A stretch of DNA of 64,000 nucleotides, taken from positions 25,474 to 89,473 of IMG/VR virus record IMGVR_UViG_3300009011_000012. One strand, written 5' to 3'. Under the pieces are notes generated by a model. That model had not been told where the DNA came from, did no database searches, and was given only the letters and a program-made list of their open reading frames with translations. A program made the position numbers and the translations under genes. The DNA comes from a virus. Of this stretch, positions 1-64,000 are shown in pieces (positions within the stretch are counted from its first letter, which is position 1; every line of letters starts with the position of its first letter).

Positions 1-172
1 TATTTATATGTGAAAGCCTACGTGTAACGCGCCCCTGATTTTCGCCAGCGCCCGCTACTAAGGTGCCTTTGGCGGTTATGGCGTTTTTAATATCGGCCAG
101 TGCTTTGAGCTCGTTAGCGCTGGCGTCCTCGATTGCGCTAATGATTGCGATCCGATCTTGCTGTTTATCCAA
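1..172 (-). CDS. sit: Tape measure/Sit protein, N-terminus only (runs off the window start)
   Basis: Hand-translated: GGGGAGG RBS, then TTG at 172 giving MDKQQDRIAIISAIEDASANELKALADIK..., open to position 1. Resembles the recalled P1 Sit N-terminus and matches the pmgB-sit order. Confidence 0.7.
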   Translation of the reverse strand, partial: MDKQQDRIAIISAIEDASANELKALADIKNAITAKGTLVAGAGENQGRVTRRLSHIN

Positions 173-200
173 AACATCCTCCCCTGCGCAGCTGCGTGAG

Positions 201-345
201 CTATCTATTTTTCCCGGCCTGAGCCTTATATTTCTGTTCCAGCGCTTTGCTCATATGGATAGCTCGCCACTGAGAAAGGCGCTCAACGTCTCCCACCGGC
301 TGATATCCATAAAGAGCAAGGTTGTTAATGATGGTTAGCCATCCA
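201..345 (-). CDS. Short ORF overlapping the pmgB 3' end; probable frameshift extension or small tail-assembly chaperone
   Basis: GWLTIINNLALYGYQPVGDVERLSQWRAIHMSKALEQKYK in the +1 frame of pmgB; fills the gap before sit; no good start codon or RBS. Confidence 0.5.
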
Positions 346-1146
346 TTCAGGTCTAATTGATGGGATAAACTCTCGATTGAGAAATGGGACGTACAGCGTC
401 GTGGTAACGTCTGCACCCTCCTTTGCGTTTTTGCATTTTTGCGGAGGTAGGATTAGACGGCTTGTACCATGTTCTATCGACATGAGTAGCCCATGGCGCA
501 GGTCGCGCTGCATGAGCTGAATACGCGCTACGAGGGGTGTAAATTCGGTTTCTAAAGCCATAGCTTCGATCATTTCGAATCGTCTATTTGCTGCTTCGGT
601 AAAGTCTTCTGGGTCATCGTCGAGAGCTGTGCATAAAGCAAGTTCAGCTATGCGAAACCGGGACATTCCGGCACTGTATTCTGGGTCTTTCATATCAGGT
701 AGAGAGGCGCGCATACGTTCGAGCATATGAGCACCACGACCGGTGAGAGGTTTTAAAGTCCACTGCGTTGGCTTCCCATTCACCGGAACCTGTGTTTTTA
801 CGTAAGGCTCTACGGTTAGCAGTTCAACTGTTTCGGCCAACTGGTTTAGGTCAATATCTGCATTATGAGAGCTGTTGCAATGGCGGCACTCATAGGAATA
901 TGTCATTACCGGATCTGGGCGTGAGTTAACAAAGATCCACCATAGTGCGGTTCGACGGTCTTGAACGGTCCATTCAGCACTGTCGCTGATCGGTGGTTCT
1001 TGCATGGAGTTAAGGTACTCTGTTGTTGTAACCTCATCTTCACTTGGATTGAAATCGCTGTATTTGATTGCGTCTTTCACCGTTGGAGCATGGAATCTGA
1101 CTTCGATTTGAGGTTTGGATGGCAATGGGAAGTTTGGGATATTCAA
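325..1146 (-). CDS. pmgB: PmgB-like tail/baseplate hub assembly protein
   Basis: FPLPS N-terminus, CxxC motif, position immediately upstream of the tape measure gene as in P1. Confidence 0.65.
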   Translation of the reverse strand: MNIPNFPLPSKPQIEVRFHAPTVKDAIKYSDFNPSEDEVTTTEYLNSMQEPPISDSAEWTVQDRRTALWWIFVNSRPDPVMTYSYECRHCNSSHNADIDLNQLAETVELLTVEPYVKTQVPVNGKPTQWTLKPLTGRGAHMLERMRASLPDMKDPEYSAGMSRFRIAELALCTALDDDPEDFTEAANRRFEMIEAMALETEFTPLVARIQLMQRDLRHGLLMSIEHGTSRLILPPQKCKNAKEGADVTTTLYVPFLNREFIPSIRPEWMANHH

Positions 1147-1237
1147 TGTACTCTCCGGTCGGGTTTCTTATGACCAGGCGAGCATATTCAGTGTGTGATT
1201 TTTAACGATATCGCTCTCAAATAGATAACCTTTAAAG

Positions 1238-1487
1238 TTATCCACTGGATAGATCCAATAATAAGATCCTAAATAGATCCTAATATTACCAAACAGATCC
1301 CGCTGGGCTTGAGGCCGCGTCAGCTCTGGCTTGAAGGGCTATCACGATGTGCGCTGGAGGGAGATAAGTGTGTGCTGTAGGGATAATAATGTGCGCTGGA
1401 GGGTTGTCAATGTGTGCTGGCGGGATATAGGATGTGTGCTGACGGGAACCGGCGGTAAGTTGTCCAATGCCGATAAACTTATCCACA
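1238..1487 (+). promoter_or_regulatory. Plasmid origin oriR: DnaA boxes, AGATCC repeats, five 19-bp RepA iterons
   Basis: TTATCCACT 1238 and TTATCCACA 1479; AGATCC at 1251, 1264, 1275, 1295; iterons resembling P1 GATGTGTGCTGGAGGGAAA at 1346, 1367, 1388, 1409, 1431. Confidence 0.92.
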
Positions 1488-1506
1488 CAACCATGGTAAG
1501 CCATTG

Positions 1507-2367
1507 ATGAATCAACCATTTATCTCTGATGTTCTGTACGCAGACATTGAAAGCAAAGCTAAAGAGTTAACAGTTAATTCAAACAACACAGTACAGCCGG
1601 TAGCGTTGATGCGCTTAGGGGTCTTTGTGCCTAAGCCGACTAAAAACCAAGTTGAAAACAAAGAGATAGATGCGTCCAAGGTATTCTCTCAATTGGAGAT
1701 CGCTCAGGCCGAAGGTTACGATAATATCAAAATCACCGGCCCGCGACTCGATATGGATACTGATTTTAAGGTATGGATTGGCGTAATTTACTCTTTTAGT
1801 AAGTACGGCCTATCCTCCAACACGATACAGCTATCTTTTCAGGAGTTCGCTAAGGCGTGCGGTTTCCCTTCAAAGCGTCTGGACGGAAAGCTTCGCAACA
1901 CCATACACGATTCACTCGGTCGTTTGCGTAACAAAGGTATTTCCTTTAAACGTGGCAAAAGTGCGCGAGGCAGTTACAACACGGGCCTTCTAAAGACTGG
2001 TTATTTTGATGCTGAGCGCGACATTGTTGAGTTGGAAGCAGACTCAAAGTTGTGGGAAATTTTTCAGCTCGATTACCGTGTGCTTTTGCAACAACACGCG
2101 CTGCGAGCTCTGCCTAAAAAAGAAGCCGCCCAAGCAATTTACACATTCATCGAGAGCCTCCCGGCCCGCCCTATCCCTATTTCGTTTGAACGAATTCGCG
2201 AGCGCCTGGCTTTGATGTCAACTGTCAGCGAGCAGAATAGAACCATTAAGAAAGCTATCGAGCAACTGAAGACGATCGGCTACCTTGACTGTTCTATCGA
2301 GAAAAAAGGGCGTGAAAACTACATCATCGTGCATTCCCGCAATCCTAAGCTCAAGCCTACCGAATAG
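1507..2367 (+). CDS. repA: Plasmid replication initiator RepA (P1 type)
   Basis: MNQPFISDVLYADIESKAKELTVNSNNTVQPVALMRLGVFVP closely matches recalled P1 RepA; flanked by iterons. Confidence 0.97.
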   Translation: MNQPFISDVLYADIESKAKELTVNSNNTVQPVALMRLGVFVPKPTKNQVENKEIDASKVFSQLEIAQAEGYDNIKITGPRLDMDTDFKVWIGVIYSFSKYGLSSNTIQLSFQEFAKACGFPSKRLDGKLRNTIHDSLGRLRNKGISFKRGKSARGSYNTGLLKTGYFDAERDIVELEADSKLWEIFQLDYRVLLQQHALRALPKKEAAQAIYTFIESLPARPIPISFERIRERLALMSTVSEQNRTIKKAIEQLKTIGYLDCSIEKKGRENYIIVHSRNPKLKPTE

Positions 2368-2745
2368 TGTGTGCTGGAGGGCATTGACCTCCATTGTTCG
2401 TTTGAAAATGTGCGCTGATGGGAATACGCGCACTGACCCAACGTGATTTACCCTACAGCACACATTTTTTTCCCGGCAGCACACATATTACCTCCCATTT
2501 TTCCCTGCAGCACACATGCAATTTTGGCTTTATCCCTTCAGGGCACACGCATGGCCAATCACCCCCTCCAGCACACATATTTTCCGGGCTATTACGTCTA
2601 TCTTTTCCCCTCCAGCACACATTTTTTAATGCTCATCCACCCAGCGCACATCCATTTATCGTAAAGTGGGTGCTGGAGGGAGGATTATAGCGCTAACGTT
2701 CTAGGTAATACGGCGGTGTTCAAAAACTCCCTCCAGCACACATAT
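2366..2745. repeat. incA copy-control iteron cluster (about 10 copies, both orientations)
   Basis: Repeated TGTGTGCTGGAGGG / CCCTCCAGCACACA variants downstream of repA. Confidence 0.9.
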
Positions 2746-2859
2746 TACGTGCAATAAAATCACGTTTAGCGTTAATTTGTTGCACGTAGGCTTAATTGTT
2801 GTACACTCCAAAACTGCAAAAGCAATGTCCCCAACATTGAAAACTTCATGGAGATCAGA

Positions 2860-4065
2860 ATGAAACGAGATTACGGTGGTGTAGGCTCCATAGCACGCAG
2901 GGCTAGCCATTTGCTTGAGTCAATGAGCAGGGACATTGAAGAGCAGCGCAAAGAGTTTAATTTGACTGAATATTTCCAGACATTTACCCGGAATGCTGTC
3001 GCTAAATTACCGAAACTCAGTCGCAGGATTGTCGAACAGGCCATTAAAGAAATGGAAGATGAGGGCTACGAGTTCAACAAAAAACAGGTTGGGAATGTCG
3101 AACAGTACGCACTGACTATCCAGAACGTCATTGATATTTACGCTCACCGCAAGATTCCTAAGTATCGTGATACCCATACCTCGCCTTACGTTATCTTTGT
3201 TGTGAACCTGAAAGGCGGTGTTTCGAAGACTGTTAGCACCGTTACTCTCGCTCATGCGCTTCGAGTTCACCAGGATCTTCTTCGCCACGATTTGCGCGTT
3301 CTTGTTATTGACCTCGACCCTCAGGCATCGAGCACTATGTTCCTGGATCACACACATAGTATCGGTTCTATACTTGAGACGGCGGCTCAGGCGATGCTAA
3401 ACGACGTTGATACTGAAACGTTGCGTAAGGATGTGATCCGCCCAACCATCATCCCTGGCGTAGATGTTATTCCTGCTTCTATCGATGATGGATTTGTAGC
3501 TAGTGCATGGAAGGAGCTGGTGAACGAGAACCTTCCAGGTGTTAACCAATATGAAGTGCTTCGCAAGGTTATTATCGATCGCGTAGCTGATGATTATGAT
3601 TTCATCCTGATTGATACAGGGCCACACCTCGATCCATTTTTGCTAAACGGCCTGGCTGCGAGTGACCTGATTCTCACCCCTACCCCACCGGCGCAAGTCG
3701 ATTTCCATTCGACGTTAAAATACCTTACCCGCTTGCCTGAAATGCTGGAAACATTGGAACAAGAAGGCATTGAACCGCGATTGTCCGCCAGTATTGGCTT
3801 TATGTCGAAGATGACCGGAAAGCCAGATCACCAAGTTTCACACAGCCTTGCTCGTGAAGTATACACCAGCAATATTCTCGACTCGGCCCTGCCGCGACTA
3901 GATGGTTTTGAACGATGTGGTGAGACGTTTGACACTATTATCAGTGCGAACCCTGCATCATATCCTGGTAGTAACGACGCGCTGAAAAAGGCCCGAACAG
4001 AAGCGGAGCATTTCACTAAGGCTGTGTTTGATCGCATCGAGTTCTTGAGGAGCAAAGCGGCATGA
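2860..4065 (+). CDS. parA: Type Ia partition ATPase ParA (P7-like)
   Basis: Deviant Walker A KGGVSKT, IDLDPQAS; MKRDYGGVG N-terminus as in recalled P7 ParA. Confidence 0.96.
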   Translation: MKRDYGGVGSIARRASHLLESMSRDIEEQRKEFNLTEYFQTFTRNAVAKLPKLSRRIVEQAIKEMEDEGYEFNKKQVGNVEQYALTIQNVIDIYAHRKIPKYRDTHTSPYVIFVVNLKGGVSKTVSTVTLAHALRVHQDLLRHDLRVLVIDLDPQASSTMFLDHTHSIGSILETAAQAMLNDVDTETLRKDVIRPTIIPGVDVIPASIDDGFVASAWKELVNENLPGVNQYEVLRKVIIDRVADDYDFILIDTGPHLDPFLLNGLAASDLILTPTPPAQVDFHSTLKYLTRLPEMLETLEQEGIEPRLSASIGFMSKMTGKPDHQVSHSLAREVYTSNILDSALPRLDGFERCGETFDTIISANPASYPGSNDALKKARTEAEHFTKAVFDRIEFLRSKAA

Positions 4066-5036
4066 AAAAGAAAATAGTAGCTCGCGGGCGAAGCATTTTA
4101 GGCAGTGATAGCTCCGATTTTATCCGTAGCCTTGATAACCAAGGCGGTGAGAAGGTTTTCACGCTTAAGTCTGGAAAGCAGGCTAAGTTCACTCTAAAGA
4201 CCATTGTTAGTGATGAAATAGAGCAGAAAACTTTTGTTGATCCTGCTGTTAATGGTCGCGATCAAAGAAATGTAACTCCCGAGTCAGTGAGCGATATAAC
4301 GCGAACGATCACTCTTCAGCAATTTTTCCCGGCAATTGGTCGGGCTGTAGGTGAGCGCATTGAGGTGTTGGATGGTTCCCGTCGTCGAGCTGCTTGTATT
4401 TTTAGCGGCTCGAAGTTTGAAATCATGGTTACAGAAGATGAAATAAGTCTGGAAGATGCCCGCCAACTGGCAAAAGACATCCAGACCGCCCGTGAACATA
4501 CACTTCGTGAAATTGGGCAGAGATACCAGCTCATGCACGAGAATGGCATGACAAAGGATGAGATCGCGCGCGCTGAGGGAGTTTCCCCTGCAAGCGTTAC
4601 CCGCGCGTTCCAAGCCGCTTCGGTACCAGCTGAGATGGTTGCGCTATTCCCGGTCATCAATGAACTTGCTCTTGCTGATTACCAACTGCTGCTTAAGCTT
4701 TCAGAAGAGCTAAACAACAAAGGTGTTCCCCTGCCAGAATTACTTGCAAAAGTGCAAGAAGACATAAGTGCAGCGGAAGTGGAGAGCGTAACTAAGTCGT
4801 TAATCCTGGACTCGTTCAAACGTCACACAAAGCAGTTGAACCCGCGACCAGTGAAAACAGTCCAAACTGAAAAGCTGCGTGAGTTCGAAGATAAAAAACA
4901 GTTTGCACGTAAGAAAACTGATACGTCTAAACGCTTAGTGACCTATGAATTTGCTCGACTCCCAGCGTCAGTTCAAGCTGAGTTGGATAAAGCCATTAAG
5001 CAGGTAATGGATAACATGCAGGCACCTGCGAAGTAA
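4062..5036 (+). CDS. parB: Partition protein ParB
   Basis: DGSRRR box, HTH, overlaps the parA stop. Confidence 0.96.
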   Translation: MKKKIVARGRSILGSDSSDFIRSLDNQGGEKVFTLKSGKQAKFTLKTIVSDEIEQKTFVDPAVNGRDQRNVTPESVSDITRTITLQQFFPAIGRAVGERIEVLDGSRRRAACIFSGSKFEIMVTEDEISLEDARQLAKDIQTAREHTLREIGQRYQLMHENGMTKDEIARAEGVSPASVTRAFQAASVPAEMVALFPVINELALADYQLLLKLSEELNNKGVPLPELLAKVQEDISAAEVESVTKSLILDSFKRHTKQLNPRPVKTVQTEKLREFEDKKQFARKKTDTSKRLVTYEFARLPASVQAELDKAIKQVMDNMQAPAK

Positions 5037-5039
5037 AAA

Positions 5040-5150
5040 AAGTGGGAACTTCAGGCAGTTTTCTACCGAAAAGTTCCCACTCAATTATCAATGTTAACTA
5101 GCTAATAAATATGGATTTTATTAACTTCTTTCAATGTGAAATTCCCAAGG
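5040..5150. promoter_or_regulatory. parS centromere (P7-like TTCCCA B boxes, TTTCA/TGAAA A boxes, AT-rich centre)
   Basis: TTCCCA near 5084 and 5142 flank an AT-rich stretch and TTTCAATGTGAAAT directly after parB. Confidence 0.7.
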
Positions 5151-5167
5151 CTCACGCCCCTGAAACT

Positions 5168-5875
5168 TCAGAATTCGATAACACTTCCTGCCGCTGACTT
5201 CGCAGCTGAGCCCACTGCCCCGGCCGCTCCAGATAAGATAGCCTCAACCCCAGAACCAGCAGACGTGTATTTCTGAAAGGTGATCGGATAACTCAAAAAC
5301 TCTGTTACCTGGTCACGTGAGCGGGTGATTTCTCCAAGCTGAGTCGGAAATACGCGCATCTCTTCTTCTAGGGTTTTTCCACCTTCTTGAGATACGCGAT
5401 ACAAACGTATATTCATCAGGTATGAAGGTGGCAAGTTAATTGTGCCATCTCGGTTTGTCACTTTCCCTTTTCGCTCTTTAAACCAGCCCATTATTTTGCC
5501 ATCCTCTGTATCCCGAACGGTCATCGTGACGAGCCCAGCGGTAACATGGGTAGGTTTATTGAATTCCACACTACCTATCACCTTACTTTCTGTTTCAATA
5601 GTCCCATGCCCATAAGTTATGTCTTTAACAAACATGTCAAAGCCATTTAGCCCATCAACATCGACTGTCCACTGCCATCCTTGTGCGTAGCGAATACGCA
5701 TAGCGGTCGCGACGATATTTTTCCCGTAGGCAATATCGTCGGCATAATTCCCACGCACACCTGAACCGGAAAGAGCCTTATCAAGGATGTCGCTAATAAG
5801 GTTGCTGGTGAAAGATTTAGTATTGAAGGAAAGAGAACTTGAAAGAGTGCTCTCTAGGCCGCTAAATATCCCCAC
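5168..5875 (-). CDS. tub: Tub-like tail tube initiator/baseplate protein
   Basis: Tube-fold pattern (W-x-V-x-V, FVKDITY, Y-x-ITF); pmgC-tub-pmgB synteny. Confidence 0.65.
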   Translation of the reverse strand: MGIFSGLESTLSSSLSFNTKSFTSNLISDILDKALSGSGVRGNYADDIAYGKNIVATAMRIRYAQGWQWTVDVDGLNGFDMFVKDITYGHGTIETESKVIGSVEFNKPTHVTAGLVTMTVRDTEDGKIMGWFKERKGKVTNRDGTINLPPSYLMNIRLYRVSQEGGKTLEEEMRVFPTQLGEITRSRDQVTEFLSYPITFQKYTSAGSGVEAILSGAAGAVGSAAKSAAGSVIEF

Positions 5876-5888
5876 TGTTCCGCCCTCT

Positions 5889-6446
5889 CTATGATGCCGT
5901 GGTTGCGCCTGGAATGATGGCTCTGTTCGATGCCATTTTTTCCTCCATGTCCAAAACTCGCTGGTGGAGCGTTACTTCATCTGGAAGGTCAGAATAATCG
6001 AACTTTCCATCTATAGAAGCGCGTCTTAAGCGTGCAACATTAGGCACTTTTATTAGCGCTTCCAGGTAGTCTTCAATCATACCGATAATAGCTGGGGGTA
6101 AATGCCATCCTTCAAAACCACGATCACGCAAATTCATAAGATACTGCATTCTGAATGGCCACCGCTCTGAACCTGTAAGATCCAGTTCGATGGTATTCCC
6201 TACTTCATCAGAGTAAACGAGTAAGCCGTGTGCGTCGGTAACATGGATAAGAGCTAAATAGTCATCAGGGCGAGATATAACCGTCCCTCCAGCCTTTTCC
6301 AGCTTAACAGTGGCAATGACCCCTGCCCTATCCTGATATGCTCCCAGCGCCTTTCTGAGAAGGGAATCAAGCGTTTCCTGTTCTCGAACAAGTAAAGGGT
6401 TAAAACGGAGCTTTACGTTTTCAAGGAGCTCGGCGGGCGTTGTCAT
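5889..6446 (-). CDS. pmgC: PmgC-like head-tail adaptor
   Basis: LLRKALGAYQDRAG motif recalled from the P1 homologue; synteny. Confidence 0.6.
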   Translation of the reverse strand: MTTPAELLENVKLRFNPLLVREQETLDSLLRKALGAYQDRAGVIATVKLEKAGGTVISRPDDYLALIHVTDAHGLLVYSDEVGNTIELDLTGSERWPFRMQYLMNLRDRGFEGWHLPPAIIGMIEDYLEALIKVPNVARLRRASIDGKFDYSDLPDEVTLHQRVLDMEEKMASNRAIIPGATTAS

Positions 6447-6511
6447 GATATTCCCTGCAAAAGAAGATTAAATGCCTAATAGGCGCTGCGATTAAGCCAG
6501 CGCCGATTCTG

Positions 6512-7003
6512 TTACTCAACCCAGTTGTATACGACGCGCAGTGTCGGACGGACTACGGTCGTGACGTCTTCAGATGAGAAGTCCACTGCATCAGAATAGA
6601 TTTTGCAGTGGGAGAAGGTACGGATTAAGCCTTTGTGATCGCCGCTGTTTGACTCGGCGGCTGCTTGAACCGTGACTTCGATATACTTCTTGCCGTAAAC
6701 AAGCTCTTTGACGGCTGCTAATACAGTTCCATCGATGGTTTCTGCACAAGTAACCTGATATTCCCCTGAGTTGCGCAGCGTACCGTGCTGGTTGAATTTC
6801 ATACCACCCGGACCAAAATCTTCTACGTCTTCACGTGTCATTTCCGGAATCTGAGTGGAGCGCACAAGGATGCTCAGATTGTCGTACCCTTTAAACGTCA
6901 TCCAAAATTCTGAGCCGATCAGCTTCTCGCCAGCTGCAATATTTTTGTTGAAGCGAGATTTGAGAAAAGCGGTATCTGCTTTGGTATTCGCAAAACCAGA
7001 CAT
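6512..7003 (-). CDS. bplB: BplB-like tail tube protein
   Basis: T4 gp19-like tube pattern ending in YNW; order 22-21-pmgG-bplB as in P1. Confidence 0.7.
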   Translation of the reverse strand: MSGFANTKADTAFLKSRFNKNIAAGEKLIGSEFWMTFKGYDNLSILVRSTQIPEMTREDVEDFGPGGMKFNQHGTLRNSGEYQVTCAETIDGTVLAAVKELVYGKKYIEVTVQAAAESNSGDHKGLIRTFSHCKIYSDAVDFSSEDVTTVVRPTLRVVYNWVE

Positions 7004-7012
7004 AGAAACTCC

Positions 7013-7606
7013 TTAAATGATAAACACAGTGGAAATATTGCTGCGATTGAGTGATGTAATACCGCTGCATTGGAGAGTGACAGTGTTGTGGGAAAAATAG
7101 CCCTCTGAGGTTCGTGGAGCATCCAATTGATAAGTCACATCTTTAATAACCACTCCTGAGAGAGCTATTGTGCGACCTATATTTAATGTTACTTGCTCTG
7201 GACGTCGCCCGAGTGCGGTGTACTCATTGAGCTCTGGAGAGCACATTTTTAGTAGTGTTGTGATAGCAGCATTAACTTCTATTTGCGCGTTTTGGGTAGC
7301 CATGAGATCAACCGTTAAACTAAACTCCGGTGGCTGCTGACCTTCCCAGACGAGCATAGAGTTAAAGATCGTCTTTGCTGTAACGCCCGAAGCGGATTGA
7401 ATAACATTGGCTGTAGCGTCCAGTTTCTGACTTACAGCCCCCATAATTCCGCTCAATGACTGATTCTCGAACGGTGATTGCCACATAGCTGAAAGCGTGG
7501 CTGAGGAGCCATCACCGATATAACCTACAACCATATCCTCATCAGTACGGATGTAGATTTTCATGAGAGGGCTAATGCCATCCGGCATGATCGCGCCACA
7601 TATCAT
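7013..7606 (-). CDS. pmgG: PmgG-like tail/baseplate protein
   Basis: Synteny; W-x-SPF and tube-initiator-like beta pattern. Confidence 0.6.
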   Translation of the reverse strand: MICGAIMPDGISPLMKIYIRTDEDMVVGYIGDGSSATLSAMWQSPFENQSLSGIMGAVSQKLDATANVIQSASGVTAKTIFNSMLVWEGQQPPEFSLTVDLMATQNAQIEVNAAITTLLKMCSPELNEYTALGRRPEQVTLNIGRTIALSGVVIKDVTYQLDAPRTSEGYFSHNTVTLQCSGITSLNRSNISTVFII

Positions 7607-7652
7607 CTCCAGACCTCCGAATCAGGCCATCATTACTGATGGCCTGATATAG

Positions 7653-8363
7653 TTACATGCCGCGTTTCTTGCGCAGCTTCATGGACTTCTTGCGGTGCAA
7701 ATTCGCAACAGATGTATGAGCCTTACGGCGAGCCTTCTTCAGTGCCTGTTTCTGCAAAGAGTTAAGGCGACGAGGACGAGGGCGCTTACGAATAATTTTC
7801 ACCTTGCCGTCACGAACAACCTTTTTACGAACGGCTTCGAGCATAGCTGTATCGCCACCCGCAACTGTATACATTGCAATAGCCTCCTCCAGCATGTCTG
7901 AATCGTTCCCTGACAGAGCGTCGAAAACTCGCTCCGCTGCTGAATCATCCATATCGTCGATCATGTCGGTGACATCATCCTGGTCCGCGCCCATGGACAC
8001 TGCTGCATCAGCCAGCGAGGCTAATGCAGCGTTATAGGCATCAACTTGTTCATCGGTGAAATCAGCATCTTCATCTACACCATCAAGCCCCGCCATAATA
8101 ATGGCCAAAGCATCAAAGGCGTCGGCTTCGGGATCATCATCCTCCAACCATTGCGCGATCATCGACGCGGCGAGGCCACGCTCATCGCCTTTGGCGCGCG
8201 CGCTAACAGCTTCCAGCATTAAGGCTTCACCATCTTTAGGCTGCTCCTGCTCTCCCGGTTTACGCTCTCCTGCGCTTTCAAGCATTGCCTTATCGTCAGA
8301 ACCCGGCACGGTGGCACCAAAAAGAACACGAGCCAGGGGATTAGCGATTGTGAAATTTTTCAT
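7653..8363 (-). CDS. gp21-like protein (acidic body, very basic C-terminus; prohead core type)
   Basis: Repeated MLE(S/A) processing-like motifs; KKARRKAH...KKSMKLRKKRGM tail; synteny. Confidence 0.7.
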   Translation of the reverse strand: MKNFTIANPLARVLFGATVPGSDDKAMLESAGERKPGEQEQPKDGEALMLEAVSARAKGDERGLAASMIAQWLEDDDPEADAFDALAIIMAGLDGVDEDADFTDEQVDAYNAALASLADAAVSMGADQDDVTDMIDDMDDSAAERVFDALSGNDSDMLEEAIAMYTVAGGDTAMLEAVRKKVVRDGKVKIIRKRPRPRRLNSLQKQALKKARRKAHTSVANLHRKKSMKLRKKRGM

Positions 8364-8403
8364 GTTTTATCTCTTAACGGCCGCCCGGAGGGCGGCTCAT
8401 GGT

Positions 8404-10014
8404 TTATCGCATAAGGATTGGTTTACCGATGATGCGGCGCGCTGAACCGGTAGGGCACACTGCCCATTCGACTTGCCAGTAATCGCTCTCCAGTTGAGCC
8501 ACAGTGATTACAAATGGCTCTTCGCCCTGAGACTTATCTCGGGGCTTTACCAGTGCACCTGCTGAATAGAAGCGCTCCAGTAATTCGGTCATGCCTTTCG
8601 TGAGTGACTCTTGGGTAACACCGTCCGGCTCGTGCTTGATAGCTTCAGCGAGCTCATAGAAGTTACGGGCGATGGCATTCATCAAGGAGGAGACGTGTTG
8701 GAAGCGAAGGTAGTTCTTTTTGGTAAACGTGGTCAGCGCGTCATCAATATAAACATCACCGCTGGCCGACACTTTTACAGGATTGATTCGTGCCGTAACG
8801 AAAGCTTCCAGGTCGATAGCATCGAGGTTTGGAATCTTGGTGATGTTTTGACGATCGATAATGCCTCGGGATGTCCCCGCAGGGGAATAATGCCAGCCAC
8901 CGACATCTGGTACCATCGCAACGCCTTTCGCTTTAGCTACAAAAGCGTCACAGCTAATACCGAAGACAACCTGCATGCCAGTTGCACTGTCTTTACAGGA
9001 ATAAGGGAAGTAGTAGCGTGCGGGCTGGTGTGAACCACCAAAGCCATGACCTTTGGCTTCGGTGATCGCAGCTGCAGCTGTCTGATTGCCTGAAAGATCA
9101 TAGAAGAAGTCGACGCGAACTGCTTCTGCCAGGTCCTTCAGTGCAGCTAGTACAGTTGAGTCGTAACAACCCAGCGAGAGAATGGCAGTTACATTGATCG
9201 GGGCTTGTTCCAGAATAGCCAGTGCTTTCAGGTATTCTTCAGCAGTAACTTTCGAGAACGTGCCATCAGAACCACCCACGAACGCCACATCTGTGAACGT
9301 AATGCCTGTGAACAAATCATCTTTATCATCACTGGTGATCACGCAACCTAGGCGGGTAGACATGCTTTCCAACATGGTTTGCAACCATGCTGGTTGGCCC
9401 ATATCGTTGACGGCCTCTGGGTTGAAAGAAACCTGATGAGTTTCGAGTTGTTCCACAGAACCATCCGATTGGGTTTCTTTTAGCGTCAGGTTGAGAAGGT
9501 CGCTATCCTCATCACTATCAAGCGAAATTGTACGATTGCCTGAAGCCTCGCCGTCTTTGATGTAAATGATGGCCAGTTCGCCATCCTTAAGTGCTGGTGT
9601 TTCGTGGGGACCAAACTGAGCCCCTTTTAACACGTACTCACCCAGAACGGTGAAGGATTCGCCTTCTTCAACCTGGTTTTCTTCCCCAGAAGCCTTAGAA
9701 ATGATGATGCCCGGGACCTTCATATCTGAAGGGCAAACGCGCACTACATAACCATCGCCACCTTTAACCGCCTGCTGGACGTGACGGAATGGCTCGAATG
9801 CCGAACCCAGTCGAGGATGGATTGGTGTTCCAAGCACATCCTTATAGTTCGATGCTGTGACCTGTAGCACCTTACCCGGCGCGCCACGGCGAGAAATCAC
9901 CAGACCAGCGAAAACGGAGCTGCCGCCGCTGCCGGTGGATAGGGTCGCATCAGCGTTAACAGGCATAATGCCGACGCCAGCTGCTTGCCCTACTGAATAT
10001 CCGATCTTATTCAT
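8404..10014 (-). CDS. Contractile tail sheath protein (gp22-like)
   Basis: SPAG, INP, KHEP and P-x-GSARRI sheath motifs; start at MNKIGYSVG after an AGGGG RBS. Confidence 0.9.
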   Translation of the reverse strand: MNKIGYSVGQAAGVGIMPVNADATLSTGSGGSSVFAGLVISRRGAPGKVLQVTASNYKDVLGTPIHPRLGSAFEPFRHVQQAVKGGDGYVVRVCPSDMKVPGIIISKASGEENQVEEGESFTVLGEYVLKGAQFGPHETPALKDGELAIIYIKDGEASGNRTISLDSDEDSDLLNLTLKETQSDGSVEQLETHQVSFNPEAVNDMGQPAWLQTMLESMSTRLGCVITSDDKDDLFTGITFTDVAFVGGSDGTFSKVTAEEYLKALAILEQAPINVTAILSLGCYDSTVLAALKDLAEAVRVDFFYDLSGNQTAAAAITEAKGHGFGGSHQPARYYFPYSCKDSATGMQVVFGISCDAFVAKAKGVAMVPDVGGWHYSPAGTSRGIIDRQNITKIPNLDAIDLEAFVTARINPVKVSASGDVYIDDALTTFTKKNYLRFQHVSSLMNAIARNFYELAEAIKHEPDGVTQESLTKGMTELLERFYSAGALVKPRDKSQGEEPFVITVAQLESDYWQVEWAVCPTGSARRIIGKPILMR

Positions 10015-10079
10015 TGCACTTACCCCTTCGGCGTGCGATTTGAACTTAAAACATTTCCCCCTCATGCGAGGGAGGAAAA

Positions 10080-10358
10080 TTATTCGCCTACGGTGAAGGT
10101 GTCACCCACGGTAGCGTCTTGTTTTTCGCTATCCACGCTGACGCCCTCTACGGTAACTACTGCCGCTTTAACCACAACCTTATGAGTAACGGTGTGGCCA
10201 CCATCAGCAGTTGTAATAGTCAGTTCGGCTTCGCCAGGACCTTCTGCTTTACATTTATTGTTTTTACCCACAGATACGACCGCAGGGTTACTTGATACGA
10301 CAGTAATGGCCTTGTTGGTGGCGTTTTCAGGGAAAACGGAAACTTTGATATCTGGCAT
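10080..10358 (-). CDS. Circularly permuted Ig-like (Big_2) virion decoration protein
   Basis: PENATNK...SSNPAVVSV...ITTADGG is the Big_2 core; the usual N-terminal segment (VEGVSV...VGDTF) lies at the C-terminus; AGGAG RBS. Confidence 0.85.
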   Translation of the reverse strand: MPDIKVSVFPENATNKAITVVSSNPAVVSVGKNNKCKAEGPGEAELTITTADGGHTVTHKVVVKAAVVTVEGVSVDSEKQDATVGDTFTVGE

Positions 10359-10410
10359 TTTGTTCTCCTAACGCCCCATAAGGGGGCGTTGTAAATAGAC
10401 GTTTTATGGC

Positions 10411-10492
10411 TTACTCAATTGCGAACGAGTCACCCTCAGATAACTCCTGGCCGTCAGATGAAACTGAAACGCCAGTTACTCCGACTTTTTTT
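10411..10492 (-). other. Predicted -1 programmed frameshift (A AAA AAG) and 24-aa capsid C-terminal extension
   Basis: GAA AAA AAG just before the gp23 stop; the -1 frame reads VGVTGVSVSSDGQELSEGDSFAIE*. Confidence 0.8.
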
Positions 10493-12218
10493 CTTCTTCA
10501 TCCGTGGTTTCCCCTGGATTTGATGCTGAGGAGTTAATCTGGCCTGTCAGCATGTTGATCGCGCCTTCTTTGGAGTGCGTCAGACGTAAACGTGCGAAAT
10601 AGTTTTCACCGTTACGAGGGTGAACATCATTGATTGCTGAACCCCACAGAGTTGTACGGTTAACCAGGCTCGGGTTGGTTTCGTGGACGTAAGGAATTGC
10701 TGCTACTGCATCACCGGCGATCAGACCTGCTTTGCCGATATCGTTGCCGCGACCGTAGAAATAGATGTCATCCAGGCCAAGGTCATAACCCTGTTTCTGG
10801 AACTGCTCGCAAACTGGAGTAGGGACTTCGTAAATGCGGATAGATCCAAAAAGGGTACCGATGTACTGAATGTACGGAGATTGGACATAACCCGGGGCCA
10901 GCTGGAAATGCTGAGGTGGTAGTGAGCGCAGGAAGTTAGCTGCATCGCCACCAGCGAAGCCACCGCGAATACCTGAAGCCAGGGTGCGGTTAGCCATATC
11001 CTGGGACAAAGCATTCACAACATGGCGCATCAGACTTACCCATGATTCATAGCTTTGTGCTTCTGGAAGAGCAGCATCGAATTCACGGCCATACACGGTA
11101 TGGAAAACCAGCGTGCGAAGGCGCATTACATCTTGTTCATGGCTGAGCCACTGGCGCATTGCTGAGAACTGAGTCGCAGCCATGTTAATACCAAATTCAC
11201 GGCTGGCATCAGACGCGGACATGATGGTGTGTTCAGATGCAACAACATACTGAGACGGCTTAACTTTGTAGTTACGCATCGCCTGGTTGATGACGGGGAT
11301 CAGGTTAGGAGCGCGCTCGATGTTGATCTCAACCTGTACTGCAAGCTCGGTACCTTCCGCTGGTGCATCGGTAAAGGTGATATCAATTACACCGGTGTCG
11401 TATGCCACCTTCGCAGTAGCAGCAAACAGATTGCCTTTGCTATCCGAACCGTTGAAATACAGATTGCCGTCACCATCGTCAACTTTCGATGGTTTACGAT
11501 TGATTAACAGCTTGTTATAGCCAGCACGGATAGGGCAGTTTTGTCCTTCAAAGTCCTTAATATCGAACTTGAAAACTTTGGTTACACCATCGCCTTTTGC
11601 CGCCAGCTGGTACAGTCGTTTCATCTGACTGTAGACGCCAGCGCTTTGCATATTCAATTCATCGCCTGGCTTGAAAGTGCCAAAATTGGTGCCTGCGATG
11701 TTGATGAGTTCGTAGATGTCTGATTCATCACGTTCGCATGGGATGAAAGTGCAGGCATCGCTTGTGGCTGCGCCCAGGGCAGCTGGCAGAATCAGCGCTG
11801 CAAATTGAGCGATGCGCATAACACCATCAGAACTGCGCATGGATTCAGCAGCGGACTCGAACATCGCCTTACCGGTGCCGCTATGCTTATCTTTAGCGCA
11901 TTCTGTCATAAGGTTTTCGAGCGCGACGTGACAGTTTGCCAGCACGTCTACAGCCGGGTAACGGCCGTGCTCTTGTTTATACTGGTGCATAGCCATAGCC
12001 CAGCCACCTGCAATTTGCAGGGCTGCATCAGGATCGACACCTTCGAACATTGGCACCTTTTGCACTGCTGAGGTAAGGCTCGCCGTCATGGCGGCTTCAT
12101 CGGCAATCAAATTGCCTGCACCGTCGGTGATTGGTTCGATAGTCATCGCCATGACGGAAGCCGCCCGACTCATCATTTCTTTCTCGCGTTTGCGAGCTGG
12201 CTGAATATCTTTATTCAC
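10476..12218 (-). CDS. Major capsid protein (gp23-like)
   Basis: Size, MFES processing motif, P1 gp23-like sequence, heads the 23-22-21 operon. Confidence 0.9.
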   Translation of the reverse strand: MNKDIQPARKREKEMMSRAASVMAMTIEPITDGAGNLIADEAAMTASLTSAVQKVPMFEGVDPDAALQIAGGWAMAMHQYKQEHGRYPAVDVLANCHVALENLMTECAKDKHSGTGKAMFESAAESMRSSDGVMRIAQFAALILPAALGAATSDACTFIPCERDESDIYELINIAGTNFGTFKPGDELNMQSAGVYSQMKRLYQLAAKGDGVTKVFKFDIKDFEGQNCPIRAGYNKLLINRKPSKVDDGDGNLYFNGSDSKGNLFAATAKVAYDTGVIDITFTDAPAEGTELAVQVEINIERAPNLIPVINQAMRNYKVKPSQYVVASEHTIMSASDASREFGINMAATQFSAMRQWLSHEQDVMRLRTLVFHTVYGREFDAALPEAQSYESWVSLMRHVVNALSQDMANRTLASGIRGGFAGGDAANFLRSLPPQHFQLAPGYVQSPYIQYIGTLFGSIRIYEVPTPVCEQFQKQGYDLGLDDIYFYGRGNDIGKAGLIAGDAVAAIPYVHETNPSLVNRTTLWGSAINDVHPRNGENYFARLRLTHSKEGAINMLTGQINSSASNPGETTDEEEKKSE

Positions 12219-12393
12219 TGTTTAGCCCTAAATTCGGGCGCGGCGTGAAAGTTCTTTTGACAGGCTTAATCTAATAACCTTGTTATATAGTCAAGACTGT
12301 CAAAAAGTTTAAATTGCTTGAAAAATCTCTCGTTTTAGATCTAAGATTGAAAATCAGTTAGTAATTTTCTAACATAAAAAGTGAGAGCAATTG

Positions 12394-12789
12394 ATGGGAT
12401 ACAATATTTTTCTAACTTATCCTGGAGGGTCACAGAGTCACAAAATGAAGACTCTGTGCCGTGCCAGAGCGCAAGCTCACCTGCAAAAAATCCTTGATGA
12501 TGCCGAGCTCCTGGCTATGGCGGAAAAGCTCACTATTCGCCATTCTGGCCGCAAGATTTTGGATATAGCGACAAGTAAGCCTGTTGATGAAATCCAAAAT
12601 GCGATCGAGTGGCCAGCTGTTGGTGCGCAACGGAAAGTTAAACAGCCTGTAGCAGCCACTCTATATATGCCTGAGGCAGTCCGAGACTGGCTAAAGGGGG
12701 AGGGTAATGGGAATGTTAGCGCAGGATTTCGTAAAGTGATGCAGAAGCAAAACCCGGCATTAAGTGACGAATGGGTTAAATCTAAGTGA
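12394..12789 (+). CDS. Hypothetical DNA-binding protein (C-terminal RHH-like)
   Basis: ATLYMPEAVRDWLK...NVSAGFR; preceded by an operator motif. Confidence 0.55.
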   Translation: MGYNIFLTYPGGSQSHKMKTLCRARAQAHLQKILDDAELLAMAEKLTIRHSGRKILDIATSKPVDEIQNAIEWPAVGAQRKVKQPVAATLYMPEAVRDWLKGEGNGNVSAGFRKVMQKQNPALSDEWVKSK

Positions 12790-13244
12790 GTCACGTCAAT
12801 CCATCCCGAACACAATACCGCCTTATGCTGGCAATAGCCTCCGCTATACCCACTAGCCTGAATCCTCCTCTGGGCTGGCCTGCTGTAGTGGATGACTGTG
12901 GCCAGTATTACGGTTCCGATATTTTTGGGGAAACGAAGGCTCTCGCGCAGCTCTGCAAGGCTGGGGTATTGCATTGCATCGGTGAGCCGGATGATTTCGT
13001 TGTTCAACTGGCAGATCGGGATTCCTTCTTATTGTCGTGGAAGTCCGGTGCACGTGAGGCAGGTTTAGGTAATGGCATAGGGTACATTGATTATAGTGAT
13101 TGTCCTTTGGCCTTTGCTGCTGGTTACATGCACTGGCATAACCGGTGTAAGGGAAGGGTGCGTGAATATAGGATCAGCGAGTTCCATGTTTGCCACGGCT
13201 TCGAAGAGGCTGACAACCAAGACATATGGCTACAAGAGCCTTAG
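12786..13244 (+). CDS. Hypothetical protein
   Basis: GTGA overlap with the upstream gene; followed by a terminator. Confidence 0.65.
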   Translation: MSHVNPSRTQYRLMLAIASAIPTSLNPPLGWPAVVDDCGQYYGSDIFGETKALAQLCKAGVLHCIGEPDDFVVQLADRDSFLLSWKSGAREAGLGNGIGYIDYSDCPLAFAAGYMHWHNRCKGRVREYRISEFHVCHGFEEADNQDIWLQEP

Positions 13245-13257
13245 TTGAAGCTACATA

Positions 13258-13281
13258 AAAGGCCGCATAGCGGCCTTTTTG
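13258..13281. terminator. Bidirectional intrinsic terminator
   Basis: AAAGGCCGC-ATA-GCGGCCTTTTT between convergent genes. Confidence 0.75.
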
Positions 13282-13593
13282 TTATTGGAAAGCTTCTTTG
13301 TTGCGTTTGTTTATCAGAAAATTTCGTTCGTTACACTCATCAACTTTGGTGAAGATTGTTTCCGTGTACGCCGGATACTGGTTAAACAAGATGGGAGAGT
13401 TTTCAGGAACTATGCACGGTTGGTAATCCATCACCGTTGCCATGTGCTTGCTGTTCGTTGTTATCGTAACCTTCACGGGCTCTACGGTTGATTTCTTTTG
13501 CCCGGTCCCGCTGCATCCGGATAACGTCATCAGGAACAGGCTCATCACTAACACCGGCATTGAGAAGTGCTTTTTCCAGACGGTTGATTTCAT
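13282..13593 (-). CDS. mlp: o-spanin lipoprotein (Mlp-like)
   Basis: LSGC lipobox; overlaps the i-spanin in another frame. Confidence 0.75.
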   Translation of the reverse strand: MKSTVWKKHFSMPVLVMSLFLMTLSGCSGTGQKKSTVEPVKVTITTNSKHMATVMDYQPCIVPENSPILFNQYPAYTETIFTKVDECNERNFLINKRNKEAFQ

Positions 13594-13879
13594 CCCGGCT
13601 TTTCTCCTGTTGTTTGGAAAGTTTGATTTCTAAATCTGCAACTTTTTGTTGGTAGTTTTGCTCAACACTATTCAGCCGCTTTCGCTCTTCGAGCTCTGCT
13701 TTCCTTTGAGCCTCGCTGAGGTTCAAAGCGCCTTCCAGAGTGCTTACATTTGTATTTAAGGTCGAATTTGCGGCCTCAAGTCTCTCTATGTAGTCAAAGT
13801 GGTCGGATACTGCATTCACGGTCTTATAGCCTGCAAATAACAGAAGCATGGCCACAACTGCGATGATGGTGTTTTTCAA
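13403..13879 (-). CDS. ppfA: i-spanin (PpfA-like)
   Basis: N-terminal TM helix, coiled coil, PVPDDVIR motif. Confidence 0.75.
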   Translation of the reverse strand: MKNTIIAVVAMLLLFAGYKTVNAVSDHFDYIERLEAANSTLNTNVSTLEGALNLSEAQRKAELEERKRLNSVEQNYQQKVADLEIKLSKQQEKSRDEINRLEKALLNAGVSDEPVPDDVIRMQRDRAKEINRRAREGYDNNEQQAHGNGDGLPTVHSS

Positions 13880-13880
13880 G

Positions 13881-14663
13881 TTATTCCTCCTTCAGAGATT
13901 CGATTACACCAGCGGGCATCAGCAGGCTTAATGCAGGTAAGATGGCCTGATTAGTCATCATTGAGCCTGTTAGGGTTATAGCTACTGCGTTATGCAGACT
14001 GGCAGCCGCGAGCACTGTCGATTCACTGATTTTTGAAGCCGCTATTTGTGTCGCAGCGGTCGCTGTTAAGATCTCGTCGGTTACGGCCGCAGCGGTTTCT
14101 ACGGCGGTTTTCAGCGCCAATATCTCTTCGTCGGTTAAAGAAGGCGGCACCGGCGCACCACCAGCTCCAGCACCTCCCTCTGTGCCGGTAGTCGTACCGT
14201 TTGAAAGCTTATTGTTTATGGCTGTCATGGACGCCTGCAACTCGTCGATGTTGAATTCATTCACGCTCATTTTAAGCGACCGGGGTATGCCTTCGTCTCC
14301 CATACCGGCAACGAGAGGGAATGGTTCACTCACAGGTAACGAAGCTGCTTTTACATGGCATTCCCAACCCAGCTTCATCTGTAAGAGGTCAGACGGCGTG
14401 CAATATGGAGATATGGCTCCTGCAAGTGCGCTTGCAGCATTAGCTGCTTGCGTAATGATCTCTGTGAACGCTGGAAGCTGAGACGTATACGCACTGACCG
14501 AAGGTGGGTAAGACATTCCAGGTTGAATAAGCGTTCCGATAGTTGTCGCCAAGTTAGTAGCGGCATCTTCAGCTTCTCTGCTTAATTTGACAGTTGCAGG
14601 CGTATTTAAGCCTGCCTGATTAAGGATATTGAAGGCATCAATCTGGCCTTGGGTATCGAGCAT
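13881..14663 (-). CDS. upfB: UpfB-like virion protein
   Basis: Synteny upfC-upfB-ppfA-mlp. Confidence 0.6.
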   Translation of the reverse strand: MLDTQGQIDAFNILNQAGLNTPATVKLSREAEDAATNLATTIGTLIQPGMSYPPSVSAYTSQLPAFTEIITQAANAASALAGAISPYCTPSDLLQMKLGWECHVKAASLPVSEPFPLVAGMGDEGIPRSLKMSVNEFNIDELQASMTAINNKLSNGTTTGTEGGAGAGGAPVPPSLTDEEILALKTAVETAAAVTDEILTATAATQIAASKISESTVLAAASLHNAVAITLTGSMMTNQAILPALSLLMPAGVIESLKEE

Positions 14664-14947
14664 TATTCAACCTCAAATGAGCCATCACCGGTCGCAACTA
14701 CCGATCCGCACGAAACTGGGTCGCCAACACAAACTCCCGCTTTACCTCCAATGACGAACCATGGGCGAGTAGAAACAGCCGCGCCCGGGTGTGAGCTATT
14801 CCCGTCGCTATGATCAGGAAACGCATTTCCATCCACTACTACCGGTTTTCCATTAACTGTGAACCAGGGCACTGTCTCTGCTACTTGGCGGGATGGAAAC
14901 CCGCCATGCCCGGAGCAAACAGTATCGCTGATCGCAATAGCACTCAT
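14663..14947 (-). CDS. upfC: PAAR-like baseplate spike tip (UpfC)
   Basis: CSGHGGFPSR, VNGKP, GDPVSCGS; AGGAGG RBS. Confidence 0.9.
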   Translation of the reverse strand: MSAIAISDTVCSGHGGFPSRQVAETVPWFTVNGKPVVVDGNAFPDHSDGNSSHPGAAVSTRPWFVIGGKAGVCVGDPVSCGSVVATGDGSFEVE

Positions 14948-15037
14948 AACGCCTCCTTTGATCTTGTGGAATTCTGGTCGGTTTGTGATTTGACGTGATA
15001 GCCCGCCGGAGGACTTGTGATGTTGAGTAAAGATAAA

Positions 15038-15150
15038 TTCTCTTTTCGTTCTCAAAACAATCTCAATTCAGTCTCTTGTTAAGTGCCATTTCACTTGTTA
15101 TTCTCTCTTCGTTCTCAGTTATGTATCTTTATAAACTCTTATGTGTCTCA
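15038..15150. repeat. Short TCTC-rich direct repeats, candidate parC-like centromere/operator
   Basis: TTCTCTTTTCGTTCTCA and TTCTCTCTTCGTTCTCA plus shorter TCTC units upstream of parM. Confidence 0.45.
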
Positions 15151-15163
15151 GAAGTGGAGCAAT

Positions 15164-16123
15164 ATGATGCGCATTTTTATCGACGATGGTTCAACTAATA
15201 TCAAAATGTTGTGGGAAGAGGGTGGTAAGACCTTCACTCACATCAGCCCTAACAGCTTCAAGCGAGGATGGTCGGCAACGTTCGGTTCAGGAAAACCGTT
15301 CAACTATTTAGTTGATGGGGAGAAGTATTCCTTTGATCTGATTACGCCGGACGTTCTGCCTACAAACAATGTTGAATGGCAGTACAGCCCGTTAAATGCC
15401 CTGGCCATACACCACGCACTACAGACAAGCGGCATAGAGCCACAAGATGTAGAGGTTATTGTTACCTTGCCACTGGCTGAGTATTACGACGAGGATGCTC
15501 AGTACCGCCTGGATAACATTGAGCGTAAAAAGAAGAGTGTCATGCGCTCTGTGGAACTGAATAAGGGGAGCGGCTTCAACATCACCAAAGTTAAGGTGCT
15601 CCCGGAGTCTATTCCTGCTGGCGTTAGCCTCTGCGCGGATCTCAAACCGTCTCATTCAGCTTTGATCGTAGACTTGGGAGGGACCACGCTCGATGTCTCG
15701 ATGGTGGCCGGTCAAATGACTTCAGTATCCCGCGTCTATGGCGACTCACGGCTAGGAGTATCATTAGTAACTGATGCCGTTAAACTGGCCCTGGCTAAGG
15801 CGGAAACAGCAACGTCCAGCTACAACGTAGACCAGATCATTATTAACCGTAATGACGCGGAATTTTTGGCCGAAAACATTAACGACCCTGCAGCCATTGA
15901 TTTTGTCAAAAAAGAGATCACGTCCAGCATCGAGCGTCTTTGCAAACGCGTGAATGATGTTATTAGCAGTTTCAAAGGGTATTCTCATGTTATTGTAATT
16001 GGAGGTGGCGCACCGCTAGTGGCTGACTCTATCCGTGATCATGTTGCTATCCGTGATGATCGCTTTTTTGTGGCCGACGAACCTCAATTTGCTCTCGTTC
16101 GTGGCCTTAAACTACTCGGTTAA
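15164..16123 (+). CDS. parM: Actin-like partition ATPase ParM/StbA
   Basis: IFIDDGSTNIK, PESIPAG, DLGGTTLD, IGGGA. Confidence 0.93.
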   Translation: MMRIFIDDGSTNIKMLWEEGGKTFTHISPNSFKRGWSATFGSGKPFNYLVDGEKYSFDLITPDVLPTNNVEWQYSPLNALAIHHALQTSGIEPQDVEVIVTLPLAEYYDEDAQYRLDNIERKKKSVMRSVELNKGSGFNITKVKVLPESIPAGVSLCADLKPSHSALIVDLGGTTLDVSMVAGQMTSVSRVYGDSRLGVSLVTDAVKLALAKAETATSSYNVDQIIINRNDAEFLAENINDPAAIDFVKKEITSSIERLCKRVNDVISSFKGYSHVIVIGGGAPLVADSIRDHVAIRDDRFFVADEPQFALVRGLKLLG

Positions 16124-16134
16124 CAGGAGTATGT

Positions 16135-16515
16135 ATGTCCCAGGACCGCAGAAAGGTACTTCTGTATCTTCGCCGGACTAAAATCGCCAACGAGCGTTTT
16201 GTTGATGAACGATTAGAATCATATCCTAATCGTGTTCGCGGCGATGTTGCTCGGACTGCGTTGCTGGCCGGTTTTGCATTAGCTGAAATCGATAGCCGGT
16301 TGCCTGGCATTCTCGCTGCCACACTCGGCGACGAGACAAAGGGTGAAACCATACGCGCTATATTGGCGTCATTCTTAGAACTTCAGTCACCATCAGCTGA
16401 GCCAGCCGTAAAGCCAACCGAAGAAACGCGGTTGCCCGGGGAAACAAGCAAGGGAAATCCTGACGAGACTGATAATTCAGCGATCAAGCGGTTTTCCAGC
16501 CAGTTCCCTGAATAA
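16135..16515 (+). CDS. ParR/StbB-like adaptor
   Basis: RHH-like N-terminus, RGDVARTALLAGFAL, directly after parM. Confidence 0.8.
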   Translation: MSQDRRKVLLYLRRTKIANERFVDERLESYPNRVRGDVARTALLAGFALAEIDSRLPGILAATLGDETKGETIRAILASFLELQSPSAEPAVKPTEETRLPGETSKGNPDETDNSAIKRFSSQFPE

Positions 16516-16543
16516 AAAAAGCCCCTATTAAGGGGCTTTTTTT
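16514..16543. terminator. Bidirectional intrinsic terminator
   Basis: A7-GCCCCT-ATTA-AGGGGC-T7. Confidence 0.85.
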
Positions 16544-18590
16544 AGCATCCAAGTTTAGCCAGGATATCACTGGCCATCTCCCGGCTACCGGATTTACACG
16601 ACACCGAACGCCGAGCCTGCAGCTGGTGGAGGTCAAAACCGTTATTGCGGTACAACTCCCGTATTTTAGGCGCGCCGCTGTTCGTGATAAGCACCTTTGC
16701 TCCTCGCTTATTAGCTGCCACCAGCAGTGAAACCAATCTTTCCTGTTCGTCAAAACCAAAGCTGTGGCCAGAATAGCTCGTGAAACCATTCTTGCCCGGC
16801 ATGGGCTCGTATGGAGGGTCACAAAAAATAACATCGCCTTCACCGGCCTGCGTGATCACGCCAGCGAAGTCGCCAGTGACAAACTCGCTTATGTTTGCCG
16901 CCCCAAGGAACTGCTCCATCTCTTCAAGTGGGAAGCGAGGCGCTTTATATTTGCCGTAACCAACATTGAATTCTCCGGACAGGTTATAGCGCACAAGGCC
17001 GTTGAATGCGTGACGGTTAAGGTACAAGAACGCAGCGGCTAAATGACAGTCGTCTAAAGCTTTCTCATTGAACAACCTACGTATTCGAAGAAATGAATCG
17101 GCGGTATTGTAGTTCTCGAAGTAATGATGGGCGAGGGTTATAAGAGCATGCCCCTCACGCTGTAATACCTTATAGAAATTGATTAGGTGGCCGTTAACAT
17201 CATTAAGCAGATTCTGTTTATAGCCCGCATTGGTAAAGACCGAGCCGCCGCCGACAAATGGCTCGATCAAACGTTTCCCGTGCGGCAAGTGCTCATTCAA
17301 CACTTCCATTACGGAAAACTTGCCACCAGCCCATTTGAAGATCGGGCGCTCAAACTCTTCCGGCGCGCGAACGACGCGAAGGTGTGTAACGGTGCTCTTG
17401 AGAGGGCTAGCCTCGCGAATAGCATCATCTATACGCTTGCCTATCCATCTCATTACCGGCACCGCCATAGAGTTTCCCAGAGCTTTGTAGCGCGGACCAT
17501 CAGCTGCAAGTTTTTTTGCTTCTTCGACTGTAATATCTGGGAAGTAATGATGCAGATGGGTAATGTCATCCTCTCGGATTTGCTTACGCTTTGCTGTAGG
17601 GATGAGGGTGTACTGGTCAGGGAAGCCCTGAAGTCGTTCGCATTCAACTGGAGTTAAGCGCCGAACATTAATCGGGTCCACTGTCACAACAATTGGAGCC
17701 TCATGATTACAGGTAAGCGTTGGCGTTGCGCCATCAGTTTTGATCTCTGCTCCGCCTTGGCCATGTGCCATAGCTATCAGATGGTTTTTTTCGACTTCGC
17801 AACTGAGTCCAGTGCCATGCGTAGCATTGTCGGCAGAGTTCTGCCGCGCGCTCCGGCCCGGCGGAGTATCCCTGCGCTCGCCTTCGCGCTCAAATAGTAT
17901 TTCGGATGGATCGATGTCTGTTCGAGCACTTGAGACAACGAAGACACGGTTGCGTTGTTGGGCCACGCCGAAGTATTGGGCATCGAGGGTTCGCCAGGCC
18001 ACTTTGCGCTTTCGCCCAATAACACAACCAGACTTTGGCCACTTTGGAAAATGTTGACTGGCTTTTTTGCTCCATGTCCAGAAAGCACTGGATTTTCCGT
18101 CTGCAGGTCGTTGACCTGGTTCAAATGGATCATCTTCACCAGCCAATCCGGCAAGGAAACAGCCGAATGCGTTATCTGTGGAGCTGAGGACTCCGCTAAC
18201 ATTTTCCCACACCGAGATTGCTGGCTGGTGGCCAGATTTAATACGTGTTTCATCGATAACATCCAGTAACTCAACATATTTTAGAGTCAGCTGCCCACGC
18301 TCGTCTTCCAAACCACCACGTAACCCGGCAATTGAAAATGCTTGGCAGGGCGTGCCACCCACCAGCAAATCAGGGGCATTAATCTCACCCGAAGCAATGC
18401 GACTGGCTATTTGCGTCATATCCCCTAAGTTCACAGTGTCGGGATAACGATAAGCAAGTACAGCTGAAGGGAAGGGGGCTATCTCGCTCAGCCAGTCGGC
18501 GCTCCACCCAAGCGGCCCCCAGGCGCAGCTGGCCGCCTCAATACCAGAGCAAACTGAGCCGAAGCTTACCTTAGCGTTGTGCTTCGCCAC
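16542..18590 (-). CDS. dmt: Fused C5-cytosine and Dam-type adenine DNA methyltransferase (Dmt)
   Basis: SVCSGI, GGTPCQ, WENV, GNS (C5 MTase), then KWAGGK, EPFVGGG, DPPY (Dam); GTG start after GGAGG. Confidence 0.93.
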   Translation of the reverse strand: MAKHNAKVSFGSVCSGIEAASCAWGPLGWSADWLSEIAPFPSAVLAYRYPDTVNLGDMTQIASRIASGEINAPDLLVGGTPCQAFSIAGLRGGLEDERGQLTLKYVELLDVIDETRIKSGHQPAISVWENVSGVLSSTDNAFGCFLAGLAGEDDPFEPGQRPADGKSSAFWTWSKKASQHFPKWPKSGCVIGRKRKVAWRTLDAQYFGVAQQRNRVFVVSSARTDIDPSEILFEREGERRDTPPGRSARQNSADNATHGTGLSCEVEKNHLIAMAHGQGGAEIKTDGATPTLTCNHEAPIVVTVDPINVRRLTPVECERLQGFPDQYTLIPTAKRKQIREDDITHLHHYFPDITVEEAKKLAADGPRYKALGNSMAVPVMRWIGKRIDDAIREASPLKSTVTHLRVVRAPEEFERPIFKWAGGKFSVMEVLNEHLPHGKRLIEPFVGGGSVFTNAGYKQNLLNDVNGHLINFYKVLQREGHALITLAHHYFENYNTADSFLRIRRLFNEKALDDCHLAAAFLYLNRHAFNGLVRYNLSGEFNVGYGKYKAPRFPLEEMEQFLGAANISEFVTGDFAGVITQAGEGDVIFCDPPYEPMPGKNGFTSYSGHSFGFDEQERLVSLLVAANKRGAKVLITNSGAPKIRELYRNNGFDLHQLQARRSVSCKSGSREMASDILAKLGC

Positions 18591-19476
18591 CAACGACCTC
18601 CACCAGTGCAGTAAACAGCGCAGATAACTCGGCAGTAAAAAGAATGAAGTCAGCGTCAAATCTTTGAAGCACATCTTCACGGTCGATGTCGTCGTTCTGA
18701 TCGTACAGTTCGTCGGTGAAGCTAAGTCCTTTGATTGTCATGTCATCGCACAGGCGGAATGAGGCACGATCGGACCAGTTTAAACCGACGGCAGTAGCTA
18801 CCTTTCCTGCGTCGATATGGGTCAGGACTTCCTCAGAATGCAGATCCTGTTTCTTACAGCGCACAGCGCCGCCATCTTCCAAAATGGCTTTGAGCATTAC
18901 GTCTGTACCGGCAGTAAAACCGCGCGGGAAACCGCTTCGAATCCATTCGGTGATGGTCAACTCTACTGGTTCAGCGGGGGTGAATGGAACGACCGGCAGA
19001 CTTCCTAGGGACTTACGCAGCAACGCCAGCATATCTTCAGCCTTACGAGCGCTATTGCCTTCAACAAAGACGAGTCCTTCTTTACGGTCCACTATCAGGC
19101 GATTGCGCGATTTTCGGGTGAAGGCTCGGGGGAGAAGTGAGTGTAATACCTCATCCTTCAATGAGTCCTTCTCAGTCTTCTTAAGCTTGCGTCCCTGTTC
19201 GATTTCAAGCTTCGTAATTTTTTTATTCAATTCGTCCTTAATGACATGCGTAGGAATGATTTTTTCCTCACGTTGCATAGTCATAAGAAGATATTGCCCG
19301 CTTTCATACGTTAGATTATCCCCGATTGTTTCTATCCACCCAGCAGTGGCCATATCCTGTGACCCACAAGGTTTAAAAAGGAAGCTTTTCAGCGATTCGT
19401 TAACGGCTGCAGTCTGTAGCTCAACGTCACGCGAGAGGCGGTAAATCAGAATGCCTTTGAATGCTATAGATTTCAT
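18571..19476 (-). CDS. rdgC: Recombination-associated protein RdgC (HrdC)
   Basis: FKPCGSQD, REEKIIP, LLPRAF, LRKSLGSLPVVP, RFDADF. Confidence 0.95.
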   Translation of the reverse strand: MKSIAFKGILIYRLSRDVELQTAAVNESLKSFLFKPCGSQDMATAGWIETIGDNLTYESGQYLLMTMQREEKIIPTHVIKDELNKKITKLEIEQGRKLKKTEKDSLKDEVLHSLLPRAFTRKSRNRLIVDRKEGLVFVEGNSARKAEDMLALLRKSLGSLPVVPFTPAEPVELTITEWIRSGFPRGFTAGTDVMLKAILEDGGAVRCKKQDLHSEEVLTHIDAGKVATAVGLNWSDRASFRLCDDMTIKGLSFTDELYDQNDDIDREDVLQRFDADFILFTAELSALFTALVEVVGGEAQR

Positions 19477-19535
19477 TTATCAACCTTAACTGTTAGAAAA
19501 TTACTCTTTATTATCGTCCACAACATCGGCATTTG

Positions 19536-20168
19536 CTACGCCTTCTTGAAGCTAAAGCTTTTGGCCAAGGCTGAAAAAACACCCTTAACCTTGAAATTCA
19601 GGTCTCCACCAGCTTCGATGTCTACATTCCCCCCAGCAACTACTTTCGCGTCGCCGCCCACGTGAATAAATAATCCAGCGGGGCCGATAATGTATGGCAC
19701 ACCGTCTTCACTCATGCCGATACGGCTACCAGCTGCAGTGTTAGCGATCTCGTAACCTCCACCAGCTGATCGCAGTTCCAGAATGTTGTTGCGGTGGATA
19801 ACAAAATCCGCAGTGGAAGAGAGGGCAGGGCGGCTGGGGGAGCCTTCGATCTCTTCAGGCGTCCAGGGAGTCCCTTGGCCTGAAGCTTCTGCAGCCACAT
19901 TAGGGACGCCGCCCGGGGCGTCCTGCGCAGCGCCTACAATGAGCGGGCGACGAGTATCCATCTGGCCATTTGCATCGGTGTATGGAAACTCAACCCAAAC
20001 AGCATCGCCCGCCAGGGTAGGTACAAAGGCATTTCCGATTGGCAACTGGTATTCGGCCCAGGGGAGATCACTTTCGTCCACCCCGTTCCAGTCAGGCAAC
20101 ACGCGAACTTGCGCGCGCATCAGACCGCCAGGGTGCTTCGTGCCAACGATAACGGCGCGGCGTTTCAT
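19536..20168 (-). CDS. Baseplate spike (gp5-like)
   Basis: OB-fold RAQVRV...LPWA...GDAVWVEF; beta-helix repeats at the C-terminus. Confidence 0.8.
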   Translation of the reverse strand: MKRRAVIVGTKHPGGLMRAQVRVLPDWNGVDESDLPWAEYQLPIGNAFVPTLAGDAVWVEFPYTDANGQMDTRRPLIVGAAQDAPGGVPNVAAEASGQGTPWTPEEIEGSPSRPALSSTADFVIHRNNILELRSAGGGYEIANTAAGSRIGMSEDGVPYIIGPAGLFIHVGGDAKVVAGGNVDIEAGGDLNFKVKGVFSALAKSFSFKKA

Positions 20169-21145
20169 TGATTTGGTACTCCTAAAATCATGCGCGTGGT
20201 GTACCCCACGCGGTCCTCAAAGTGCGCTACGTTTTTGACGATCATTTTCTGGGGTAGTGATTCATTCAGCTGGTTTTCTTCGTCATAGCGATGAATAAGG
20301 ATTTCAATGAGCATGCCAGGCCGAATAGCAGGATTCCCCTGTACCTCTATATCCAACTTTGGTACGAGCGTGAGCTGCATGTTTCTTAGCGTTTCCATAT
20401 CAGCGTCAGAGATGTAGCGTACCGGCAGCGACGGATCTCCCGACTCGATATACCCATCTGTCATTGAATACCCGACGAACCGGTATTCCTTGTTGGCGGT
20501 TGCTGCATGATCCTGGTTGATAAAGCTTATCTTCGATATCGTACGTTCTGCTTTTGGGTTATTAGCCTCATAAGTGAACGCTGGTTTCTGCTTCATCAGG
20601 TCCGCGAGGGATGAGAAGAAGAATTCCCCCCGGCACGTCCAACATAATGAACCTTTATCACGGGCCATCTCTGCCAGCATCTTAGATGGCTTTTGACCGG
20701 CATTAAGATGGTACGTAACAGAGCGCTTTTGCGTGCCGGTCGCCAGTTTCAACGCACCTATGTAGCTTTTGAAGATTTCGTTCGGTGTTTTGTTCGTATG
20801 CAGATTAGTGCGAGGGGAAGGAATCTTAAATCGCCGGACGTCTTCGCTCACCGCTATTATCGTCACAATGTCAGATGATTGGGTTGCAGAAGTAATGAAA
20901 AACGCGGTCTTAAAAGCAGTTTCCTCACCCTGTGGATCACCCATTTCAGCGATTAATGCTGCTCCGTATTTCGCTTTCCAGTCATCAACAACGGTACCAG
21001 TAGCATCACGCACTTCGATTTTCAGCAGAGGGGCTTTGAGGCTTGCTTTCTCGACATATACGGTTGCAACAATCCACTCACGCGGTACCTTGTTGTCGTT
21101 GATCATGACGGATTGCAGAAACAGTTGGTGGAGTTCTTGCGCCAT
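20165..21145 (-). CDS. Baseplate hub (gp6-like)
   Basis: GNPAIRPG hub motif; 7-24-6-5 synteny. Confidence 0.75.
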   Translation of the reverse strand: MAQELHQLFLQSVMINDNKVPREWIVATVYVEKASLKAPLLKIEVRDATGTVVDDWKAKYGAALIAEMGDPQGEETAFKTAFFITSATQSSDIVTIIAVSEDVRRFKIPSPRTNLHTNKTPNEIFKSYIGALKLATGTQKRSVTYHLNAGQKPSKMLAEMARDKGSLCWTCRGEFFFSSLADLMKQKPAFTYEANNPKAERTISKISFINQDHAATANKEYRFVGYSMTDGYIESGDPSLPVRYISDADMETLRNMQLTLVPKLDIEVQGNPAIRPGMLIEILIHRYDEENQLNESLPQKMIVKNVAHFEDRVGYTTRMILGVPNQ

Positions 21146-21148
21146 GAT

Positions 21149-21916
21149 TTACCCCACTGCCAGCGTCGTTTCTGTCACTACCCGGGTGGCATCTAATTCA
21201 AAGGCGGTAATGACATCAGCCAGCACTGAGATTGGTGCTTGAGCAGCGTAAATACGTTCTTCGGCCAGCGGAGCAGAGACATCAGAGAATCCTATTTCTT
21301 TTGCGTCTTGCAAAGAACAGATCAGCGGTACTGGCACGCGGACAAGCTTTGTATTGGCTTCGAACTGAGTAGACATTAATAGTCGAATGCTTGCGCCCAG
21401 GGAGTTACACATCAGCCCTAGAGTGTCTTTATCGGTGGCCATGATAGTGACGTCATAGGTGATGATCGCCTGCATGAATTCCAGGCTGGCCAGTGGCCTG
21501 CCATCATCGGGATCGCTAAATGATGAACCGATACGGCGATCTACCTGCTGATCGGTGTTGTCATAGTTGATATCCATCGAGCGAGAGATATTGATGAGCG
21601 GTAACGCGTCCCGGTTTAACTGCAGATCATCAGGCTTTCTCCCTTGCCCTGCATTAGCACGGCGGATAGCTTTAAGGCATTCTATTACGCTATCGAAGCG
21701 GCCCACGTAAATCCGTTCCGCAGCTGGGCGTGATAGGAATGACTGAAAACGTTTTTCAACCGGGCGTGGTTCCACCAGCAGCACATTATCGAATACTTTG
21801 CTGATCAGAGTGGCCAGAGCATCGTCTACCGCGTCAAATCCCGTGGTCTGCTGCTTACCTGTTTTGCTGACCTTCCACTCACCGGTTCTGGATAGGAGCT
21901 TGCTGTTATCACTCAT
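21149..21916 (-). CDS. Tail terminator (gp24-like)
   Basis: LPLINISR motif; synteny; ATGA overlap with the upstream gene. Confidence 0.7.
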   Translation of the reverse strand: MSDNSKLLSRTGEWKVSKTGKQQTTGFDAVDDALATLISKVFDNVLLVEPRPVEKRFQSFLSRPAAERIYVGRFDSVIECLKAIRRANAGQGRKPDDLQLNRDALPLINISRSMDINYDNTDQQVDRRIGSSFSDPDDGRPLASLEFMQAIITYDVTIMATDKDTLGLMCNSLGASIRLLMSTQFEANTKLVRVPVPLICSLQDAKEIGFSDVSAPLAEERIYAAQAPISVLADVITAFELDATRVVTETTLAVG

Positions 21917-22707
21917 TGGACGTGACCCCCATTCGTGCTGTCGAAATTGCGGGCCGGGATACAGTAATACAGCGATCCTACGTGCTGAGTTCCATAGCTG
22001 AAGATACGATGCACATACCACCAGCGCCGGGCGGTACCGTTAGCCATTTCCTCATTCCATTCCAGAATGGAGCCTACGGGCACGTTATTAGCTGCTATAC
22101 GCAACACCAGAACGTCATCCGTTAATCCGTCCTGTTCACCATCACCATCAACTGCGCGGAAAGACTCGCGTCCATCCGGGTTATCCAGCACGTACACGAT
22201 GTCAGGTTCCTGGTATGTCAGCGGCCGTTGGTTATTGTCGATTTCGGTGAAGGACTCCGTGCCGCTTTCGTCGTCTATAACGCCATACGTCCCAACATCA
22301 GGGCGATAAATAAGCGCCTGGAATGAGTCAGGACTGCTTTCAATAACCAGCATCCAGTCTGCACGGATCTGATCATTAAACTGCTTGTGACCATTGAATC
22401 GGGTCTTGAGTTTGGTATTTTGCTCACGAGCTGCCAGAGAAGCGGGAAGAGATGCTACATCAGGCTCATTGTCATCTGTTTCGCCATAACCACCAGCGAG
22501 ATCACCATTATCATCAGGAGCAACACCCATGGAGGAGGTGGACGCTTCCAGGTTGCTGAACGAGATGGAGTGCTCAGGCTTTGCTTCTGAGACACTTCCC
22601 GTATTTTCTTCTGTCGGCGTTGTCGTTTCTGCCTGGGTGCTGTCATTTGCTGGTTCCTCCTGCTTCTGGCTTAACTCGTCGGTTAGCCACGCATCAAAAC
22701 GGCCCAT
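21913..22707 (-). CDS. Head closure/neck protein (gp7-like)
   Basis: Acidic N-terminus, GSILEW...YYCIP; synteny. Confidence 0.7.
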   Translation of the reverse strand: MGRFDAWLTDELSQKQEEPANDSTQAETTTPTEENTGSVSEAKPEHSISFSNLEASTSSMGVAPDDNGDLAGGYGETDDNEPDVASLPASLAAREQNTKLKTRFNGHKQFNDQIRADWMLVIESSPDSFQALIYRPDVGTYGVIDDESGTESFTEIDNNQRPLTYQEPDIVYVLDNPDGRESFRAVDGDGEQDGLTDDVLVLRIAANNVPVGSILEWNEEMANGTARRWWYVHRIFSYGTQHVGSLYYCIPARNFDSTNGGHVQ

Positions 22708-22776
22708 ATGCCCTCAAGGTCCACTCTATTCAGGTTAAGTAGGGATTTTGGCGAGGTTGTGAAATGCAAAGATAGC

Positions 22777-22833
22777 GTTCACATATTGTAAACGGCAAAG
22801 GACGATGCTATGATGTTCACATAATGTAAACGG
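22777..22833. promoter_or_regulatory. Two imperfect palindromes, probable HigA operators
   Basis: GTTCACATATTGTAAACGG (22777) and GTTCACATAATGTAAACGG (22815). Confidence 0.7.
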
Positions 22834-22849
22834 ATGGAACGACCGCAAG

Positions 22850-23161
22850 ATGCACGTAATTTCAAAAGAGCCTTTTGAGGAAGCGGCAAAGCGATATCCC
22901 AACGATTCGTTAGCCATTCGGGCGCTGTACCGCTTAGTGCGCGAGACGGACTTCTCTTCTCCAGCTGAGATGAGAACTCTGATACCGAGCCTGGATAATT
23001 TTAAGTACAGGAATAAGTGGTGGGTTTTGGATGTAGGGGGCAACAACTTGAGGGTTATCGCCTATATCAATTTCGTGAATAAGCGCTTCTACGTGAAGCA
23101 CATCGCAACCCACGCTGATTACGACAAGTTGACCCGCTATTACAGGGAGAACAAAGAATGA
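22850..23161 (+). CDS. higB: Type II TA toxin HigB
   Basis: PSLDNFKY, DVGGNNLRVI, THADYD. Confidence 0.93.
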   Translation: MHVISKEPFEEAAKRYPNDSLAIRALYRLVRETDFSSPAEMRTLIPSLDNFKYRNKWWVLDVGGNNLRVIAYINFVNKRFYVKHIATHADYDKLTRYYRENKE

Positions 23162-23577
23162 TTACCGACACTGCAAAAGCCATTGAAGCAACCAAACAAC
23201 TCGTAGCGGCTGTCCCCTTCCTGGGGGGCAGTTCTTCCGAGAGCGATTACCGCGAAGCGATGGAGCTGGTGGACTACCTGATCGAGAACGATGATGAGAA
23301 CCCGCTAATAGACTTCCTGGCGAGCAAAATTGCCGACTATGAAGATAACAGCCCTCGTTTCGCTGAGTTCAACAAAGCTATCGCTGAAATGCCAGTCGGC
23401 GTTGCACTTCTGCGTACCCTGATTGACCAGCACAAGCTGTCTTATTCAGACCTTAAGGATGAGATCGGATCTAAATCACTGGTCAGCCAAATCCTGTCAG
23501 GGCAGCGCTCTTTGACTATCACTCACATAAAAGCGCTTTCCGCGCGCTTTGGTGTTAAACCTGAGTGGTTCCTATAA
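23158..23577 (+). CDS. higA: Type II TA antitoxin HigA
   Basis: IGSKSLVSQILSGQRSLT HTH; toxin-first order. Confidence 0.93.
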   Translation: MITDTAKAIEATKQLVAAVPFLGGSSSESDYREAMELVDYLIENDDENPLIDFLASKIADYEDNSPRFAEFNKAIAEMPVGVALLRTLIDQHKLSYSDLKDEIGSKSLVSQILSGQRSLTITHIKALSARFGVKPEWFL

Positions 23578-23646
23578 CCGAAAGATATAACTAAATCACC
23601 TGATGGTGATTTAGTTATGGTTAATTTCATTTGTAAGGAAGCTTCC

Positions 23647-24384
23647 ATGTCAGACGAAGTAGCAAAGCCAGGGAATGAAGAGGCTCTTAGTCCAAACCAG
23701 TCTCTGTCAGAGGCAATAAAAGATAAAATTTTCAATAAAATATATTTTTATATTCTAGTTTCTTTCCTGTTGGTAAACTGGCAGGAGATATTAATTCTCT
23801 TCAAATCAGGTGAAGATATTCTTTATACATTGTCTATTATCTTCACAAGCCAAATGTGGTTCGGCTACATGCTTTCGCCTTGGTTTGCACATTTCGGCTT
23901 GCCAATCCTATTTGGCATCCTTGCATCAGCTTTAACTCCTTTTGTAACATATTGGATTTCAAGGGTTACAGCAAAAAGGTTTGCTAAAATTAGGCGCGCA
24001 GATAGAAAAGCCGATCTTGAGGTTGAAGATGAATTTCAAGACTTGCGAATCAAGCTTGTTACAAAAACAAATAAGGCGGAAAGTCTTTTAAATAGAATCA
24101 ATCTATTAGAAATGCAAAACGCCTCTATATCAGAGAAAAACATCCAACTTCAGGAGCATAGAAAACAGTTGTTTTTTGGCATTAAAGCATTGGTTGATTA
24201 TTATGAAACAAAAGGGGCGTTGAAAACTCCAGAAGATTTTGCGGAATTTCTCACGTTGGTTGAGAAAACCGATTTTTACAAAGATCAAACAATAATAGGT
24301 AGGGTAAATAAACTTCTTGAAGACATTAAGAATATTTACTTTGAAGAGCCAGAAGGTGAAATAACTACAACTGCAAACGAATAA
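23647..24384 (+). CDS. AT-rich membrane protein with coiled coil, function unknown
   Basis: Two or three hydrophobic segments, then heptad repeats; visibly AT-rich DNA. Confidence 0.75.
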   Translation: MSDEVAKPGNEEALSPNQSLSEAIKDKIFNKIYFYILVSFLLVNWQEILILFKSGEDILYTLSIIFTSQMWFGYMLSPWFAHFGLPILFGILASALTPFVTYWISRVTAKRFAKIRRADRKADLEVEDEFQDLRIKLVTKTNKAESLLNRINLLEMQNASISEKNIQLQEHRKQLFFGIKALVDYYETKGALKTPEDFAEFLTLVEKTDFYKDQTIIGRVNKLLEDIKNIYFEEPEGEITTTANE

Positions 24385-24398
24385 GAATATGTGGCGTA

Positions 24399-25598
24399 TC
24401 ATGCGCCACCTTTTTTAATATATTCCATAAACATCTTTTCCGCTTGCGTCGGTGCTGTTCCAGCCATCACTAGAGCGTCAATAAACGACTGCTTCTTCAG
24501 TGCGAACTGATCTGCTAATTGCTGCTTGAGCATCTTGTTCTTTTCTTTCTCTTTCTGCAATGCTGCCTCCTTCTCGGCGGCACGCTTTTTCTGAGTATCA
24601 GAGAGTTTTCTGGCTTTGGTGAGCTGCGTCCGGAGCTGTTCTATCTTCCCAGAGCCCTTAGCAAGCTTCGAGCTCAGCGCGGCCTGGCGCTTTTGGTAGA
24701 TATCCCACTCGCGCTTAGCCGCGGCAACGTTCGTTTTGGCGTTACGGTTACGGCTAAATTCTTTCTCATCTGTTTTGCTGAAGTGCTGTGTGGTGCGGCG
24801 CTTATCATCGCCAAAGGCAATCTGTGTCGCCGCTTTCTGCATGGCACGGGCAATACTCAGTTGCCAGCTGGACGACTGCAACCGCGTGAGGGAGTGGATA
24901 ACATGCTTACACGCTACACCCTGTAACTTGGGGTTTTTAATTTTGGGGTAGGCGTACTCTTTCGGCGGTGCCAGCGCGAAATTACCCGCCGTGGCAATAT
25001 AGCGATACCAATATTGGTGACGGCCGCAATCGCAGTCGAACGACACTCGACCAGCGCAAAGAGCCTTCGTAACCTTGATCCCGGCCTTCTCGTCTTCTGC
25101 GATGTCCTCCACCAGCTGATCCCATTCCTCAAAACGGAACTTGACCAAGTGGTGCTGGTGGGCCGATTTATCAGAAGCCTCAACGCGGATATTGATCATA
25201 TTGTGCTTGAGAGACAGCGGAACCGCACGCTTAATGCCTGAGCCGTCGTCTACAGCGTTATTGGCACGCTTAATATCTATGGCCTGGCTGGAAGCCACCA
25301 GCTGCGCATAAGTGATACCAGCGGTTTTATTATCGAACTTCTCCCGCGTCTTGCCACGCTGCTTTTCAAATCCCTTCAGGTCATCGAGTGTGAAAAACGT
25401 GCCTTCTTTCTTTTTCCCCAGCTTCAGGATGTCGTCAATAGACCGGTTCTTGAGCCTGCCAGGGGTTAATGTCCGATGGGCAGAGCGACGCTTGCGCGTC
25501 TGCTCCTTGCGTATCAGGTCGAATACCTTATTGAATGCCTTTGGTGATAGCCCATCAGTGATATAGCGGCCATTGTCATTTTTGAGGAATTCAGCCAT
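24399..25598 (-). CDS. gp25-like tail protein with SWIM-type Zn finger
   Basis: CDCGRHQYWYRY...ACKHV; synteny. Confidence 0.75.
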   Translation of the reverse strand: MAEFLKNDNGRYITDGLSPKAFNKVFDLIRKEQTRKRRSAHRTLTPGRLKNRSIDDILKLGKKKEGTFFTLDDLKGFEKQRGKTREKFDNKTAGITYAQLVASSQAIDIKRANNAVDDGSGIKRAVPLSLKHNMINIRVEASDKSAHQHHLVKFRFEEWDQLVEDIAEDEKAGIKVTKALCAGRVSFDCDCGRHQYWYRYIATAGNFALAPPKEYAYPKIKNPKLQGVACKHVIHSLTRLQSSSWQLSIARAMQKAATQIAFGDDKRRTTQHFSKTDEKEFSRNRNAKTNVAAAKREWDIYQKRQAALSSKLAKGSGKIEQLRTQLTKARKLSDTQKKRAAEKEAALQKEKEKNKMLKQQLADQFALKKQSFIDALVMAGTAPTQAEKMFMEYIKKGGA

Positions 25599-25920
25599 TG
25601 CTTAACTCCGGCGCGTTGCCTGCGAAGTCACGGATGCGGTTACGTATCCATGCCTGATCGGGAAGAATGAGCGTTTTACCCGCAGGCATTTCTTCCATTT
25701 CAGATTCATGACCCACTAGCACGCGGAATACCCAGCGTAGGTCTGCATTTCCATAGGCACGGTAGGCTGCCAGATCAGATCGGTATGTTTCATCAATCTT
25801 TATCGTGTACTCAAAATTGTCAGATCGACGTTGGCTGACGCGGGCAATCAGCTCCTGGTGGAGTAGGGCGCGGAGAACGTCATCTTCAACATATCGGTCA
25901 TCGAGTCGGCTATAGCTCAC
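25591..25920 (-). CDS. gp26-like baseplate wedge protein (LysM-like)
   Basis: YRSDLAAYRAYG..LRW motif. Confidence 0.75.
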   Translation of the reverse strand: MSYSRLDDRYVEDDVLRALLHQELIARVSQRRSDNFEYTIKIDETYRSDLAAYRAYGNADLRWVFRVLVGHESEMEEMPAGKTLILPDQAWIRNRIRDFAGNAPELSNG

Positions 25921-25979
25921 TTATCCCCCTGAATGCAAAAAGACCGCAGAATGCGGCCTAATTGTCAGTGGTCTGTGAT

Positions 25980-26633
25980 TTATAGGATGTACGTATCGTC
26001 ATCTATGCGTCGGCCGGCAAGTGATTTTGGCTGCGATGTGGCGGCCTTTTTCTGTTCATGGCCAATGAGGGATAAGAAGGAAGCGACCAGCCCAGGCTCT
26101 TCTTGTTCAATGGTTACACCTGTCATCTGGCTTACGTAATCCGCGCTGGCCACGTTGTGATACACGGTCGCGAAGCAGCAAAGGATCATCAGGATGTGTT
26201 CTGGACGGATATCTTGCCAGTTGACGCGATAGACCTCTTCCCCATTGCCATTAAATTCGATATCGACGATGGAATCCGGTATTTCAAATGAGCCTTTGAG
26301 TCCTTTTGGTAGCGAGAGCATGCGCTGAAGCTTCAACTCCCTGTAACGCTCCATGCCAACGATGATTGCCGCTCTTCCGTCTAAATGCCGTGTTTTAAGC
26401 GTTACCTGGCTGGCACCGGTGCCCGCTGAAACTGTGGGAGTGATTTCATCCACCAGCACCTTGAATCTTTTTTCTCTTAACTTACGTATCGCCGCAGGAA
26501 TTTTTTCTTTCTGCTCGCGCGCTGAGATAGCCAACGGCTTTACTTCGTTAATCAGCAGCGCACCTTCTTTAAACACTGCCGTCATCAGCTGTGGTTTGCT
26601 GGTGGTAAGGCTAAATATCGCGATCTGTTCCAT
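25980..26633 (-). CDS. mat: Particle maturation protein Mat
   Basis: VLVDEITP, WQDIRPEH, PKSLAG...IL match recalled P1 Mat; near ref. Confidence 0.7.
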   Translation of the reverse strand: MEQIAIFSLTTSKPQLMTAVFKEGALLINEVKPLAISAREQKEKIPAAIRKLREKRFKVLVDEITPTVSAGTGASQVTLKTRHLDGRAAIIVGMERYRELKLQRMLSLPKGLKGSFEIPDSIVDIEFNGNGEEVYRVNWQDIRPEHILMILCCFATVYHNVASADYVSQMTGVTIEQEEPGLVASFLSLIGHEQKKAATSQPKSLAGRRIDDDTYIL

Positions 26634-26951
26634 AAACTCCCCGGTATCAGATACAAAAAAAGCCGCTCTGAGGCGGCTTGTTTCGGCGCTAGGGCTCCCA
26701 ACCGCGCTTCGGCAGAAAGTTAGTCGTCAAAAGAACCCTCAACGGGAACCTTAGCGCGAATGAAGTATTGCCAGTTTGTGAAATTGATATCAAATATTTT
26801 TGTTAGAAAATTGGAATTATGTGCTTCTTGCGTTTCAGTTATTAATGCGCCAACTCACTGATATAACGAGGAATATCATTGGAGATTGATCTCTTTTTCT
26901 GCAGTTGAATTGATACTATGAAGCCTTACATACAACGATAAGGCCCTAATA

Positions 26952-27785
26952 ATGAGAATAAAACTTCTTGTTGCGCTTTCTGCATCAGTGCTTTTTGGTG
27001 CATTTTCGGCTATCTCCTTTGCGCAAGCGTTACCGGCAAACCCGCACGCCGGGAGGCTGGTTCTCAACAAAATCCCCGGCAACTATACACAGTCTCAGAT
27101 TCTGGAATTCTGTTCGTCAAATGACGTACCGTTAAAGCCGGTTGGGCCGCTGCAGGGCTCTAATGAATTCTGCGTAATGGCGTTCTCCGCTCACTTAACG
27201 GATACGGCGATCGCCGCGATCGGCTATTCCACTCAGGACACCATTTCAAAGATTGCTAAGGACTACGGTATCTCATACCAGCGCGCGGGACTGGGTGATG
27301 TCCTTCTGCCATTCAGTGGACTGGCGTCGTTCCCCGAGGGGCAGGATTTTCTTGTTAGCCAGAGCATGATGCGCACCGGCGACAGGTCATTATTTAATAA
27401 AACGCCTGCTATTGAGGGTCACGTCGCCGCTGGGGGAAGTGTTCAGGCAACTGCGAACCTGGCCGTTGAATGCGGTAAATACAGCATCAAAATATACCCT
27501 GGCGCTATCTTCCTTAACGGCAACAAAATGGACTATCCCAAGAAGCAAACTGAATCCGATGTAAGTAATTACTTCTTCCAAGAGTTCGCTGAAATGGGGG
27601 GGACCTATACGCTTTATTCTCTCGATATTCCTGCTCGGGGTGGAATGACATTATCTCACCAATGGCAAGATGCCGACGGCAATGCGTTGCGTGATGTTAA
27701 AACGGAGAAGTGTGGCACCTTCAAATCGTTCTCCGGGGAACAACCCAACAAGCAATCTACCCTAGAGCGTCAACAAGCGGGGTAA
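26952..27785 (+). CDS. Exported protein of unknown function
   Basis: Sec signal peptide ending AQA; four Cys. Confidence 0.75.
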   Translation: MRIKLLVALSASVLFGAFSAISFAQALPANPHAGRLVLNKIPGNYTQSQILEFCSSNDVPLKPVGPLQGSNEFCVMAFSAHLTDTAIAAIGYSTQDTISKIAKDYGISYQRAGLGDVLLPFSGLASFPEGQDFLVSQSMMRTGDRSLFNKTPAIEGHVAAGGSVQATANLAVECGKYSIKIYPGAIFLNGNKMDYPKKQTESDVSNYFFQEFAEMGGTYTLYSLDIPARGGMTLSHQWQDADGNALRDVKTEKCGTFKSFSGEQPNKQSTLERQQAG

Positions 27786-27837
27786 AGGGTGTTAAAAAGC
27801 CGCCTGGTGGCGGCTTGTTTCGACTGTGGGGCCAGCG

Positions 27838-28014
27838 TCAAGCGGCCTTTCTCTTTCGGGTAGGGCGCTGCGATAATTTGCAGGCATAGGCCATAACTTT
27901 CTGCTTCACTTCATTCAGCGCACCGGACACGTGATCTTTGCCAAGCGTAGCCGTCCAGTCGTAGCAGCCACCAGTGCTGTTCTTAATGTTGAACTTGAGA
28001 TATCTAACAACCAT
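27838..28014 (-). CDS. 58-aa basic protein downstream of icd (antirepressor candidate)
   Basis: Hand-translated MVVRYLKFNIKNSTGGCYDW...RKRKAA; GGAG RBS; terminator follows. Confidence 0.6.
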   Translation of the reverse strand: MVVRYLKFNIKNSTGGCYDWTATLGKDHVSGALNEVKQKVMAYACKLSQRPTRKRKAA

Positions 28015-28058
28015 CAGCTTAACTCCATATGAGCTGGTGGAGCGCCACCAGCAACAAA

Positions 28059-28244
28059 TCAGTGACGAATACAGCCCGCGAAAAAACAGATGTGAGTAGG
28101 GGCCAGCAAGCGGCGCGCTTCACGCTCAGTTTCAGCTTCGATATGAAAGGTCTGGGGCTTAATCTCTTTCTGCATGCGCGGCTGCGCGGCGAAGATCCAG
28201 GTCGGCGGACGTTTGTCCGATTGGGTATTTGCGAAGATATTCAT
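28059..28244 (-). CDS. icd: Host cell division inhibitor Icd-like
   Basis: WIFAA...IEAETEREARRLL...FFAGCI; AGGAG RBS. Confidence 0.85.
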   Translation of the reverse strand: MNIFANTQSDKRPPTWIFAAQPRMQKEIKPQTFHIEAETEREARRLLAPTHICFFAGCIRH

Positions 28245-28293
28245 TGTGGCTCCTGTTGTTCCAGAAGTCACACCTAACGTTCCAGGGCTAAGT

Positions 28294-28362
28294 GTGACAT
28301 GGTTAAGGCTGGAACACCGGGAAGCCTACAACCGGGGGCTTTCGCCTCCTTAACCACGTCAC
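28294..28362 (-). ncRNA. c4: C4/CI-type antisense immunity RNA
   Basis: 15-bp closing stem GTGACGTGGTTAAGG/CCTTAACCATGTCAC with two inner hairpins; unpaired TGTTCCAG is complementary to CTGGAAC(A) sites before the icd RBS. Confidence 0.85.
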
Positions 28363-28483
28363 GGCGCACATGATACGCAAGTGAATGGTTATTGTCTTCC
28401 CGATGCTCCTAATTTATTGGCAAAAACTTTATCGCATTGCCAATATGCACAATGTACACACCCAATTTATTACAGTCAATATA

Positions 28484-29095
28484 TTATGTTAGAAAATTGC
28501 ATTGTTCATAAACAATAGCCAGCAATGCAGCCTCAGAAGCATTAAGGCGGGTAAACTCACTCTTGCCGCCGGTAATCCCATCTGCATGAACCGGGACGAG
28601 CCAAGGGTGTTTGTGCCTCATCTCTATTGGCGCGGCGTACTGGTGATGCCAATTGCATAGAGGGAGCACTTTCTTATGTGCGTCTGGCGCGGTACGGCCA
28701 TCAATATGGTGTAGGACAATAACTGGGCTATATACTCCGTGCAGCGCACATGCAGCACATGGAAGCTTTGCGATCGCTTCCTGGTAGCGCTTCTCCTCTG
28801 CCGTGGGCGAACGACCTTTCAGACCTCGCGAAGAAGAACGACGCGGGGACGACATAGCTTGCGTCTGAATGGACGCCTTTTCCCTGGCTTTCTCCCGTGC
28901 CTTGTGCAACTTCTCCCGACACTTATCCCTGTATTCCGGGCTGGCAATTTTCTCCCTGTGTTTCTTCAAAGCTCTATCTGCAGCGGCTCGCTTTTTTTCT
29001 TGTTGCTGTGCCAGCCAGGCAGGATCTGCAAGCTTGAGTTTCATTTTCGCGCGCTGCTTTTCTCTCTGTTTTTCCCACTGCGTTTGCTCTGCCAT
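28484..29095 (-). CDS. ref: Recombination enhancement nuclease Ref
   Basis: Basic N-terminus, GLKGRSPTAEE, CAAC, HHIDGR, LPLCNWHH. Confidence 0.92.
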   Translation of the reverse strand: MAEQTQWEKQREKQRAKMKLKLADPAWLAQQQEKKRAAADRALKKHREKIASPEYRDKCREKLHKAREKAREKASIQTQAMSSPRRSSSRGLKGRSPTAEEKRYQEAIAKLPCAACALHGVYSPVIVLHHIDGRTAPDAHKKVLPLCNWHHQYAAPIEMRHKHPWLVPVHADGITGGKSEFTRLNASEAALLAIVYEQCNFLT

Positions 29096-29220
29096 TCCTT
29101 ATCCCGGTTATCAATATCCAGACCGATATGATGGATCAGAATTTAAATATTAAAAATAGATTTTCTAACATAAAAGATAATTTGATATGATTTTAATCCG
29201 ATTCGAACAGAGGGTTAGTC

Positions 29221-29373
29221 ATGCTCATAGCAATCCATGCCTTCCTAAACAGTCTCGCAGGAGCCTCGCTGTATCAGCTGGAGTTGATCTATAGCCTGTC
29301 TGCGGTTGAGGCGTGTTTTGAGCTGTATGTATTGGTCATGGCCGCGCTCGCAATTAAAGGAAAACTACGATGA
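29221..29373 (+). CDS. 50-aa hydrophobic protein
   Basis: Hand-translated; GAGG RBS; ATGA overlap with the next gene. Confidence 0.5.
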   Translation: MLIAIHAFLNSLAGASLYQLELIYSLSAVEACFELYVLVMAALAIKGKLR

Positions 29374-29612
29374 ACACCCAGCAAACAGTTTTAACCACGA
29401 ACTTAGTTAGTCGCGTTGAAGGTGAGGTGGCTTGTATCTGCCCTCACTGCAAGCGACCGGCCTTCTTATCCGCCTCCCGACTCAATGATGTTCGCGGCGA
29501 ACAGTTCAAACATAGTGATGTGGTTAATCTCAGGACACGGGCACGTTGCAATGGGGTTTTTGAGGTTAGCAGCACGGCAAAATACGACGGTTCTCTCTTC
29601 AACGTTGCTTAA
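29370..29612 (+). CDS. Small Zn-ribbon-like protein
   Basis: CPHC and a distal Cys; AAGGA RBS. Confidence 0.65.
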   Translation: MNTQQTVLTTNLVSRVEGEVACICPHCKRPAFLSASRLNDVRGEQFKHSDVVNLRTRARCNGVFEVSSTAKYDGSLFNVA

Positions 29613-29626
29613 TAGGAGACTCATAT

Positions 29627-29803
29627 ATGGCAGATTTCGCGTCGACTAAACACACAGCCACCTTTGAGGAATGGCACGAACAACTGATGGATTACGCTGA
29701 TTTACGTGGTGGAAGCGCAGCTGATGCAGATGTCTGGCGAGAAGACTACGAGGCAGGAAAAACGCCGGTAGCAGCTTACTGTGACGAGTGGGGCGAAGAT
29801 TAA
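29627..29803 (+). CDS. 58-aa acidic phage protein
   Basis: Hand-translated MADFASTKHTATFEEWHEQLMDYA...; AGGAG RBS. Confidence 0.7.
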   Translation: MADFASTKHTATFEEWHEQLMDYADLRGGSAADADVWREDYEAGKTPVAAYCDEWGED

Positions 29804-30096
29804 TGTCCGACCTCCAGTTAGCCGTTAAGGGGGTTTATTTTGACGCAATGCAAACAGGGGAGAAGGTGGAAGAATACCGCCTGGTTAGCCCTTACTGGAT
29901 TAATCGGTTGATGTCGGGATTTAAACAACGGAAGTATGACCGCCTGATCATTACCCGGGGCTACCCAAAGCGTGATGACCTCAGCAAGCGGATTGTTGTT
30001 CCGTATAACGGTTATGAAATTAAGGTCATCACACATGAGCATTTCGGCCCCGACCCGGTGAAAGTCTTTGCGATTAAGGTAAACCTACAACCTTAA
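29803..30096 (+). CDS. ASCH-domain protein
   Basis: YFDAMQTGEKVEEYR (GxKxxExR). Confidence 0.85.
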   Translation: MSDLQLAVKGVYFDAMQTGEKVEEYRLVSPYWINRLMSGFKQRKYDRLIITRGYPKRDDLSKRIVVPYNGYEIKVITHEHFGPDPVKVFAIKVNLQP

Positions 30097-30235
30097 CTAC
30101 CCGCCTCACAACCATCCGGTAGCTCCGGATGGCCCCTTCTGCGCACGTCGTGCATATTTATTTCCTCTCAACTATTGAAAGTGATTTTCTAACACATTAT
30201 ATTTTTAACCGGAACAAATTGAAGCCGAGTTAAAT

Positions 30236-31231
30236 ATGAGTGCAATCATCACCCCCTTCGTACAAAAAGAAACCGGCGTTGCTGTGTTCTCTGTGGACTC
30301 AGCCACCAGCAACATGATCAAGAGCGCTGAACGGTTTCTGTTAACCCCATTGCCAAAAGAGCAGGGAAAAGACACTCCTGACGGGTTTGTCGATCTGAAC
30401 TACTCGCTGGTGGCCAATGAAACGCTAAAGCCATTTTTTGAAAGTGAACGCGTATTCGACTCCCTTGGCGGTCAACCCTCTGTTATGGACTGGGTGCAAC
30501 GCAGTGTGCATACCTGCCAGGCAGAAAGTCGGGAGGATTGTGATAACCAACTAACTACGCATTTTCACAACGGCTCTGCTGTGCGTTTGTGCTGGTATCA
30601 CGACAATGAATATTTGATGCGGGGCTATAACCGTCTCAATGATGTTTTTCAGCGGAATCGCGCCAATTGGATCATGTCATGGGCGAACAGCGAAATGAGG
30701 CTGGAGCCCGGCCGTGACATTAGCCTCATCGAATTAACGTTTTGGGCACTGCGTCGCGGATTCAAAGACCAGCTACCCCAAGAGGCTGGACGCATCGCCC
30801 TCTGCAAGCCAGTAGAAGAGTTCACGACAGGCACCATGCGTGAATCCGATATCGTTTGGACCTATGGAGTCAATGAGCTGGTGGAGCAGCTGGCGGACAA
30901 GATTACAGAAATTGACGTTGATGAAGAATCCGGCTTGCTCTACATGGCCAGACCAAAAATCCAGTTGGGAAAAAGCGCAGCCTATCGCCGGTTTATCGTC
31001 TCCCGCCCCTGTGTAGGTTGCTCTGGTGAGGTTAATCGCCCCTTCATGTACCGCGCACGCGGTTTAAACGAACACGACCGTTGGTGTGTGCCCCTTTGTG
31101 ATAAATGCGCCCACGACGCCGCTCAGGACGTCAGGGGATGGGAAGCCGCACACGGCAAGCGTCTCTATGTTCTCGCTAACCAGATATTCGACTTTGCCAT
31201 CGAGCATGGCGTGATCAACTTCAATAACTGA
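30236..31231 (+). CDS. pdcB: DUF968/HNH-like protein (PdcB-like)
   Basis: ITPFVQKE, LCWYHDN, PCVGC, VPLC. Confidence 0.75.
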   Translation: MSAIITPFVQKETGVAVFSVDSATSNMIKSAERFLLTPLPKEQGKDTPDGFVDLNYSLVANETLKPFFESERVFDSLGGQPSVMDWVQRSVHTCQAESREDCDNQLTTHFHNGSAVRLCWYHDNEYLMRGYNRLNDVFQRNRANWIMSWANSEMRLEPGRDISLIELTFWALRRGFKDQLPQEAGRIALCKPVEEFTTGTMRESDIVWTYGVNELVEQLADKITEIDVDEESGLLYMARPKIQLGKSAAYRRFIVSRPCVGCSGEVNRPFMYRARGLNEHDRWCVPLCDKCAHDAAQDVRGWEAAHGKRLYVLANQIFDFAIEHGVINFNN

Positions 31232-31240
31232 GGGATCAGT

Positions 31241-31879
31241 ATGCACCAGCGTTTTTACATGATGTGCTTGCGGGAAACTGTGGGCACGAATGCTTCATTC
31301 CATCGCAAAGATGGCCATGGCTACAGTAGCGATATCGATGCCGCCCATGTCTACACACTGAGCGAAGCGCAAAACAACTGGGAGAAAGGGAGGAGTATCG
31401 ATCTGCCTATCTCAGCTGAGTGCGTAGATGCTCTGGCCGTTTGGCACGTAGACCACCAGCTAATTCCACATGAGACGGTGGAAGAAGAGGGCTGTAGTCA
31501 ATACGTGGCCTTTCTTAAAGGGGAGTGGGACGGAAATGATGTGTACTGGCTTGCAGGTACCGAGCGGCCTACTACCGATTTCAGCAAAGCCTATATCCAT
31601 CCGTTCCCGGTGACATCGAGTGAAGGAGTGGTATGGCTTCCTTATCATCTCGTTGCGGCAGTAAAAAGACGCACTTTCAATATCCACCTCTTGGACCGCC
31701 GCAAGATGATTCAGGCTCCAGGCTTGCGCATGCCCAAATGGCTGAAGCTTCAAAAACGTCGGCACCAGAATTCATCCGGCAAGGTTCGTTGGAATTGCCC
31801 CAGCTGCGGCCGTATCTCCTGGCAATTGAATCCCTATGACTTTGACGGTTGCTCAAACCTCAGCTGCAGGGGGACGTGA
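31241..31879 (+). CDS. Hypothetical phage protein with C-terminal Cys cluster
   Basis: ORF with RBS; WNCPSCG. Confidence 0.7.
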   Translation: MHQRFYMMCLRETVGTNASFHRKDGHGYSSDIDAAHVYTLSEAQNNWEKGRSIDLPISAECVDALAVWHVDHQLIPHETVEEEGCSQYVAFLKGEWDGNDVYWLAGTERPTTDFSKAYIHPFPVTSSEGVVWLPYHLVAAVKRRTFNIHLLDRRKMIQAPGLRMPKWLKLQKRRHQNSSGKVRWNCPSCGRISWQLNPYDFDGCSNLSCRGT

Positions 31880-32190
31880 TGGCCAGCGCCAATCTTTGGG
31901 CGATCGTCCGGACGATTCAACGCGACGGGGAGATCACCCCACGAAAGGTGTGCCGTTTGCTGGGCTGCTCCAGCAAAAAGGCAAGCCGCATGCTTGAGCA
32001 CTTGGTGTCAGCTGGTGCTGTTAAGAACGTTGGCCAACGCGGTCACCCAGTGTTCAGGATGCGGCCAGGCGGGGAAACAAAAATTAAGCCAATGCTGGTG
32101 GCACGCGAGCTACCCAGCATCACAGAGATTTGCCGCAAGAACTGGCGCGGCTATCAAATTCACAAAATCATCGGGAGTACGAGAGCATGA
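31879..32190 (+). CDS. Winged-HTH protein
   Basis: ITPRKVCRLLGCSSKKASRMLEHLV. Confidence 0.7.
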   Translation: MASANLWAIVRTIQRDGEITPRKVCRLLGCSSKKASRMLEHLVSAGAVKNVGQRGHPVFRMRPGGETKIKPMLVARELPSITEICRKNWRGYQIHKIIGSTRA

Positions 32191-32603
32191 CACCCAATAT
32201 ACAGGCGTACCGCGCTGACGGTGGCGATATTGGCACTGACCGCATTAAAGAGATAGCCAATAACCCATACGGTGACGAAGAGAAATGCTGGCTAGCTAAG
32301 CGCGTGCTGGCACTGCTGGATGAACTGGAAGCCAAAGACAAAGCATGGTCCGCACAGGACAACCATATCAACCAGCAGGCTGACCGAATTGAATCGCTGG
32401 AGAAGAAGAATGGCGATCTGGGCAGAGCGCTTGGAGCAGCAGAGAAGCGGACTGCTGAGCTGCAGGCGCGGGATATCACCATCAAACAGCATGCACAGGC
32501 TTTATTTGAGGCAATCGCAAACCCGTCTGACCATTACGTACCTGCATACGCCCGGTGTTTAAGAGAAGCGCTGAATGGCACTAGCACCGGTAAAGGAGAG
32601 TGA
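32187..32603 (+). CDS. Ead/Ea22-like protein
   Basis: VLALLDELEAKDK, AAEKRTAELQAR. Confidence 0.7.
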   Translation: MTPNIQAYRADGGDIGTDRIKEIANNPYGDEEKCWLAKRVLALLDELEAKDKAWSAQDNHINQQADRIESLEKKNGDLGRALGAAEKRTAELQARDITIKQHAQALFEAIANPSDHYVPAYARCLREALNGTSTGKGE

Positions 32604-32893
32604 GCATGGCTACTTTGCAGGAGTTAATCGACCTGACGCCGGAACAGGAAAAAGCCTGGAAACGTCTTGAGAAAGCAGTGAAGGATTTCAGAGCCGCAGG
32701 AGGCAAGTTCTATAGCGTTCTGGACACTTTGAGCGCCTACAACGGTGAGCACGTTTACTGCATTGATAACGATACGGGATATCACACCGCAAGCGTCTAC
32801 ATGCCGAGCATTGATGCACCAGGGCTAACCAGTTGGGCCGATGATTGGCATGGCATAACGCTGAAAGATGGCGTTGAAGTGGATGAGGACTAA
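32600..32893 (+). CDS. Hypothetical phage protein
   Basis: Coupled ORF with AAGGAG RBS. Confidence 0.7.
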   Translation: MSMATLQELIDLTPEQEKAWKRLEKAVKDFRAAGGKFYSVLDTLSAYNGEHVYCIDNDTGYHTASVYMPSIDAPGLTSWADDWHGITLKDGVEVDED

Positions 32894-32896
32894 CCC

Positions 32897-33151
32897 ATGA
32901 GCACTATTACCAGCGAATTCACCATAGAGCAGATAAAGGCGCTAATTTCAGAGGCTGAAGAATGGGCTGAAATTTACGAACATCCGATTCACGATAAGCC
33001 TCAAAGGGATTTCTTCGAAGGCATGGCGCGAGCAATGACCGCTTATCTTGCGGTATTAACCACCGAGCCTGCGAAATGTGGGCATATCGATCTTGATTGC
33101 GATGACGGCAAGGCTGTTTGTCTGCATTGCGGCAAAACGTGGGAGGTCTAA
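32897..33151 (+). CDS. Hypothetical protein (Eaa-like start, C-terminal Cys motif)
   Basis: MSTITSEFT start; RBS. Confidence 0.65.
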   Translation: MSTITSEFTIEQIKALISEAEEWAEIYEHPIHDKPQRDFFEGMARAMTAYLAVLTTEPAKCGHIDLDCDDGKAVCLHCGKTWEV

Positions 33152-34147
33152 ATGGAATTTACCAGAGAACAATTAACGAAAATCATCGAAAGCGCGGAAG
33201 TCGTTATTACTGCATTGGATGGTACGAATGAAGACCTTCATCCAGGCAATAACAAAGGGATGGTGGAAGCTTGGGACCATTTGAATGATGTTGCGGCCCC
33301 GCCGAAAGTTGTGAAGGAGCTGGCGCGTATTGCGATGGCAGCAACAGTTGAGCCCCTGTATCAATACCGAATTCGAAATGGCTACAACGGACAGGTAACA
33401 GAGTGGCAAACCATTAGACGTGACCAGGTTGATTTTGTTTTGAAAGCTCAGCCGCATAATACTGAGTTTCAAATTATCGCCCCGCCAGCTCCGATTCCTG
33501 ATGTTTCCGCCGTCGCCCGCGCGGCGCTGGATTACATCGATGCACTTCCGGACGAAGTGGTAGCCAAGCTTCCTGCAATGCCTGGTTTCGATCGAGATTG
33601 GGCTGAAGAGATTCTTTCCACGGTCGCCGCACCGGCGCAGAGAACGCTAGCCATTGCGAACGAGACGATCGACTTTGAACGCCTGTGTGAAATCGCAGAA
33701 GAGGACAAAGGAAGCGACGTGGCGTCTGAATCTTCAATAATGGCGCGCATGCTAATTGGCGTGGCCATGAACAGCGAGCCGGTGGCGTATACTGATGCAG
33801 ATGAATTGCGTTTCCCGCACGCCACCAGCGACATGTGGCCCGCACCTCTTGGGCACGGTAGGGATGTTCCTCTATACACTGTACAGCAGCTTAACGATAG
33901 GGAAAGGGCTGAGCTCACGTCATATCGTTGGCTGGTGGAGCGCCTTGAGGCAGCGCTCCGGCCTGACTGTCCCGCTTTTGATGCTGCATGCCGCGCATTA
34001 TGGGAACGTGAACCACACAGGATTTTGGAAAAGGCCGGTTACCCGATTGATTACGACTCTCAGCCACCAGCGATTAAAGCTGGCTTAAAGCGGCAGGTGT
34101 TAACGGTTTTAAGGACCGTGGAAAAGGAGGTGAGGGGTGAAGGCTGA
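33152..34147 (+). CDS. Mosaic Eaa-like early protein
   Basis: EFTREQL, EPVAY and PLYT modules typical of enterobacterial phage Eaa proteins. Confidence 0.65.
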   Translation: MEFTREQLTKIIESAEVVITALDGTNEDLHPGNNKGMVEAWDHLNDVAAPPKVVKELARIAMAATVEPLYQYRIRNGYNGQVTEWQTIRRDQVDFVLKAQPHNTEFQIIAPPAPIPDVSAVARAALDYIDALPDEVVAKLPAMPGFDRDWAEEILSTVAAPAQRTLAIANETIDFERLCEIAEEDKGSDVASESSIMARMLIGVAMNSEPVAYTDADELRFPHATSDMWPAPLGHGRDVPLYTVQQLNDRERAELTSYRWLVERLEAALRPDCPAFDAACRALWEREPHRILEKAGYPIDYDSQPPAIKAGLKRQVLTVLRTVEKEVRGEG

Positions 34148-34328
34148 AATATCCATCGTTCGTCCGGGCGCATGCGATGACCATGAGATCAGGTTGATTA
34201 TCCGGCTGGCACGCGGGAAAACGATCACTGCCATCATGACGCCGGAAAACCTGGCATTAGCGCTGACAGGGAAATCAGACCTACCGGCAGAAATTTCCCT
34301 ACGTAATGTGGATATAGTGGTGAAGTGA
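34137..34328 (+). CDS. Small hypothetical protein
   Basis: GAGG RBS; last gene before a terminator. Confidence 0.65.
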   Translation: MKAEISIVRPGACDDHEIRLIIRLARGKTITAIMTPENLALALTGKSDLPAEISLRNVDIVVK

Positions 34329-34344
34329 CCCATGGTGAAACGAG

Positions 34345-34372
34345 GAAAGGCCCAATATCTGGGCCTTTTTTT
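34345..34372. terminator. Intrinsic terminator between convergent units
   Basis: AAAGGCCCA-ATATC-TGGGCCTTTTTT. Confidence 0.8.
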
Positions 34373-34383
34373 ATTTGACGTAA

Positions 34384-34464
34384 TCACCGCTTGTTGATGT
34401 AGTCGATGATCGTCGTGATGATGGCCACCAGCGGTGGTAGTATCTTCAGCAGCAAACTAACCAT
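34384..34464 (-). CDS. 26-aa hydrophobic peptide, Ldr/Fst-like type I toxin candidate
   Basis: MVSLLLKILPPLVAIITTIIDYINKR; AAGGAGG RBS. Confidence 0.75.
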   Translation of the reverse strand: MVSLLLKILPPLVAIITTIIDYINKR

Positions 34465-34488
34465 TTTGAGCCTCCTTGGGCTTCGGGG

Positions 34489-34575
34489 TTATCGGTCTTT
34501 CCAGTAACCCAGCAGCGTCATAATGATGACCGCTACCGGATGCGCGAGTTTTAAAAACAACAGCAGCATTTGCAT
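34489..34575 (-). CDS. 28-aa hydrophobic peptide, Ldr/Fst-like type I toxin candidate
   Basis: MQMLLLFLKLAHPVAVIIMTLLGYWKDR; TAAGGA RBS. Confidence 0.75.
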   Translation of the reverse strand: MQMLLLFLKLAHPVAVIIMTLLGYWKDR

Positions 34576-34826
34576 GTTGAATCCTTACTTGTTTTCTCGC
34601 GCCTGGCTGCAAACACCCTTGGGCTTGCCTTTGCAGTTGCTGTATCGATAGTCGCCAGATACATTCAGCACGATTTCATGTTTGGGTGAGGCCTTCGAAT
34701 CACCAAAAAACCTGCGCAGAAATTTCGCTTTTAAATCATGTCCTAAACCCTTCTCAACCGTTAGGGAACCTTCAGAACGGTTCCAGCTGGCTTGAAGAAT
34801 GCAGTGCATTTGTTTAAGCTAACTTC

Positions 34827-34912
34827 AGTCGCCAGATACATTTGGCACGGTAAGCGGAGTTCGCACCTCCAGTTACCGATTGAAAGACCCGGTCTAATCA
34901 GCCGGGTTTTTT
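34827..34912 (+). ncRNA. Putative antisense antitoxin sRNA (about 86 nt)
   Basis: Promoter TTGAAG-17-TAAGCT (34792-34820); terminator CCCGG..CCGGG-T6; first 23 nt repeated at 34650-34672. Confidence 0.65.
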
Positions 34913-34947
34913 CATTTCCGGCAGACAAAAAAAAGCTTATGGAATAA

Positions 34948-35022
34948 ATACTACATATAGGGGTTTCAAAAATTCTTCCCGCTATATGGTGAGTATTCTA
35001 GTATCGAATCATTTCAGTACAA
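34948..35022 (-). promoter_or_regulatory. Tandem NrdR-like boxes overlapping a sigma70-like promoter
   Basis: ATACTACATATAGGGG (34948) and CCGCTATATGGTGAGT (34979), 31 bp apart; TTGTAC-16-TAGAAT on the minus strand. Confidence 0.55.
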
Positions 35023-35221
35023 GAGTTGATTTTGACGTTAAATTGAGGTTGTCAAGGGGTAAAAATGCTTAAGTCCTCGTAACATAAGGCCTGGAAGAGA
35101 TGTCAATAATTAAGAAAAAAAATTCAAAATTTGATCGAGTGATGATTTCTTCAACGGGAGGTCAGAATTGCGCAACATGATGTCGCGCAATGCACTCAGT
35201 TTCATACCAAATCTTCGCTTC

Positions 35222-35539
35222 TTATCTTATGGTTTGTGCCATGCATTTCCGCCAGGCACTCCCCTCAACACCATTATCCACATACGTTGATATTGCATAC
35301 GGAATACTCCTGATTTCGGTTGAAACGACTGCTCCATCACTAGCTGAGGTCGCGCGAGGTATTGAGGTGAACTTGTATTGGCCGCTGATTCCTTTTGCTG
35401 CTTGAGCCTTCGATTTCGTCATGATGGTATTTGCGCATTGTTCTGCTGCTGCAAGCTGCGGATCTTTATCCGATTTATCCGCGCTGCATGCTGTGAGGGT
35501 GATAACCAAAGCAGAGATGAATAATTTTCTATTTATCAT
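35222..35539 (-). CDS. Lipoprotein of unknown function
   Basis: LTAC lipobox. Confidence 0.8.
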   Translation of the reverse strand: MINRKLFISALVITLTACSADKSDKDPQLAAAEQCANTIMTKSKAQAAKGISGQYKFTSIPRATSASDGAVVSTEIRSIPYAISTYVDNGVEGSAWRKCMAQTIR

Positions 35540-35670
35540 TTTTTCGACCTAACGCTAATAAAAACAATAGACTACATCAAAATACAGTGGCGTAGAAGCG
35601 ACCGCTGCGCTTTGACATTTGCTTACTTCGCTCACTACACGATTTGGATCAGTGCCTAGTATTGAATATA

Positions 35671-35686
35671 CTGTATATATATACAG
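35671..35686. promoter_or_regulatory. LexA (SOS) box
   Basis: CTGTATATATATACAG, the consensus sequence. Confidence 0.93.
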
Positions 35687-35706
35687 TTCATGCGCGTGAG
35701 GCCGTT

Positions 35707-35961
35707 ATGGGTAAGGATCTGAAATATGAAGTTATTCCGCGAGGGACTCATATCCCTTACATCACACCGGGAAAATGGACCTTCATACAGCGCAAACGTG
35801 AATATGGGGGAGGCTGGTGGTTCGGGAGGGCTTATGACGATCACTTTCAGCTTGAGTTTGAACGGCCGACCTCATTGGGTGAAGGTATTGACTATATAAA
35901 TGCCTACGAAAAAGTAAGCAAACTACCTGACTGGGATGATGATTTTAATTTGGAGGGTTAG
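35707..35961 (+). CDS. SOS-inducible hypothetical protein
   Basis: GAGG RBS; directly after the LexA box. Confidence 0.75.
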   Translation: MGKDLKYEVIPRGTHIPYITPGKWTFIQRKREYGGGWWFGRAYDDHFQLEFERPTSLGEGIDYINAYEKVSKLPDWDDDFNLEG

Positions 35962-36273
35962 ATGGGATTTCCTTCTCCTGCAACTGATTACGCAGAGTCT
36001 AGGTTAACCATAGATAGGATCTGCCAGATAGACAGTAACTGTGTTGTTATTGAGACAACGACCGGTTACGCAGTGATTAACCGGTCAATGAAGGCAAAGC
36101 AGGGTGATATGGTGCTGATCTCGATGTTCGGGCGAAACCTATTTGCCAGGGTCCATGGAGCGACCTTGCGAGAAAACGACGGGAAAATAATAGCGGGTGA
36201 GGAGCTCAATGAAGTTCATGTTGAGGGCGTAGTGACCTTCACAATTCACAGAACTCCAAGTACCCGCACTTAG
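35962..36273 (+). CDS. Short UmuD'/HumD-like protein
   Basis: MGFPSPATDYAE start and GVVTFTIH end; lacks the GxSM segment. Confidence 0.75.
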   Translation: MGFPSPATDYAESRLTIDRICQIDSNCVVIETTTGYAVINRSMKAKQGDMVLISMFGRNLFARVHGATLRENDGKIIAGEELNEVHVEGVVTFTIHRTPSTRT

Positions 36274-36692
36274 TCCTTTTGGTCGGCGTAGCGTTGTTCT
36301 TGTAGGCTCTCAAACGATTCGGTTATTGACCAAGGGACCGATTTAAACCGCTCGATCGCCTTCAACACCTCTACAGCGGTCGCTGTTGGCTCGACGGCCC
36401 CCTGAAGCCACGGGAGGAGGGCATCAATAATGCGATCTTTCATGTTCTCACCGTCCGCAAGCAACCGGGCTTGGTACGCTTGAATGTCGGCCACCAGCGC
36501 CGACTCAGCCAGGCGTTGAAAAGGTTCTCCCTCTCCCGGTTCGTCAAGTAACTCCAGACGCTCTTTAATGCGTTGCGTATCCCGTGTTATCGCGTCGGAG
36601 GGAGTTGTGGCCAACCAGAGCTGGCAAAGATGATCGGGAATAACGATCGTCGTTCGCGTACCGGTGCTCTTCCTCACATAGTTCACTTTCAT
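36270..36692 (-). CDS. Putative DNA-binding regulator (RHH-like N-terminus)
   Basis: RTTIVIPDHLCQLW; divergent across palindromic operators. Confidence 0.6.
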   Translation of the reverse strand: MKVNYVRKSTGTRTTIVIPDHLCQLWLATTPSDAITRDTQRIKERLELLDEPGEGEPFQRLAESALVADIQAYQARLLADGENMKDRIIDALLPWLQGAVEPTATAVEVLKAIERFKSVPWSITESFESLQEQRYADQKD

Positions 36693-36741
36693 GGATTGAA
36701 CCTCTTTTTTCAGAAAGCAACATAATACCGATCATCCGTTT

Positions 36742-36801
36742 TTGAGTAAATATTTACTCAATCCCATTGACCTAATTCCATAAATGAGTAAATATTTACT
36801 C
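36742..36801. promoter_or_regulatory. Two perfect palindromic operators
   Basis: TTGAGTAAATATTTACTCAA (36742-36761) and GAGTAAATATTTACTC (36786-36801). Confidence 0.8.
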
Positions 36802-36827
36802 GTCAGATGAGTTAGATAAAAATAAGG

Positions 36828-37190
36828 ATGAACGCGATGAAACCGATACTCAACAAAGAGATCACCACACTTGCCGAGCTGGTGGCCACAACTGAAAATC
36901 TTGAGCCAACAGACCCGAAATTACTCGCGGCGATTAACGAAGTGCCTGCTGCGGCAAACACTGACATAACCTCTCCACTGCGGATTATTTCCGATTACAT
37001 GCTGCGCTTCCTCAGCAACAACAAGGATGCAAAATTGTATGAGGCAAAAGATCGGCTCGAACACAAGATCATCCAGTTTACCTTTGATGGATACGATGAG
37101 CAGTGCTTACGACAAGCACTCTCCACCGCCACCAGCTGCCACACACGGGAAGCGTTCGCCAGCGCCCTCGAATTGGAGGCAATCCAATGA
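36828..37190 (+). CDS. Hypothetical protein
   Basis: First gene of a coupled operon. Confidence 0.7.
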   Translation: MNAMKPILNKEITTLAELVATTENLEPTDPKLLAAINEVPAAANTDITSPLRIISDYMLRFLSNNKDAKLYEAKDRLEHKIIQFTFDGYDEQCLRQALSTATSCHTREAFASALELEAIQ

Positions 37191-37642
37191 CCGTATATCG
37201 CAACTATGCCACCCGCACGCAAGCCGTTACTGCGTTGAATAAGCTGCCGCTGGGAGAGTCCATTCTGTTAGTGCCGTACAACCCTGGCGCGTATCAGCAG
37301 GAGTCTGGAAGTCTTAAAGCTGTAGCTTGTAAGCAGCGTATTAAAATTGAGCTGAAAAAGGTGCTGCTGGTGGTTGAGGACGAAATGCCGCAGTCCTTCT
37401 TGCGTGTGAGGAAGGTCGCCGGGGAGCCAGTTCCGCTGACCGAAAAAGAGCAACGCACCGCCCTGCGTGATGAAGCTGCCGCGCTGCTGGAGCAGGCTGA
37501 AGCGCTGTTAACTGAGCTAACTGACGGATACACCGAAGAGAAGGACGGCACATTCAGCGCCTGCCACCCGCATAATGGCTTTGCTAGCGTGATTCGTCAG
37601 ATCTCCAGCCTGCGTAAACCACTGACGAGGGCGAAGGTATGA
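37187..37642 (+). CDS. Hypothetical protein
   Basis: GGAGG RBS; ATGA overlaps at both ends. Confidence 0.7.
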   Translation: MTVYRNYATRTQAVTALNKLPLGESILLVPYNPGAYQQESGSLKAVACKQRIKIELKKVLLVVEDEMPQSFLRVRKVAGEPVPLTEKEQRTALRDEAAALLEQAEALLTELTDGYTEEKDGTFSACHPHNGFASVIRQISSLRKPLTRAKV

Positions 37643-38454
37643 CACTTCTTAAGCCGATCACGCACGCACAGATCATGACGCTGCGCCGCCTGGGCTCTGG
37701 AGTGCGTTTCTCGCTCCGTGGTGATGGCAAGAAGGTGATAGAACGCCGGGGGCAAGCCTTGGCTCACCATGACCATATTAACGTCTCCAGCCTCATAATA
37801 ATGGCTTGCTCGGCGACAAAGGGCAGGGAGGCGGCCCCGGCTATGGACCTCTATAAAGGAGTTATGTATTCAACATTCCGCGCGAACGTACCCGCAACAC
37901 ATCCTGCAATTGTCATCTTGTCGGCAAAGCACGGCTTCATTGAAGCTGACCGTGTTATCGAACCTTATGAACAGTGCATGACAGAAGCGCGTGCAGATGA
38001 AATGATTGCGAAGTTGCCTGATCTTGACTCAATAAGATGGCCAACTGGCGTTCACTCAATACTGCTGGCTGGTGGCAAAACCTATCAGCGAGTGATGCGA
38101 GCAGCGATTAAACGCCGTATTGAACTTGGCTTGCTGGATAACGGCATCATTATCGAACAAACGAGTGGTGGCATTGGCTATCAACGGGCGCAGCTAGGCG
38201 CTTATCTGCGTAGCCTGCCTAACTCCAACGTGAACCATGATAAAGTAACCGCGGACACTACAATGCACATAAAGGGGAGGGCCATGAGTAACCAACTCGA
38301 CGCTCCGGCAGAGCAGGACATAGCAGCTGAAGGCTGCAATCCCAAAGAGGGATTGATCATCAACGGCTTGGGCCAGAAACCTGGTAATGGTAAATCGGTA
38401 CCGTTTCAGATGCAGGAAATGAGCGACCGGGCGACGGCTGAAGGACAGGAGTAA
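37639..38454 (+). CDS. DUF6884/YaaA-like domain protein
   Basis: ACSATK..PAMDLYKG, ILSAKHG, IEPYE, LAGGKTY, GIGYQ. Confidence 0.7.
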   Translation: MTLLKPITHAQIMTLRRLGSGVRFSLRGDGKKVIERRGQALAHHDHINVSSLIIMACSATKGREAAPAMDLYKGVMYSTFRANVPATHPAIVILSAKHGFIEADRVIEPYEQCMTEARADEMIAKLPDLDSIRWPTGVHSILLAGGKTYQRVMRAAIKRRIELGLLDNGIIIEQTSGGIGYQRAQLGAYLRSLPNSNVNHDKVTADTTMHIKGRAMSNQLDAPAEQDIAAEGCNPKEGLIINGLGQKPGNGKSVPFQMQEMSDRATAEGQE

Positions 38455-38918
38455 TGTTAGATCTACGAAGTTACGAAAGCCAGTTAGATGATCCAGCCTG
38501 GCGCAAACTTCACATATCCGGGCCGGTCGATGAATTGAAAGCTGTGGCCAATGTTGCCCGATTAATTTTTATCGCCATACTGGAAGACTGCCAACCTGGG
38601 GTTAGCACTGAGGGGACTTGTGCTTACTCAACTGTCCTCGTGAAGATGATGCTGGAAAGCCGCACAGGATACAAAGTCACCCAGAAAGGCGGCGATGGGC
38701 AAGGCGACGGCGGTTATTTCGATGCTGCTGGTGGTCACGGCCATTACTGGCTTGAGGTTGATACGGCTGCAGGCGCATATGTTGTGGACATTACTGCAGA
38801 TCAGTTTGGTGCCGATCCCGTGGTGGTAGTGCCCGCCAGCAACCCTCAATACGTACCAGGTGATCAGCAACTGGTGGATGAGCAATTTATTGGATTCATC
38901 CGGGGCATTGTCAGTTGA
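38454..38918 (+). CDS. Papain/transglutaminase-like Cys-His-Asp protein
   Basis: GTCAYS, GHYWLEV, VDITADQF. Confidence 0.65.
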   Translation: MLDLRSYESQLDDPAWRKLHISGPVDELKAVANVARLIFIAILEDCQPGVSTEGTCAYSTVLVKMMLESRTGYKVTQKGGDGQGDGGYFDAAGGHGHYWLEVDTAAGAYVVDITADQFGADPVVVVPASNPQYVPGDQQLVDEQFIGFIRGIVS

Positions 38919-38947
38919 ACGGGCGGGCGAAATGCCCACCGCTCTTA

Positions 38948-39694
38948 TCACTCAGTGTGAGCGATCGCCGCGAGACACTGTAAACGCGCTTTTTCAACGG
39001 CGGCCGCCTTAACATCCGGGGGGATTTTTTCCGCCGTACCCAATGTGGCGTACATATCGAGCGAAGGGGCATGGAACAGGCTATGGCCAATGTATTCGGC
39101 AATCTCCCCCACCAGCTCAAAGTCACACGCCAGCAACTCTGCTTCTCCATCTGGGCCATTCGGGAACTGGATAAAAATCTGCTTACCTAACCCCATTACC
39201 CGACAAGCTGTTGCATACACCGCATGCAGGAGGTTTGGCGATTCCGTGGCCACCGGCTGACTCACGCCGCTGAGTATGCCGTTACGCTCTTTATTAAGTG
39301 GGTCATAGGAAGATAAACGCTCTACACGCCAGCACCCAGCCAGTGAGCCCTTTTGGAAAATTATGGGGCTAATGTGAAGGTTCAGGGCATTGATAAGATC
39401 CTGAGCGATGCCATAGTCGGTCATTATACTCAACGATCTGCAGCCGAAAGATTGCGCGTGCTCGATCAGCTCTGCGTTCGTCATATCGTCTCTGCGAGCA
39501 GTAATGTAATTGCGCCCGCCGCCGCCCACTTCTGACCAGACGGCGACGCCATTCTCATGATCTTCCTCTTCCCTGTAACCGAAAAAGCTCATTACGGCGC
39601 GTTCAATAGTGATGAACGGGAAGGACTTATCTGCGCCTATTTCAACCAGTAATCCGTTGCGCAAAAGGTAATGATTGGAGGTGTTTTCTTTCAT
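38948..39694 (-). CDS. Hypothetical protein
   Basis: Long ORF ending the cre-proximal operon. Confidence 0.7.
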   Translation of the reverse strand: MKENTSNHYLLRNGLLVEIGADKSFPFITIERAVMSFFGYREEEDHENGVAVWSEVGGGGRNYITARRDDMTNAELIEHAQSFGCRSLSIMTDYGIAQDLINALNLHISPIIFQKGSLAGCWRVERLSSYDPLNKERNGILSGVSQPVATESPNLLHAVYATACRVMGLGKQIFIQFPNGPDGEAELLACDFELVGEIAEYIGHSLFHAPSLDMYATLGTAEKIPPDVKAAAVEKARLQCLAAIAHTE

Positions 39695-39705
39695 GATTAT
39701 CTCTC

Positions 39706-40371
39706 TTAAAAACCCAGCATGTTGGCTGGCCGTGTTTCAGGCATGTCAATACCGGCGGCCTCCAGTTTCCGACGTAATCGGTAAATGGTGTGGGAATCCT
39801 CGCGGCGCAGCTTTTCCAGCTCGTTGATCTTGGTGGCCTGCTGGTGGTTCTCACGGAGATATGAGCGTTGCTCTTGCAAAAGAGCGTCCGGATCACCTAC
39901 CCGATGAAGTAAATAAGACAGCAGCCCGCGCTCGGCATCCTTATCGGAATCATGCGCCCAGAAGCATGCCAGATCACGATTACCGCCCCAGCTATTACCA
40001 ACCAGACAACAGATATGTCCTGCCATTAGTCTTACGTGCCCGCGCTTATTCACCCACAACAGCCCCCAGCGGTCAGGAAGGTCTGCGATGTTTATGATCC
40101 CCTCCGGGCACATGTAGTAGCGGTAATCACCCAGCCCGCCCGCCTGCCGATGGGGTTTGTGTTTGTCCCTGAGGAAATCAGAACGTGACACCTTCACTTC
40201 CACCAGCACGCTACCGCCATGGTATCCCCAGCGATAGCCCCATGCGTCAGCTCGCTCTGAATCACCGACGGCCCCCACCTCATTGAGAGCGATCTTACAG
40301 CCCGGGCCACGCCCTGATTCGGCTCGAAGAAGCCAGCGGCGCGCTATATCATTAAGCTCGTTATGTGTCAT
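39706..40371 (-). CDS. PD-(D/E)xK nuclease-like protein (MmcB-like)
   Basis: ADAWG...VEVKVSRSDFLRD...GDYRYY. Confidence 0.75.
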   Translation of the reverse strand: MTHNELNDIARRWLLRAESGRGPGCKIALNEVGAVGDSERADAWGYRWGYHGGSVLVEVKVSRSDFLRDKHKPHRQAGGLGDYRYYMCPEGIINIADLPDRWGLLWVNKRGHVRLMAGHICCLVGNSWGGNRDLACFWAHDSDKDAERGLLSYLLHRVGDPDALLQEQRSYLRENHQQATKINELEKLRREDSHTIYRLRRKLEAAGIDMPETRPANMLGF

Positions 40372-41009
40372 GCAACAACCACCCAATCGCAAGCCAATAC
40401 ATCCCCTACGGATGGTTGCCAGGGGACGACCATGTTTTGGGCGTTCAAAAGGGCAAAATGATCTCCATATGGAGAATCATCAGCTGCATGCACCATCCAG
40501 CAGTGTTGGCCACCAGCATTCCAGCCCTTACGAGAGACTTTTTTCCCTTCTTTAAGCCACATAAGGGCGTCTGAGAAATCGGCCGCTTCGAGATCAATTT
40601 CAGCAGCTACAGTTTCACCTACGCTGGGACCACCAAATATTGAGTTGCATATCGAGTCCATCTTTTCAGCACTGGTTAAAGTGTGGTTGATAGCGTATTG
40701 CGCCAGTTCACCCCAGCAGGGCTCCTGTTTAACCAGTGAATGACCGTCATGGAATCGCTTTGAGGGGCAATATGAAAGCGAGCCAGCCCGATCGGAAATA
40801 AGCCATCCTCCAGATTTTACGGATAGTAGCTCTATGAACTCTTTTTCTACGTCAACATACATCCCGGCAGGCTCAAGGAGCATGATTCGTGCAAGATCCG
40901 AGCTGGGACACGACAGAACGTCAATGATTTGCGAAGCGTGAACCACCTTAAGGCCAAGGAATTTGGGCATCTGAAAGAGCTTTTTCTTGCTTACAGTGAC
41001 ATTAACCAT
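40368..41009 (-). CDS. DUF2829 (Tad2-like) domain protein with extra N-terminal domain
   Basis: FSDALMWLKEGKKVSRKGWN...PWQPSVGDVLACDW. Confidence 0.85.
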   Translation of the reverse strand: MVNVTVSKKKLFQMPKFLGLKVVHASQIIDVLSCPSSDLARIMLLEPAGMYVDVEKEFIELLSVKSGGWLISDRAGSLSYCPSKRFHDGHSLVKQEPCWGELAQYAINHTLTSAEKMDSICNSIFGGPSVGETVAAEIDLEAADFSDALMWLKEGKKVSRKGWNAGGQHCWMVHAADDSPYGDHFALLNAQNMVVPWQPSVGDVLACDWVVVA

Positions 41010-41484
41010 TCCGCTTCGCCTTCTCAGTGAAGGTGTATATCCGGCGCTTAATGTGCCCCACACGCGGAGCTGGCACCAAATCACTCTGTATGACTCCCTG
41101 AGCCACCAGCGCGCGTGCGGCGCGTAGAAACTGGGTAGCATCGGCCTTGCCTGCCAGTTGGAACTGACGAGCGTAAACAAAGCCTTTATGGAGTATTTCG
41201 GCCATCATCAACCGCTGAGTAGCCGTTTCTTTGTAAGCAAAAATCGCCCGGGCTTCTTCAACGGGCATGGCCAGCTGATAGCCGCGCGCGTCCTTGCGCA
41301 AGATTCCTTGCTGGCAGAGGTTGCGTAACTCATTGCGGGCGCGAAACTCTCCATCAGCCAAAAAGAAAGGGTAGATATTGCACGGAGGCACCCATTCACC
41401 AGAGGCATCAATGAAGAACGCCACCAACTGCTTAGATAGCTCTGGGTAAGAGGATGGGTAACAGTTGAGTGTTGGATAAATCAC
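41002..41484 (-). CDS. Hypothetical protein, possibly tandem wHTH
   Basis: LCQQGIL / LVAQGVI...IYTFT pattern. Confidence 0.6.
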   Translation of the reverse strand: MIYPTLNCYPSSYPELSKQLVAFFIDASGEWVPPCNIYPFFLADGEFRARNELRNLCQQGILRKDARGYQLAMPVEEARAIFAYKETATQRLMMAEILHKGFVYARQFQLAGKADATQFLRAARALVAQGVIQSDLVPAPRVGHIKRRIYTFTEKAKRNG

Positions 41485-41825
41485 TTACACCCCCGGGAAG
41501 GGAATCGTCCCTTGTTGGTGTCCGGGGCAATAAAGCCGGTATGCTCGCGCGCAAAAACGCGGTTAACCTGTTCAGTCATAGCCTGGTAATGTTCCTGATA
41601 GTGGGCCAGGAATTTTTCGGCAGCTACGACAGACACATGCTGGACGTAATGGATCGCGCCTTCAATGGTCTGCCATTCTTTATCGAGAGAAAATACAGGG
41701 ACCGCTTCAAGACCGGTATAAATGCCGAAAACGACTACGGGCTTTTGGCGTTTAATTCCGGCGGCGAATGTTACAACAACGCCGTCAACGTCGAAGCGGC
41801 TGGTGCTCTGAATTGAGTCCTGCAA
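41481..41825 (-). CDS. Hypothetical protein
   Basis: TTG start after AGGAGG; operator motif upstream. Confidence 0.6.
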   Translation of the reverse strand: MQDSIQSTSRFDVDGVVVTFAAGIKRQKPVVVFGIYTGLEAVPVFSLDKEWQTIEGAIHYVQHVSVVAAEKFLAHYQEHYQAMTEQVNRVFAREHTGFIAPDTNKGRFPSRGCK

Positions 41826-41898
41826 TTCACCCTCCTGTGGTTCGAGGGTAATTTACAGGAAAATACACTGCTTACAAGTTATTATTAGAAAATGCCAC

Positions 41899-42927
41899 TT
41901 AGGAATCCATTAACTTGCTGTTTGCACTAACAGTCTTTGAAGATTTTCTTAAATAACGCATTAGAGTTTCCGGTTTACTCCAGGTGCCTTCGCGCATTAT
42001 TTCGACGATAGAAACTTGTTTATCTGCCATATCCATTGCAGCACCGACACGTGCACTATGTCCGGTCCAGGTCCTATAACGACCTTTATTTGCCGCTACG
42101 TCACGCTTGCCCGCAAGTTGCCATGCGTCACTAAATATTTTTTCAAGCGCCGGTGCCGTCAAAGGCTTATCTGTTACTTTTGCCTTATTAGAGCGATGCA
42201 CCGGCGGAAAGAGAACGGCATTGGGATGTTCGGTCAACCCAGAGGCTTTGAGCCAGTCTTCAAGAACGGACGTGGTACAGCGGGCCAAGCGCTTCTCTAT
42301 GCCTGCAGCCGTAACACTCGTTTTGGTGTGGCCCACATGAACCGTTACAGTGTCACCTATCATTTCTAAATCACGCACCCGAATACGGGCCATTTCACTC
42401 ATTCGCAGCAGTGAGTTATATGCTACGTAAAGAAAAGCTCGGTTGCGGAGGTCTACCAGCCGACCGGAACGGGAAAGTAAAACATCAAGCAGCCTGAGGT
42501 CATCCCAATGCAACGGTACCGCCTGGCCGGTTTGCTCATTGTTTTCCGTTACTGCTTCACGCCTGATCCTCCTCATCAGAAGTGATACGCTTTTGCTGGT
42601 GGCCAGAGACGGCTGGCCACACTGTGCAAGAAACATGTTGAGCATGGCGTAATGTTTGTCCGTTGTGGTCGAGGCGCGGCCGGAATTATAGAGCTGCAGT
42701 AGATATTCCCTCACAGCTTCAGGATCTATCGGGTACCAAGTCAACCCGCGCGCAGAGCACCAGCGCACCCATGCTTCAAAGACCAGGCGCAGATCGCGAA
42801 GCGTGTTCTTTGAGTAAGCTCCTTGGTCGCGCAGAAAATGAAGGAGATTTTGCGCTGCCTCTTTGTGCTGACTACCGACATTTCGAAGGAAGCCAGCGTT
42901 ATCACTTTTTAGGATTAGATCACTCAT
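41899..42927 (-). CDS. dre: Cre-family tyrosine recombinase, Dre-like
   Basis: 342 aa; LLRMSE, HTKT, WTGHSARVGAA, LMRY; colinear with recalled D6 Dre. Confidence 0.93.
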   Translation of the reverse strand: MSDLILKSDNAGFLRNVGSQHKEAAQNLLHFLRDQGAYSKNTLRDLRLVFEAWVRWCSARGLTWYPIDPEAVREYLLQLYNSGRASTTTDKHYAMLNMFLAQCGQPSLATSKSVSLLMRRIRREAVTENNEQTGQAVPLHWDDLRLLDVLLSRSGRLVDLRNRAFLYVAYNSLLRMSEMARIRVRDLEMIGDTVTVHVGHTKTSVTAAGIEKRLARCTTSVLEDWLKASGLTEHPNAVLFPPVHRSNKAKVTDKPLTAPALEKIFSDAWQLAGKRDVAANKGRYRTWTGHSARVGAAMDMADKQVSIVEIMREGTWSKPETLMRYLRKSSKTVSANSKLMDS

Positions 42928-43080
42928 GAAACTATTACCTTTCTATATACTGGTGACGCTACGTGAAAAATAGAAAAATGACAGGGTAGTTATAAGTAAT
43001 TATAAAAATTGTAACGCCTCGTCTTTGAAGCGATTTCTGTCACGCGCATCAGGTTTGCTCATTTCCTCTACATTATAACC

Positions 43081-43112
43081 TAACTTTAAATAATGCTAAT
43101 TATTTAAAGTTA
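43081..43112. other. rox-type recombination site
   Basis: TAACTTTAAATAAT-GCTA-ATTATTTAAAGTTA. Confidence 0.95.
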
Positions 43113-43332
43113 GGAATTCCTCTAAGCGCCGGATATTTATACGGGTTTCAAAACACCCCGCATTTATTGGCTGATAGGCCATAACGATCAATAGCAATGT
43201 GATTGATCAGTGAGGGCGGTTGATATTTTCTAACGAATATACAGCTACATCCTATTTACGAACCTGAGCGAAGCGGATACATTTGCCGTTAATGATTTAT
43301 ATTAGAAAACCCCTACAACATTTTGAGGGCTT

Positions 43333-44397
43333 ATGAAGAAAACTGCACTTGAAAAGGAATACCGAAATTTCATCGCCGTTGCTGAGCGCTGGCGGGCTAT
43401 TTTGGCGGAGCATGAAGTGTTCCATGACACCAATGGTAATGGTGATGCCTTCCGTTTCATTGCTGTGACCTCAGACGGTGCGGTTCTGGACGAAGCGAGA
43501 GAGTGTTTACGGAAATGGCAGGAGTTTGCTGACTTATGCCTGGCAGAAGAGGGCGCAGCAACGCTTGCCATCCCTGAACCAACTTTCCTACCAGTACCAT
43601 TTATTGTCGAGGATACAGCACAGGCCACCCAGATTTATCATCGCCGTGCGACGCCTTCTACTACACTTACGCGCGAGCAGATCCTGAAAAAGTACGATTC
43701 CATTATCAAAAAAGGACGTGCTTCTCCGGTGCTGGCACCAGTGATTCGCCCTATGCTTGCCGAGAGAAAAATCTTTGAAAATGAACCTGCTGGTTCAAAG
43801 TTTCGCGTTAGAAAAACTTCCTTTACCGAGGCGGTAATCGGCACTGCGAAATCTAAAGGTGGAGCTCTTACTCGTTACCGTGTCGGCTCCCACGGGGCGC
43901 TGATTTTTGCACAAATACCGGGCTTACACGTACCAGTAGTTGATCAATCGGAACGCCGTAGCGCAACAATGTACGATGATGTGTTGCCTGTACCATGCGC
44001 CCCGCTTGGTGAGTACAAGTTATACCGAGTCAGTGATCTCGATATGGCACAGCGCACCAGCATGACCAGATCGTACATTCAGAAGTGCATTGAGGCCCGC
44101 ACAGCTAAATTTTCTAAGCTGGAAGCCGAGCGTCTGCGCGATGCACCACCAGCGCTTAGACCTGTCATGGTGGCAAAGTTCAAGAATGCCCGCGTGATGC
44201 TTGAAAAGGTGAACACTATGGACGCTGAATTGATTGATGCCATTGCGGCCGCCGGTGATGATATTGGAAAAATCAAACTCCGCAGCGCCCGTGCCCTGTA
44301 TGGAAAAGAGATAGAGGCGCGTCATGGCATCTCTTTCGAGAAGGCACAAGGCGAAGCGAAGGTTTACACCCCTCGCGCGGCCAAACTTAAAAAATAA
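43333..44397 (+). CDS. c1: C1-like primary repressor
   Basis: IPEPTFLPVP, KFRVRKTSFTE and YDDVLPVPC..LYRVSD align with recalled P1 C1; lies between rox and pacB. Confidence 0.8.
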   Translation: MKKTALEKEYRNFIAVAERWRAILAEHEVFHDTNGNGDAFRFIAVTSDGAVLDEARECLRKWQEFADLCLAEEGAATLAIPEPTFLPVPFIVEDTAQATQIYHRRATPSTTLTREQILKKYDSIIKKGRASPVLAPVIRPMLAERKIFENEPAGSKFRVRKTSFTEAVIGTAKSKGGALTRYRVGSHGALIFAQIPGLHVPVVDQSERRSATMYDDVLPVPCAPLGEYKLYRVSDLDMAQRTSMTRSYIQKCIEARTAKFSKLEAERLRDAPPALRPVMVAKFKNARVMLEKVNTMDAELIDAIAAAGDDIGKIKLRSARALYGKEIEARHGISFEKAQGEAKVYTPRAAKLKK

Positions 44398-44468
44398 ACA
44401 CTAATAAATTCCTGCGCTTGCAGGTAGAGGTTTCTAAGCCATAACTATTCACAGCAAAAGGAATAAAA

Positions 44469-44876
44469 ATGACGATTCAGCGTCGTGAAGTCTATCTGCT
44501 TGTAAAAGAAACGTACTCTGGCAAGGTCACATACGTTGAAGGATTGCAGAGTGTCAGCAATTACTTTTTCGATGGGCATGCACGAGTAAATGATGATCCT
44601 AATGGTAAAGCAACGCATGAAGAGTTCATGGACGGCATGCGGCCAGCTCAGGTTTTTTACGTGCCTAGCAATACCTCTGGAAAATGGCAGGCTGCTTTCC
44701 ATAGTTTTGGCTGCTACCCGGAAATGGGCGCGCCTCAATTGGAATTCATCATTTTTGTAGGTGCATATTCTAACGACCACGATCGAACGCTGGAGCTGAT
44801 GCGTGAAGGGATGGACCGTGCCTATGAAGTGATTGAAGGCACTCGCCAATTACGTGATGGTGAATTCACAGACTAA
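44469..44876 (+). CDS. Hypothetical protein downstream of c1
   Basis: AAGGA RBS; terminator-like hairpin follows. Confidence 0.7.
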   Translation: MTIQRREVYLLVKETYSGKVTYVEGLQSVSNYFFDGHARVNDDPNGKATHEEFMDGMRPAQVFYVPSNTSGKWQAAFHSFGCYPEMGAPQLEFIIFVGAYSNDHDRTLELMREGMDRAYEVIEGTRQLRDGEFTD

Positions 44877-44899
44877 TGCTAAGGCCCCAAGGAAGGGGC

Positions 44900-46408
44900 T
44901 TACAAATCCAGGTCTACCACATCCATACTGGATAGCGCTTCCTCCCTGAATGCTTCCATCTCTCCCCCAACATCTTCATCTGCAGGCACGTAATCCACGA
45001 TAAAGGTGAAGCAGTAAGTGTCCCAGCGATCGGGGGATTTGATATTTAGCTTTTGGCGCATGTGCTCCTTACGCATCATCACAAGACGCCCTTCCTCGTT
45101 CATCATGTATGGGATTTTTGAGGCTTGCTCAGCTGTTTTCGGACTCGCGTCAATGCGCATTCTGCCTGACTTAATCGCGTCACGGGCCATAATATTCGCG
45201 TAGGCACGCTGGTTTACGAAGCGATCCTTATCTTTCTGCGCAAACATAGGCTTACCCCAGCGTATGCGCACAGGATTAGCGCCGCGGCGAACCAACTGGG
45301 CACACGTATCCGAACCGAAGCCGTCAGCATCTACGGCAATAGTTATGTTCGGGTATTTATCCGGTGTGCACTCATTGAAAATGAAGTCCCCAAATGCCAG
45401 CGGGTCCATAGTACCTGGCATCTCCAGTATCTTGAAGCTAACGACACGTCGTTTCTCCCGATGCCCGGATACCTTCTGTATGTTGAGGACAGATTTATCG
45501 CGTCCATTGCCGACGTCGGCGGTCGCCACCCATCCCCAACCTTTTTCCAGCAGAACGCGTCGGCGAGCAGCTCGATCGCACTCATCACGTCCCAGCAGAT
45601 AACCAGCAATCTCGCGCGGGAACTGACCCAATACCTTGACCATGTATTCGAGAGAGTCACGCCCGCCGTACTCCAACAGCTTTTGCTTGATGAACTGTGT
45701 GGTAACGAAGGGAGATTCTTCGGAATTGAGGACAATGGATGTCCATATACCGTTTGGATTATCCGGGTTTTTTGCGAGGGTATGGTGTGAATCGTAAAAG
45801 TAACCGCTTGGACGTGTCGGCTGGGACAGCATCAGCATGCGGTTATCGAGCTCTGTCAGTGCACCGGTCATTACCCCGATCGCTTTGTCGGAGATACCAG
45901 AGGCTTCATCGAGAATTAGTAACAAGTGCGCTGCGTGCTCACCTGCCAGCGCTTCTTCGTTACCGAGGCGGTAGCCCTTGCAGAGAACTTCCCAGATACC
46001 TTTGCGCGAGCGCTCATAGAACATGGTATCCGACAAAACAAAGTAGTTTTGTAGCCATCCGTGACGTTTAATGGCATTGGCCCAATACGTTTTCACGTAC
46101 TTGAATACGCCAGTTTTAACCTGTGCGATTTTGTTGGCCACGATAACCACACGGGCATCGGGGTACAGAATCATATAGATCAGTAGTAGCATAGCCGTAA
46201 GCGACGACTTACCCGTACCATGCCCGGATGTTACCGTTGTTCGGCTGCCGACGCCCTGAACGGATTCAATGATTTCCTGCTGCTGGGGTGATGGCATCAT
46301 CCCGAAGAGCTCTACAACGGCGCGGGCATAGTCATAGCGGTACTTAACCGCCATATCGCGCCAGCGAGGGTCGGTAGTGACACACTTAAGCTTCCTTGCG
46401 CCGGACAT
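44900..46408 (-). CDS. pacB: Terminase large subunit PacB
   Basis: SGHGTGKS, LILDEAS, ADVG, SPDRWD. Confidence 0.95.
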   Translation of the reverse strand: MSGARKLKCVTTDPRWRDMAVKYRYDYARAVVELFGMMPSPQQQEIIESVQGVGSRTTVTSGHGTGKSSLTAMLLLIYMILYPDARVVIVANKIAQVKTGVFKYVKTYWANAIKRHGWLQNYFVLSDTMFYERSRKGIWEVLCKGYRLGNEEALAGEHAAHLLLILDEASGISDKAIGVMTGALTELDNRMLMLSQPTRPSGYFYDSHHTLAKNPDNPNGIWTSIVLNSEESPFVTTQFIKQKLLEYGGRDSLEYMVKVLGQFPREIAGYLLGRDECDRAARRRVLLEKGWGWVATADVGNGRDKSVLNIQKVSGHREKRRVVSFKILEMPGTMDPLAFGDFIFNECTPDKYPNITIAVDADGFGSDTCAQLVRRGANPVRIRWGKPMFAQKDKDRFVNQRAYANIMARDAIKSGRMRIDASPKTAEQASKIPYMMNEEGRLVMMRKEHMRQKLNIKSPDRWDTYCFTFIVDYVPADEDVGGEMEAFREEALSSMDVVDLDL

Positions 46409-47784
46409 TAAACCTCCTCCGGCGGGTCAATCGCTATCTCTTCATCATCGTCATACGCATCATTTGGAACATCATAAATGTCGCTGGTGGCTGACGGGTC
46501 CAGATCCAAATCTTCATCACCGGCGTCAAACTCACCGGCCTTGCGATCGCCGGTGGCATCGATATCACCACAACCTAACTCTTCAACCACTTTCGCCACT
46601 TCAGCACGGCGGTTGGCTAGCCATTCTGGGTGCTCTCTCTGCTGCTGATGATATGCCTGTGCGTCTTTTTCAAGCTGCTCTTCATCTACAGTGTTATCGG
46701 CAACTGGTGGTTCAATAGCGGCAATAGCTCGTAAAGCCTGGGCGGCCAACATTGCCGGAACGGATACGCCTTGACGCTCAATATATTCAGCGACACCAAT
46801 ATCATCCAGTTCCTCGCGCTCACGCATACGTAGAGCTGTGGCGATGACGCGAGCCGCGCGTGCGTCTGCCCCTATGCGGTGCTCTAAGTCCCTGCGCTTC
46901 ATCTCCATCTGCTCACGAGCTAGCCCCAGCTTCTCTTGAGCTTCTGCCTCTTTGAATTGCTGTTGCCGCGCAGCCTGCCTGAGCTTCTCTGCACCCTGCT
47001 GTAGCTTACTTTCGCCCTGATAGATGGCGGCCAGGCGACTGGTGAAGTCATTCATGAAGTAAGCGGAATCTTCTAACAACCCACGCAACTTAATTGAGGG
47101 ATGCACGCCCTCTATCTCATCACCAGGTTGAATATCATCTATTTCCTCCTGAAGCCTCGCTGCCTCCTGATCAACCGCTGCCCGGTATCGAAGCGCTGAC
47201 TCGTTAGCCATCTCAATGACAAGGCGCAGATGGTGCTCTGGCCCCTGTTCGAGCATCTTTTTGGTAGCTTCGCTGGAAGGTAATGCAACGACGTTAGAAC
47301 CAAGCAAGGGGATCATTTGCCCCTTTGTTGCTTTCGCCGTTTTCTTGATCCCTTTTTTAGCTACCTTTTCGGGGATCATTTGCGGATCATTGGCATCGAA
47401 TGATCCGGCTCTTCCATTGTCTATCCTATTGTTTTTATTGGATTGTAACTTGGAATCAGATGTGCGCTTTTTTGGGGTTGCACGGAATGATTTATCACCC
47501 GCCAATTTGTCAGTTTTTGTAAGTTTTGAGTTATTATTAGCCGTATTTTGTTTGTTATTTGCTCTTGGATGGCGTGTTTTTTTAACCGTTTTCCCGGAAT
47601 GATCCCCTAAATGATCCCCTGCCTGATCAGCATTCATTGCCGAGTTCTTTTTCAGGTTCAGGTGTTTTCTGGCCGTGTTGAAACTCAGGCCGTTTTGCTC
47701 GCTGTACTCTTTGATAGTAATTCCGGTGTCCGCACGTTGCGCCGCGAACCTTTCACGGTGCTCATCCCAGCTAATGCCGCTCAT
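46408..47784 (-). CDS. pacA: Terminase small subunit PacA
   Basis: W..H...ITIKEY..GLSFNTARKHL HTH; upstream of pacB. Confidence 0.88.
   Translation of the reverse strand: MSGISWDEHRERFAAQRADTGITIKEYSEQNGLSFNTARKHLNLKKNSAMNADQAGDHLGDHSGKTVKKTRHPRANNKQNTANNNSKLTKTDKLAGDKSFRATPKKRTSDSKLQSNKNNRIDNGRAGSFDANDPQMIPEKVAKKGIKKTAKATKGQMIPLLGSNVVALPSSEATKKMLEQGPEHHLRLVIEMANESALRYRAAVDQEAARLQEEIDDIQPGDEIEGVHPSIKLRGLLEDSAYFMNDFTSRLAAIYQGESKLQQGAEKLRQAARQQQFKEAEAQEKLGLAREQMEMKRRDLEHRIGADARAARVIATALRMREREELDDIGVAEYIERQGVSVPAMLAAQALRAIAAIEPPVADNTVDEEQLEKDAQAYHQQQREHPEWLANRRAEVAKVVEELGCGDIDATGDRKAGEFDAGDEDLDLDPSATSDIYDVPNDAYDDDEEIAIDPPEEV
47310..47630. promoter_or_regulatory. Probable pac site (GATC clusters inside pacA)
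   Basis: Five GATC at about 47311-47405 and three at 47601-47628 flank an AT-rich spacer. Confidence 0.65.
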
Positions 47785-48173
47785 GCAGTGGCCTTACGTG
47801 AGCGAACGGCGCTGTTCCAGATACGGTTAGCCATATTGACCACTTCCCGGCGATTTCGCTCCGAGCTCTCCACCAGCGCTTTTGACGTGTTTTCCACCAT
47901 TAGGCTGCCGTAGTCAGGAATCCGGCCACGGACCTTGAACTGATAGCCATAAAGGCCGTGCAAACGGTAGCGATGCGGGTAAACCCCCTCCTCTCGCTCA
48001 CATTGAGCGCGTTTGGAGCGAGCGAAGTGACGAATGATGTTAGTAACGCGATCGCGAGTGACTAATAGTGTGGGGTATTCAGATGCGGCAAGACGTGTAA
48101 CTTCCGTCACCGTGAGAAAATCACCATGCCTTAACATGATGTCTGCTATTTCAGCGCTACTAATCTGGCCCAT
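47781..48173 (-). CDS. lpa: Late promoter activator Lpa-like
   Basis: wHTH-like; lpa-pacA-pacB order; operator upstream. Confidence 0.65.
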   Translation of the reverse strand: MGQISSAEIADIMLRHGDFLTVTEVTRLAASEYPTLLVTRDRVTNIIRHFARSKRAQCEREEGVYPHRYRLHGLYGYQFKVRGRIPDYGSLMVENTSKALVESSERNRREVVNMANRIWNSAVRSRKATA

Positions 48174-48334
48174 TCATCCCTCCGGGGAAAACTTCACGGG
48201 AGGGATGTTACGGGGTTAATGAATTGCAGGTAGACTAGCTAAATGTTGAAATTCGTTAGAAAATTAATGCACTGATAATCACATTCGTGCATATCCGAAA
48301 CTGATTTTTCGTTTTGATTTTTGTAAACCGGTCA

Positions 48335-48910
48335 TCAGAATGCCTCCCAATCAGTAGCCATGATGTCGACACCAATCGCGCACCAATCATATCGCGCCTG
48401 CTGTTCGCCATCAGTCATCACCAGTCGTGGCATCATTGGTAAGGACGTACCTGATACCACTTGGAATAATTCGTCCGGCATAAAGCTCGCTACGCTGCTT
48501 TGATCCCCCACCATCCCCATGATCAGCGAGACATATTTCCCTTTCGGCCAGTTGGCCCGTCTTATGTCCAATCCCCGGAGAAGCCAATGGTAAGCTGTGG
48601 CAAACGTAACGCTCTCTTTGGCCAGCTGAATATCCCCATTCGTGGTGGCTTCATGGAATCGTATCGTTCTCACTGCAGCTTCTGCCAATGCCTTAAATGG
48701 TTCTTCGTCTACAGCGGATAGAGTGAACCCAAATGCCGTAACTGACACCCTTGTGCGCGCTCCCTCAATCTGAGTGTCTACGCTGAACTTTTTACGCACC
48801 AGGGCTGTGTAAAAATCATGTTTTTGATTGCTCCAGTCCCACCGGCGACCAAGGAAATCACTGAGCACCTGATCCTGTTCCGATAGCACCATTTCTACAG
48901 CTTTTGCCAC
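48335..48910 (-). CDS. DUF2829 (Tad2-like) domain protein
   Basis: TFATAYHWLLRGLDIRRANW...DIMATDWE. Confidence 0.7.
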   Translation of the reverse strand: MAKAVEMVLSEQDQVLSDFLGRRWDWSNQKHDFYTALVRKKFSVDTQIEGARTRVSVTAFGFTLSAVDEEPFKALAEAAVRTIRFHEATTNGDIQLAKESVTFATAYHWLLRGLDIRRANWPKGKYVSLIMGMVGDQSSVASFMPDELFQVVSGTSLPMMPRLVMTDGEQQARYDWCAIGVDIMATDWEAF

Positions 48911-49300
48911 GTCATTCCCCTTACTGCAGATATGCCGAAAGCCGGTCATACCGGCTCGGTTTCATCACGTCTTACTTGAGTGGCCTATTGGCCGTGAAAG
49001 TCTTCGAATGGTTCAAAATGGGGAGGATGTTATTTGCTCGTCCAGACAATGTTTCACCAACGCTATTCCGAGAGCAAGGACGCTGAATGAATAACACCCT
49101 CTCGATTTTGCGCCAGTCTCTACCTGGCCGTCACACCGAACCGTCGCGATGGTGAATCGCCGCACCCAGGACAGTGGGAGACATTGCACATTCCAGCTAC
49201 CCGAAAAGCAGTAAGACAGCGGTTAAAGGTCCCGCTACTGTTCCGGACTGCTTAATGGGTGCATGTGCCATACACCCAGCCTGCATCGTTACAACCAAAG

Positions 49301-49376
49301 TGGTGGCCCCTGCCGGGTTTGAACCGGCGACCTATCGGTTATGAGCCGACAGCTCTAACCGCTGAGCTAAAGGGCC
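49301..49376 (-). tRNA. tRNA-Ile2 (CAT), ileX-like
   Basis: Full 76-nt cloverleaf, CTCATAA loop, encoded CCA, GGCCC acceptor stem. Confidence 0.93.
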
Positions 49377-49380
49377 TTTT

Positions 49381-49509
49381 TCAATTACGTTTGGGTTTAG
49401 TCTTAGGTTTGCGCAGCGCCTTAGCTGTTTGTTCTACGCAATATGCACCCACCAGTAGCGCCAGAATCGTCCAACCTGGATTCTTATCGAAGAACTCCCA
49501 GAAATTCAT
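49381..49509 (-). CDS. 42-aa membrane peptide
   Basis: Hand-translated MNFWEFFDKNPGWTILALLVGAYCV...; abuts the upstream stop. Confidence 0.55.
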   Translation of the reverse strand: MNFWEFFDKNPGWTILALLVGAYCVEQTAKALRKPKTKPKRN

Positions 49510-49704
49510 CTAAACACCCAATACGTTCAAATTTTTCCGTGACAAGGCTGCTATGACAAACCAGATCGCAGTATTGAGCAGGTTGTAGTAGAGCAATGTC
49601 TTACCTGTGGCCATGTTAGGCTCGGCGAACAGAGCGACCATCAGGGTGATACCTATGAGAGTTATCGAACCTAGCCCGAACACCCTCAAAATAGCTCTTT
49701 GCAT
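49510..49704 (-). CDS. 64-aa two-TM protein
   Basis: AGGA RBS; two hydrophobic segments. Confidence 0.6.
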   Translation of the reverse strand: MQRAILRVFGLGSITLIGITLMVALFAEPNMATGKTLLYYNLLNTAIWFVIAALSRKNLNVLGV

Positions 49705-49726
49705 AACCGTTCCTACATGTTTGATA

Positions 49727-49860
49727 GTGCTGTGGCGCTGGGACTCGAACCCAGATAACGTCCGGCCGGACCGCATGAGATACCCTGGGTTATGATCCTT
49801 GGGTAGCGCTCAACTCCCCCTTCAGGAGGCGCTCTGTTCCAATTGAGCTACATCCACAAC
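49727..49860 (-). ncRNA. tRNA-like RNA with extra arms
   Basis: TAGCTCAATTGGAACAGAGC D-arm, CTGGG-TTCGAGT-CCCAG T-arm, about 75 nt of hairpins between them. Confidence 0.7.
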
Positions 49861-50010
49861 AGGGTGAACCATCCCCCCGGGGCTTCACTCCCCCGATAAG
49901 GTTCTCCTCGCTTAACTCCACTCGGGCCGTATCGCGCTACGGCTTGCGTGGCTACCCGCCCCCACCAGTCGCGATGCCGGACCAGAGGCAAGAATGATTC
50001 ACTCTGTTGT

Positions 50011-50070
50011 GTGCTGTGGTGCCAGGCGCTTATCTTCTGGTTGCTTCATAGAGCTGCAATTCACCACAAC
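50011..50070 (-). ncRNA. Small structured RNA closed by GTTGTGGTG/CACCACAGC
   Basis: Closing stem with two inner hairpins; same CCACAGCAC 3' end as its neighbour. Confidence 0.55.
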
Positions 50071-50164
50071 GGAAAGGACACTTACTGCGAGGCAATGCAC
50101 TCCTTCAAATTGAATGCAAAGTAGACAACCCATAGCACTAAATGACCTTACCTGTTGTGTTCTA

Positions 50165-50193
50165 AAAAAATGCCCACCGTGGGAGATGGGCAA
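50165..50193 (-). terminator. Intrinsic terminator inside the RNA cluster
   Basis: TGCCCA-TCTCCCACGG-TGGGCA-T7. Confidence 0.7.
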
Positions 50194-50215
50194 AGACTAC
50201 ACACAGCAATAATTT

Positions 50216-50348
50216 GTTGCGGCGGGGGTGCCTCCCCCTGCTGGTTCGGTCAGTGAACAACCACCAGCGGCCTCATAAGGAAAAGGTGATATCTAATGGC
50301 AAAATGACTTCACTAATTACCGCGTGCGCTGAGCCGCATTACCGCAAC
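50216..50348 (-). ncRNA. Structured RNA closed by GTTGCGG/CCGCAAC
   Basis: Closing stem, inner hairpins and a 3' GGGGG-AGGCA-CCCCC arm. Confidence 0.55.
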
Positions 50349-50990
50349 ATGAAAACACACTGCCCTGCAAAAACCCTGTCCCCACAGAGGTAGAAAGCAG
50401 TGCGCTTTCATGTTGAGAATGTTTACCGGCGCTTATCCCGGCACGGCCACTCAGGCGTCTGGTCAACCTGGCCGCTGGCGTCTTTTCGAGGCTAAAGATA
50501 AAAAACCTCGCCAGTCTTGCGTCACGTTTGCACCGTGTTTTAGCCCCTTACGAGGGCCAGGCGGACGGGGTTTGAGCCTCACGGGGCATTCTATGCGCGG
50601 GATTACGTCGTCAACCGCGTTCACTGCCGTGACAGGGAGGGCTACATGCCGTTCACCTTCTCCAATTCACTCCACCAGCGTAAAGGTAATAAAACGCATC
50701 AGGAGCGGCCCGAATCGAACTGTTTGTGGATCTTTGCAGTTCACACAAAGAGGATGACCCGTAACAGCCCGAACCTGGCCCACAGATTTATGACTACTGC
50801 CAGACCATCCTCTTTGCGTGCTGCGGCGCTTATGGAACGGCGCATCAGTACAATTTTCTAACATTTTAATTTGTCGGTGCTAATCGTTAGCGAAAGTAGC
50901 AAGCAAATAAGTTTAACCACCAGCACCGACAACAGAATGGATTGTATGTAAGCTAAGCTACCTAATCAACCCTTGTGCGTAAATAAATTA

Positions 50991-52247
50991 TCATTTTCTA
51001 ACAGTGTTGAACTTGGGAGCCTTCTTCGTTTTGGCTTCAACGTACAATTGCTCCACCCCACCGTTAGCGCTATCCCACTGATCCGCCCAAACGCGGCAAG
51101 CATTAATAACTTCGCTACGCTGCTCCCCCTGCATAAACGGGATGTGTTCGTGGAAAGCTGACGGGATACAAGCGACGCTATGTACTGTGTCAAATTTTGA
51201 ATTTCTGATAGCATCCAAAGTCTCAGGACGCATCTTAAGCTCGTCCACTGAAGCTGATTTAGAGGCAACGATACGTGCATGCAGCTTTGGAAACGCATCT
51301 TTGAGGTAGGTCATTATCTTACCGGCCAAGCATTCGTCTATCTCGTTGTTCCACTCTTCAGCAAAACCATCCATTCGAACATAAATCGGCACTCCCCAGA
51401 TGGAAGGCAGGACATCCATTGAAAGAAGAACGGTAGTGCGAATCTGATAATGGATGTTGGCCATTGTCAGGATTTCGGTTTTAAGTGCGCTGGTGGCCGT
51501 CAATCCGTATGGATGGGTATGAATATAACCAACTGCATCATGGCCATTAAAAATCATTGAGAACGATTCAGGAGTCGTACCAAATCCGGCGGCCACATTT
51601 AACTCTTCCCCGATCTGATGGCATTGAGCGCGCAGCTCTTCGACTTTGGTTTCTGCTAGGGTTAAACGCTTATTCGCCTGTGTTAAGTTCGCTGTTTGTT
51701 TTATGAATTTCTGGTTTAGCTGAGTATTCGCTTCTCTTAGCTCGCGGCGCTCCCTTTTGAGGCTCCGATTGTCCTTTTCGAGAGAATCGATCCGCTCAGT
51801 GAGAGTTGTCGGATAAGCTTTCTTGTACTGCTTAAGCTCTGTTTCGGTTGCTACGGATCGAGCCTTCAGCTGGTCGAACTTAAGTGCTACCTGCTCAAGG
51901 GTGTCAGTATGTATCTTGCGGAGGTCAAAAATAGATTGTTCGAGAGTGTCGATGTCTACCGGCGCGTTAAGGACCAAGGAAAGCGTATTCATCGCCTGGC
52001 GGGTTTTTTCGTGGAAAGCTTCGAAACGATCCGCAAGGGCGTTGTAATCCTCAGCCTCTGCGTTCAGCCTTTCATCGAAACGCTCTAACAGGCTATCAAT
52101 GGTCATTAAAGCTGTATCAAACAGTCGGGTAGTCAGATCATCACCAGTAGTCCTTTTCTGGATAAGGACTATCTGGCTACGCATTGATTCAATTTCAGCA
52201 ATGAGTATGTCTTCTTTGGTGGTTTGCGCTGCAGTTGGTTGTAACAT
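50991..52247 (-). CDS. pmgS: PmgS-like coiled-coil protein
   Basis: DDLTTRLFD, NAEAEDYN and WDSANGG match the recalled P1 protein. Confidence 0.6.
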   Translation of the reverse strand: MLQPTAAQTTKEDILIAEIESMRSQIVLIQKRTTGDDLTTRLFDTALMTIDSLLERFDERLNAEAEDYNALADRFEAFHEKTRQAMNTLSLVLNAPVDIDTLEQSIFDLRKIHTDTLEQVALKFDQLKARSVATETELKQYKKAYPTTLTERIDSLEKDNRSLKRERRELREANTQLNQKFIKQTANLTQANKRLTLAETKVEELRAQCHQIGEELNVAAGFGTTPESFSMIFNGHDAVGYIHTHPYGLTATSALKTEILTMANIHYQIRTTVLLSMDVLPSIWGVPIYVRMDGFAEEWNNEIDECLAGKIMTYLKDAFPKLHARIVASKSASVDELKMRPETLDAIRNSKFDTVHSVACIPSAFHEHIPFMQGEQRSEVINACRVWADQWDSANGGVEQLYVEAKTKKAPKFNTVRK

Positions 52248-52350
52248 TTCGCCGTTCCTAAGTTTTATTTTCTAACGAATTATATTAGAAATTAACTGTT
52301 AGTAAATAGCGAATTTTAACCAAAAAGAAACCGCCATTTGGCGGTTATGT

Positions 52351-52653
52351 TCAGAAGAAGCGCGCTAGGACAGCGGCGAGTGCCACTATCAGAAATGGCG
52401 TTAGCGCATACGTCGCGTATTTTGCAATCCGAACCTTCGAAATGGGCTTAACCCCTTCGGCATACTCTTTATCAGTCATCTTGCCCAGCCAACAGGCCGC
52501 AAGTAGCGCTGCGTTCTCACTCATACCGAGTGCCATTTGTCCTTCTCGCAGCATTTTGTCCGTAATAACCTTAGTTGGCGTTTTCATTGTAGTGCTTTGC
52601 ACACGGCCGCCGTCATCAGCGAACGACAATGAGCAATAATATAATCGCGTCAT
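52351..52653 (-). CDS. Hypothetical protein with C-terminal TM
   Basis: GGAGG RBS; ATGA overlap. Confidence 0.7.
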   Translation of the reverse strand: MTRLYYCSLSFADDGGRVQSTTMKTPTKVITDKMLREGQMALGMSENAALLAACWLGKMTDKEYAEGVKPISKVRIAKYATYALTPFLIVALAAVLARFF

Positions 52654-52880
52654 GATATAGCCTCCCAATCCCCAGCGGCGTATTCAGCTGGATGGATAAA
52701 CTCATGCTCACCGGTGATCGGGCATCGAACATCCGGCGTGCCATTTTTCAACTTAAAGATCTCAATAAAACGAGCACCTACCCAATTCTCACGACGAGCG
52801 AGAATGACAGCACCAACAGGTAAAACATCCATGATATTCATCAAATACAAAGCCCTAACCCCACTCATCAAGACTGACAT
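52650..52880 (-). CDS. Small protein, divergent DUF2829-like
   Basis: ARRENW...EYAAGDWE. Confidence 0.5.
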   Translation of the reverse strand: MSVLMSGVRALYLMNIMDVLPVGAVILARRENWVGARFIEIFKLKNGTPDVRCPITGEHEFIHPAEYAAGDWEAIS

Positions 52881-53334
52881 ATTCTTTAATCGCCTCTATA
52901 GCCTCTTCAGGACTACGGGCTTCAAAACAGTAATACCCGGCATCAGAAAGACGCGACATCCAATCAATCTGCTCTGTCGTCAACCGATTAAAACCATGTT
53001 TCATTTCAATTCGCATACCGTGATAGCCACCGCGAGCAAGATCTATGCTAAGGTCCGGATAGCCCTTCTTCTGGCCCTCGGCAACCATCTTAATCGCGGT
53101 AATTTTGCTTCTTAACCCACCATTGGGGGTTGCATGGGTATAGCGGTAAACATCTTTCATGTTGCGTTCCAGCCAATCCAAAACGCGCACTTGATCATAA
53201 TGTTCACCGTTGCCCTTAATCAGGTCTGGATTCTTTTCCAGTAAACGCAGAGCGATGGCATGAGGGGAAAGAAATTCACGCTCTTCCAGGCGCTTTAGTG
53301 CTTTGGACCTCGCTGGTCGCCGCTTCCCTACCAT
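52855..53334 (-). CDS. VRR-NUC nuclease
   Basis: HATPNGG, GYPDL, IEMK, EQIDW. Confidence 0.9.
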   Translation of the reverse strand: MVGKRRPARSKALKRLEEREFLSPHAIALRLLEKNPDLIKGNGEHYDQVRVLDWLERNMKDVYRYTHATPNGGLRSKITAIKMVAEGQKKGYPDLSIDLARGGYHGMRIEMKHGFNRLTTEQIDWMSRLSDAGYYCFEARSPEEAIEAIKEYVSLDEWG

Positions 53335-53460
53335 CGCTCACCTGAAGCCTTTGAAAATTTCATTTAAGATGCTACTTCACATTAAACGTATTATCTTTGC
53401 GCTGTGACAATTGGCGATATTTAGAACTATTCTCGGCAATAAATTCAATATATTAGACCA

Positions 53461-53721
53461 CTAAACTTCCGTAATAGTCTTTTCAATGCGTTCGATGGTT
53501 AAATCAACAGCCACTCGCCAGCCAGCCTGATCCAGGTCATTAACCTTTGCGACCAACTTCTCCTCAGTGTGAGGAAAGAAGATCCATCCCCATTTTTTGG
53601 GCTGCATTTTATTAGTAAGGGTGAATACCTTGTGATAGCGCTTAAATTCCAGGTTGTAGCCCTTGCTCTCAGCGTAAGCTTTTACATCTTCAATCGTAAA
53701 TGCACGATTTTTATACATCAC
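53461..53721 (-). CDS. lxc: Lxc-like corepressor (by position)
   Basis: darB-ulx-lxc order, size and weak similarity. Confidence 0.45.
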   Translation of the reverse strand: MMYKNRAFTIEDVKAYAESKGYNLEFKRYHKVFTLTNKMQPKKWGWIFFPHTEEKLVAKVNDLDQAGWRVAVDLTIERIEKTITEV

Positions 53722-54155
53722 GCCCCCATTAACTTGAACTTTTCTAATGACTCATCGTATGAAGTGTAAATATATGGCTCAGTGTCGTTAGCATAACTGG
53801 CAGTTTCTAACATGTGAACTGGATTGTTCACCGAGTTAGATGCAAAACGTTCATCTGCATAGAGTTGTGCAGCCAAAATGGTTAGCGCCGGTCGGCTCAT
53901 TTGGTAAATCTGAGCTACATCACTATCAACGATTTGCCCTAAATCAGTGAGCCCGCGAGTTAATAGCATTGTTTTTAGCGCTGGCCACCACGGGCCATAT
54001 AGGTGGTAAAGCACCGGATTGGTTGATATCCGCTTAAACATGTTCTCTAAGTACAGCGTAACGAATTCTTCTTCTTTACGATCCACCAGCGCCTGTGGCA
54101 GGATTTCTTCAATGTAGGCTTCAGTTGGTTTAACAGTGTCAATCAGTGTGGTCAT
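53718..54155 (-). CDS. ulx: Ulx (DarB incorporation factor)
   Basis: YGPWWP, RPALTILAAQLY match recalled P1 Ulx. Confidence 0.85.
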   Translation of the reverse strand: MTTLIDTVKPTEAYIEEILPQALVDRKEEEFVTLYLENMFKRISTNPVLYHLYGPWWPALKTMLLTRGLTDLGQIVDSDVAQIYQMSRPALTILAAQLYADERFASNSVNNPVHMLETASYANDTEPYIYTSYDESLEKFKLMGA

Positions 54156-54189
54156 TCTTTTATCGGCCCCTCACGGGGCCGCTCCATAA

Positions 54190-57100
54190 TTAAGCTGCTT
54201 CAGCTATGATTTTGCGCACTTCGTCAATTGAATAGCGAGTCGAAACCATCCATGCCGGACGATCTAAATCGATGTCAGCGACTGGGTTAACCTCAAAGTT
54301 CCAAAACTTCCCACCAATTCCTTTGATGGCATCCTTCGCTTTGCGGATTGTTGAGGAACCAGGAACGTCAGCAATCAGGTAAACAGCTCCAGCGTCCTCG
54401 CTTACACTCCACCAGCGGCCACGAACCCGGGCCCGCCCACGGATAGGGTTTTCATTTACGGTGATTGTAAAGTCCGCTTCTGCAGCTGCATCAGCTGCGT
54501 CTGACGCATCGATAGCTTGCTGTTCGCGAGCCGATTCCTGAGCCTCTAAAACTGCCCTTATCTCGTCCTCGTTGGCACCGCCATTTTTTAGGGATACGTA
54601 ATCCTCCCAACTGGCCCCCTGCAGTGTTGCAGGAAGATCATTTACGTACTCACCAGCTTTAAGTCGTTTGGCGTGACCTATCGCCATGCCCACAAGTCGG
54701 TTGACAGCAACTGAATCAGCAAAATCATCAGCAGTTATGTATTTCGCCTCAAACGCATGGATCAGCGCGCCGATCTTAATCCATACGGTAGCCGGTGATT
54801 CCAGTGGGTTATCAGCATTGGTCACAGTGCTTTGGGCTCCATGAATCTCTTGCTTAGCCGCACTATCGAGTTGAGCCCAGGCCTCCGAATCACTAAGGGC
54901 TAGGTATTGCTGATATAGTGCGTTACGCCACTCCACCAGCCCTAATTTCGTTTGCTGAATTTTGTGGGTTATGCGGGAATCTCTTACCTGCTCAAACATC
55001 CGATCAATGTCGAACGAGTTACTGAAGTCCTTCATTTGTGCGCGGAACTGCCGATTTGTGATAATCCCTTTCCAGAATGCTTCCAGGCCTTCTCCGGAAG
55101 GTTTACGAAACAGGCTGCGCAGGTCTTCAATTGTGACGCTGTTCAGGCTTCGGCCATCGAGCTCGCGCGAAGTCATCCAAGAATCAAAGATCGACGTAAC
55201 ATCATCCATGCTGGCCTGCTTACCATAAGGCTCCATCGCGCGGTCGTATTGCATGCCGAACAATGCTCGAAGGAAACCTTCAATTTCATTTGCCTGAAAC
55301 GCGTCATCTCCACTCTGGTGCTGAGTAATTTCACGTTTAAGAGCTTCGTCATTGATGTTAGGGTAGATCCACTGTTCGGCCTCAATAGCATCCTCATCCT
55401 TGCGACGGCGGCCAGAGTTGCTGAATTTACCATCAGGGATATACGCGATTGCTAACGCCCCGCTCTTCTCCCGGAATGGCCAGTAATGAATTTTCTCTGG
55501 ACCACTCCAGCCCCCTCGGCTCGGCCCTGTTACCGTCATGACATCGTTGCGGATCGCATCATAGAACTGGTCGACATTGAGAGTGGCAGATAGGTGCTGG
55601 CTCTCTACACCGCTTGCAGCTCTTTCGCGTGATTCTGCTATTCCTTCTTCGAAGGTCACTGGCTCTAAAACTGAGCTAAACAGCAGTTTCACAGTAGAAC
55701 CCGGGGAGCGTGACGAGTAGGTGTCCTTATCCAACCACGCAATACGGCACTGGTACTCTTCTGACTCAGCCTCTATAGCAGTGATACGCACGATAGCCGT
55801 CAGGTCGCGGGATTCATCAATTACTGCGCGGTAATAACTACCCTTATGCAAAAGCACGTTTTTAGCCGTTCGTACATAATCATGCGGGTTTTGAACCACA
55901 TCGATATCGATATCCAACACACCGGATTTTATCGCTCGTTCAATATCCCCACGGGACCGCTTCATCGTGGTATCCGCATCTTTTGCCCGAGATATAGCAA
56001 AACGTAACTCACGAACCCTTTTTTTCTGGTCACGGAGAACATCGACAGTAGACTTTTGTCCGTTGCGATTAGTCCCGGAAGCAATCAAACGATCAAGTGA
56101 TAGCTGAGTCTTTTCTGCCCTTTCTTGTAGACTGACCAGCTCCGCTTCCATCTGTGAGACATCTTTACCGGCGGCGTTGGCCGCTTTTAGATAGGAGTCG
56201 AGCGCGTTATTAGCCTCTCGGACGGCTTTAGCTTTAATGCGCTCATCGCGCTCGCGGGCCTGGCGCTCCATAATGGCTCGGCGCTCATCCGGGTTTGCGG
56301 CCAGCATTACCGCTCGCTCATCGGCATCATCTGCATCTCCGTTCGTCACTTCGGACAGATCAGACGTCATTACCATCTTGATCCAGTCTTTCTTGCGCTT
56401 GAGCGTATCAAGGCGGAAATCATCGAAGGTACCTTTCCCGCAATAGTAGTGGACGTTAACCTTCTCCTGAGGCGAACCAACACGAGCACCTCGACCATTA
56501 CGCTGATCAATACTGGCTGGCGTCCATGGAAGCGTCAGATGATGAATGTCCGTTGTGCCTATATGCAGGTTTATTCCGACTTCAGCCTTTTTATTGCAGA
56601 TAATGATCCGGGTGCGTCCCTCGTTATAATCCGCAGCTATCCCTTCCATCCCTTCAAGGCCAGCATCATTTTTTGCGGATACGTAATCTTCGTACAGTGC
56701 TAATTTGCTGTAATACGACTCCCAGGCTCCGTCTTTATATTCGCCGTCTTTGTTGGCCGTCGGTTCGCTCGGGCGCTTTACCTTTTTCAGCTTCACTCCA
56801 CCGGCTTGGCTAACGGTCGTCGCGTTGATAATGCCAATTTCAGCTTCCGGCAGCTGCAGCGCGCCTGCAATGATTCTGCGCAGTTTCTGATGCTGGGCTT
56901 TTTCATCGATAAACACGATCTGTTTACCACGCGTTAGCCCCTCCCGGAGGTTCTCAATCAGAGCGGCATATTTTGGCGGAACCGGGTGGGATACCAGCTG
57001 CATAGAGATGCCCGCAGCGGCGATAGCCTTCAGAATATCCGACTCAAGTGAGATGCTGGCACGCAGTTCAACGTGATTAGGGTAAGTAGTTACAGCGGTT

Positions 57101-60100
57101 TTGACCACCTTGCTGGTGCGGGTGCTGACCAGGCCACCAACCTCATCTTCTTCAGCCTCTTCAGCGTCATCAGCCTCTTTGCCACCAGCTACAGCAGGGA
57201 GTGAAGCTGAAATGGCATTAACAGCCCCCTCATTATCCAGCGGAAACTGGAACGTAATGGCACCGGCGTATAGGTCCGGATCAATGGCGACCTTATCCAT
57301 ATCTCTTATGATCGAGAATATAAAATCGTCCGGCTTCTCATTCGGCCCCTTGATGCGCATCATTTGGGTTGTCGTGCCGTCCGCAGCTTTGACATCTATC
57401 GTTTCTGTTTGGCTACTGAGTTCCTGTGCACGCTTACGCAGTTCCTCATAAGCTTCCTGCTGAGCCTGCGTCATAGGGATCTGAATCGTGCGCTCTTCGA
57501 TATCCGGTATTTTTACCGTAGCGCCAACATCTGCAGCTGTTTTAAGCGTGGTCCATCTGTGGAAAATACCGCGCAAGCCATCAAGGTTCTGGAAACCTAC
57601 CAGCCCTTGCTTCTCTTCAACTTCACCAGAGATTTTCTGTACCTGAACCGTCTCGGTCTTACCGAACACACGTACAAAGTCATCCGGGGTAATGATCCCC
57701 ATTTTCAGCCAATCGGCCTGTGGAATGACGGTCGACAACATGTTGAAAGCATCGATAGGGCTATTAACCAGGGGAGTGGCGGTAAGCATCACAACACCAC
57801 GCCCTTTGTTTCGATCCATCATGTACGCAGCTTTAACGGCCATATCGCGGGCCATTTTGGAAACAGCTGGACTTGGTAAGTATGCAAGCTGGCCTGCTTC
57901 GCGCCCGGCACCAAAGGAATTGCGGTAATTGTGTCCCTCATCAGCGATTACGCTGTCGAAGTTCATATCTTCAAAATATGGAACGTTTTGCTTTTTGGTC
58001 GTGCCGGTATCAGCTGCACGGTCCTTGATTTTATTCTTCTTTTGCGCGTCACGGTGCTTGCCAGAAGCAAGATCTAAACGCCCCATCTCAGCGGCATTAA
58101 AAACGGCCTGCTGCGAGTTTTTTTCTATGGTGTCATCACGTAACGGAATTGAGGCAAACTGCTCTTTAGTCATCACAACCATTCGCAAGTTGGAGGACGG
58201 GATGATGTTGAGCCGCTGTGCGATAGTGGCGCTGCTTGACTCTTTGACGACGTTGCGGAACAGCTGCTGGCCTTTGCTATTTATTTTAGGCTGACCATCT
58301 TCATCGAGCACCGGCGCAGTAAGTGCTTTACCCTCACCATCCAACACCTCATCCAAACCGACGAACATCATGCCGTTAAAGGCTTCAGCACTGTAGAAGC
58401 TGCGCGCTTCGTGGTACCAGTTTTGATAAACAGCCTTAGGCACTACAATGCAGGTTCGTTTGGTGCGGCCCGTCTCGAAGTTATATGCTTCCAACGCTAG
58501 CGCTGTCGTTGTTTTACCCAGCCCGGTACCGAACCCCATGATCCCACGCCCATCTTCAGAAAGGCGGCGCACCTCCTCGTTCTGATACGTCAGTGGCAGC
58601 CTTTCACCACTAATGCCTTCCAGACCCAAAGGCGCGCTGGAATGCGCAAACGGAATATAACCATTGAAGGCATTGTTATAATCGCGAGCTATCTCATCAG
58701 CTTGCGGGTGGGTGCGTAACCAGTCATTAAAAGAGGTTTCCAGTTGGCCGATTTTATCGAGGTATTCATTGGCGTTCTGGCCACGTGGTTTGACGCCGTT
58801 CAGATAGTTTTCGAGCTGGTTCAGGAATCCGTCTTTGTTGTTAGCCTTTTTGAACTCGTTACCTGTCCGGCCTGTAACGGTACGCATCTGATAGCCGGTA
58901 AATACTCCGTCTTTTCCTTCGTAGTCATCCGGGGATATCAGAATTCCGTCTTCAACTTCGAGATCTGAGGATGTGTATTTAAACTCGTCGTAACCCTGTG
59001 TCGCGAGGAATTCTTTAATCAGACGGCGATCCAGCCAGCGCGCGTTAAGATTTACAGTCACCTTATTTAACGGTGTAAATTCACGCTTTTCTTCGATCAA
59101 AGCTAATTGACGTTCGAAGTTGGCTTTTTGCTCGCCAGTGGCACTGTCACGCCAAGCAATAAGCGCGGCGACCTTGGTAGTGATATCGCCGCTGGTGGCG
59201 CGCCCGATAGGAAGTAAGCAACCATACCCATCGAGAGCAATATCGGGGAATCTCGCCAAATACTCCAGCGCGTCCTCGTCTGAAGCAGGTAATTCACCGG
59301 CGAAGACTTCGCGGAAGTGCTCAAGGGTGATCGGCATGAGTGCCACATCACTGAATAAATGCGCTACAACCTGTTCTGGCTTGGTGAAATCGATACCCGC
59401 AGCGCCTTCGGTAACATCAAGGCGGCCGGCCAGTAGATCCGAGTTGGTACCGTCTTTCTGGACGTTCCCCGCAAAGGTCATCCAGTTTTTTGCACCGGCA
59501 TCGGTAATGTCACCTAATTTCACCGCATGTGGAGGGCCGTACTTCGCAACTTCATCGGCAGTCAACCGGGCAGCATCGGCTAATTCGTCATCGCTGCTCA
59601 CACCCAAGTTGCGTAGATCAAGCGCCCTGTTTATTAACTGCCCAATTAGAGCGCCTCGCATAATTCGCTCACGATCACCTTCTCGTTGCTTCTTGGCAAA
59701 GCGAATCATCGCGCTAACGTCTTCATCAATAGCACGCGGATAATCTGCTGCAACGGCAGAGATTTGCGCCCAAGACAGCGACAAGATACCCTTCACTGAT
59801 TTGAAGGCGGTCTGCAGATCACCGAAACTGCCAGCACCGTACTTTTGTGCGTCCAGGCGGGAATTGCTCGTGGTGGAATCTTTATGCCAGTGGATACCGT
59901 CAAACTCATGCCAGACGTCTCCGACTAGGCGCTTATCACCGGGCTTTGCTCCTTGCCACGCAGGTGTTACTACTCCCAGTGAATCCCAGTCGATACGGCT
60001 ATCAAAACGACGGGACAACGCAGTTTTCATCGACTCGTTTGAAACCCTGCCGTCCTTCTTGACCACCAGCGTATTACGGAAGCTGGCGCGATCCATATCG

Positions 60101-61068
60101 CCATAAACAAATCGGCTACCTTCCGGCGAAATAAACCACTTCCCTTTTACGAAAGTGTCCCAAAGCACGTTAGCGGATTGCAACTGCGCATCGCTGCTGT
60201 CAATTATGAGCTCGGCAAATTCCTCCGGATGTTTTCGTAAGACCCAGACGTCAACAACCGTGTCGGTACCGGATTCGGAGAACGTGCCAGATGGCATTCG
60301 ATGGGCACCCAAGAATTCCGCTTTTCTACTGACTTTATCGCGTAGCTTTTTGTATTTATTCCCATCTGTCATGCCGTTGGGCACCACCAGCACCACGAGC
60401 CCGCCTGGCTTCACCTTATCGATGGTGCGCAGTACGAAATAGTTCCCCACGTTCTTTTCATTTGCATAAGCCGGATCAAGACCAGCCACCCCAGAGCGGC
60501 CATCACCGAAAGGTACGTTACCGACAGCATGATCGTACATAGCGTCTTTTGCCGCTAACGCTTCGAATGGACCGATATTCACCGCATCTTCCGGGTGCAG
60601 CAACTGATTGATTCGGCCAGATATAGGAGAGAGTTCGGCACTGGTCATTACCATGCCTTGCTTTTTTGTTTCCTGGAAAATGCCGGTACCAGCAGACGAT
60701 TCCAGCACATGCCCGCCACCAATCCCATAATCAGAGAACAAGTCCCAGATGCCCTCAGCCATAAACTGAGGTGTGTAATATTCGTATTGGCTGCCTTCGC
60801 CATCGTTAAGGCCACCTTCCCCGGTATAGCCTGCAAGTATCTGCCTTTGCTCATCAGTCAATTGACTGCCATCAAAACCGGGAGGAAGCGAATGAAGAAG
60901 AGCTACGGCTGCGCTGTTCGCGGCGCGGCGGGTTGTTTGAATACTAACGCCATCAACCTTAGTGACGCCGAAACTGGCTTTTAAGCGCGGTTTATGTAAT
61001 CGACTGACGATCTCGATAAGCCGGTCAACGCTTTTGGCATCGTTAATCGTTTCGAGTAAATGATCCAA
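54190..61068 (-). CDS. darB: Defence-against-restriction protein DarB (methyltransferase plus SF2 helicase)
   Basis: EYYTP, SAGTG, GNVPF; GTGLGKT, DEGH, TATP, QRNGRGAR. Confidence 0.95.
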   Translation of the reverse strand: MDHLLETINDAKSVDRLIEIVSRLHKPRLKASFGVTKVDGVSIQTTRRAANSAAVALLHSLPPGFDGSQLTDEQRQILAGYTGEGGLNDGEGSQYEYYTPQFMAEGIWDLFSDYGIGGGHVLESSAGTGIFQETKKQGMVMTSAELSPISGRINQLLHPEDAVNIGPFEALAAKDAMYDHAVGNVPFGDGRSGVAGLDPAYANEKNVGNYFVLRTIDKVKPGGLVVLVVPNGMTDGNKYKKLRDKVSRKAEFLGAHRMPSGTFSESGTDTVVDVWVLRKHPEEFAELIIDSSDAQLQSANVLWDTFVKGKWFISPEGSRFVYGDMDRASFRNTLVVKKDGRVSNESMKTALSRRFDSRIDWDSLGVVTPAWQGAKPGDKRLVGDVWHEFDGIHWHKDSTTSNSRLDAQKYGAGSFGDLQTAFKSVKGILSLSWAQISAVAADYPRAIDEDVSAMIRFAKKQREGDRERIMRGALIGQLINRALDLRNLGVSSDDELADAARLTADEVAKYGPPHAVKLGDITDAGAKNWMTFAGNVQKDGTNSDLLAGRLDVTEGAAGIDFTKPEQVVAHLFSDVALMPITLEHFREVFAGELPASDEDALEYLARFPDIALDGYGCLLPIGRATSGDITTKVAALIAWRDSATGEQKANFERQLALIEEKREFTPLNKVTVNLNARWLDRRLIKEFLATQGYDEFKYTSSDLEVEDGILISPDDYEGKDGVFTGYQMRTVTGRTGNEFKKANNKDGFLNQLENYLNGVKPRGQNANEYLDKIGQLETSFNDWLRTHPQADEIARDYNNAFNGYIPFAHSSAPLGLEGISGERLPLTYQNEEVRRLSEDGRGIMGFGTGLGKTTTALALEAYNFETGRTKRTCIVVPKAVYQNWYHEARSFYSAEAFNGMMFVGLDEVLDGEGKALTAPVLDEDGQPKINSKGQQLFRNVVKESSSATIAQRLNIIPSSNLRMVVMTKEQFASIPLRDDTIEKNSQQAVFNAAEMGRLDLASGKHRDAQKKNKIKDRAADTGTTKKQNVPYFEDMNFDSVIADEGHNYRNSFGAGREAGQLAYLPSPAVSKMARDMAVKAAYMMDRNKGRGVVMLTATPLVNSPIDAFNMLSTVIPQADWLKMGIITPDDFVRVFGKTETVQVQKISGEVEEKQGLVGFQNLDGLRGIFHRWTTLKTAADVGATVKIPDIEERTIQIPMTQAQQEAYEELRKRAQELSSQTETIDVKAADGTTTQMMRIKGPNEKPDDFIFSIIRDMDKVAIDPDLYAGAITFQFPLDNEGAVNAISASLPAVAGGKEADDAEEAEEDEVGGLVSTRTSKVVKTAVTTYPNHVELRASISLESDILKAIAAAGISMQLVSHPVPPKYAALIENLREGLTRGKQIVFIDEKAQHQKLRRIIAGALQLPEAEIGIINATTVSQAGGVKLKKVKRPSEPTANKDGEYKDGAWESYYSKLALYEDYVSAKNDAGLEGMEGIAADYNEGRTRIIICNKKAEVGINLHIGTTDIHHLTLPWTPASIDQRNGRGARVGSPQEKVNVHYYCGKGTFDDFRLDTLKRKKDWIKMVMTSDLSEVTNGDADDADERAVMLAANPDERRAIMERQARERDERIKAKAVREANNALDSYLKAANAAGKDVSQMEAELVSLQERAEKTQLSLDRLIASGTNRNGQKSTVDVLRDQKKRVRELRFAISRAKDADTTMKRSRGDIERAIKSGVLDIDIDVVQNPHDYVRTAKNVLLHKGSYYRAVIDESRDLTAIVRITAIEAESEEYQCRIAWLDKDTYSSRSPGSTVKLLFSSVLEPVTFEEGIAESRERAASGVESQHLSATLNVDQFYDAIRNDVMTVTGPSRGGWSGPEKIHYWPFREKSGALAIAYIPDGKFSNSGRRRKDEDAIEAEQWIYPNINDEALKREITQHQSGDDAFQANEIEGFLRALFGMQYDRAMEPYGKQASMDDVTSIFDSWMTSRELDGRSLNSVTIEDLRSLFRKPSGEGLEAFWKGIITNRQFRAQMKDFSNSFDIDRMFEQVRDSRITHKIQQTKLGLVEWRNALYQQYLALSDSEAWAQLDSAAKQEIHGAQSTVTNADNPLESPATVWIKIGALIHAFEAKYITADDFADSVAVNRLVGMAIGHAKRLKAGEYVNDLPATLQGASWEDYVSLKNGGANEDEIRAVLEAQESAREQQAIDASDAADAAAEADFTITVNENPIRGRARVRGRWWSVSEDAGAVYLIADVPGSSTIRKAKDAIKGIGGKFWNFEVNPVADIDLDRPAWMVSTRYSIDEVRKIIAEAA

Positions 61069-61223
61069 AGGTAATATCCCTCACATCCAGATATGCCGCG
61101 TGGTGCGGCGTGAATGTGAAGGGTATTGAGTGTGTTATTTCGGTAGGGTGGGAACCACACTTTTACGGCGAAATCACAACCTCGGCAACATGACAGCTCC
61201 ATTTAATAGATTGGAGTTTTTTC

Positions 61224-61709
61224 ATGTCAAACATCGAACCTCGTTGGCTGATTGAAGGTCGCAAGCACATTGGCCTTGCCGAAATCCACGGGCCGAAACA
61301 TAACCCTGAAATTTTGCAATTCTGGCGCGACATTAAGCGCGGCGGGATTAAGGATGACGAAACGCCATGGTGTGCCGCTTTCACCGGTGCAATGTTGGAG
61401 CGAGTTGGTATTCGCTCAACTCGTTTTGAGTCTGCAAAGTCTTACCTCGACTGGGGCGAAAAGCTTGACGCGCCTATCTATGGGTGTGTTGTTGTGTTCA
61501 CCCGCAGCGGCGGCGGTCATGTCGGTTTTGTAGTAGGCAAACGTCCGAATGGAGATCTCCTGGTTCTCGGCGGAAATCAGTCAGATGCAGTCAACATCCG
61601 TGCTTTTTCGACTGAACGCGTTACCGGTTATCGCTGGCCAACTGGCGAACCACGCACCACTCAAGCGCTACCAACTGGTGATGCAGCATTATCCACGAAC
61701 GAAGCCTAG
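61224..61709 (+). CDS. TIGR02594/NlpC-P60 peptidoglycan hydrolase, probable endolysin
   Basis: DDETPWCAAF, GHVGFV, LGGNQSD; late-promoter motif upstream. Confidence 0.85.
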   Translation: MSNIEPRWLIEGRKHIGLAEIHGPKHNPEILQFWRDIKRGGIKDDETPWCAAFTGAMLERVGIRSTRFESAKSYLDWGEKLDAPIYGCVVVFTRSGGGHVGFVVGKRPNGDLLVLGGNQSDAVNIRAFSTERVTGYRWPTGEPRTTQALPTGDAALSTNEA

Positions 61710-62623
61710 CCCTTATTCCCCCTGAACCCGGGGGGAATACTCCAGTTTCTTTCTTCAAACTCTGATCGCATACCACGCTTCTTGGCGTATTCCATAGCCT
61801 CGTGAATAGTGCACGACGAAGGCATGCCGTCAAATTCACCTATCGACATTTGATCGTGTGACATCCGCGACCTGCGAGCAGGCGCACCCTTTAGCCAGGC
61901 GAATTTCTTTGCCAACTTCTCAGCTTGCGCATGTATCAGTTTCTGCGCCGCATAGCGTTTATCAAGACGGTGTTTGTCAGATCGGGCTTTTGCTGCAGCC
62001 ATCTCGGCGAACACCTCGTCTTCCGGAACGGCGGAATTCCCTTCTGGTAGAACCTTATTAATTTTATCCACAGCTGGAGAGGCCGAAGGCTTCTCCAAGC
62101 ATGGTCTTTTTATTCTTTTATCAGATGGTTTAGTCTTCTTTTCTTTTGTCCGATCAGCATGATCAGACCGTGACTGATCATGCTGATCGGACCGGAAATC
62201 CTTACAAGGAAGCCCGGAAAAGACCATTTTAGCAATAGTCCTTAACCGTGGTGACTCGTTAAAAATGGAGATAGATTTCTCTTTGCATGCAATAGCTATT
62301 TGCTTTGCCATTTCAAGGAATGAATTCGAGAACTGGTATCGGTTGCTGCCGTTCTTGCGCGCTGAATCATACGTGCGCGTCTTTACCAAAATTCCGCACT
62401 TAACAGCTGCAGAAATCGCCCTCCTCACCGTGCCTTCGCTGGTATTTGTCATTCGAGCGATGTAAGGGTAGGAATTTTTGAACATATAGAGATCAGTTGA
62501 CGCGGCAAGATTGCCCATCGCACTGATGATGTTGCAATGGGTCTGACTTAAAAGTGGGCAACAGCGAATGATTTTTTCAAAACCAAAACCTGAGAAAAAA
62601 TCTGAATAGTTATTCTTAGCCAT
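61706..62623 (-). CDS. repL: Lytic replication initiator RepL-like
   Basis: HTH (SYPYIA...SEGTVRRAI...GIL), SNRYQF, IPPGFRG end, internal GATC repeat. Confidence 0.75.
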   Translation of the reverse strand: MAKNNYSDFFSGFGFEKIIRCCPLLSQTHCNIISAMGNLAASTDLYMFKNSYPYIARMTNTSEGTVRRAISAAVKCGILVKTRTYDSARKNGSNRYQFSNSFLEMAKQIAIACKEKSISIFNESPRLRTIAKMVFSGLPCKDFRSDQHDQSRSDHADRTKEKKTKPSDKRIKRPCLEKPSASPAVDKINKVLPEGNSAVPEDEVFAEMAAAKARSDKHRLDKRYAAQKLIHAQAEKLAKKFAWLKGAPARRSRMSHDQMSIGEFDGMPSSCTIHEAMEYAKKRGMRSEFEERNWSIPPGFRGNKG

Positions 62624-62871
62624 TGTTTTTCCCCATAATCAGCACGTAACTGGTGAAGAAAAACGCAGAATTTGATGAGCGGATATTGCGCGATGATCGG
62701 GGGATGGTATAATTGCACATGTTTTATTTTGATACTTCCGTGGTGGTTTGTTCGAAATGAAACAGTCCAGTTCCTTCTTACCTTTCGCCGGGTATGGAAC
62801 TGTTCAGTATTATGTTGTTTGACATTAGTTGAATGACTCCCGGTTTAGGCTGCAACCCTTATCCGGTACAG

Positions 62872-62899
62872 AAAAGTCGCCCTGCAAGGCGACTTTTTT
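62872..62899 (+). terminator. Intrinsic terminator (possibly bidirectional)
   Basis: AAAAGTCGCC-CTGCAA-GGCGACTTTTTT. Confidence 0.8.
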
Positions 62900-63021
62900 G
62901 TTTTTGTCCACCGCTAATGCCTCACCTGATCCAGGTGATCAACGTGGCCGATCCTACCCTATTTCTTTTCGATTAATCAACAGTGCATCTTTATACAGTA
63001 CATTAGAAAATGACCATTTGA

Positions 63022-64000
63022 TTACTTACTAATGAACATAAGCGGTGTGCCTTTAGGTTTTTCTGCAGTGACCAGCTTATCCCTTTGGGCTGAAGGTATA
63101 GGAAGGCCATAGGTTGCGCTTGCACCCAGCGATTCCAGCATTGCTGCTACGATCGTTGCATCCTCTTCAGTTTCCATCCGACAAAGAGCCTGGCGCTGTT
63201 CAGCACTAATAAACAACGGCATGGATTGTATGGCGTCACGTAAAATACGACGGCATTTGCGTGCGTTCTCACCCTGGCTTTCTAACATTAAGTTGTTGTC
63301 GGCCAGCTGGTTCTTCAGGCGCTCAACCTCCATATCGCGCAACATCAAGGATGTCTCAAGGGCAGAGTTATATTCAACCGCTTCAAACATGGCCTGGTTC
63401 GAACGCATTGAATCGAAATGATGGATCAAGTCTGTTGCGGCGTTTTCACTAAAGCCCTGTTCCACCAGCTCAGCGTGCATAAGCAACCGGCTCTCTTCCG
63501 ATGATTCAAGCATCAGAGATTTTTTATCCAAGCTGATGTAGTTCGGAACTGTTACATAATCGAATCCATGGAAAGAATTAACGAGAGAAACCGCACCATC
63601 CGGTCCGTGCGTTGCCCACGACCAACCACCGGCATTGGAGTTGATCATCCCCTGCACAATTCGTCCGGGGTCTGTGTCTAAAATCTCCTGGGTGTGAGTA
63701 ATGATGCCGTTATCATCAATGCTCACCTCTACTGTTCGGTTGGAAGGAACGTTATCTAGCACCACGGGCTTTCCGTCCACCATCACTACAGTAACCTCCG
63801 GTAAATTGAGGCTTTTCGACTTTTTGTAGTGCATCGCGCGGCGACCATGCCCGTAATACCCAAACATTTCCCCAAGCGCCATACGTTCCTGAGTTTCCGC
63901 CGCATTGAATGTCTTTCTGACAGATTCAATGACGTAATTGCGCTCATTTTGTGGGGTGTGTTTACGGATTTTCTCAACGAGGGAGAATCGATCCGTAACC
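63022..64000 (-). CDS. pro: Prohead protease Pro (start lies just beyond the window)
   Basis: Frame is open to the window end (VTDRFSL...); GYYGHGRR, GGWSWA, GFDYV..PN. Confidence 0.88.
   Translation of the reverse strand, partial: VTDRFSLVEKIRKHTPQNERNYVIESVRKTFNAAETQERMALGEMFGYYGHGRRAMHYKKSKSLNLPEVTVVMVDGKPVVLDNVPSNRTVEVSIDDNGIITHTQEILDTDPGRIVQGMINSNAGGWSWATHGPDGAVSLVNSFHGFDYVTVPNYISLDKKSLMLESSEESRLLMHAELVEQGFSENAATDLIHHFDSMRSNQAMFEAVEYNSALETSLMLRDMEVERLKNQLADNNLMLESQGENARKCRRILRDAIQSMPLFISAEQRQALCRMETEEDATIVAAMLESLGASATYGLPIPSAQRDKLVTAEKPKGTPLMFISK

What the first reader, a model, noticed from the sequence alone, without database searches (positions are those of the whole stretch)
10080..10492. 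Frameshift-nucleated, self-polymerising Ig fibre on the capsid
Seen: (a) the capsid gene ends GAA AAA AAG TCG GAG TAA, followed by a possible hairpin (CTGGC..TCAG/CTGA..GCCAG). (b) The -1 frame adds VGVTGVSVSSDGQELSEGDSFAIE, which is only the first segment of a Big_2 domain. (c) The next gene encodes the remainder of a Big_2 domain (IKVSVFPENATNK...THKVVV), then a short KAA linker, then its own copy of that first segment (VTVEGVSVDSEKQDATVGDTFTVGE). Known: A AAA AAG is the classic bacterial -1 site, phages add whole Ig domains to structural proteins by frameshifting, and Ig N- and C-termini lie at opposite poles. Inference: the linker is too short for self-complementation, so subunits would chain head to tail by strand donation, as in pili. 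A minority of frameshifted capsid subunits would act as anchors. I know of no description of such a split-Ig system.
Basis: partly seen in the sequence, partly recalled or inferred. Interest (0 to 1): 0.92.

Follow-up and report, generated by a model that had tools for sequence, protein, structure and literature searches.

The report
Split Ig domain clipped onto capsid
In this P1/D6-type phage-plasmid a rare ribosomal slip at the end of the capsid gene very probably adds a 24-residue tag, the first two strands of an Ig-like domain; the next gene makes the rest of that domain plus a spare copy of the tag, so the small protein can probably snap onto the head and perhaps chain onto itself.

Summary
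The capsid gene (10476-12218, minus strand) ends in A_AAA_AAG in the phase needed for a -1 slip. The -1 frame encodes 24 residues that match Big_2 strands A/A'. The next gene (92 aa) holds strands B-G and then a second A/A' segment.

In a six-frame scan of the 64-kb window, the two donor segments score 18.2 and 14.9 bits; the next hit scores 5.6. All 41 D6-like loci whose DNA I could read keep the slippery site, extension and Ig gene.

Two sister lineages carry the same segment fused in frame to the capsid. On the capsid tree they are nested among frameshift lineages. A distant Serratia lineage carries a whole in-frame Big_2 and has no separate Ig gene.

An AlphaFold model of the in-frame relative, read through its two stop codons, places the capsid segment in the canonical A/A' slot (Z 12.5 against a complete Big_2). 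The Ig protein's own tail is left unpaired.

Docking by strand complementation is well supported. The self-polymerising fibre is plausible: the tail is a canonical donor, is spaced as in tandem arrays, and has only the Ig body as acceptor in the genome. It remains untested.

This scan noted the same system before on other DNA. A solved precedent for a split Ig-like domain exists in Tuc2009 (BppU-BppA).

The parts
10476..12218 (-). Major capsid protein gene (P1 gp23 homologue, 580 aa) with an acidic/Ser-Gly-rich C-terminal linker ending in KKSE
   Evidence: tblastn: 80.6% identity to the phage D6 major capsid protein and 46% to P1 gp23. ORF.
10485..10491 (-). Slippery heptamer A_AAA_AAG in X_XXY_YYZ phase, three codons before the capsid stop. 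It is also part of a run of seven A.
   Evidence: Present at the capsid stop in all 41 D6-like loci read: 9, 22, 10.
10411..10485 (-). -1 frame extension: 24 codons plus TAA. Donor segment equal to Big_2 strands A, A' and the first residues of B.
   Evidence: The three substitutions seen in close relatives (10414, 10426, 10438) are all synonymous third positions of this frame.
10370..10390 (-). Inter-gene hairpin (8-bp stem, 5-nt loop) directly before the AGGAG ribosome-binding site (10365-10369). There is no U-tract.
   Evidence: Relatives keep the hairpin with different stem letters. P1 has a like hairpin between genes 23 and 22.
10170..10358 (-). Ig gene, residues 1-63: acceptor body, Big_2 strands B to G
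   Evidence: Pfam Big_2 positions 23-79. AlphaFold model residues 1-68 superpose on 7quz 44-111 (Z 8.0, rmsd 1.9); residues 1-66 superpose on lambda gpV 178-246 (Z 7.8).
10080..10169 (-). Ig gene, residues 64-92 plus stop: six-residue linker and a second donor segment (A, A', start of B). Its VGDxF.V core is the most conserved contiguous part of the protein.
   Evidence: The spacing from body to tail equals that between consecutive domains of covalent tandem arrays (median difference -1 residue over 840 repeats).
10057..10075 (-). Second inter-gene hairpin, after the Ig gene and before the tail sheath gene
   Evidence: Conserved in position in relatives, with changed stem letters.
8404..10014 (-). 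Tail sheath gene (P1 gp22 homologue). It has a short insert at 9637-9681 where relatives carry a donor-like segment. In this phage the insert does not match the donor profile significantly.
   Evidence: Alignments. Profile scores: window not significant; L065 sheath 13.6 bits.

Best explanation
This is a Big_2 Ig-like domain split across two polypeptides and used to clip a small decoration protein onto the virion.

Step 1 (strongly inferred, about 0.9). A minority of ribosomes, or of transcripts, shift to the -1 frame at A_AAA_AAG at the very end of the capsid gene. They replace the last two residues with a 24-residue tag that sits on the flexible acidic C-terminal linker.

Step 2 (inferred from sequence, phylogeny and a model, about 0.75). 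The tag supplies strands A and A', which the 92-residue Ig protein lacks. The Ig body (strands B-G) folds around the tag and is then held on the head without a covalent bond.

Step 3 (least secure, about 0.4). Each bound Ig protein exposes its own C-terminal copy of the tag. The linker is too short, and is spaced exactly as in covalent tandem Big_2 arrays, so the tail can only fill the slot of another Ig molecule. Chains of Ig domains would then grow head to tail from each tagged subunit. The slip rate would set how many chains a head carries.

The likely purpose, by analogy with other phage Ig-like decorations, is weak adhesion to surfaces or carbohydrates. No function was tested here.
For: Sequence anatomy
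- In the window, donors cover unit positions 2-28 and the body covers 27-88. These are the only such matches in 64 kb.
- The Ig gene is the only Big_2 match in the complete 89.5-kb genome.

Conservation
- The slippery site, an open -1 frame with donor character, and the Ig gene are present in all 41 related loci read.
- This holds although the Ig proteins are only 42-51% identical to the window's, and the extensions differ in length (24 against 35 codons).
- Among seven distinct Escherichia-type extension sequences, variable sites fall 10/5/15 on codon positions 1/2/3 of the -1 frame.
- In close relatives of the window, 3 of 3 changes in the extension are synonymous third positions.

Natural experiment
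- In loci L065/L066 and protein P0186 the same donor is fused in frame to the capsid at the same junction, followed by hairpin, ribosome-binding site and a 96-aa Ig gene with a tail.
- On the capsid tree the split-Ig phages form one clade (100/100), and the in-frame lineage is nested among frameshift lineages.
- Capsids of this clade end in KK, KKSE or KKSQ after variable linkers.
- Relatives outside the clade lack slip site, donor and Ig gene together.
- A Serratia lineage has a whole in-frame Big_2 on the capsid and no separate Ig gene. This shows the capsid C-terminus displays this domain.

Structure
- Ig alone: the body superposes on Big_2 from strand B to G (Z 8.0, 68 residues). Neither strand B nor the tail is assigned as a strand.
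- L065 read through its two TAA codons: the donor forms strands and strand B becomes a strand. Residues 3-122 superpose on complete Big_2 domains (7quz 22-112, Z 12.5, rmsd 1.8, 91 residues; lambda gpV 158-246, Z 11.1). The Ig tail is left out.

Chain growth
- The 92-aa protein is collinear with 840 register-shifted repeats of tandem arrays, with the same spacing.
- The tail scores at or near the capsid donor on the donor profile, and higher on the full-unit profile. It is kept in every lineage, including the in-frame ones.
Against: - There is no protein-level evidence of the shifted product or of any complex.
- The model that shows complementation is a single artificial chain. It rests on a shallow alignment (21 rows, no homologues over the donor) and has mean pLDDT 69.7. 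AlphaFold tends to complete known folds.
- For Ig alone, only one of five models was confident (90.7 against 62-66). In that model the tail has high pLDDT without strand pairing. Coordinates could not be inspected, so its position is unknown.
- No conserved stimulator follows the slippery site.
- All split-Ig phages form one clade, so the co-occurrence of the parts counts as one evolutionary event.
- A seven-A run could also give the same protein by transcriptional slippage.
- Nothing here tells an open polymer from a closed antiparallel swapped dimer or a self-capped monomer. Unlimited self-polymerisation in the cytoplasm would be an odd property for a virion protein.
Confidence: 0.6

Rival explanations
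1. Single-layer decoration. The capsid tag docks one Ig molecule, but the Ig tail does not build chains. The tail caps the molecule's own slot, in cis in a strained way or in a closed antiparallel swapped dimer. This keeps the incomplete fold soluble until the capsid tag displaces it, much as the donor strand of monomeric type V pilins is folded back before strand exchange.
For: - Type V pilins have a self-complementing monomer form (PMC13655056).
- The best model of Ig alone gives the tail high pLDDT (82-94), so it may pack on the body.
- In-frame relatives carry a tag on every capsid subunit, where one Ig each would already coat the head.
- An antiparallel side-by-side dimer needs only a short linker (geometric reasoning, not computed).
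Against: - The tail keeps the canonical A/A' profile in the canonical direction, and the spacing of tandem arrays. That fits binding in trans to a following domain, not a reversed cis cap.
- No strand pairing of the tail appears in either model.
- A displaced tail would then be free to invade another Ig molecule anyway.
Confidence: 0.3
2. The same tagged capsid protein is made mainly by transcriptional slippage (one extra A inserted in the seven-A run), not by ribosomal frameshifting.
For: - The site sits in a run of seven A in the window and in the D6-type loci.
- Inserting one A gives the identical protein.
- No conserved downstream RNA stimulator.
Against: - From general knowledge, efficient bacterial transcriptional slippage usually needs runs of about nine or more.
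- A_AAA_AAG in exact phase is the classic ribosomal site.
- In the Escherichia type the zero-frame stop directly follows the heptamer, a context known to favour ribosomal slippage (my knowledge, not tested).
- The phase of the heptamer is conserved, which RNA slippage would not require.
Confidence: 0.15
3. The -1 frame ORF is a decaying relic of a former capsid-Ig fusion and is not translated. The Ig protein acts alone.
For: - An open -1 frame of 24 codons is not long by chance.
- The heptamer is common in the window.
- There are no proteomic data.
Against: - The donor profile score is far above anything else in the window.
- Substitutions follow the codon positions of the -1 frame.
- The site and donor character persist across lineages whose Ig proteins are only 42-51% identical to the window's.
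- A derived lineage moved exactly this segment into the capsid frame.
- The Ig body lacks two strands of its fold.
Confidence: 0.03
4. One continuous capsid-Ig polypeptide is made by ribosome hopping or stop read-through across the inter-gene gap.
For: - In the window a GAG before the extension stop and a GAG in the ribosome-binding site are 40 nt apart, and landing there would be in frame with the Ig ATG.
- In L065 the capsid and Ig genes share a frame with two TAA between them.
Against: - Matching take-off and landing codons are not conserved in D6.
- Gap length and frame relation vary between lineages (25-52 nt).
- Every Ig gene has its own strong ribosome-binding site and ATG.
- Two consecutive TAA codons are poor read-through sites.
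Confidence: 0.02

Closest known systems
Minor capsid protein 10B of phages T7/T3, and Ig-like domains added to phage structural proteins by programmed frameshift (Fraser et al. 2006; from my knowledge)
   Same: A -1 slip near the end of the major capsid gene gives a minority of subunits a C-terminal extension on the outer surface. Ig-like domains are a common payload of such extensions.
   Different: There the extension is a whole appendage or whole domain. Here it is only two strands of a domain, and the rest is a separate gene product.
Tuc2009 baseplate: BppU C-terminal hairpin completing the BppA beta-sandwich (PDB 5E7T; PMC4742702)
   Same: A solved case in which a short C-terminal beta-hairpin of one phage structural protein completes a sheet of an Ig-like (titin-like) sandwich of another, holding the two together.
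   Different: It is in a baseplate, not a capsid. It involves no frameshift, and the acceptor carries no second donor, so no chain is possible. The fold family and phage group are different.
Type V pili of Bacteroidia (FimA, Mfa1): C-terminal donor strand exchange (PMC13655056)
   Same: A C-terminal donor segment of one subunit fills the groove left by a missing N-terminal strand of the next, giving non-covalent head-to-tail polymers. A self-complemented monomer precedes exchange.
   Different: Pilins need proteolytic removal of the N-terminal strand. Here the strands are absent from the gene. The fold, location and nucleator (a capsid subunit) are different, and polymerisation here is unproven.
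Chaperone-usher pili, and chaperone-free donor-strand polymers such as archaeal cannulae (PMC12518558)
   Same: An incomplete Ig-like fold is completed by a strand donated from the neighbouring subunit.
   Different: In chaperone-usher pili the donor is an N-terminal extension that replaces the missing last strand, with a chaperone and an usher. No chaperone-like gene was found here (none was searched for beyond the Big_2 scan).
Capsid with a whole in-frame C-terminal Big_2 domain in a Serratia fonticola-type P1-like phage-plasmid (P0221, P0222; loci L145, L146)
   Same: The same capsid family with the same kind of domain at the same C-terminal position.
   Different: The domain is complete and covalent. 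There is no frameshift, no separate Ig gene and no spare donor. It lies on a separate branch of the capsid tree.
SpyTag/SpyCatcher-type engineered split Ig-like domains (from my knowledge)
   Same: A peptide tag corresponding to a strand of an Ig-like fold docks onto the rest of the domain.
   Different: That system is engineered from a CnaB2 domain and locked by an isopeptide bond. Here the split is natural, no covalent lock is evident, and the tag has two strands.

Membership tests
Big_2 (Pfam PF02368) bacterial Ig-like domain | Profile match above Pfam's gathering score | tested here: met
   24.1 bits against a cut-off of 22.8 for the 92-aa protein. 25 bits in the whole-genome scan.
Big_2 (Pfam PF02368) bacterial Ig-like domain | A complete domain (profile positions 1-79) within one polypeptide | tested here: not met
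   Only positions 23-79 are matched in the Ig protein. Positions about 1-22 lie in the capsid -1 extension and again in the Ig tail.
Big_2 (Pfam PF02368) bacterial Ig-like domain | Big_2 beta-sandwich fold | tested here: met
   Model of Ig alone: strands B-G on 7quz (Z 8.0, rmsd 1.9, 68 residues). Donor plus body of relative L065: complete domain (Z 12.5, rmsd 1.8, 91 residues). These are predicted models only.
Programmed -1 ribosomal frameshift site | X_XXY_YYZ heptamer in the zero-frame phase | tested here: met
   A_AAA_AAG at 10485-10491 in phase. The same holds in 41 related loci.
Programmed -1 ribosomal frameshift site | Conserved, selected ORF in the -1 frame | tested here: met
   Donor profile 18.2 bits. 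Codon-position pattern 10/5/15. 3 of 3 synonymous changes. In-frame version in a nested lineage.
Programmed -1 ribosomal frameshift site | Downstream stimulatory RNA structure or upstream Shine-Dalgarno-like element | tested here: inconclusive
   Local folds with z -2.65 (window) and -2.67 (D6) are not conserved in other lineages (-1.9, -0.7). No conserved upstream element was seen by eye.
Programmed -1 ribosomal frameshift site | Detection of the trans-frame protein | not testable with these tools
   No proteomic data on D6-like virions were found. No RNA runs were available.
Donor-strand-complemented polymers (pilus-like) | Subunit with an incomplete Ig-like fold plus a donor extension on the same chain | tested here: met
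   Body covers unit positions 27-88 and tail covers 2-28 in one 92-aa chain. This is conserved in all family members seen.
Donor-strand-complemented polymers (pilus-like) | The donor cannot fill its own subunit's slot, so binding is intermolecular | tested here: inconclusive
   The linker has six residues and the spacing of covalent tandem arrays. No tail strands appear in the models. Coordinates could not be inspected and no multimer prediction was available.
Donor-strand-complemented polymers (pilus-like) | Observed filament or ladder of subunits | not testable with these tools
   This needs biochemistry or EM.
P1/D6-type phage-plasmid (myovirus) structural module | Homologues of gp23 capsid, gp22 sheath, gp21 and pmgG in the same order | tested here: met
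   The genome is an 89.5-kb virus record with terminal repeats. Plasmids of Enterobacter carry the Ig gene at 98.9-100% identity.

The most novel reading that the evidence does not exclude
The capsid tag nucleates open-ended, non-covalent fibres of Ig domains. Each 92-residue subunit contributes strands B-G to one domain and strands A/A' to the next, so the fibre is a tandem Big_2 rod nicked once per domain. The frameshift rate sets the number of fibres per head: few and long in this phage, many and short in the in-frame relatives. In some relatives, a donor-like loop in the tail sheath would seed the same protein on the tail.
Probability: 0.35. Interest if true: 0.9.

Novelty: new variant of a known kind. 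Interest (0 to 1): 0.8.

Why it matters
It would be a new way of attaching decoration proteins to a virus shell. The shell protein carries only a two-strand tag, and the decoration protein completes its own fold on that tag.

It would explain unannotated features of a common group of Enterobacteriaceae phage-plasmids: 120 plasmid records carry the Ig gene. D6 orf50 is annotated as a separate hypothetical gene.

It would show recoding used to set the stoichiometry of a surface appendage.

It would also offer a small natural tag-and-catcher pair for display on capsids.

If the chain model holds, it would be a pilus-like donor-strand polymer in a virus. I found no description of one.

The same logic appears in earlier notes of this scan for split FN3 domains in phages of Gram-positive bacteria, so the principle may be widespread.

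Tried and rejected
- Window fusion fold. I used the in-frame relative L065 instead, read through with TAA as a residue.
Only the capsids on contigs of the same length were seen (P0192, P0201). The genome search does not draw relatives for a virus record.
- No DNA-level match in the phage collection.
- The D6 genome paper (PMC5800970) is not held.
- No RNA holder was listed among sequencing runs. The contigs laid cannot show rare A8 transcripts.
- The stimulatory hairpin is not conserved.
- Ribosome hop or read-through: rejected (see rivals).
- The representative search listed only giant tandem arrays. It could therefore not reveal other small register-shifted Big_2 proteins.
- tblastn of P0168 against plasmids at E 1e-8 found nothing.
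- The sheath insert of this phage does not match the donor profile (166 of 500 shuffles as good).
- Literature searches for a split Ig or donor strand on a capsid found nothing. The library is limited to open papers.
Full report
WHAT IS THERE

All genes of the region lie on the minus strand.
- The 580-aa product of 10476-12218 is the major capsid protein of a P1/D6-type phage-plasmid. It is 80.6% identical to the capsid of Escherichia phage D6 and 46% identical to P1 gp23.
- It is followed by a 92-aa gene (10080-10358), and then by the tail sheath gene (8404-10014), the homologue of P1 gp22.
- The window is part of a complete 89.5-kb virus record with terminal repeats.
- Plasmids of Enterobacter hormaechei and Enterobacter sp. 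carry the 92-aa gene at 100% and 98.9% identity.

The capsid gene ends GAA GAA GAA AAA AAG TCG GAG TAA. The heptamer A_AAA_AAG (10485-10491) is in the phase needed for a simultaneous -1 slip.

After a slip the ribosome would read 24 codons, VGVTGVSVSSDGQELSEGDSFAIE, and stop at 10411-10413.

Pfam matches the 92-aa protein to Big_2 only over profile positions 23-79 of 79.

To test the short segments I built a profile from 300 repeats of tandem Big_2 arrays found with the protein itself.
- The extension and the last 27 residues of the 92-aa protein both align to the first part of the unit: strands A, A' and the first residues of B.
- No shuffle of 500 scored as well for either segment.
- In a six-frame scan of the whole window (2,422 open frames, about 104,000 residues) they are the two best hits, at 18.2 and 14.9 bits. 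The next is 5.6.
- With the full-unit profile the donors cover positions 2-28 and the body covers 27-88. Nothing else in the window matches.
- The Ig gene is the only Big_2 match in the whole genome.

Two parts of the observation are weaker.
- The heptamer as such is common: 23 in the window against 17 expected.
There is some local structure (z -2.65), but it differs from the one proposed, starts right at the site, and is not conserved in relatives.

THE EXTENSION IS CODING SEQUENCE

D6 itself has the same layout. Its capsid gene ends GAA AAA AAG TGA. The -1 frame is open for 35 codons with the same character, and D6 annotates it as a separate hypothetical orf50. A hairpin, a ribosome-binding site and a 92-aa gene with the same architecture follow.

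The same is true of every related locus I could read:
- 8 plasmids plus D6;
- 22 IMG/VR contigs;
- 10 metagenome contigs.

The Ig proteins of the Escherichia type are only 42-51% identical to the window's. The extensions share about nine of 24 aligned residues, by eye.

Substitutions follow the -1 frame.
- Among seven distinct Escherichia-type extension sequences, the 30 variable sites fall 10/5/15 on codon positions 1/2/3 of the -1 frame.
- In assembled contigs of close relatives of the window, three differences fall in the extension, at 10414, 10426 and 10438.
- Read against the sequence, all three are third positions and synonymous: GAG to GAA, TCG to TCA, TCT to TCC.

THE NATURAL EXPERIMENT

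A search with more divergent family members found two IMG/VR contigs (L065, L066; capsid 76% identical to the window's, Ig 50%). In these the donor segment is simply the C-terminal end of the capsid protein in the zero frame.

It sits at exactly the junction where the -1 product of D6 and of the window would join. It is followed by a stop, a hairpin, a ribosome-binding site and a 96-aa Ig gene that again starts at strand B and ends with a donor tail. A second such capsid (P0186) turned up in the protein collection.

A maximum-likelihood tree of 42 capsids, with C-terminal appendages left out, gives these results:
- All split-Ig phages form one clade (100/100).
- The in-frame lineage is nested among lineages whose capsids end in KK, KKSE or KKSQ.
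- The simplest reading is that a frameshift-dependent ancestor gave rise to a lineage that moved the tag into the main frame. That makes sense only if the shifted product was being made and used.

One caveat applies. For four of the nine tree rows labelled as frameshift type (P0191, P0192, P0196, P0201) I saw only the capsid protein end, not the DNA. Two of them lie on contigs of the same length as Ig proteins P0168 and P0170.

DISTRIBUTION OUTSIDE THE CLADE

P1, Cronobacter phage JK004 and fifteen genome contigs with capsids 41-66% identical have no Ig gene, and the capsid gene is followed directly by the sheath gene. Fourteen of those contigs also have no slippery site at the capsid end and no donor. 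The contigs come from Pantoea, Citrobacter, Xenorhabdus, Kluyvera and others. The fifteenth (Rosenbergiella, L037) has a different slippery heptamer, noted under PASSING OBSERVATIONS.

A distant Serratia fonticola-type lineage has a complete Big_2 domain fused in frame to the capsid C-terminus. It has no separate Ig gene and no donor elsewhere.

The capsid C-terminus is therefore a display site in this phage family, and the split form is one particular solution.

STRUCTURE

AlphaFold2 on the window's Ig protein with 16 homologues gave one confident model (pLDDT 90.7; the other four 62-66).
- It has strands only for C to G.
- Neither strand B nor the tail is assigned as a strand.
- Residues 1-68 superpose on 7quz 44-111 (Z 8.0, rmsd 1.9), and residues 1-66 on lambda gpV 178-246 (Z 7.8). 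In both the match runs from strand B to strand G.

In L065 the capsid and Ig genes share a frame with two TAA codons between them. Reading TAA as a residue gives a single natural-sequence chain: donor, 14-residue spacer, Ig. Its model has mean pLDDT 69.7, with the spacer below 50.
- The donor forms three short strands.
- Strand B is now a strand.
- The tail is again without strands.
- Residues 3-122 superpose on complete Big_2 domains from strand A to strand G: 7quz 22-112 (Z 12.5, rmsd 1.8, 91 residues) and lambda gpV 158-246 (Z 11.1).

So the capsid segment is modelled in the canonical A/A' slot, and the Ig protein's own tail is not used. This is a prediction on an artificial single chain with a shallow alignment. 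It is consistent with docking but does not prove it.

THE CHAIN QUESTION

The 92-aa protein is not an exotic permutation. It aligns without a break to 840 register-shifted stretches of tandem Big_2 arrays: B-G of one domain, then A/A' of the next. The spacing is the same (median difference -1 residue; 5-95% range -4 to +3).

Further points in favour of a working donor:
- The tail matches the donor profile about as well as the capsid donor does. It scores higher on the full-unit profile and lower on the donor-only profile in the window.
- Its VGDxF.V core is the most conserved contiguous part of the protein.
- It ends at the same structural position as the capsid donor.
- It is kept in every lineage, including those with a tag on every capsid subunit.
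- The only acceptor for it in the genome is the Ig body.

From the known Ig topology, strand A starts at the pole opposite the end of strand G. A six-residue linker should therefore not allow canonical insertion in cis. This is reasoning, not a computation.

Open head-to-tail chains are thus a natural consequence. I could not exclude a closed antiparallel swapped dimer, or a strained self-capped monomer that the capsid tag opens. Such a self-complemented state is known for type V pilins (PMC13655056). I put the chain at about 0.4.

HOW THE SHIFT HAPPENS

The evidence points to the protein product, not to the mechanism.
- A_AAA_AAG in exact, conserved phase, close to or directly before the zero-frame stop, is a classic ribosomal site.
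- No conserved stimulator was found.
- The run of seven A could add a contribution from transcriptional slippage, which gives the identical protein.
- No RNA reads were available.

COMPARISON WITH WHAT IS KNOWN

- Capsid extensions by -1 slippage (T7/T3 10B), and Ig-like domains added by frameshift, are well known (my knowledge). There the payload is complete.
- A solved precedent exists for an Ig-like sandwich completed by a hairpin of another phage protein: Tuc2009 BppU-BppA (PMC4742702).
- Donor-strand polymers are known from chaperone-usher and type V pili and from archaeal cannulae.
- I found no paper that describes a capsid tag completing a separately encoded Ig protein, or a virus protein with both acceptor and donor.
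- P1 itself is reported to lack decoration proteins (PMC9024508).
- Earlier notes of this scan describe the same system in E. coli D6-like plasmids and in the in-frame type, and like split FN3 systems in phages of Gram-positive bacteria. I reached the D6 and in-frame results independently here.

PASSING OBSERVATIONS

- Sheath proteins of the split-Ig clade carry an insert at one site that is absent from relatives without the Ig gene. In L065 the insert is a clear donor-like segment (13.6 bits, on a par with the capsid donor). In the Escherichia type it is weak (3.5-7.5 bits; absent in L006 and L017). In this window it is not significant.
- A Rosenbergiella relative ends its capsid gene in G_GGA_AAG TGA, with an open -1 frame of about 73 Ala/Lys/Asp/Gln-rich codons. 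Recoding at this position may carry other payloads.

VERDICT

The split-domain tag on the capsid is well supported and, to my knowledge, undescribed in the literature for capsids. The self-polymerising fibre remains an attractive, testable inference.

Noticed in passing
window 9637-9681 (sheath gene); L065:3340-4020; L001:6192-6830: Tail sheath proteins of the split-Ig clade carry an insert at one site that Ig-less relatives lack. In L065 it matches the donor (A/A') profile at 13.6 bits, as well as that phage's capsid donor. In the Escherichia type it scores 3.5-7.5 bits or nothing. In this window it is not significant. The Ig protein may also dock on the tail in some lineages.
   Followed up: partly
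L037:4644-4920 (Rosenbergiella metrosideri contig): The capsid gene ends G_GGA_AAG TGA. The -1 frame stays open for about 73 codons of Ala/Lys/Asp/Gln-rich low-complexity sequence. This is a possible second kind of frameshift payload at the same capsid position. Other capsids of the family also end in GK or KK (P0223-P0227, P0231).
   Followed up: no
L145:2501-4480, L146:2501-4474 (IMG/VR); proteins P0221, P0222: A Serratia fonticola-type P1-like phage-plasmid has a complete Big_2 domain fused in frame to the capsid C-terminus. The sheath gene follows directly, and there is no separate Ig gene.
   Followed up: yes
window 10370-10390 and 10057-10075; L002 between genes 23 and 22: GC-rich hairpins without a U-tract follow the capsid extension and the Ig gene. 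Relatives keep them with different stem letters, and P1 has one after gene 23. They are possibly RNA-stabilising or attenuating elements that set the capsid:Ig:sheath ratios.
   Followed up: no
L029:2345-2500: One IMG/VR relative has a one-base length change in the A-run of the Lys-rich end of the 35-codon extension. This alters only the last residues. The donor part is intact, so the basic tail of the Escherichia-type extension seems dispensable, or the change is a sequencing error.
   Followed up: no
L109:2851-3630, L128:1441-2220; L087, L102: Unrelated phage contigs picked up in the same scan show other Big_2 arrangements. One is a complete Big_2 in a frame that runs on from an upstream gene, possibly a classic frameshift extension. 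The other is a sheath-like protein with an inserted complete Big_2.
   Followed up: no
L001:5698-5802 (phage D6 orf50): The D6 record annotates the -1 extension as a free-standing 34-aa hypothetical gene starting at GTG. RefSeq plasmid records leave it unannotated. Both miss the likely trans-frame capsid product.
   Followed up: yes

Follow-up and report, generated by a model that had tools for sequence, protein, structure and literature searches.

Predicted tRNA-shaped small RNAs between probable RNase III-cut hairpins in an early-operon leader of a P1-like phage-plasmid

Background

The ban-operon leader of phage P1 is C1-controlled and holds a 'dicF-like region', trnA, trnT, tciA-C and trnI; over the elements described below, the P1 record carries annotated antisense ORFs (plp, upl) and not RNAs. 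In the early transcript of T7, the positions of the RNase III sites, R1.1 included, are not part of the record annotation and are assumed here. RprA is a host envelope-stress small RNA (sRNA), the processed form of which is reported to act on ricI.

According to bioRxiv 10.1101/2023.04.14.536235, which cites Faubladier 1990, a DicF species of 190 nt is no longer present when RNase III is missing, and published Northern and primer-extension work gives this species an RNase III-dependent 5' end. One 5' stem-loop of RprA is named as the hdeD seed in PMC5861431, and STnc100 function is described as unsettled in 10.64898/2026.05.13.724894 and PMC12370729. Literature searches returned no description of the hairpin family reported below or of a phage RprA look-alike; supplements may hold relevant sRNA lists.

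The window analysed here is a stretch of 64,000 nt from a P1-like phage-plasmid (IMG/VR record IMGVR_UViG_3300009011_000012). On predicted folds, a gene-free minus-strand stretch within it is a string of tRNA-shaped small RNAs between long hairpins, and the hairpins that divide the small RNAs are probably cut by host RNase III.

Results

Layout of the array

Comparison with near-identical plasmids and with P1 identified the stretch as the counterpart of the C1-controlled ban-operon leader. Its features are given below from upstream to downstream, in window positions; R1 denotes the hairpin family model.

50989-51003, minus strand: operator-like motif, upstream exact copy (0 mismatches), at the end of a 418-aa ORF
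50941-50969, minus strand: sigma-70 promoter-like site TTGATT-17-TACAAT, a consensus match only (9/12)
50871-50932, minus strand: strong hairpin between promoter-like site and operator-like motif (-24.5 kcal/mol, z -4.95, 0/200 shuffles as good)
50849-50863, minus strand: operator-like motif, exact match to the repeated motif (the 'operator at 50852' of the earlier note)
50742-50820, minus strand: hairpin 0, 20-bp stem, diverged relative of the hairpin family (z -6.43)
50542-50664, minus strand: module M1, conserved and non-coding, common to Leclercia and Pantoea phage-plasmids
50417-50537, minus strand: module M2, its hairpin a homologue of a section of the 'dicF-like region' annotated in P1
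50342-50417, minus strand: stem 1, CACAAC/GUUGUGG family member and probable RNase III site (fold, R1)
50216-50348, minus strand: element 1, tRNA-shaped STnc100/PasD-like scaffold closed by GUUGCGG/CCGCAAC (Rfam RF02076)
50162-50215, minus strand: RprA-like tail of linker, conserved single-stranded stretch and intrinsic terminator (Rfam RF00034)
50064-50159, minus strand: stem 2, best score in the hairpin family (fold, R1)
50012-50070, minus strand: element 2, mini tRNA-shaped RNA with closing stem, two short hairpins and invariant loop (comparative)
49854-50011, minus strand: stem 3, family base plus 129-nt insert, also found in a Serratia plasmid (alignment, R1)
49727-49860, minus strand: element 3, tRNA look-alike with D and T arms (Rfam tRNA, comparative fold)
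49301-49376, minus strand: true tRNA, anticodon CAU, counterpart of P1 trnI (68.7 bits)

The order operator, non-coding array, small membrane ORFs and tRNA(CAU) is common to the near-identical plasmids and P1, and the order of the modules is mosaic across relatives. The TGTTAGAAAATNNTA motif was matched 13 times in the window at up to two mismatches versus 1.78 expected, a count reached by 0 of 100 shuffles, and we infer that it acts as an operator. The stretch follows this repeated motif, in line with the earlier note, and is non-coding. Promoter-like sites were not enriched in the region (two versus 2.1 expected).

Of the upstream part (50420-50850), said to be hairpin-rich, 50742-50820 is indeed a strong hairpin, and 50417-50670 folds no better than shuffled sequence (z 0.20 and -0.38) despite its conservation. 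Hairpin 0 matched R1 weakly (50743-50818, 12.1 bits, E 0.014 in 1.9 kb, filters off). Module M1 has a mean column identity of 86% and two helices with compensatory changes, at a fold z of 0.20; in M2 the loop is conserved and the stem changes are compensated in P1 and Pantoea. In four RNA runs searched as contigs, two samples of one wastewater study each gave one contig of ~250 nt over 50457-50710, a weak hint; the contigs carry no information on RNA ends or strand.

The hairpin family

All three long stems described from the sequence are present in predicted folds of the minus strand. Stem 1 (-38.6 kcal/mol, z -6.46) and stem 2 (-33.1 kcal/mol, z -4.14) were equalled by 0 of 200 shuffles each; stem 3 is a single long arm of ordinary energy (z -1.14, 25 of 200 shuffles as good, tested on 49861-50010), and its region has 76% identity over 203 nt with that of the Serratia plasmid. 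The roughly two turns of mostly uninterrupted helix expected of an RNase III substrate are present, with 22 predicted pairs in a row in stem 1 and about 20 or more, interrupted by small bulges, in stems 2 and 3. Stems 1 and 2, which are themselves seed sequences of R1, scored 54.5 and 71.4 bits in sense and 25.0 and 25.9 bits in antisense; stem 3 scored 15.8 bits (E 0.0014), with filters off only.

The stems are homologous members of one family, whose base is CACAAC…GUUGUGG and which also occurs in P1, lambda, 9NA-type phages and prophage Qin. This base is common to 17 hairpins from eight sources, and the family is recognized by its 19-bp basal helix, conserved base, AAG/CUU box, variable tip and transcribed strand. 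Members outside the seed were recovered by R1 in Sasha, Pantoea, lambda and Qin. The model was also run on 100 of the 119 viral loci that hold the element 2 17-mer (see below), where 473 matches had E up to 0.001, counting both strands. Compensation was assessed in a 13-member alignment (A3), which leaves out win_s3, Serr_b, Serr_c and Lecl_a and replaced a 17-hairpin alignment (A2) in which long members were misplaced. In A3, 13 of 19 basal pairs are changed on both sides, a number reached by 0 of 500 shuffles, and 93.2% of cells are paired versus 33-50% in slid controls, a fraction that is partly built in because the seeds were picked for folding. The alignment contains 14 G-U cells, which together with the higher sense than antisense scores point to structure in the transcribed strand. 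Searched against Rfam at E up to 5, the hairpins gave chance-level miRNA and other matches only.

Link to RNase III

Stem 2 had been likened to the T7 R1.1 site. The resemblance is limited to a short helix shared with the R1.1 intergenic hairpin, in which the 9-nt run AAGGUCAUU is common to both and the facing arms agree at 9 of 10 nt; R1 had no match in the whole T7 genome at E up to 10, and homology to the T7 R1.1 site is not supported. In prophage Qin, R1 matched the interval from ydfC to dicF, at NC_000913 1649173-1649257 with 42.7 bits. An RNA of 190 nt that stops at the 3' end annotated for dicF would start at 1649245, within the 3' arm of the Qin hairpin, a cut position computed from fragment length and not at base resolution. 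The RNase III reading is thus indirectly supported, because a member of the family sits at the DicF 5' end reported as RNase III-dependent. The Rfam DicF model itself had no match in the window stretch at E up to 5 or in the P1 locus at E up to 0.1.

Shared GUUG and refolding

The GUUG at the end of each stem is also the start of the closing stem of the next element, as the earlier note had it, in all three units. When uncut units were folded, GUUG paired upstream, in the hairpin, in two of the three and downstream in one; after a simulated cut in the 3' arm of the hairpin, the closing stem was predicted to form in every unit. Closing stems were predicted for all three elements, with z -2.81 for element 1 (0/200 shuffles as good), z -1.97 for element 2 (7/200) and z -0.99 for element 3 (29/200), and they are backed by compensatory changes in relatives.

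The internal terminator also proved to be real as a sequence feature: an intrinsic-terminator-like site lies at 50171-50192 and is followed by seven T. Unit 1 therefore ends in a strong terminator-like site of its own, and since no promoter-like site was found after it, units 2 and 3 need read-through, as does the proposal that the whole array is one polycistronic RNA.

The tRNA-shaped elements

In Rfam alignments and comparative folds all three small elements are tRNA-shaped, as had been suggested. The Rfam check that the earlier note called for gave sub-threshold matches to known families and none at the gathering score. The similar pieces that it places in lambdoid early regions were found in LLS, Flotzy, SPN9CC, lambda and Qin. 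The C4 antisense RNA of P1 and P7, an RNase P-processed immunity RNA, resembles the elements in shape only, and the Rfam C4 model had no match in 49000-51200 at E up to 5.

Element 1 scored 20.3 bits against RF02076 over 50161-50372 and the STnc100-like element of P1 33.4 bits, both below the gathering score of 47; the architecture recurs in P1, Leclercia, Serratia and LLS. Its tail aligned with RF00034 at full model length (50162-50264, 63.4 bits, gathering score 70). Forty-three nucleotides, covering the conserved single-stranded stretch and the terminator, are exactly those of E. coli rprA; both of these 3' features of RprA are present. The tail was matched at rprA in 5423 of 5426 E. coli genomes, and a block of 26 nt does not vary among E. 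coli RprA and four phage or plasmid copies on two different scaffolds. The 5' stem-loops of RprA are missing: the aligned positions are scaffold hairpins with low posterior probabilities, and one of these occupies the place of the stem-loop named as hdeD seed in PMC5861431. The statement that no function had been assigned to such pieces is accordingly true in part, element 1 being an STnc100-like scaffold with the conserved tail of host RprA. Pairing of the RprA-like RNA with the rpoS leader in RNAduplex gave unrealistically long duplexes for the E. coli and window RNAs alike. A search for targets of the RprA-like stretch within the window gave two matches at up to three mismatches versus 1.3 expected, one of them the stretch itself.

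The 57-nt element 2 is present in P1, SPN9CC and Sasha, and a 17-mer from it occurs in 119 or more viral contigs, which come from phages of unlike types and keep the loop invariant. Its 39 distinct variants show compensatory changes in the closing stem. The loop has no exact complement in E. coli K-12 and 12 one-mismatch complements there, versus 2 for a control pattern.

Element 3 has an acceptor-like stem of nine pairs and a bulge in addition to its D and T arms. Three structures take the place of the anticodon arm: a capped stem, a long arm with AUCAUAA as its terminal loop, and a short hairpin. The tRNA model of Rfam gave 27.5 bits with 61 nt inserted, below the gathering score of 29. Among five sequences, 6 of 40 consensus pairs show compensatory changes, two of them in the T stem, and the D stem is invariant. 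A standard cloverleaf, with 7-nt anticodon loop, 5-bp stem and detection by gene finders, was not found: ARAGORN in default mode reports no tRNA, with introns allowed it reports tRNA-Glu(ctc) with a 44-nt intron, and RefSeq has a 129-nt tRNA-Met, so that gene finders disagree. We know of no short-intron splicing route in enterobacteria. The loop is one base away from that of the phage's own tRNA(CAU), which has 85% identity to P1 trnI and is labelled tRNA-Ile in a RefSeq relative.

Discussion

Proposed reading

On balance we judge it probable that the stretch is a set of RNase III-delimited, exchangeable RNA cassettes in the leader of a repressor-controlled early operon. In each cassette a tRNA-shaped small RNA would come after a long hairpin, all the hairpins being of a single conserved family. 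The hairpins would most likely be cut by host RNase III; the cut would liberate GUUG at the hairpin 3' end, which is predicted to base-pair at the distal end of the next element, so closing its acceptor-like stem, and the ends may be trimmed by RNase P or RNase E. The first RNA released would be an STnc100-type scaffold bearing the conserved single-stranded stretch and the terminator of host RprA, an RprA look-alike made from the phage's own promoter and presumably outside host envelope-stress control. The other two would be a widespread mini-element and a tRNA look-alike.

Alternative explanations

It is unlikely, though the likeliest of the alternatives, that the hairpins have a cis role in transcription or stability instead of one as cleavage sites. 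They could then be insulators, signals for pausing or antitermination, or protectors of 3' ends, with the elements as passengers. Several positions fit such a role: family members lie in operon leaders just behind terminators (in lambda after tR', and immediately behind an RprA-type terminator in the case of window stem 2 and LLS hairpin b), and SPN9CC has element 2 just upstream of an N-like gene. However, the hairpins are without a T run, the Qin member coincides with a reported RNase III-dependent end, and the overlap of GUUG with the next element in three of three units is better explained by cleavage-coupled refolding.

Quite improbable is an origin of the array as decayed tRNA genes and recombination debris, whose conserved ends are short homologies for module swapping and most of whose RNAs are functionless. 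Mosaic module order, the failure of element 3 to reach tRNA thresholds or agreement among gene finders, and folding of several parts at shuffle level would suit it, but the compensatory changes in the hairpin base, element 2 closing stem and element 3 arms, the invariant element 2 loop in so many unlike phages and the RprA block kept on different scaffolds speak against it.

That the hairpins work as DNA, forming cruciforms or single-strand structures for recombination or replication, seems very improbable. They are inverted repeats with conserved ends and variable centres that flank exchangeable cassettes, as this would have it; but every G-U cell would turn into an A-C mismatch in the opposite strand, scores in antisense fall 10-45 bits below those in sense, and the loci examined contain no recombinase gene linked to the array. 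Least probable of all is a small protein such as the 65-aa ORF at 50667-50864, an open frame that starts within the operator-like motif. One near-identical plasmid has a hypothetical protein annotated beneath the match, but the frame has no Pfam match (nor have the two small ORFs) or visible upstream Shine-Dalgarno-like sequence and lies in a stretch left empty in the RefSeq annotations of two relatives.

Wider meaning

If the cassette reading is extended, enteric temperate phages might carry a plug-in RNA display, in which RNase III-cut hairpins delimit tRNA-shaped scaffolds with swappable payloads, including copied host sRNA seeds (RprA) and anticodon-arm look-alikes; we regard this as doubtful. 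Were it true, the phage on induction would redirect the sRNA network of its host and offer decoys to enzymes or toxins that recognize the anticodon arms of tRNAs, and the hairpin tips would be a second payload site. Annotations of P1-type and lambdoid genomes leave such stretches empty or fill them with antisense ORFs that are doubtful, yet the structures in them are maintained by evolution and common to many unrelated phages. Phage annotation would gain from a named hairpin family with its likely nuclease, which would also explain the release of sRNAs such as DicF and those of STnc100 type. The RprA look-alike offers a concrete test case for takeover of a host stress regulon by a phage-plasmid.

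Comparison with known systems

The early RNase III sites of T7 are likewise hairpins between units of a phage early transcript, but they are without the CACAAC/GUUGUGG base. Nearer is the Qin DicF locus, where a repressor-controlled prophage operon has a hairpin of the same family upstream of a small RNA that ends at an intrinsic terminator, with a reported RNase III-dependent 5' end at about the hairpin 3' arm. In Qin a single hairpin and a single sRNA lie among protein genes; the array in the window is a series of three or four hairpins together with tRNA-shaped RNAs.

Element 1 reproduces the STnc100/PasD layout of a closing stem, a short hairpin after AAU and a GGGAGGCACCC-type hairpin abutting the 3' closing strand, followed by linker and terminator; its tail is RprA's and not STnc100's. 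Unlike RprA, it has a phage scaffold in place of the 5' stem-loops and lies in a phage operon rather than at the host ydiK-ydiL locus, so that control by the host Rcs and Cpx systems would not be expected.

The P1 ban leader differs in having true tRNA-Asn and tRNA-Thr, where the window has a tRNA look-alike, and in lacking the RprA-like tail. It shares with the window its position and control logic, the hairpin family (four members in P1), element 2, the STnc100-like element, part of the 'dicF-like region' and the tRNA(CAU).

Source, relatives and gene context

The virus record is 89,473 bp long with terminal repeats, and the window covers 64 kb of it. Near-identical circular plasmids were found in Enterobacter hormaechei, Enterobacter sp. 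and E. coli CH468 (98.8-99.1% identity over 49200-51000), and the annotation of these relatives (repressor, pacase subunits, late promoter activator, Tad2-family gene) marks a P1-type phage-plasmid; all listed plasmid matches were non-mobilizable. The array stretch is gene-free in the RefSeq relative and is bounded by a 418-aa ORF and two small ORFs, all on the minus strand; at the matching place, relatives have 700-1200 bp of non-coding sequence. A protein with a Tad2-like (Thoeris anti-defence) domain (Pfam 36 bits, cut-off 25) is encoded at 48335-48949 on the same strand, downstream of the array, and the RNA array therefore neighbours a counter-defence gene.

Features of the array and its surroundings (window coordinates)
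50991-52247, minus strand: 418-aa ORF (ORF call)
50871-50932, minus strand: strong hairpin (folding)
50742-50820, minus strand: strong hairpin (folding)
50542-50664, minus strand: M1, an upstream conserved non-coding module common to Leclercia and Pantoea plasmids (86% mean column identity, compensated helices)
50342-50417, minus strand: stem 1, a 22-bp near-perfect hairpin (fold z -6.46)
50216-50348, minus strand: element 1, STnc100-like scaffold (sub-threshold Rfam match)
50162-50215, minus strand: RprA-like tail of element 1 (Rfam RprA match, identity to E. coli rprA)
50064-50159, minus strand: stem 2 (fold z -4.14)
50012-50070, minus strand: element 2, closing stem and two short hairpins
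49854-50011, minus strand: stem 3, a single long arm of ordinary energy (z -1.14; 25 of 200 shuffles equally good)
49727-49860, minus strand: element 3, retains D and T arms; its acceptor-like stem has 9 bp and a bulge
49301-49376, minus strand: tRNA, anticodon CAU, beyond the array and the two small ORFs
12360, 19491, 26801, 28487, 29156 and 30180, among 13 in the window: sites of motif TGTTAGAAAAT

Stems, shared GUUG and terminator

The three long minus-strand stems reported in the earlier note were recovered by reading and folding, and the GUUG at the end of each is indeed also the start of the stem that closes the following element. In predicted folds of the uncut units (stem plus element), the partner of GUUG was the hairpin for units 1 and 3 and the element for unit 2; once a cut had been simulated 12 nt from the hairpin 3' end, the closing stem was predicted to form in 3 of 3 units. 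Refolding of GUUG into the closing stem after cutting is a prediction of this modelling. The internal terminator noted previously corresponds to a terminator-like site with seven T at 50171-50192. A promoter scan revealed no promoter-like site behind this strong terminator of unit 1, and units 2 and 3 would therefore depend on read-through.

Hairpin family

Local folding of the gaps of relatives and of P1, JK004 and LLS yielded 17 hairpins with a common base, laid out as CACAAC, AAG box, variable tip, CUU box and GUUGUGG; the 13 that aligned cleanly formed the covariation alignment. The 19-bp basal helix was 93.2% paired, a fraction partly built in by choosing the seeds as hairpins, versus 33-50% in a slid control (partner shifted 1-3 columns). 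Compensatory changes are not built in by this choice: both sides were changed in 13 of the 19 pairs, matched by none of 500 shuffles. The basal-helix alignment contains fourteen G-U cells, and sense-strand scores of R1, the covariance model of the family, exceed antisense scores by 10-45 bits; these features point to an RNA structure of the transcribed strand.

Within the 64-kb window, R1 found stems 1 and 2 only; with filters off, stem 3 scored 15.8 bits and a further hairpin (50743-50818) 12.1 bits. Non-seed members were found in a Sashavirus and in Pantoea, and R1 gave 473 hits (E up to 0.001, both strands counted) in 100 of the 119 viral loci that had been collected by way of element 2. 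Some tips in phage LLS (locus 2760-2871) and P1 (locus 2659-3014) have a 3-bp G-C stem and a 7-nt CAU-type loop followed by AAUC, and look like anticodon arms.

Probable link to RNase III

In prophage Qin of E. coli K-12, R1 scored 42.7 bits at 1649173-1649257, in the interval that separates ydfC from dicF; it also matched lambda at 44787-44863, 3' of Q and 5' of S, presumably just after tR'. The lambda member overlaps annotated orf-64, and the P1 plp and upl ORFs are antisense to hairpins and element 2 (P1 locus 2402-2971); these ORF calls may be spurious. A preprint describes a 190-nt species of the Qin sRNA DicF, with a 5' end made by RNase III and absent without the enzyme, and a 53-nt species produced by RNase E (10.1101/2023.04.14.536235). 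A 190-nt RNA that ends at the annotated 3' end of dicF (1649434) would begin at 1649245, which falls in the 3' arm of the hairpin found in Qin. RNase III thus probably cuts members of this family, the best support being this fragment length together with homology.

The likeness of stem 2 to the T7 R1.1 site, proposed in the earlier note, held for one short helix common to both (AAGGUCAUU, with 9 of 10 nt alike in the opposite arm) and failed as homology by model: in the whole T7 genome, R1 gave no match at E up to 10. T7 RNase III site positions were assumed and matched to intergenic gaps.

Elements

The model of STnc100 (RF02076) scored 20.3 bits on element 1 and 33.4 bits on its P1 counterpart, versus a gathering score of 47. 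Element 1 has the STnc100 layout (closing stem, short hairpin after AAU, variable middle, GGGAGGCACCC-type hairpin directly adjoining the 3' strand), which resembles the way the acceptor, D and T arms are arranged in a tRNA. A preprint relates STnc100 to PasD prophage sRNAs (10.64898/2026.05.13.724894), and another paper reports its detection in vesicles (PMC12370729). The tail scored 63.4 bits with the model of RprA, a host envelope-stress sRNA (RF00034; gathering score 70), and was matched at rprA in 5423 of 5426 E. coli genomes; 43 nt, terminator included, are identical to an E. coli rprA. The upstream stem-loops of the host RNA are not retained. An invariant 26-nt block is shared by E. coli RprA, the window, a Citrobacter plasmid and phages LLS and Flotzy; in the Citrobacter plasmid it lies behind a tRNA look-alike instead of an STnc100-like scaffold, and in LLS and Flotzy the RprA-tail unit is directly 3' of a CI-like repressor gene. 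Matches to 45-60 nt of the RprA-like tail (80-87% identity, E about 7e-4) in one Klebsiella phage and seven Erwinia phage records hint that other phage groups also carry copies of this tail.

Element 2 occurs in P1 (just 3' of trnT), P7, D6, SJ46, Klebsiella phage-plasmids, Sashaviruses and P22-like SPN9CC, there upstream of an N-like gene. Its 17-nt core was found in at least 119 viral contigs; 118 copies comprised 39 variants, with closing stems wholly different yet complementary.

In place of an anticodon arm, element 3 has a capped stem, a long arm and a short hairpin. The loop of the long arm, AUCAUAA, differs by a single base from that of the tRNA at 49301-49376 (CUCAUAA). Compensatory changes were seen in 6 of 40 consensus pairs (5 sequences). 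Because gene finders disagree on it, element 3 was classed among tRNA look-alikes and not as a true tRNA.

Upstream region

What had been called an operator at 50852 is an exact copy of the repeated motif TGTTAGAAAAT (13 window matches, 1.78 expected); its function is at the level of a candidate, that is, a candidate operator of the window phage's repressor. The motif is unlike the P1 operator sequence seen in Cronobacter phage JK004. That phage carries (locus about 2525-2840) a loxP-like palindrome, which we take to be loxP, and two P1-type repressor operator sequences, taken to be C1 operators, just upstream of a hairpin and tRNA look-alike.

The hairpin of M2, a second conserved upstream module, is homologous to part of the annotated 'dicF-like region' of P1; shuffled sequences fold as well as M1 and M2 do. 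Within M1, a ribosome-binding-like run followed by ATG-TAG (50625-50650) is present in the window alone and is probably not a conserved start-stop, since the ATG is replaced by AAG in Leclercia and Pantoea. In each of two wastewater 'RNA-Seq cDNA' samples from one study, a single contig of about 250 nt covers exactly 50457-50710 and no other array part; this could reflect a stable RNA, or the runs could be of DNA.

Interpretation and comparison with known systems

The structures, conservation, mosaic exchange and context documented here are best read as an array of processing cassettes. The array would be transcribed from a repressor-controlled promoter, RNase III would cut the hairpins, and the RNA would then refold and its ends be trimmed; any target of the products is putative. 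Four rival readings fit the compensatory changes and the Qin data less well than processing cassettes do: a signal acting in cis on transcription or stability, debris, repeats that work at the DNA level, and a small protein encoded in the stretch. Rfam and literature searches returned no description of the hairpin family as such, of element 2, or of a phage RprA look-alike on an STnc100-type scaffold. Each component belongs to a kind described before: an sRNA released from a prophage transcript by RNase III, STnc100/PasD, RprA, and the tRNA-bearing leader of P1 ban.
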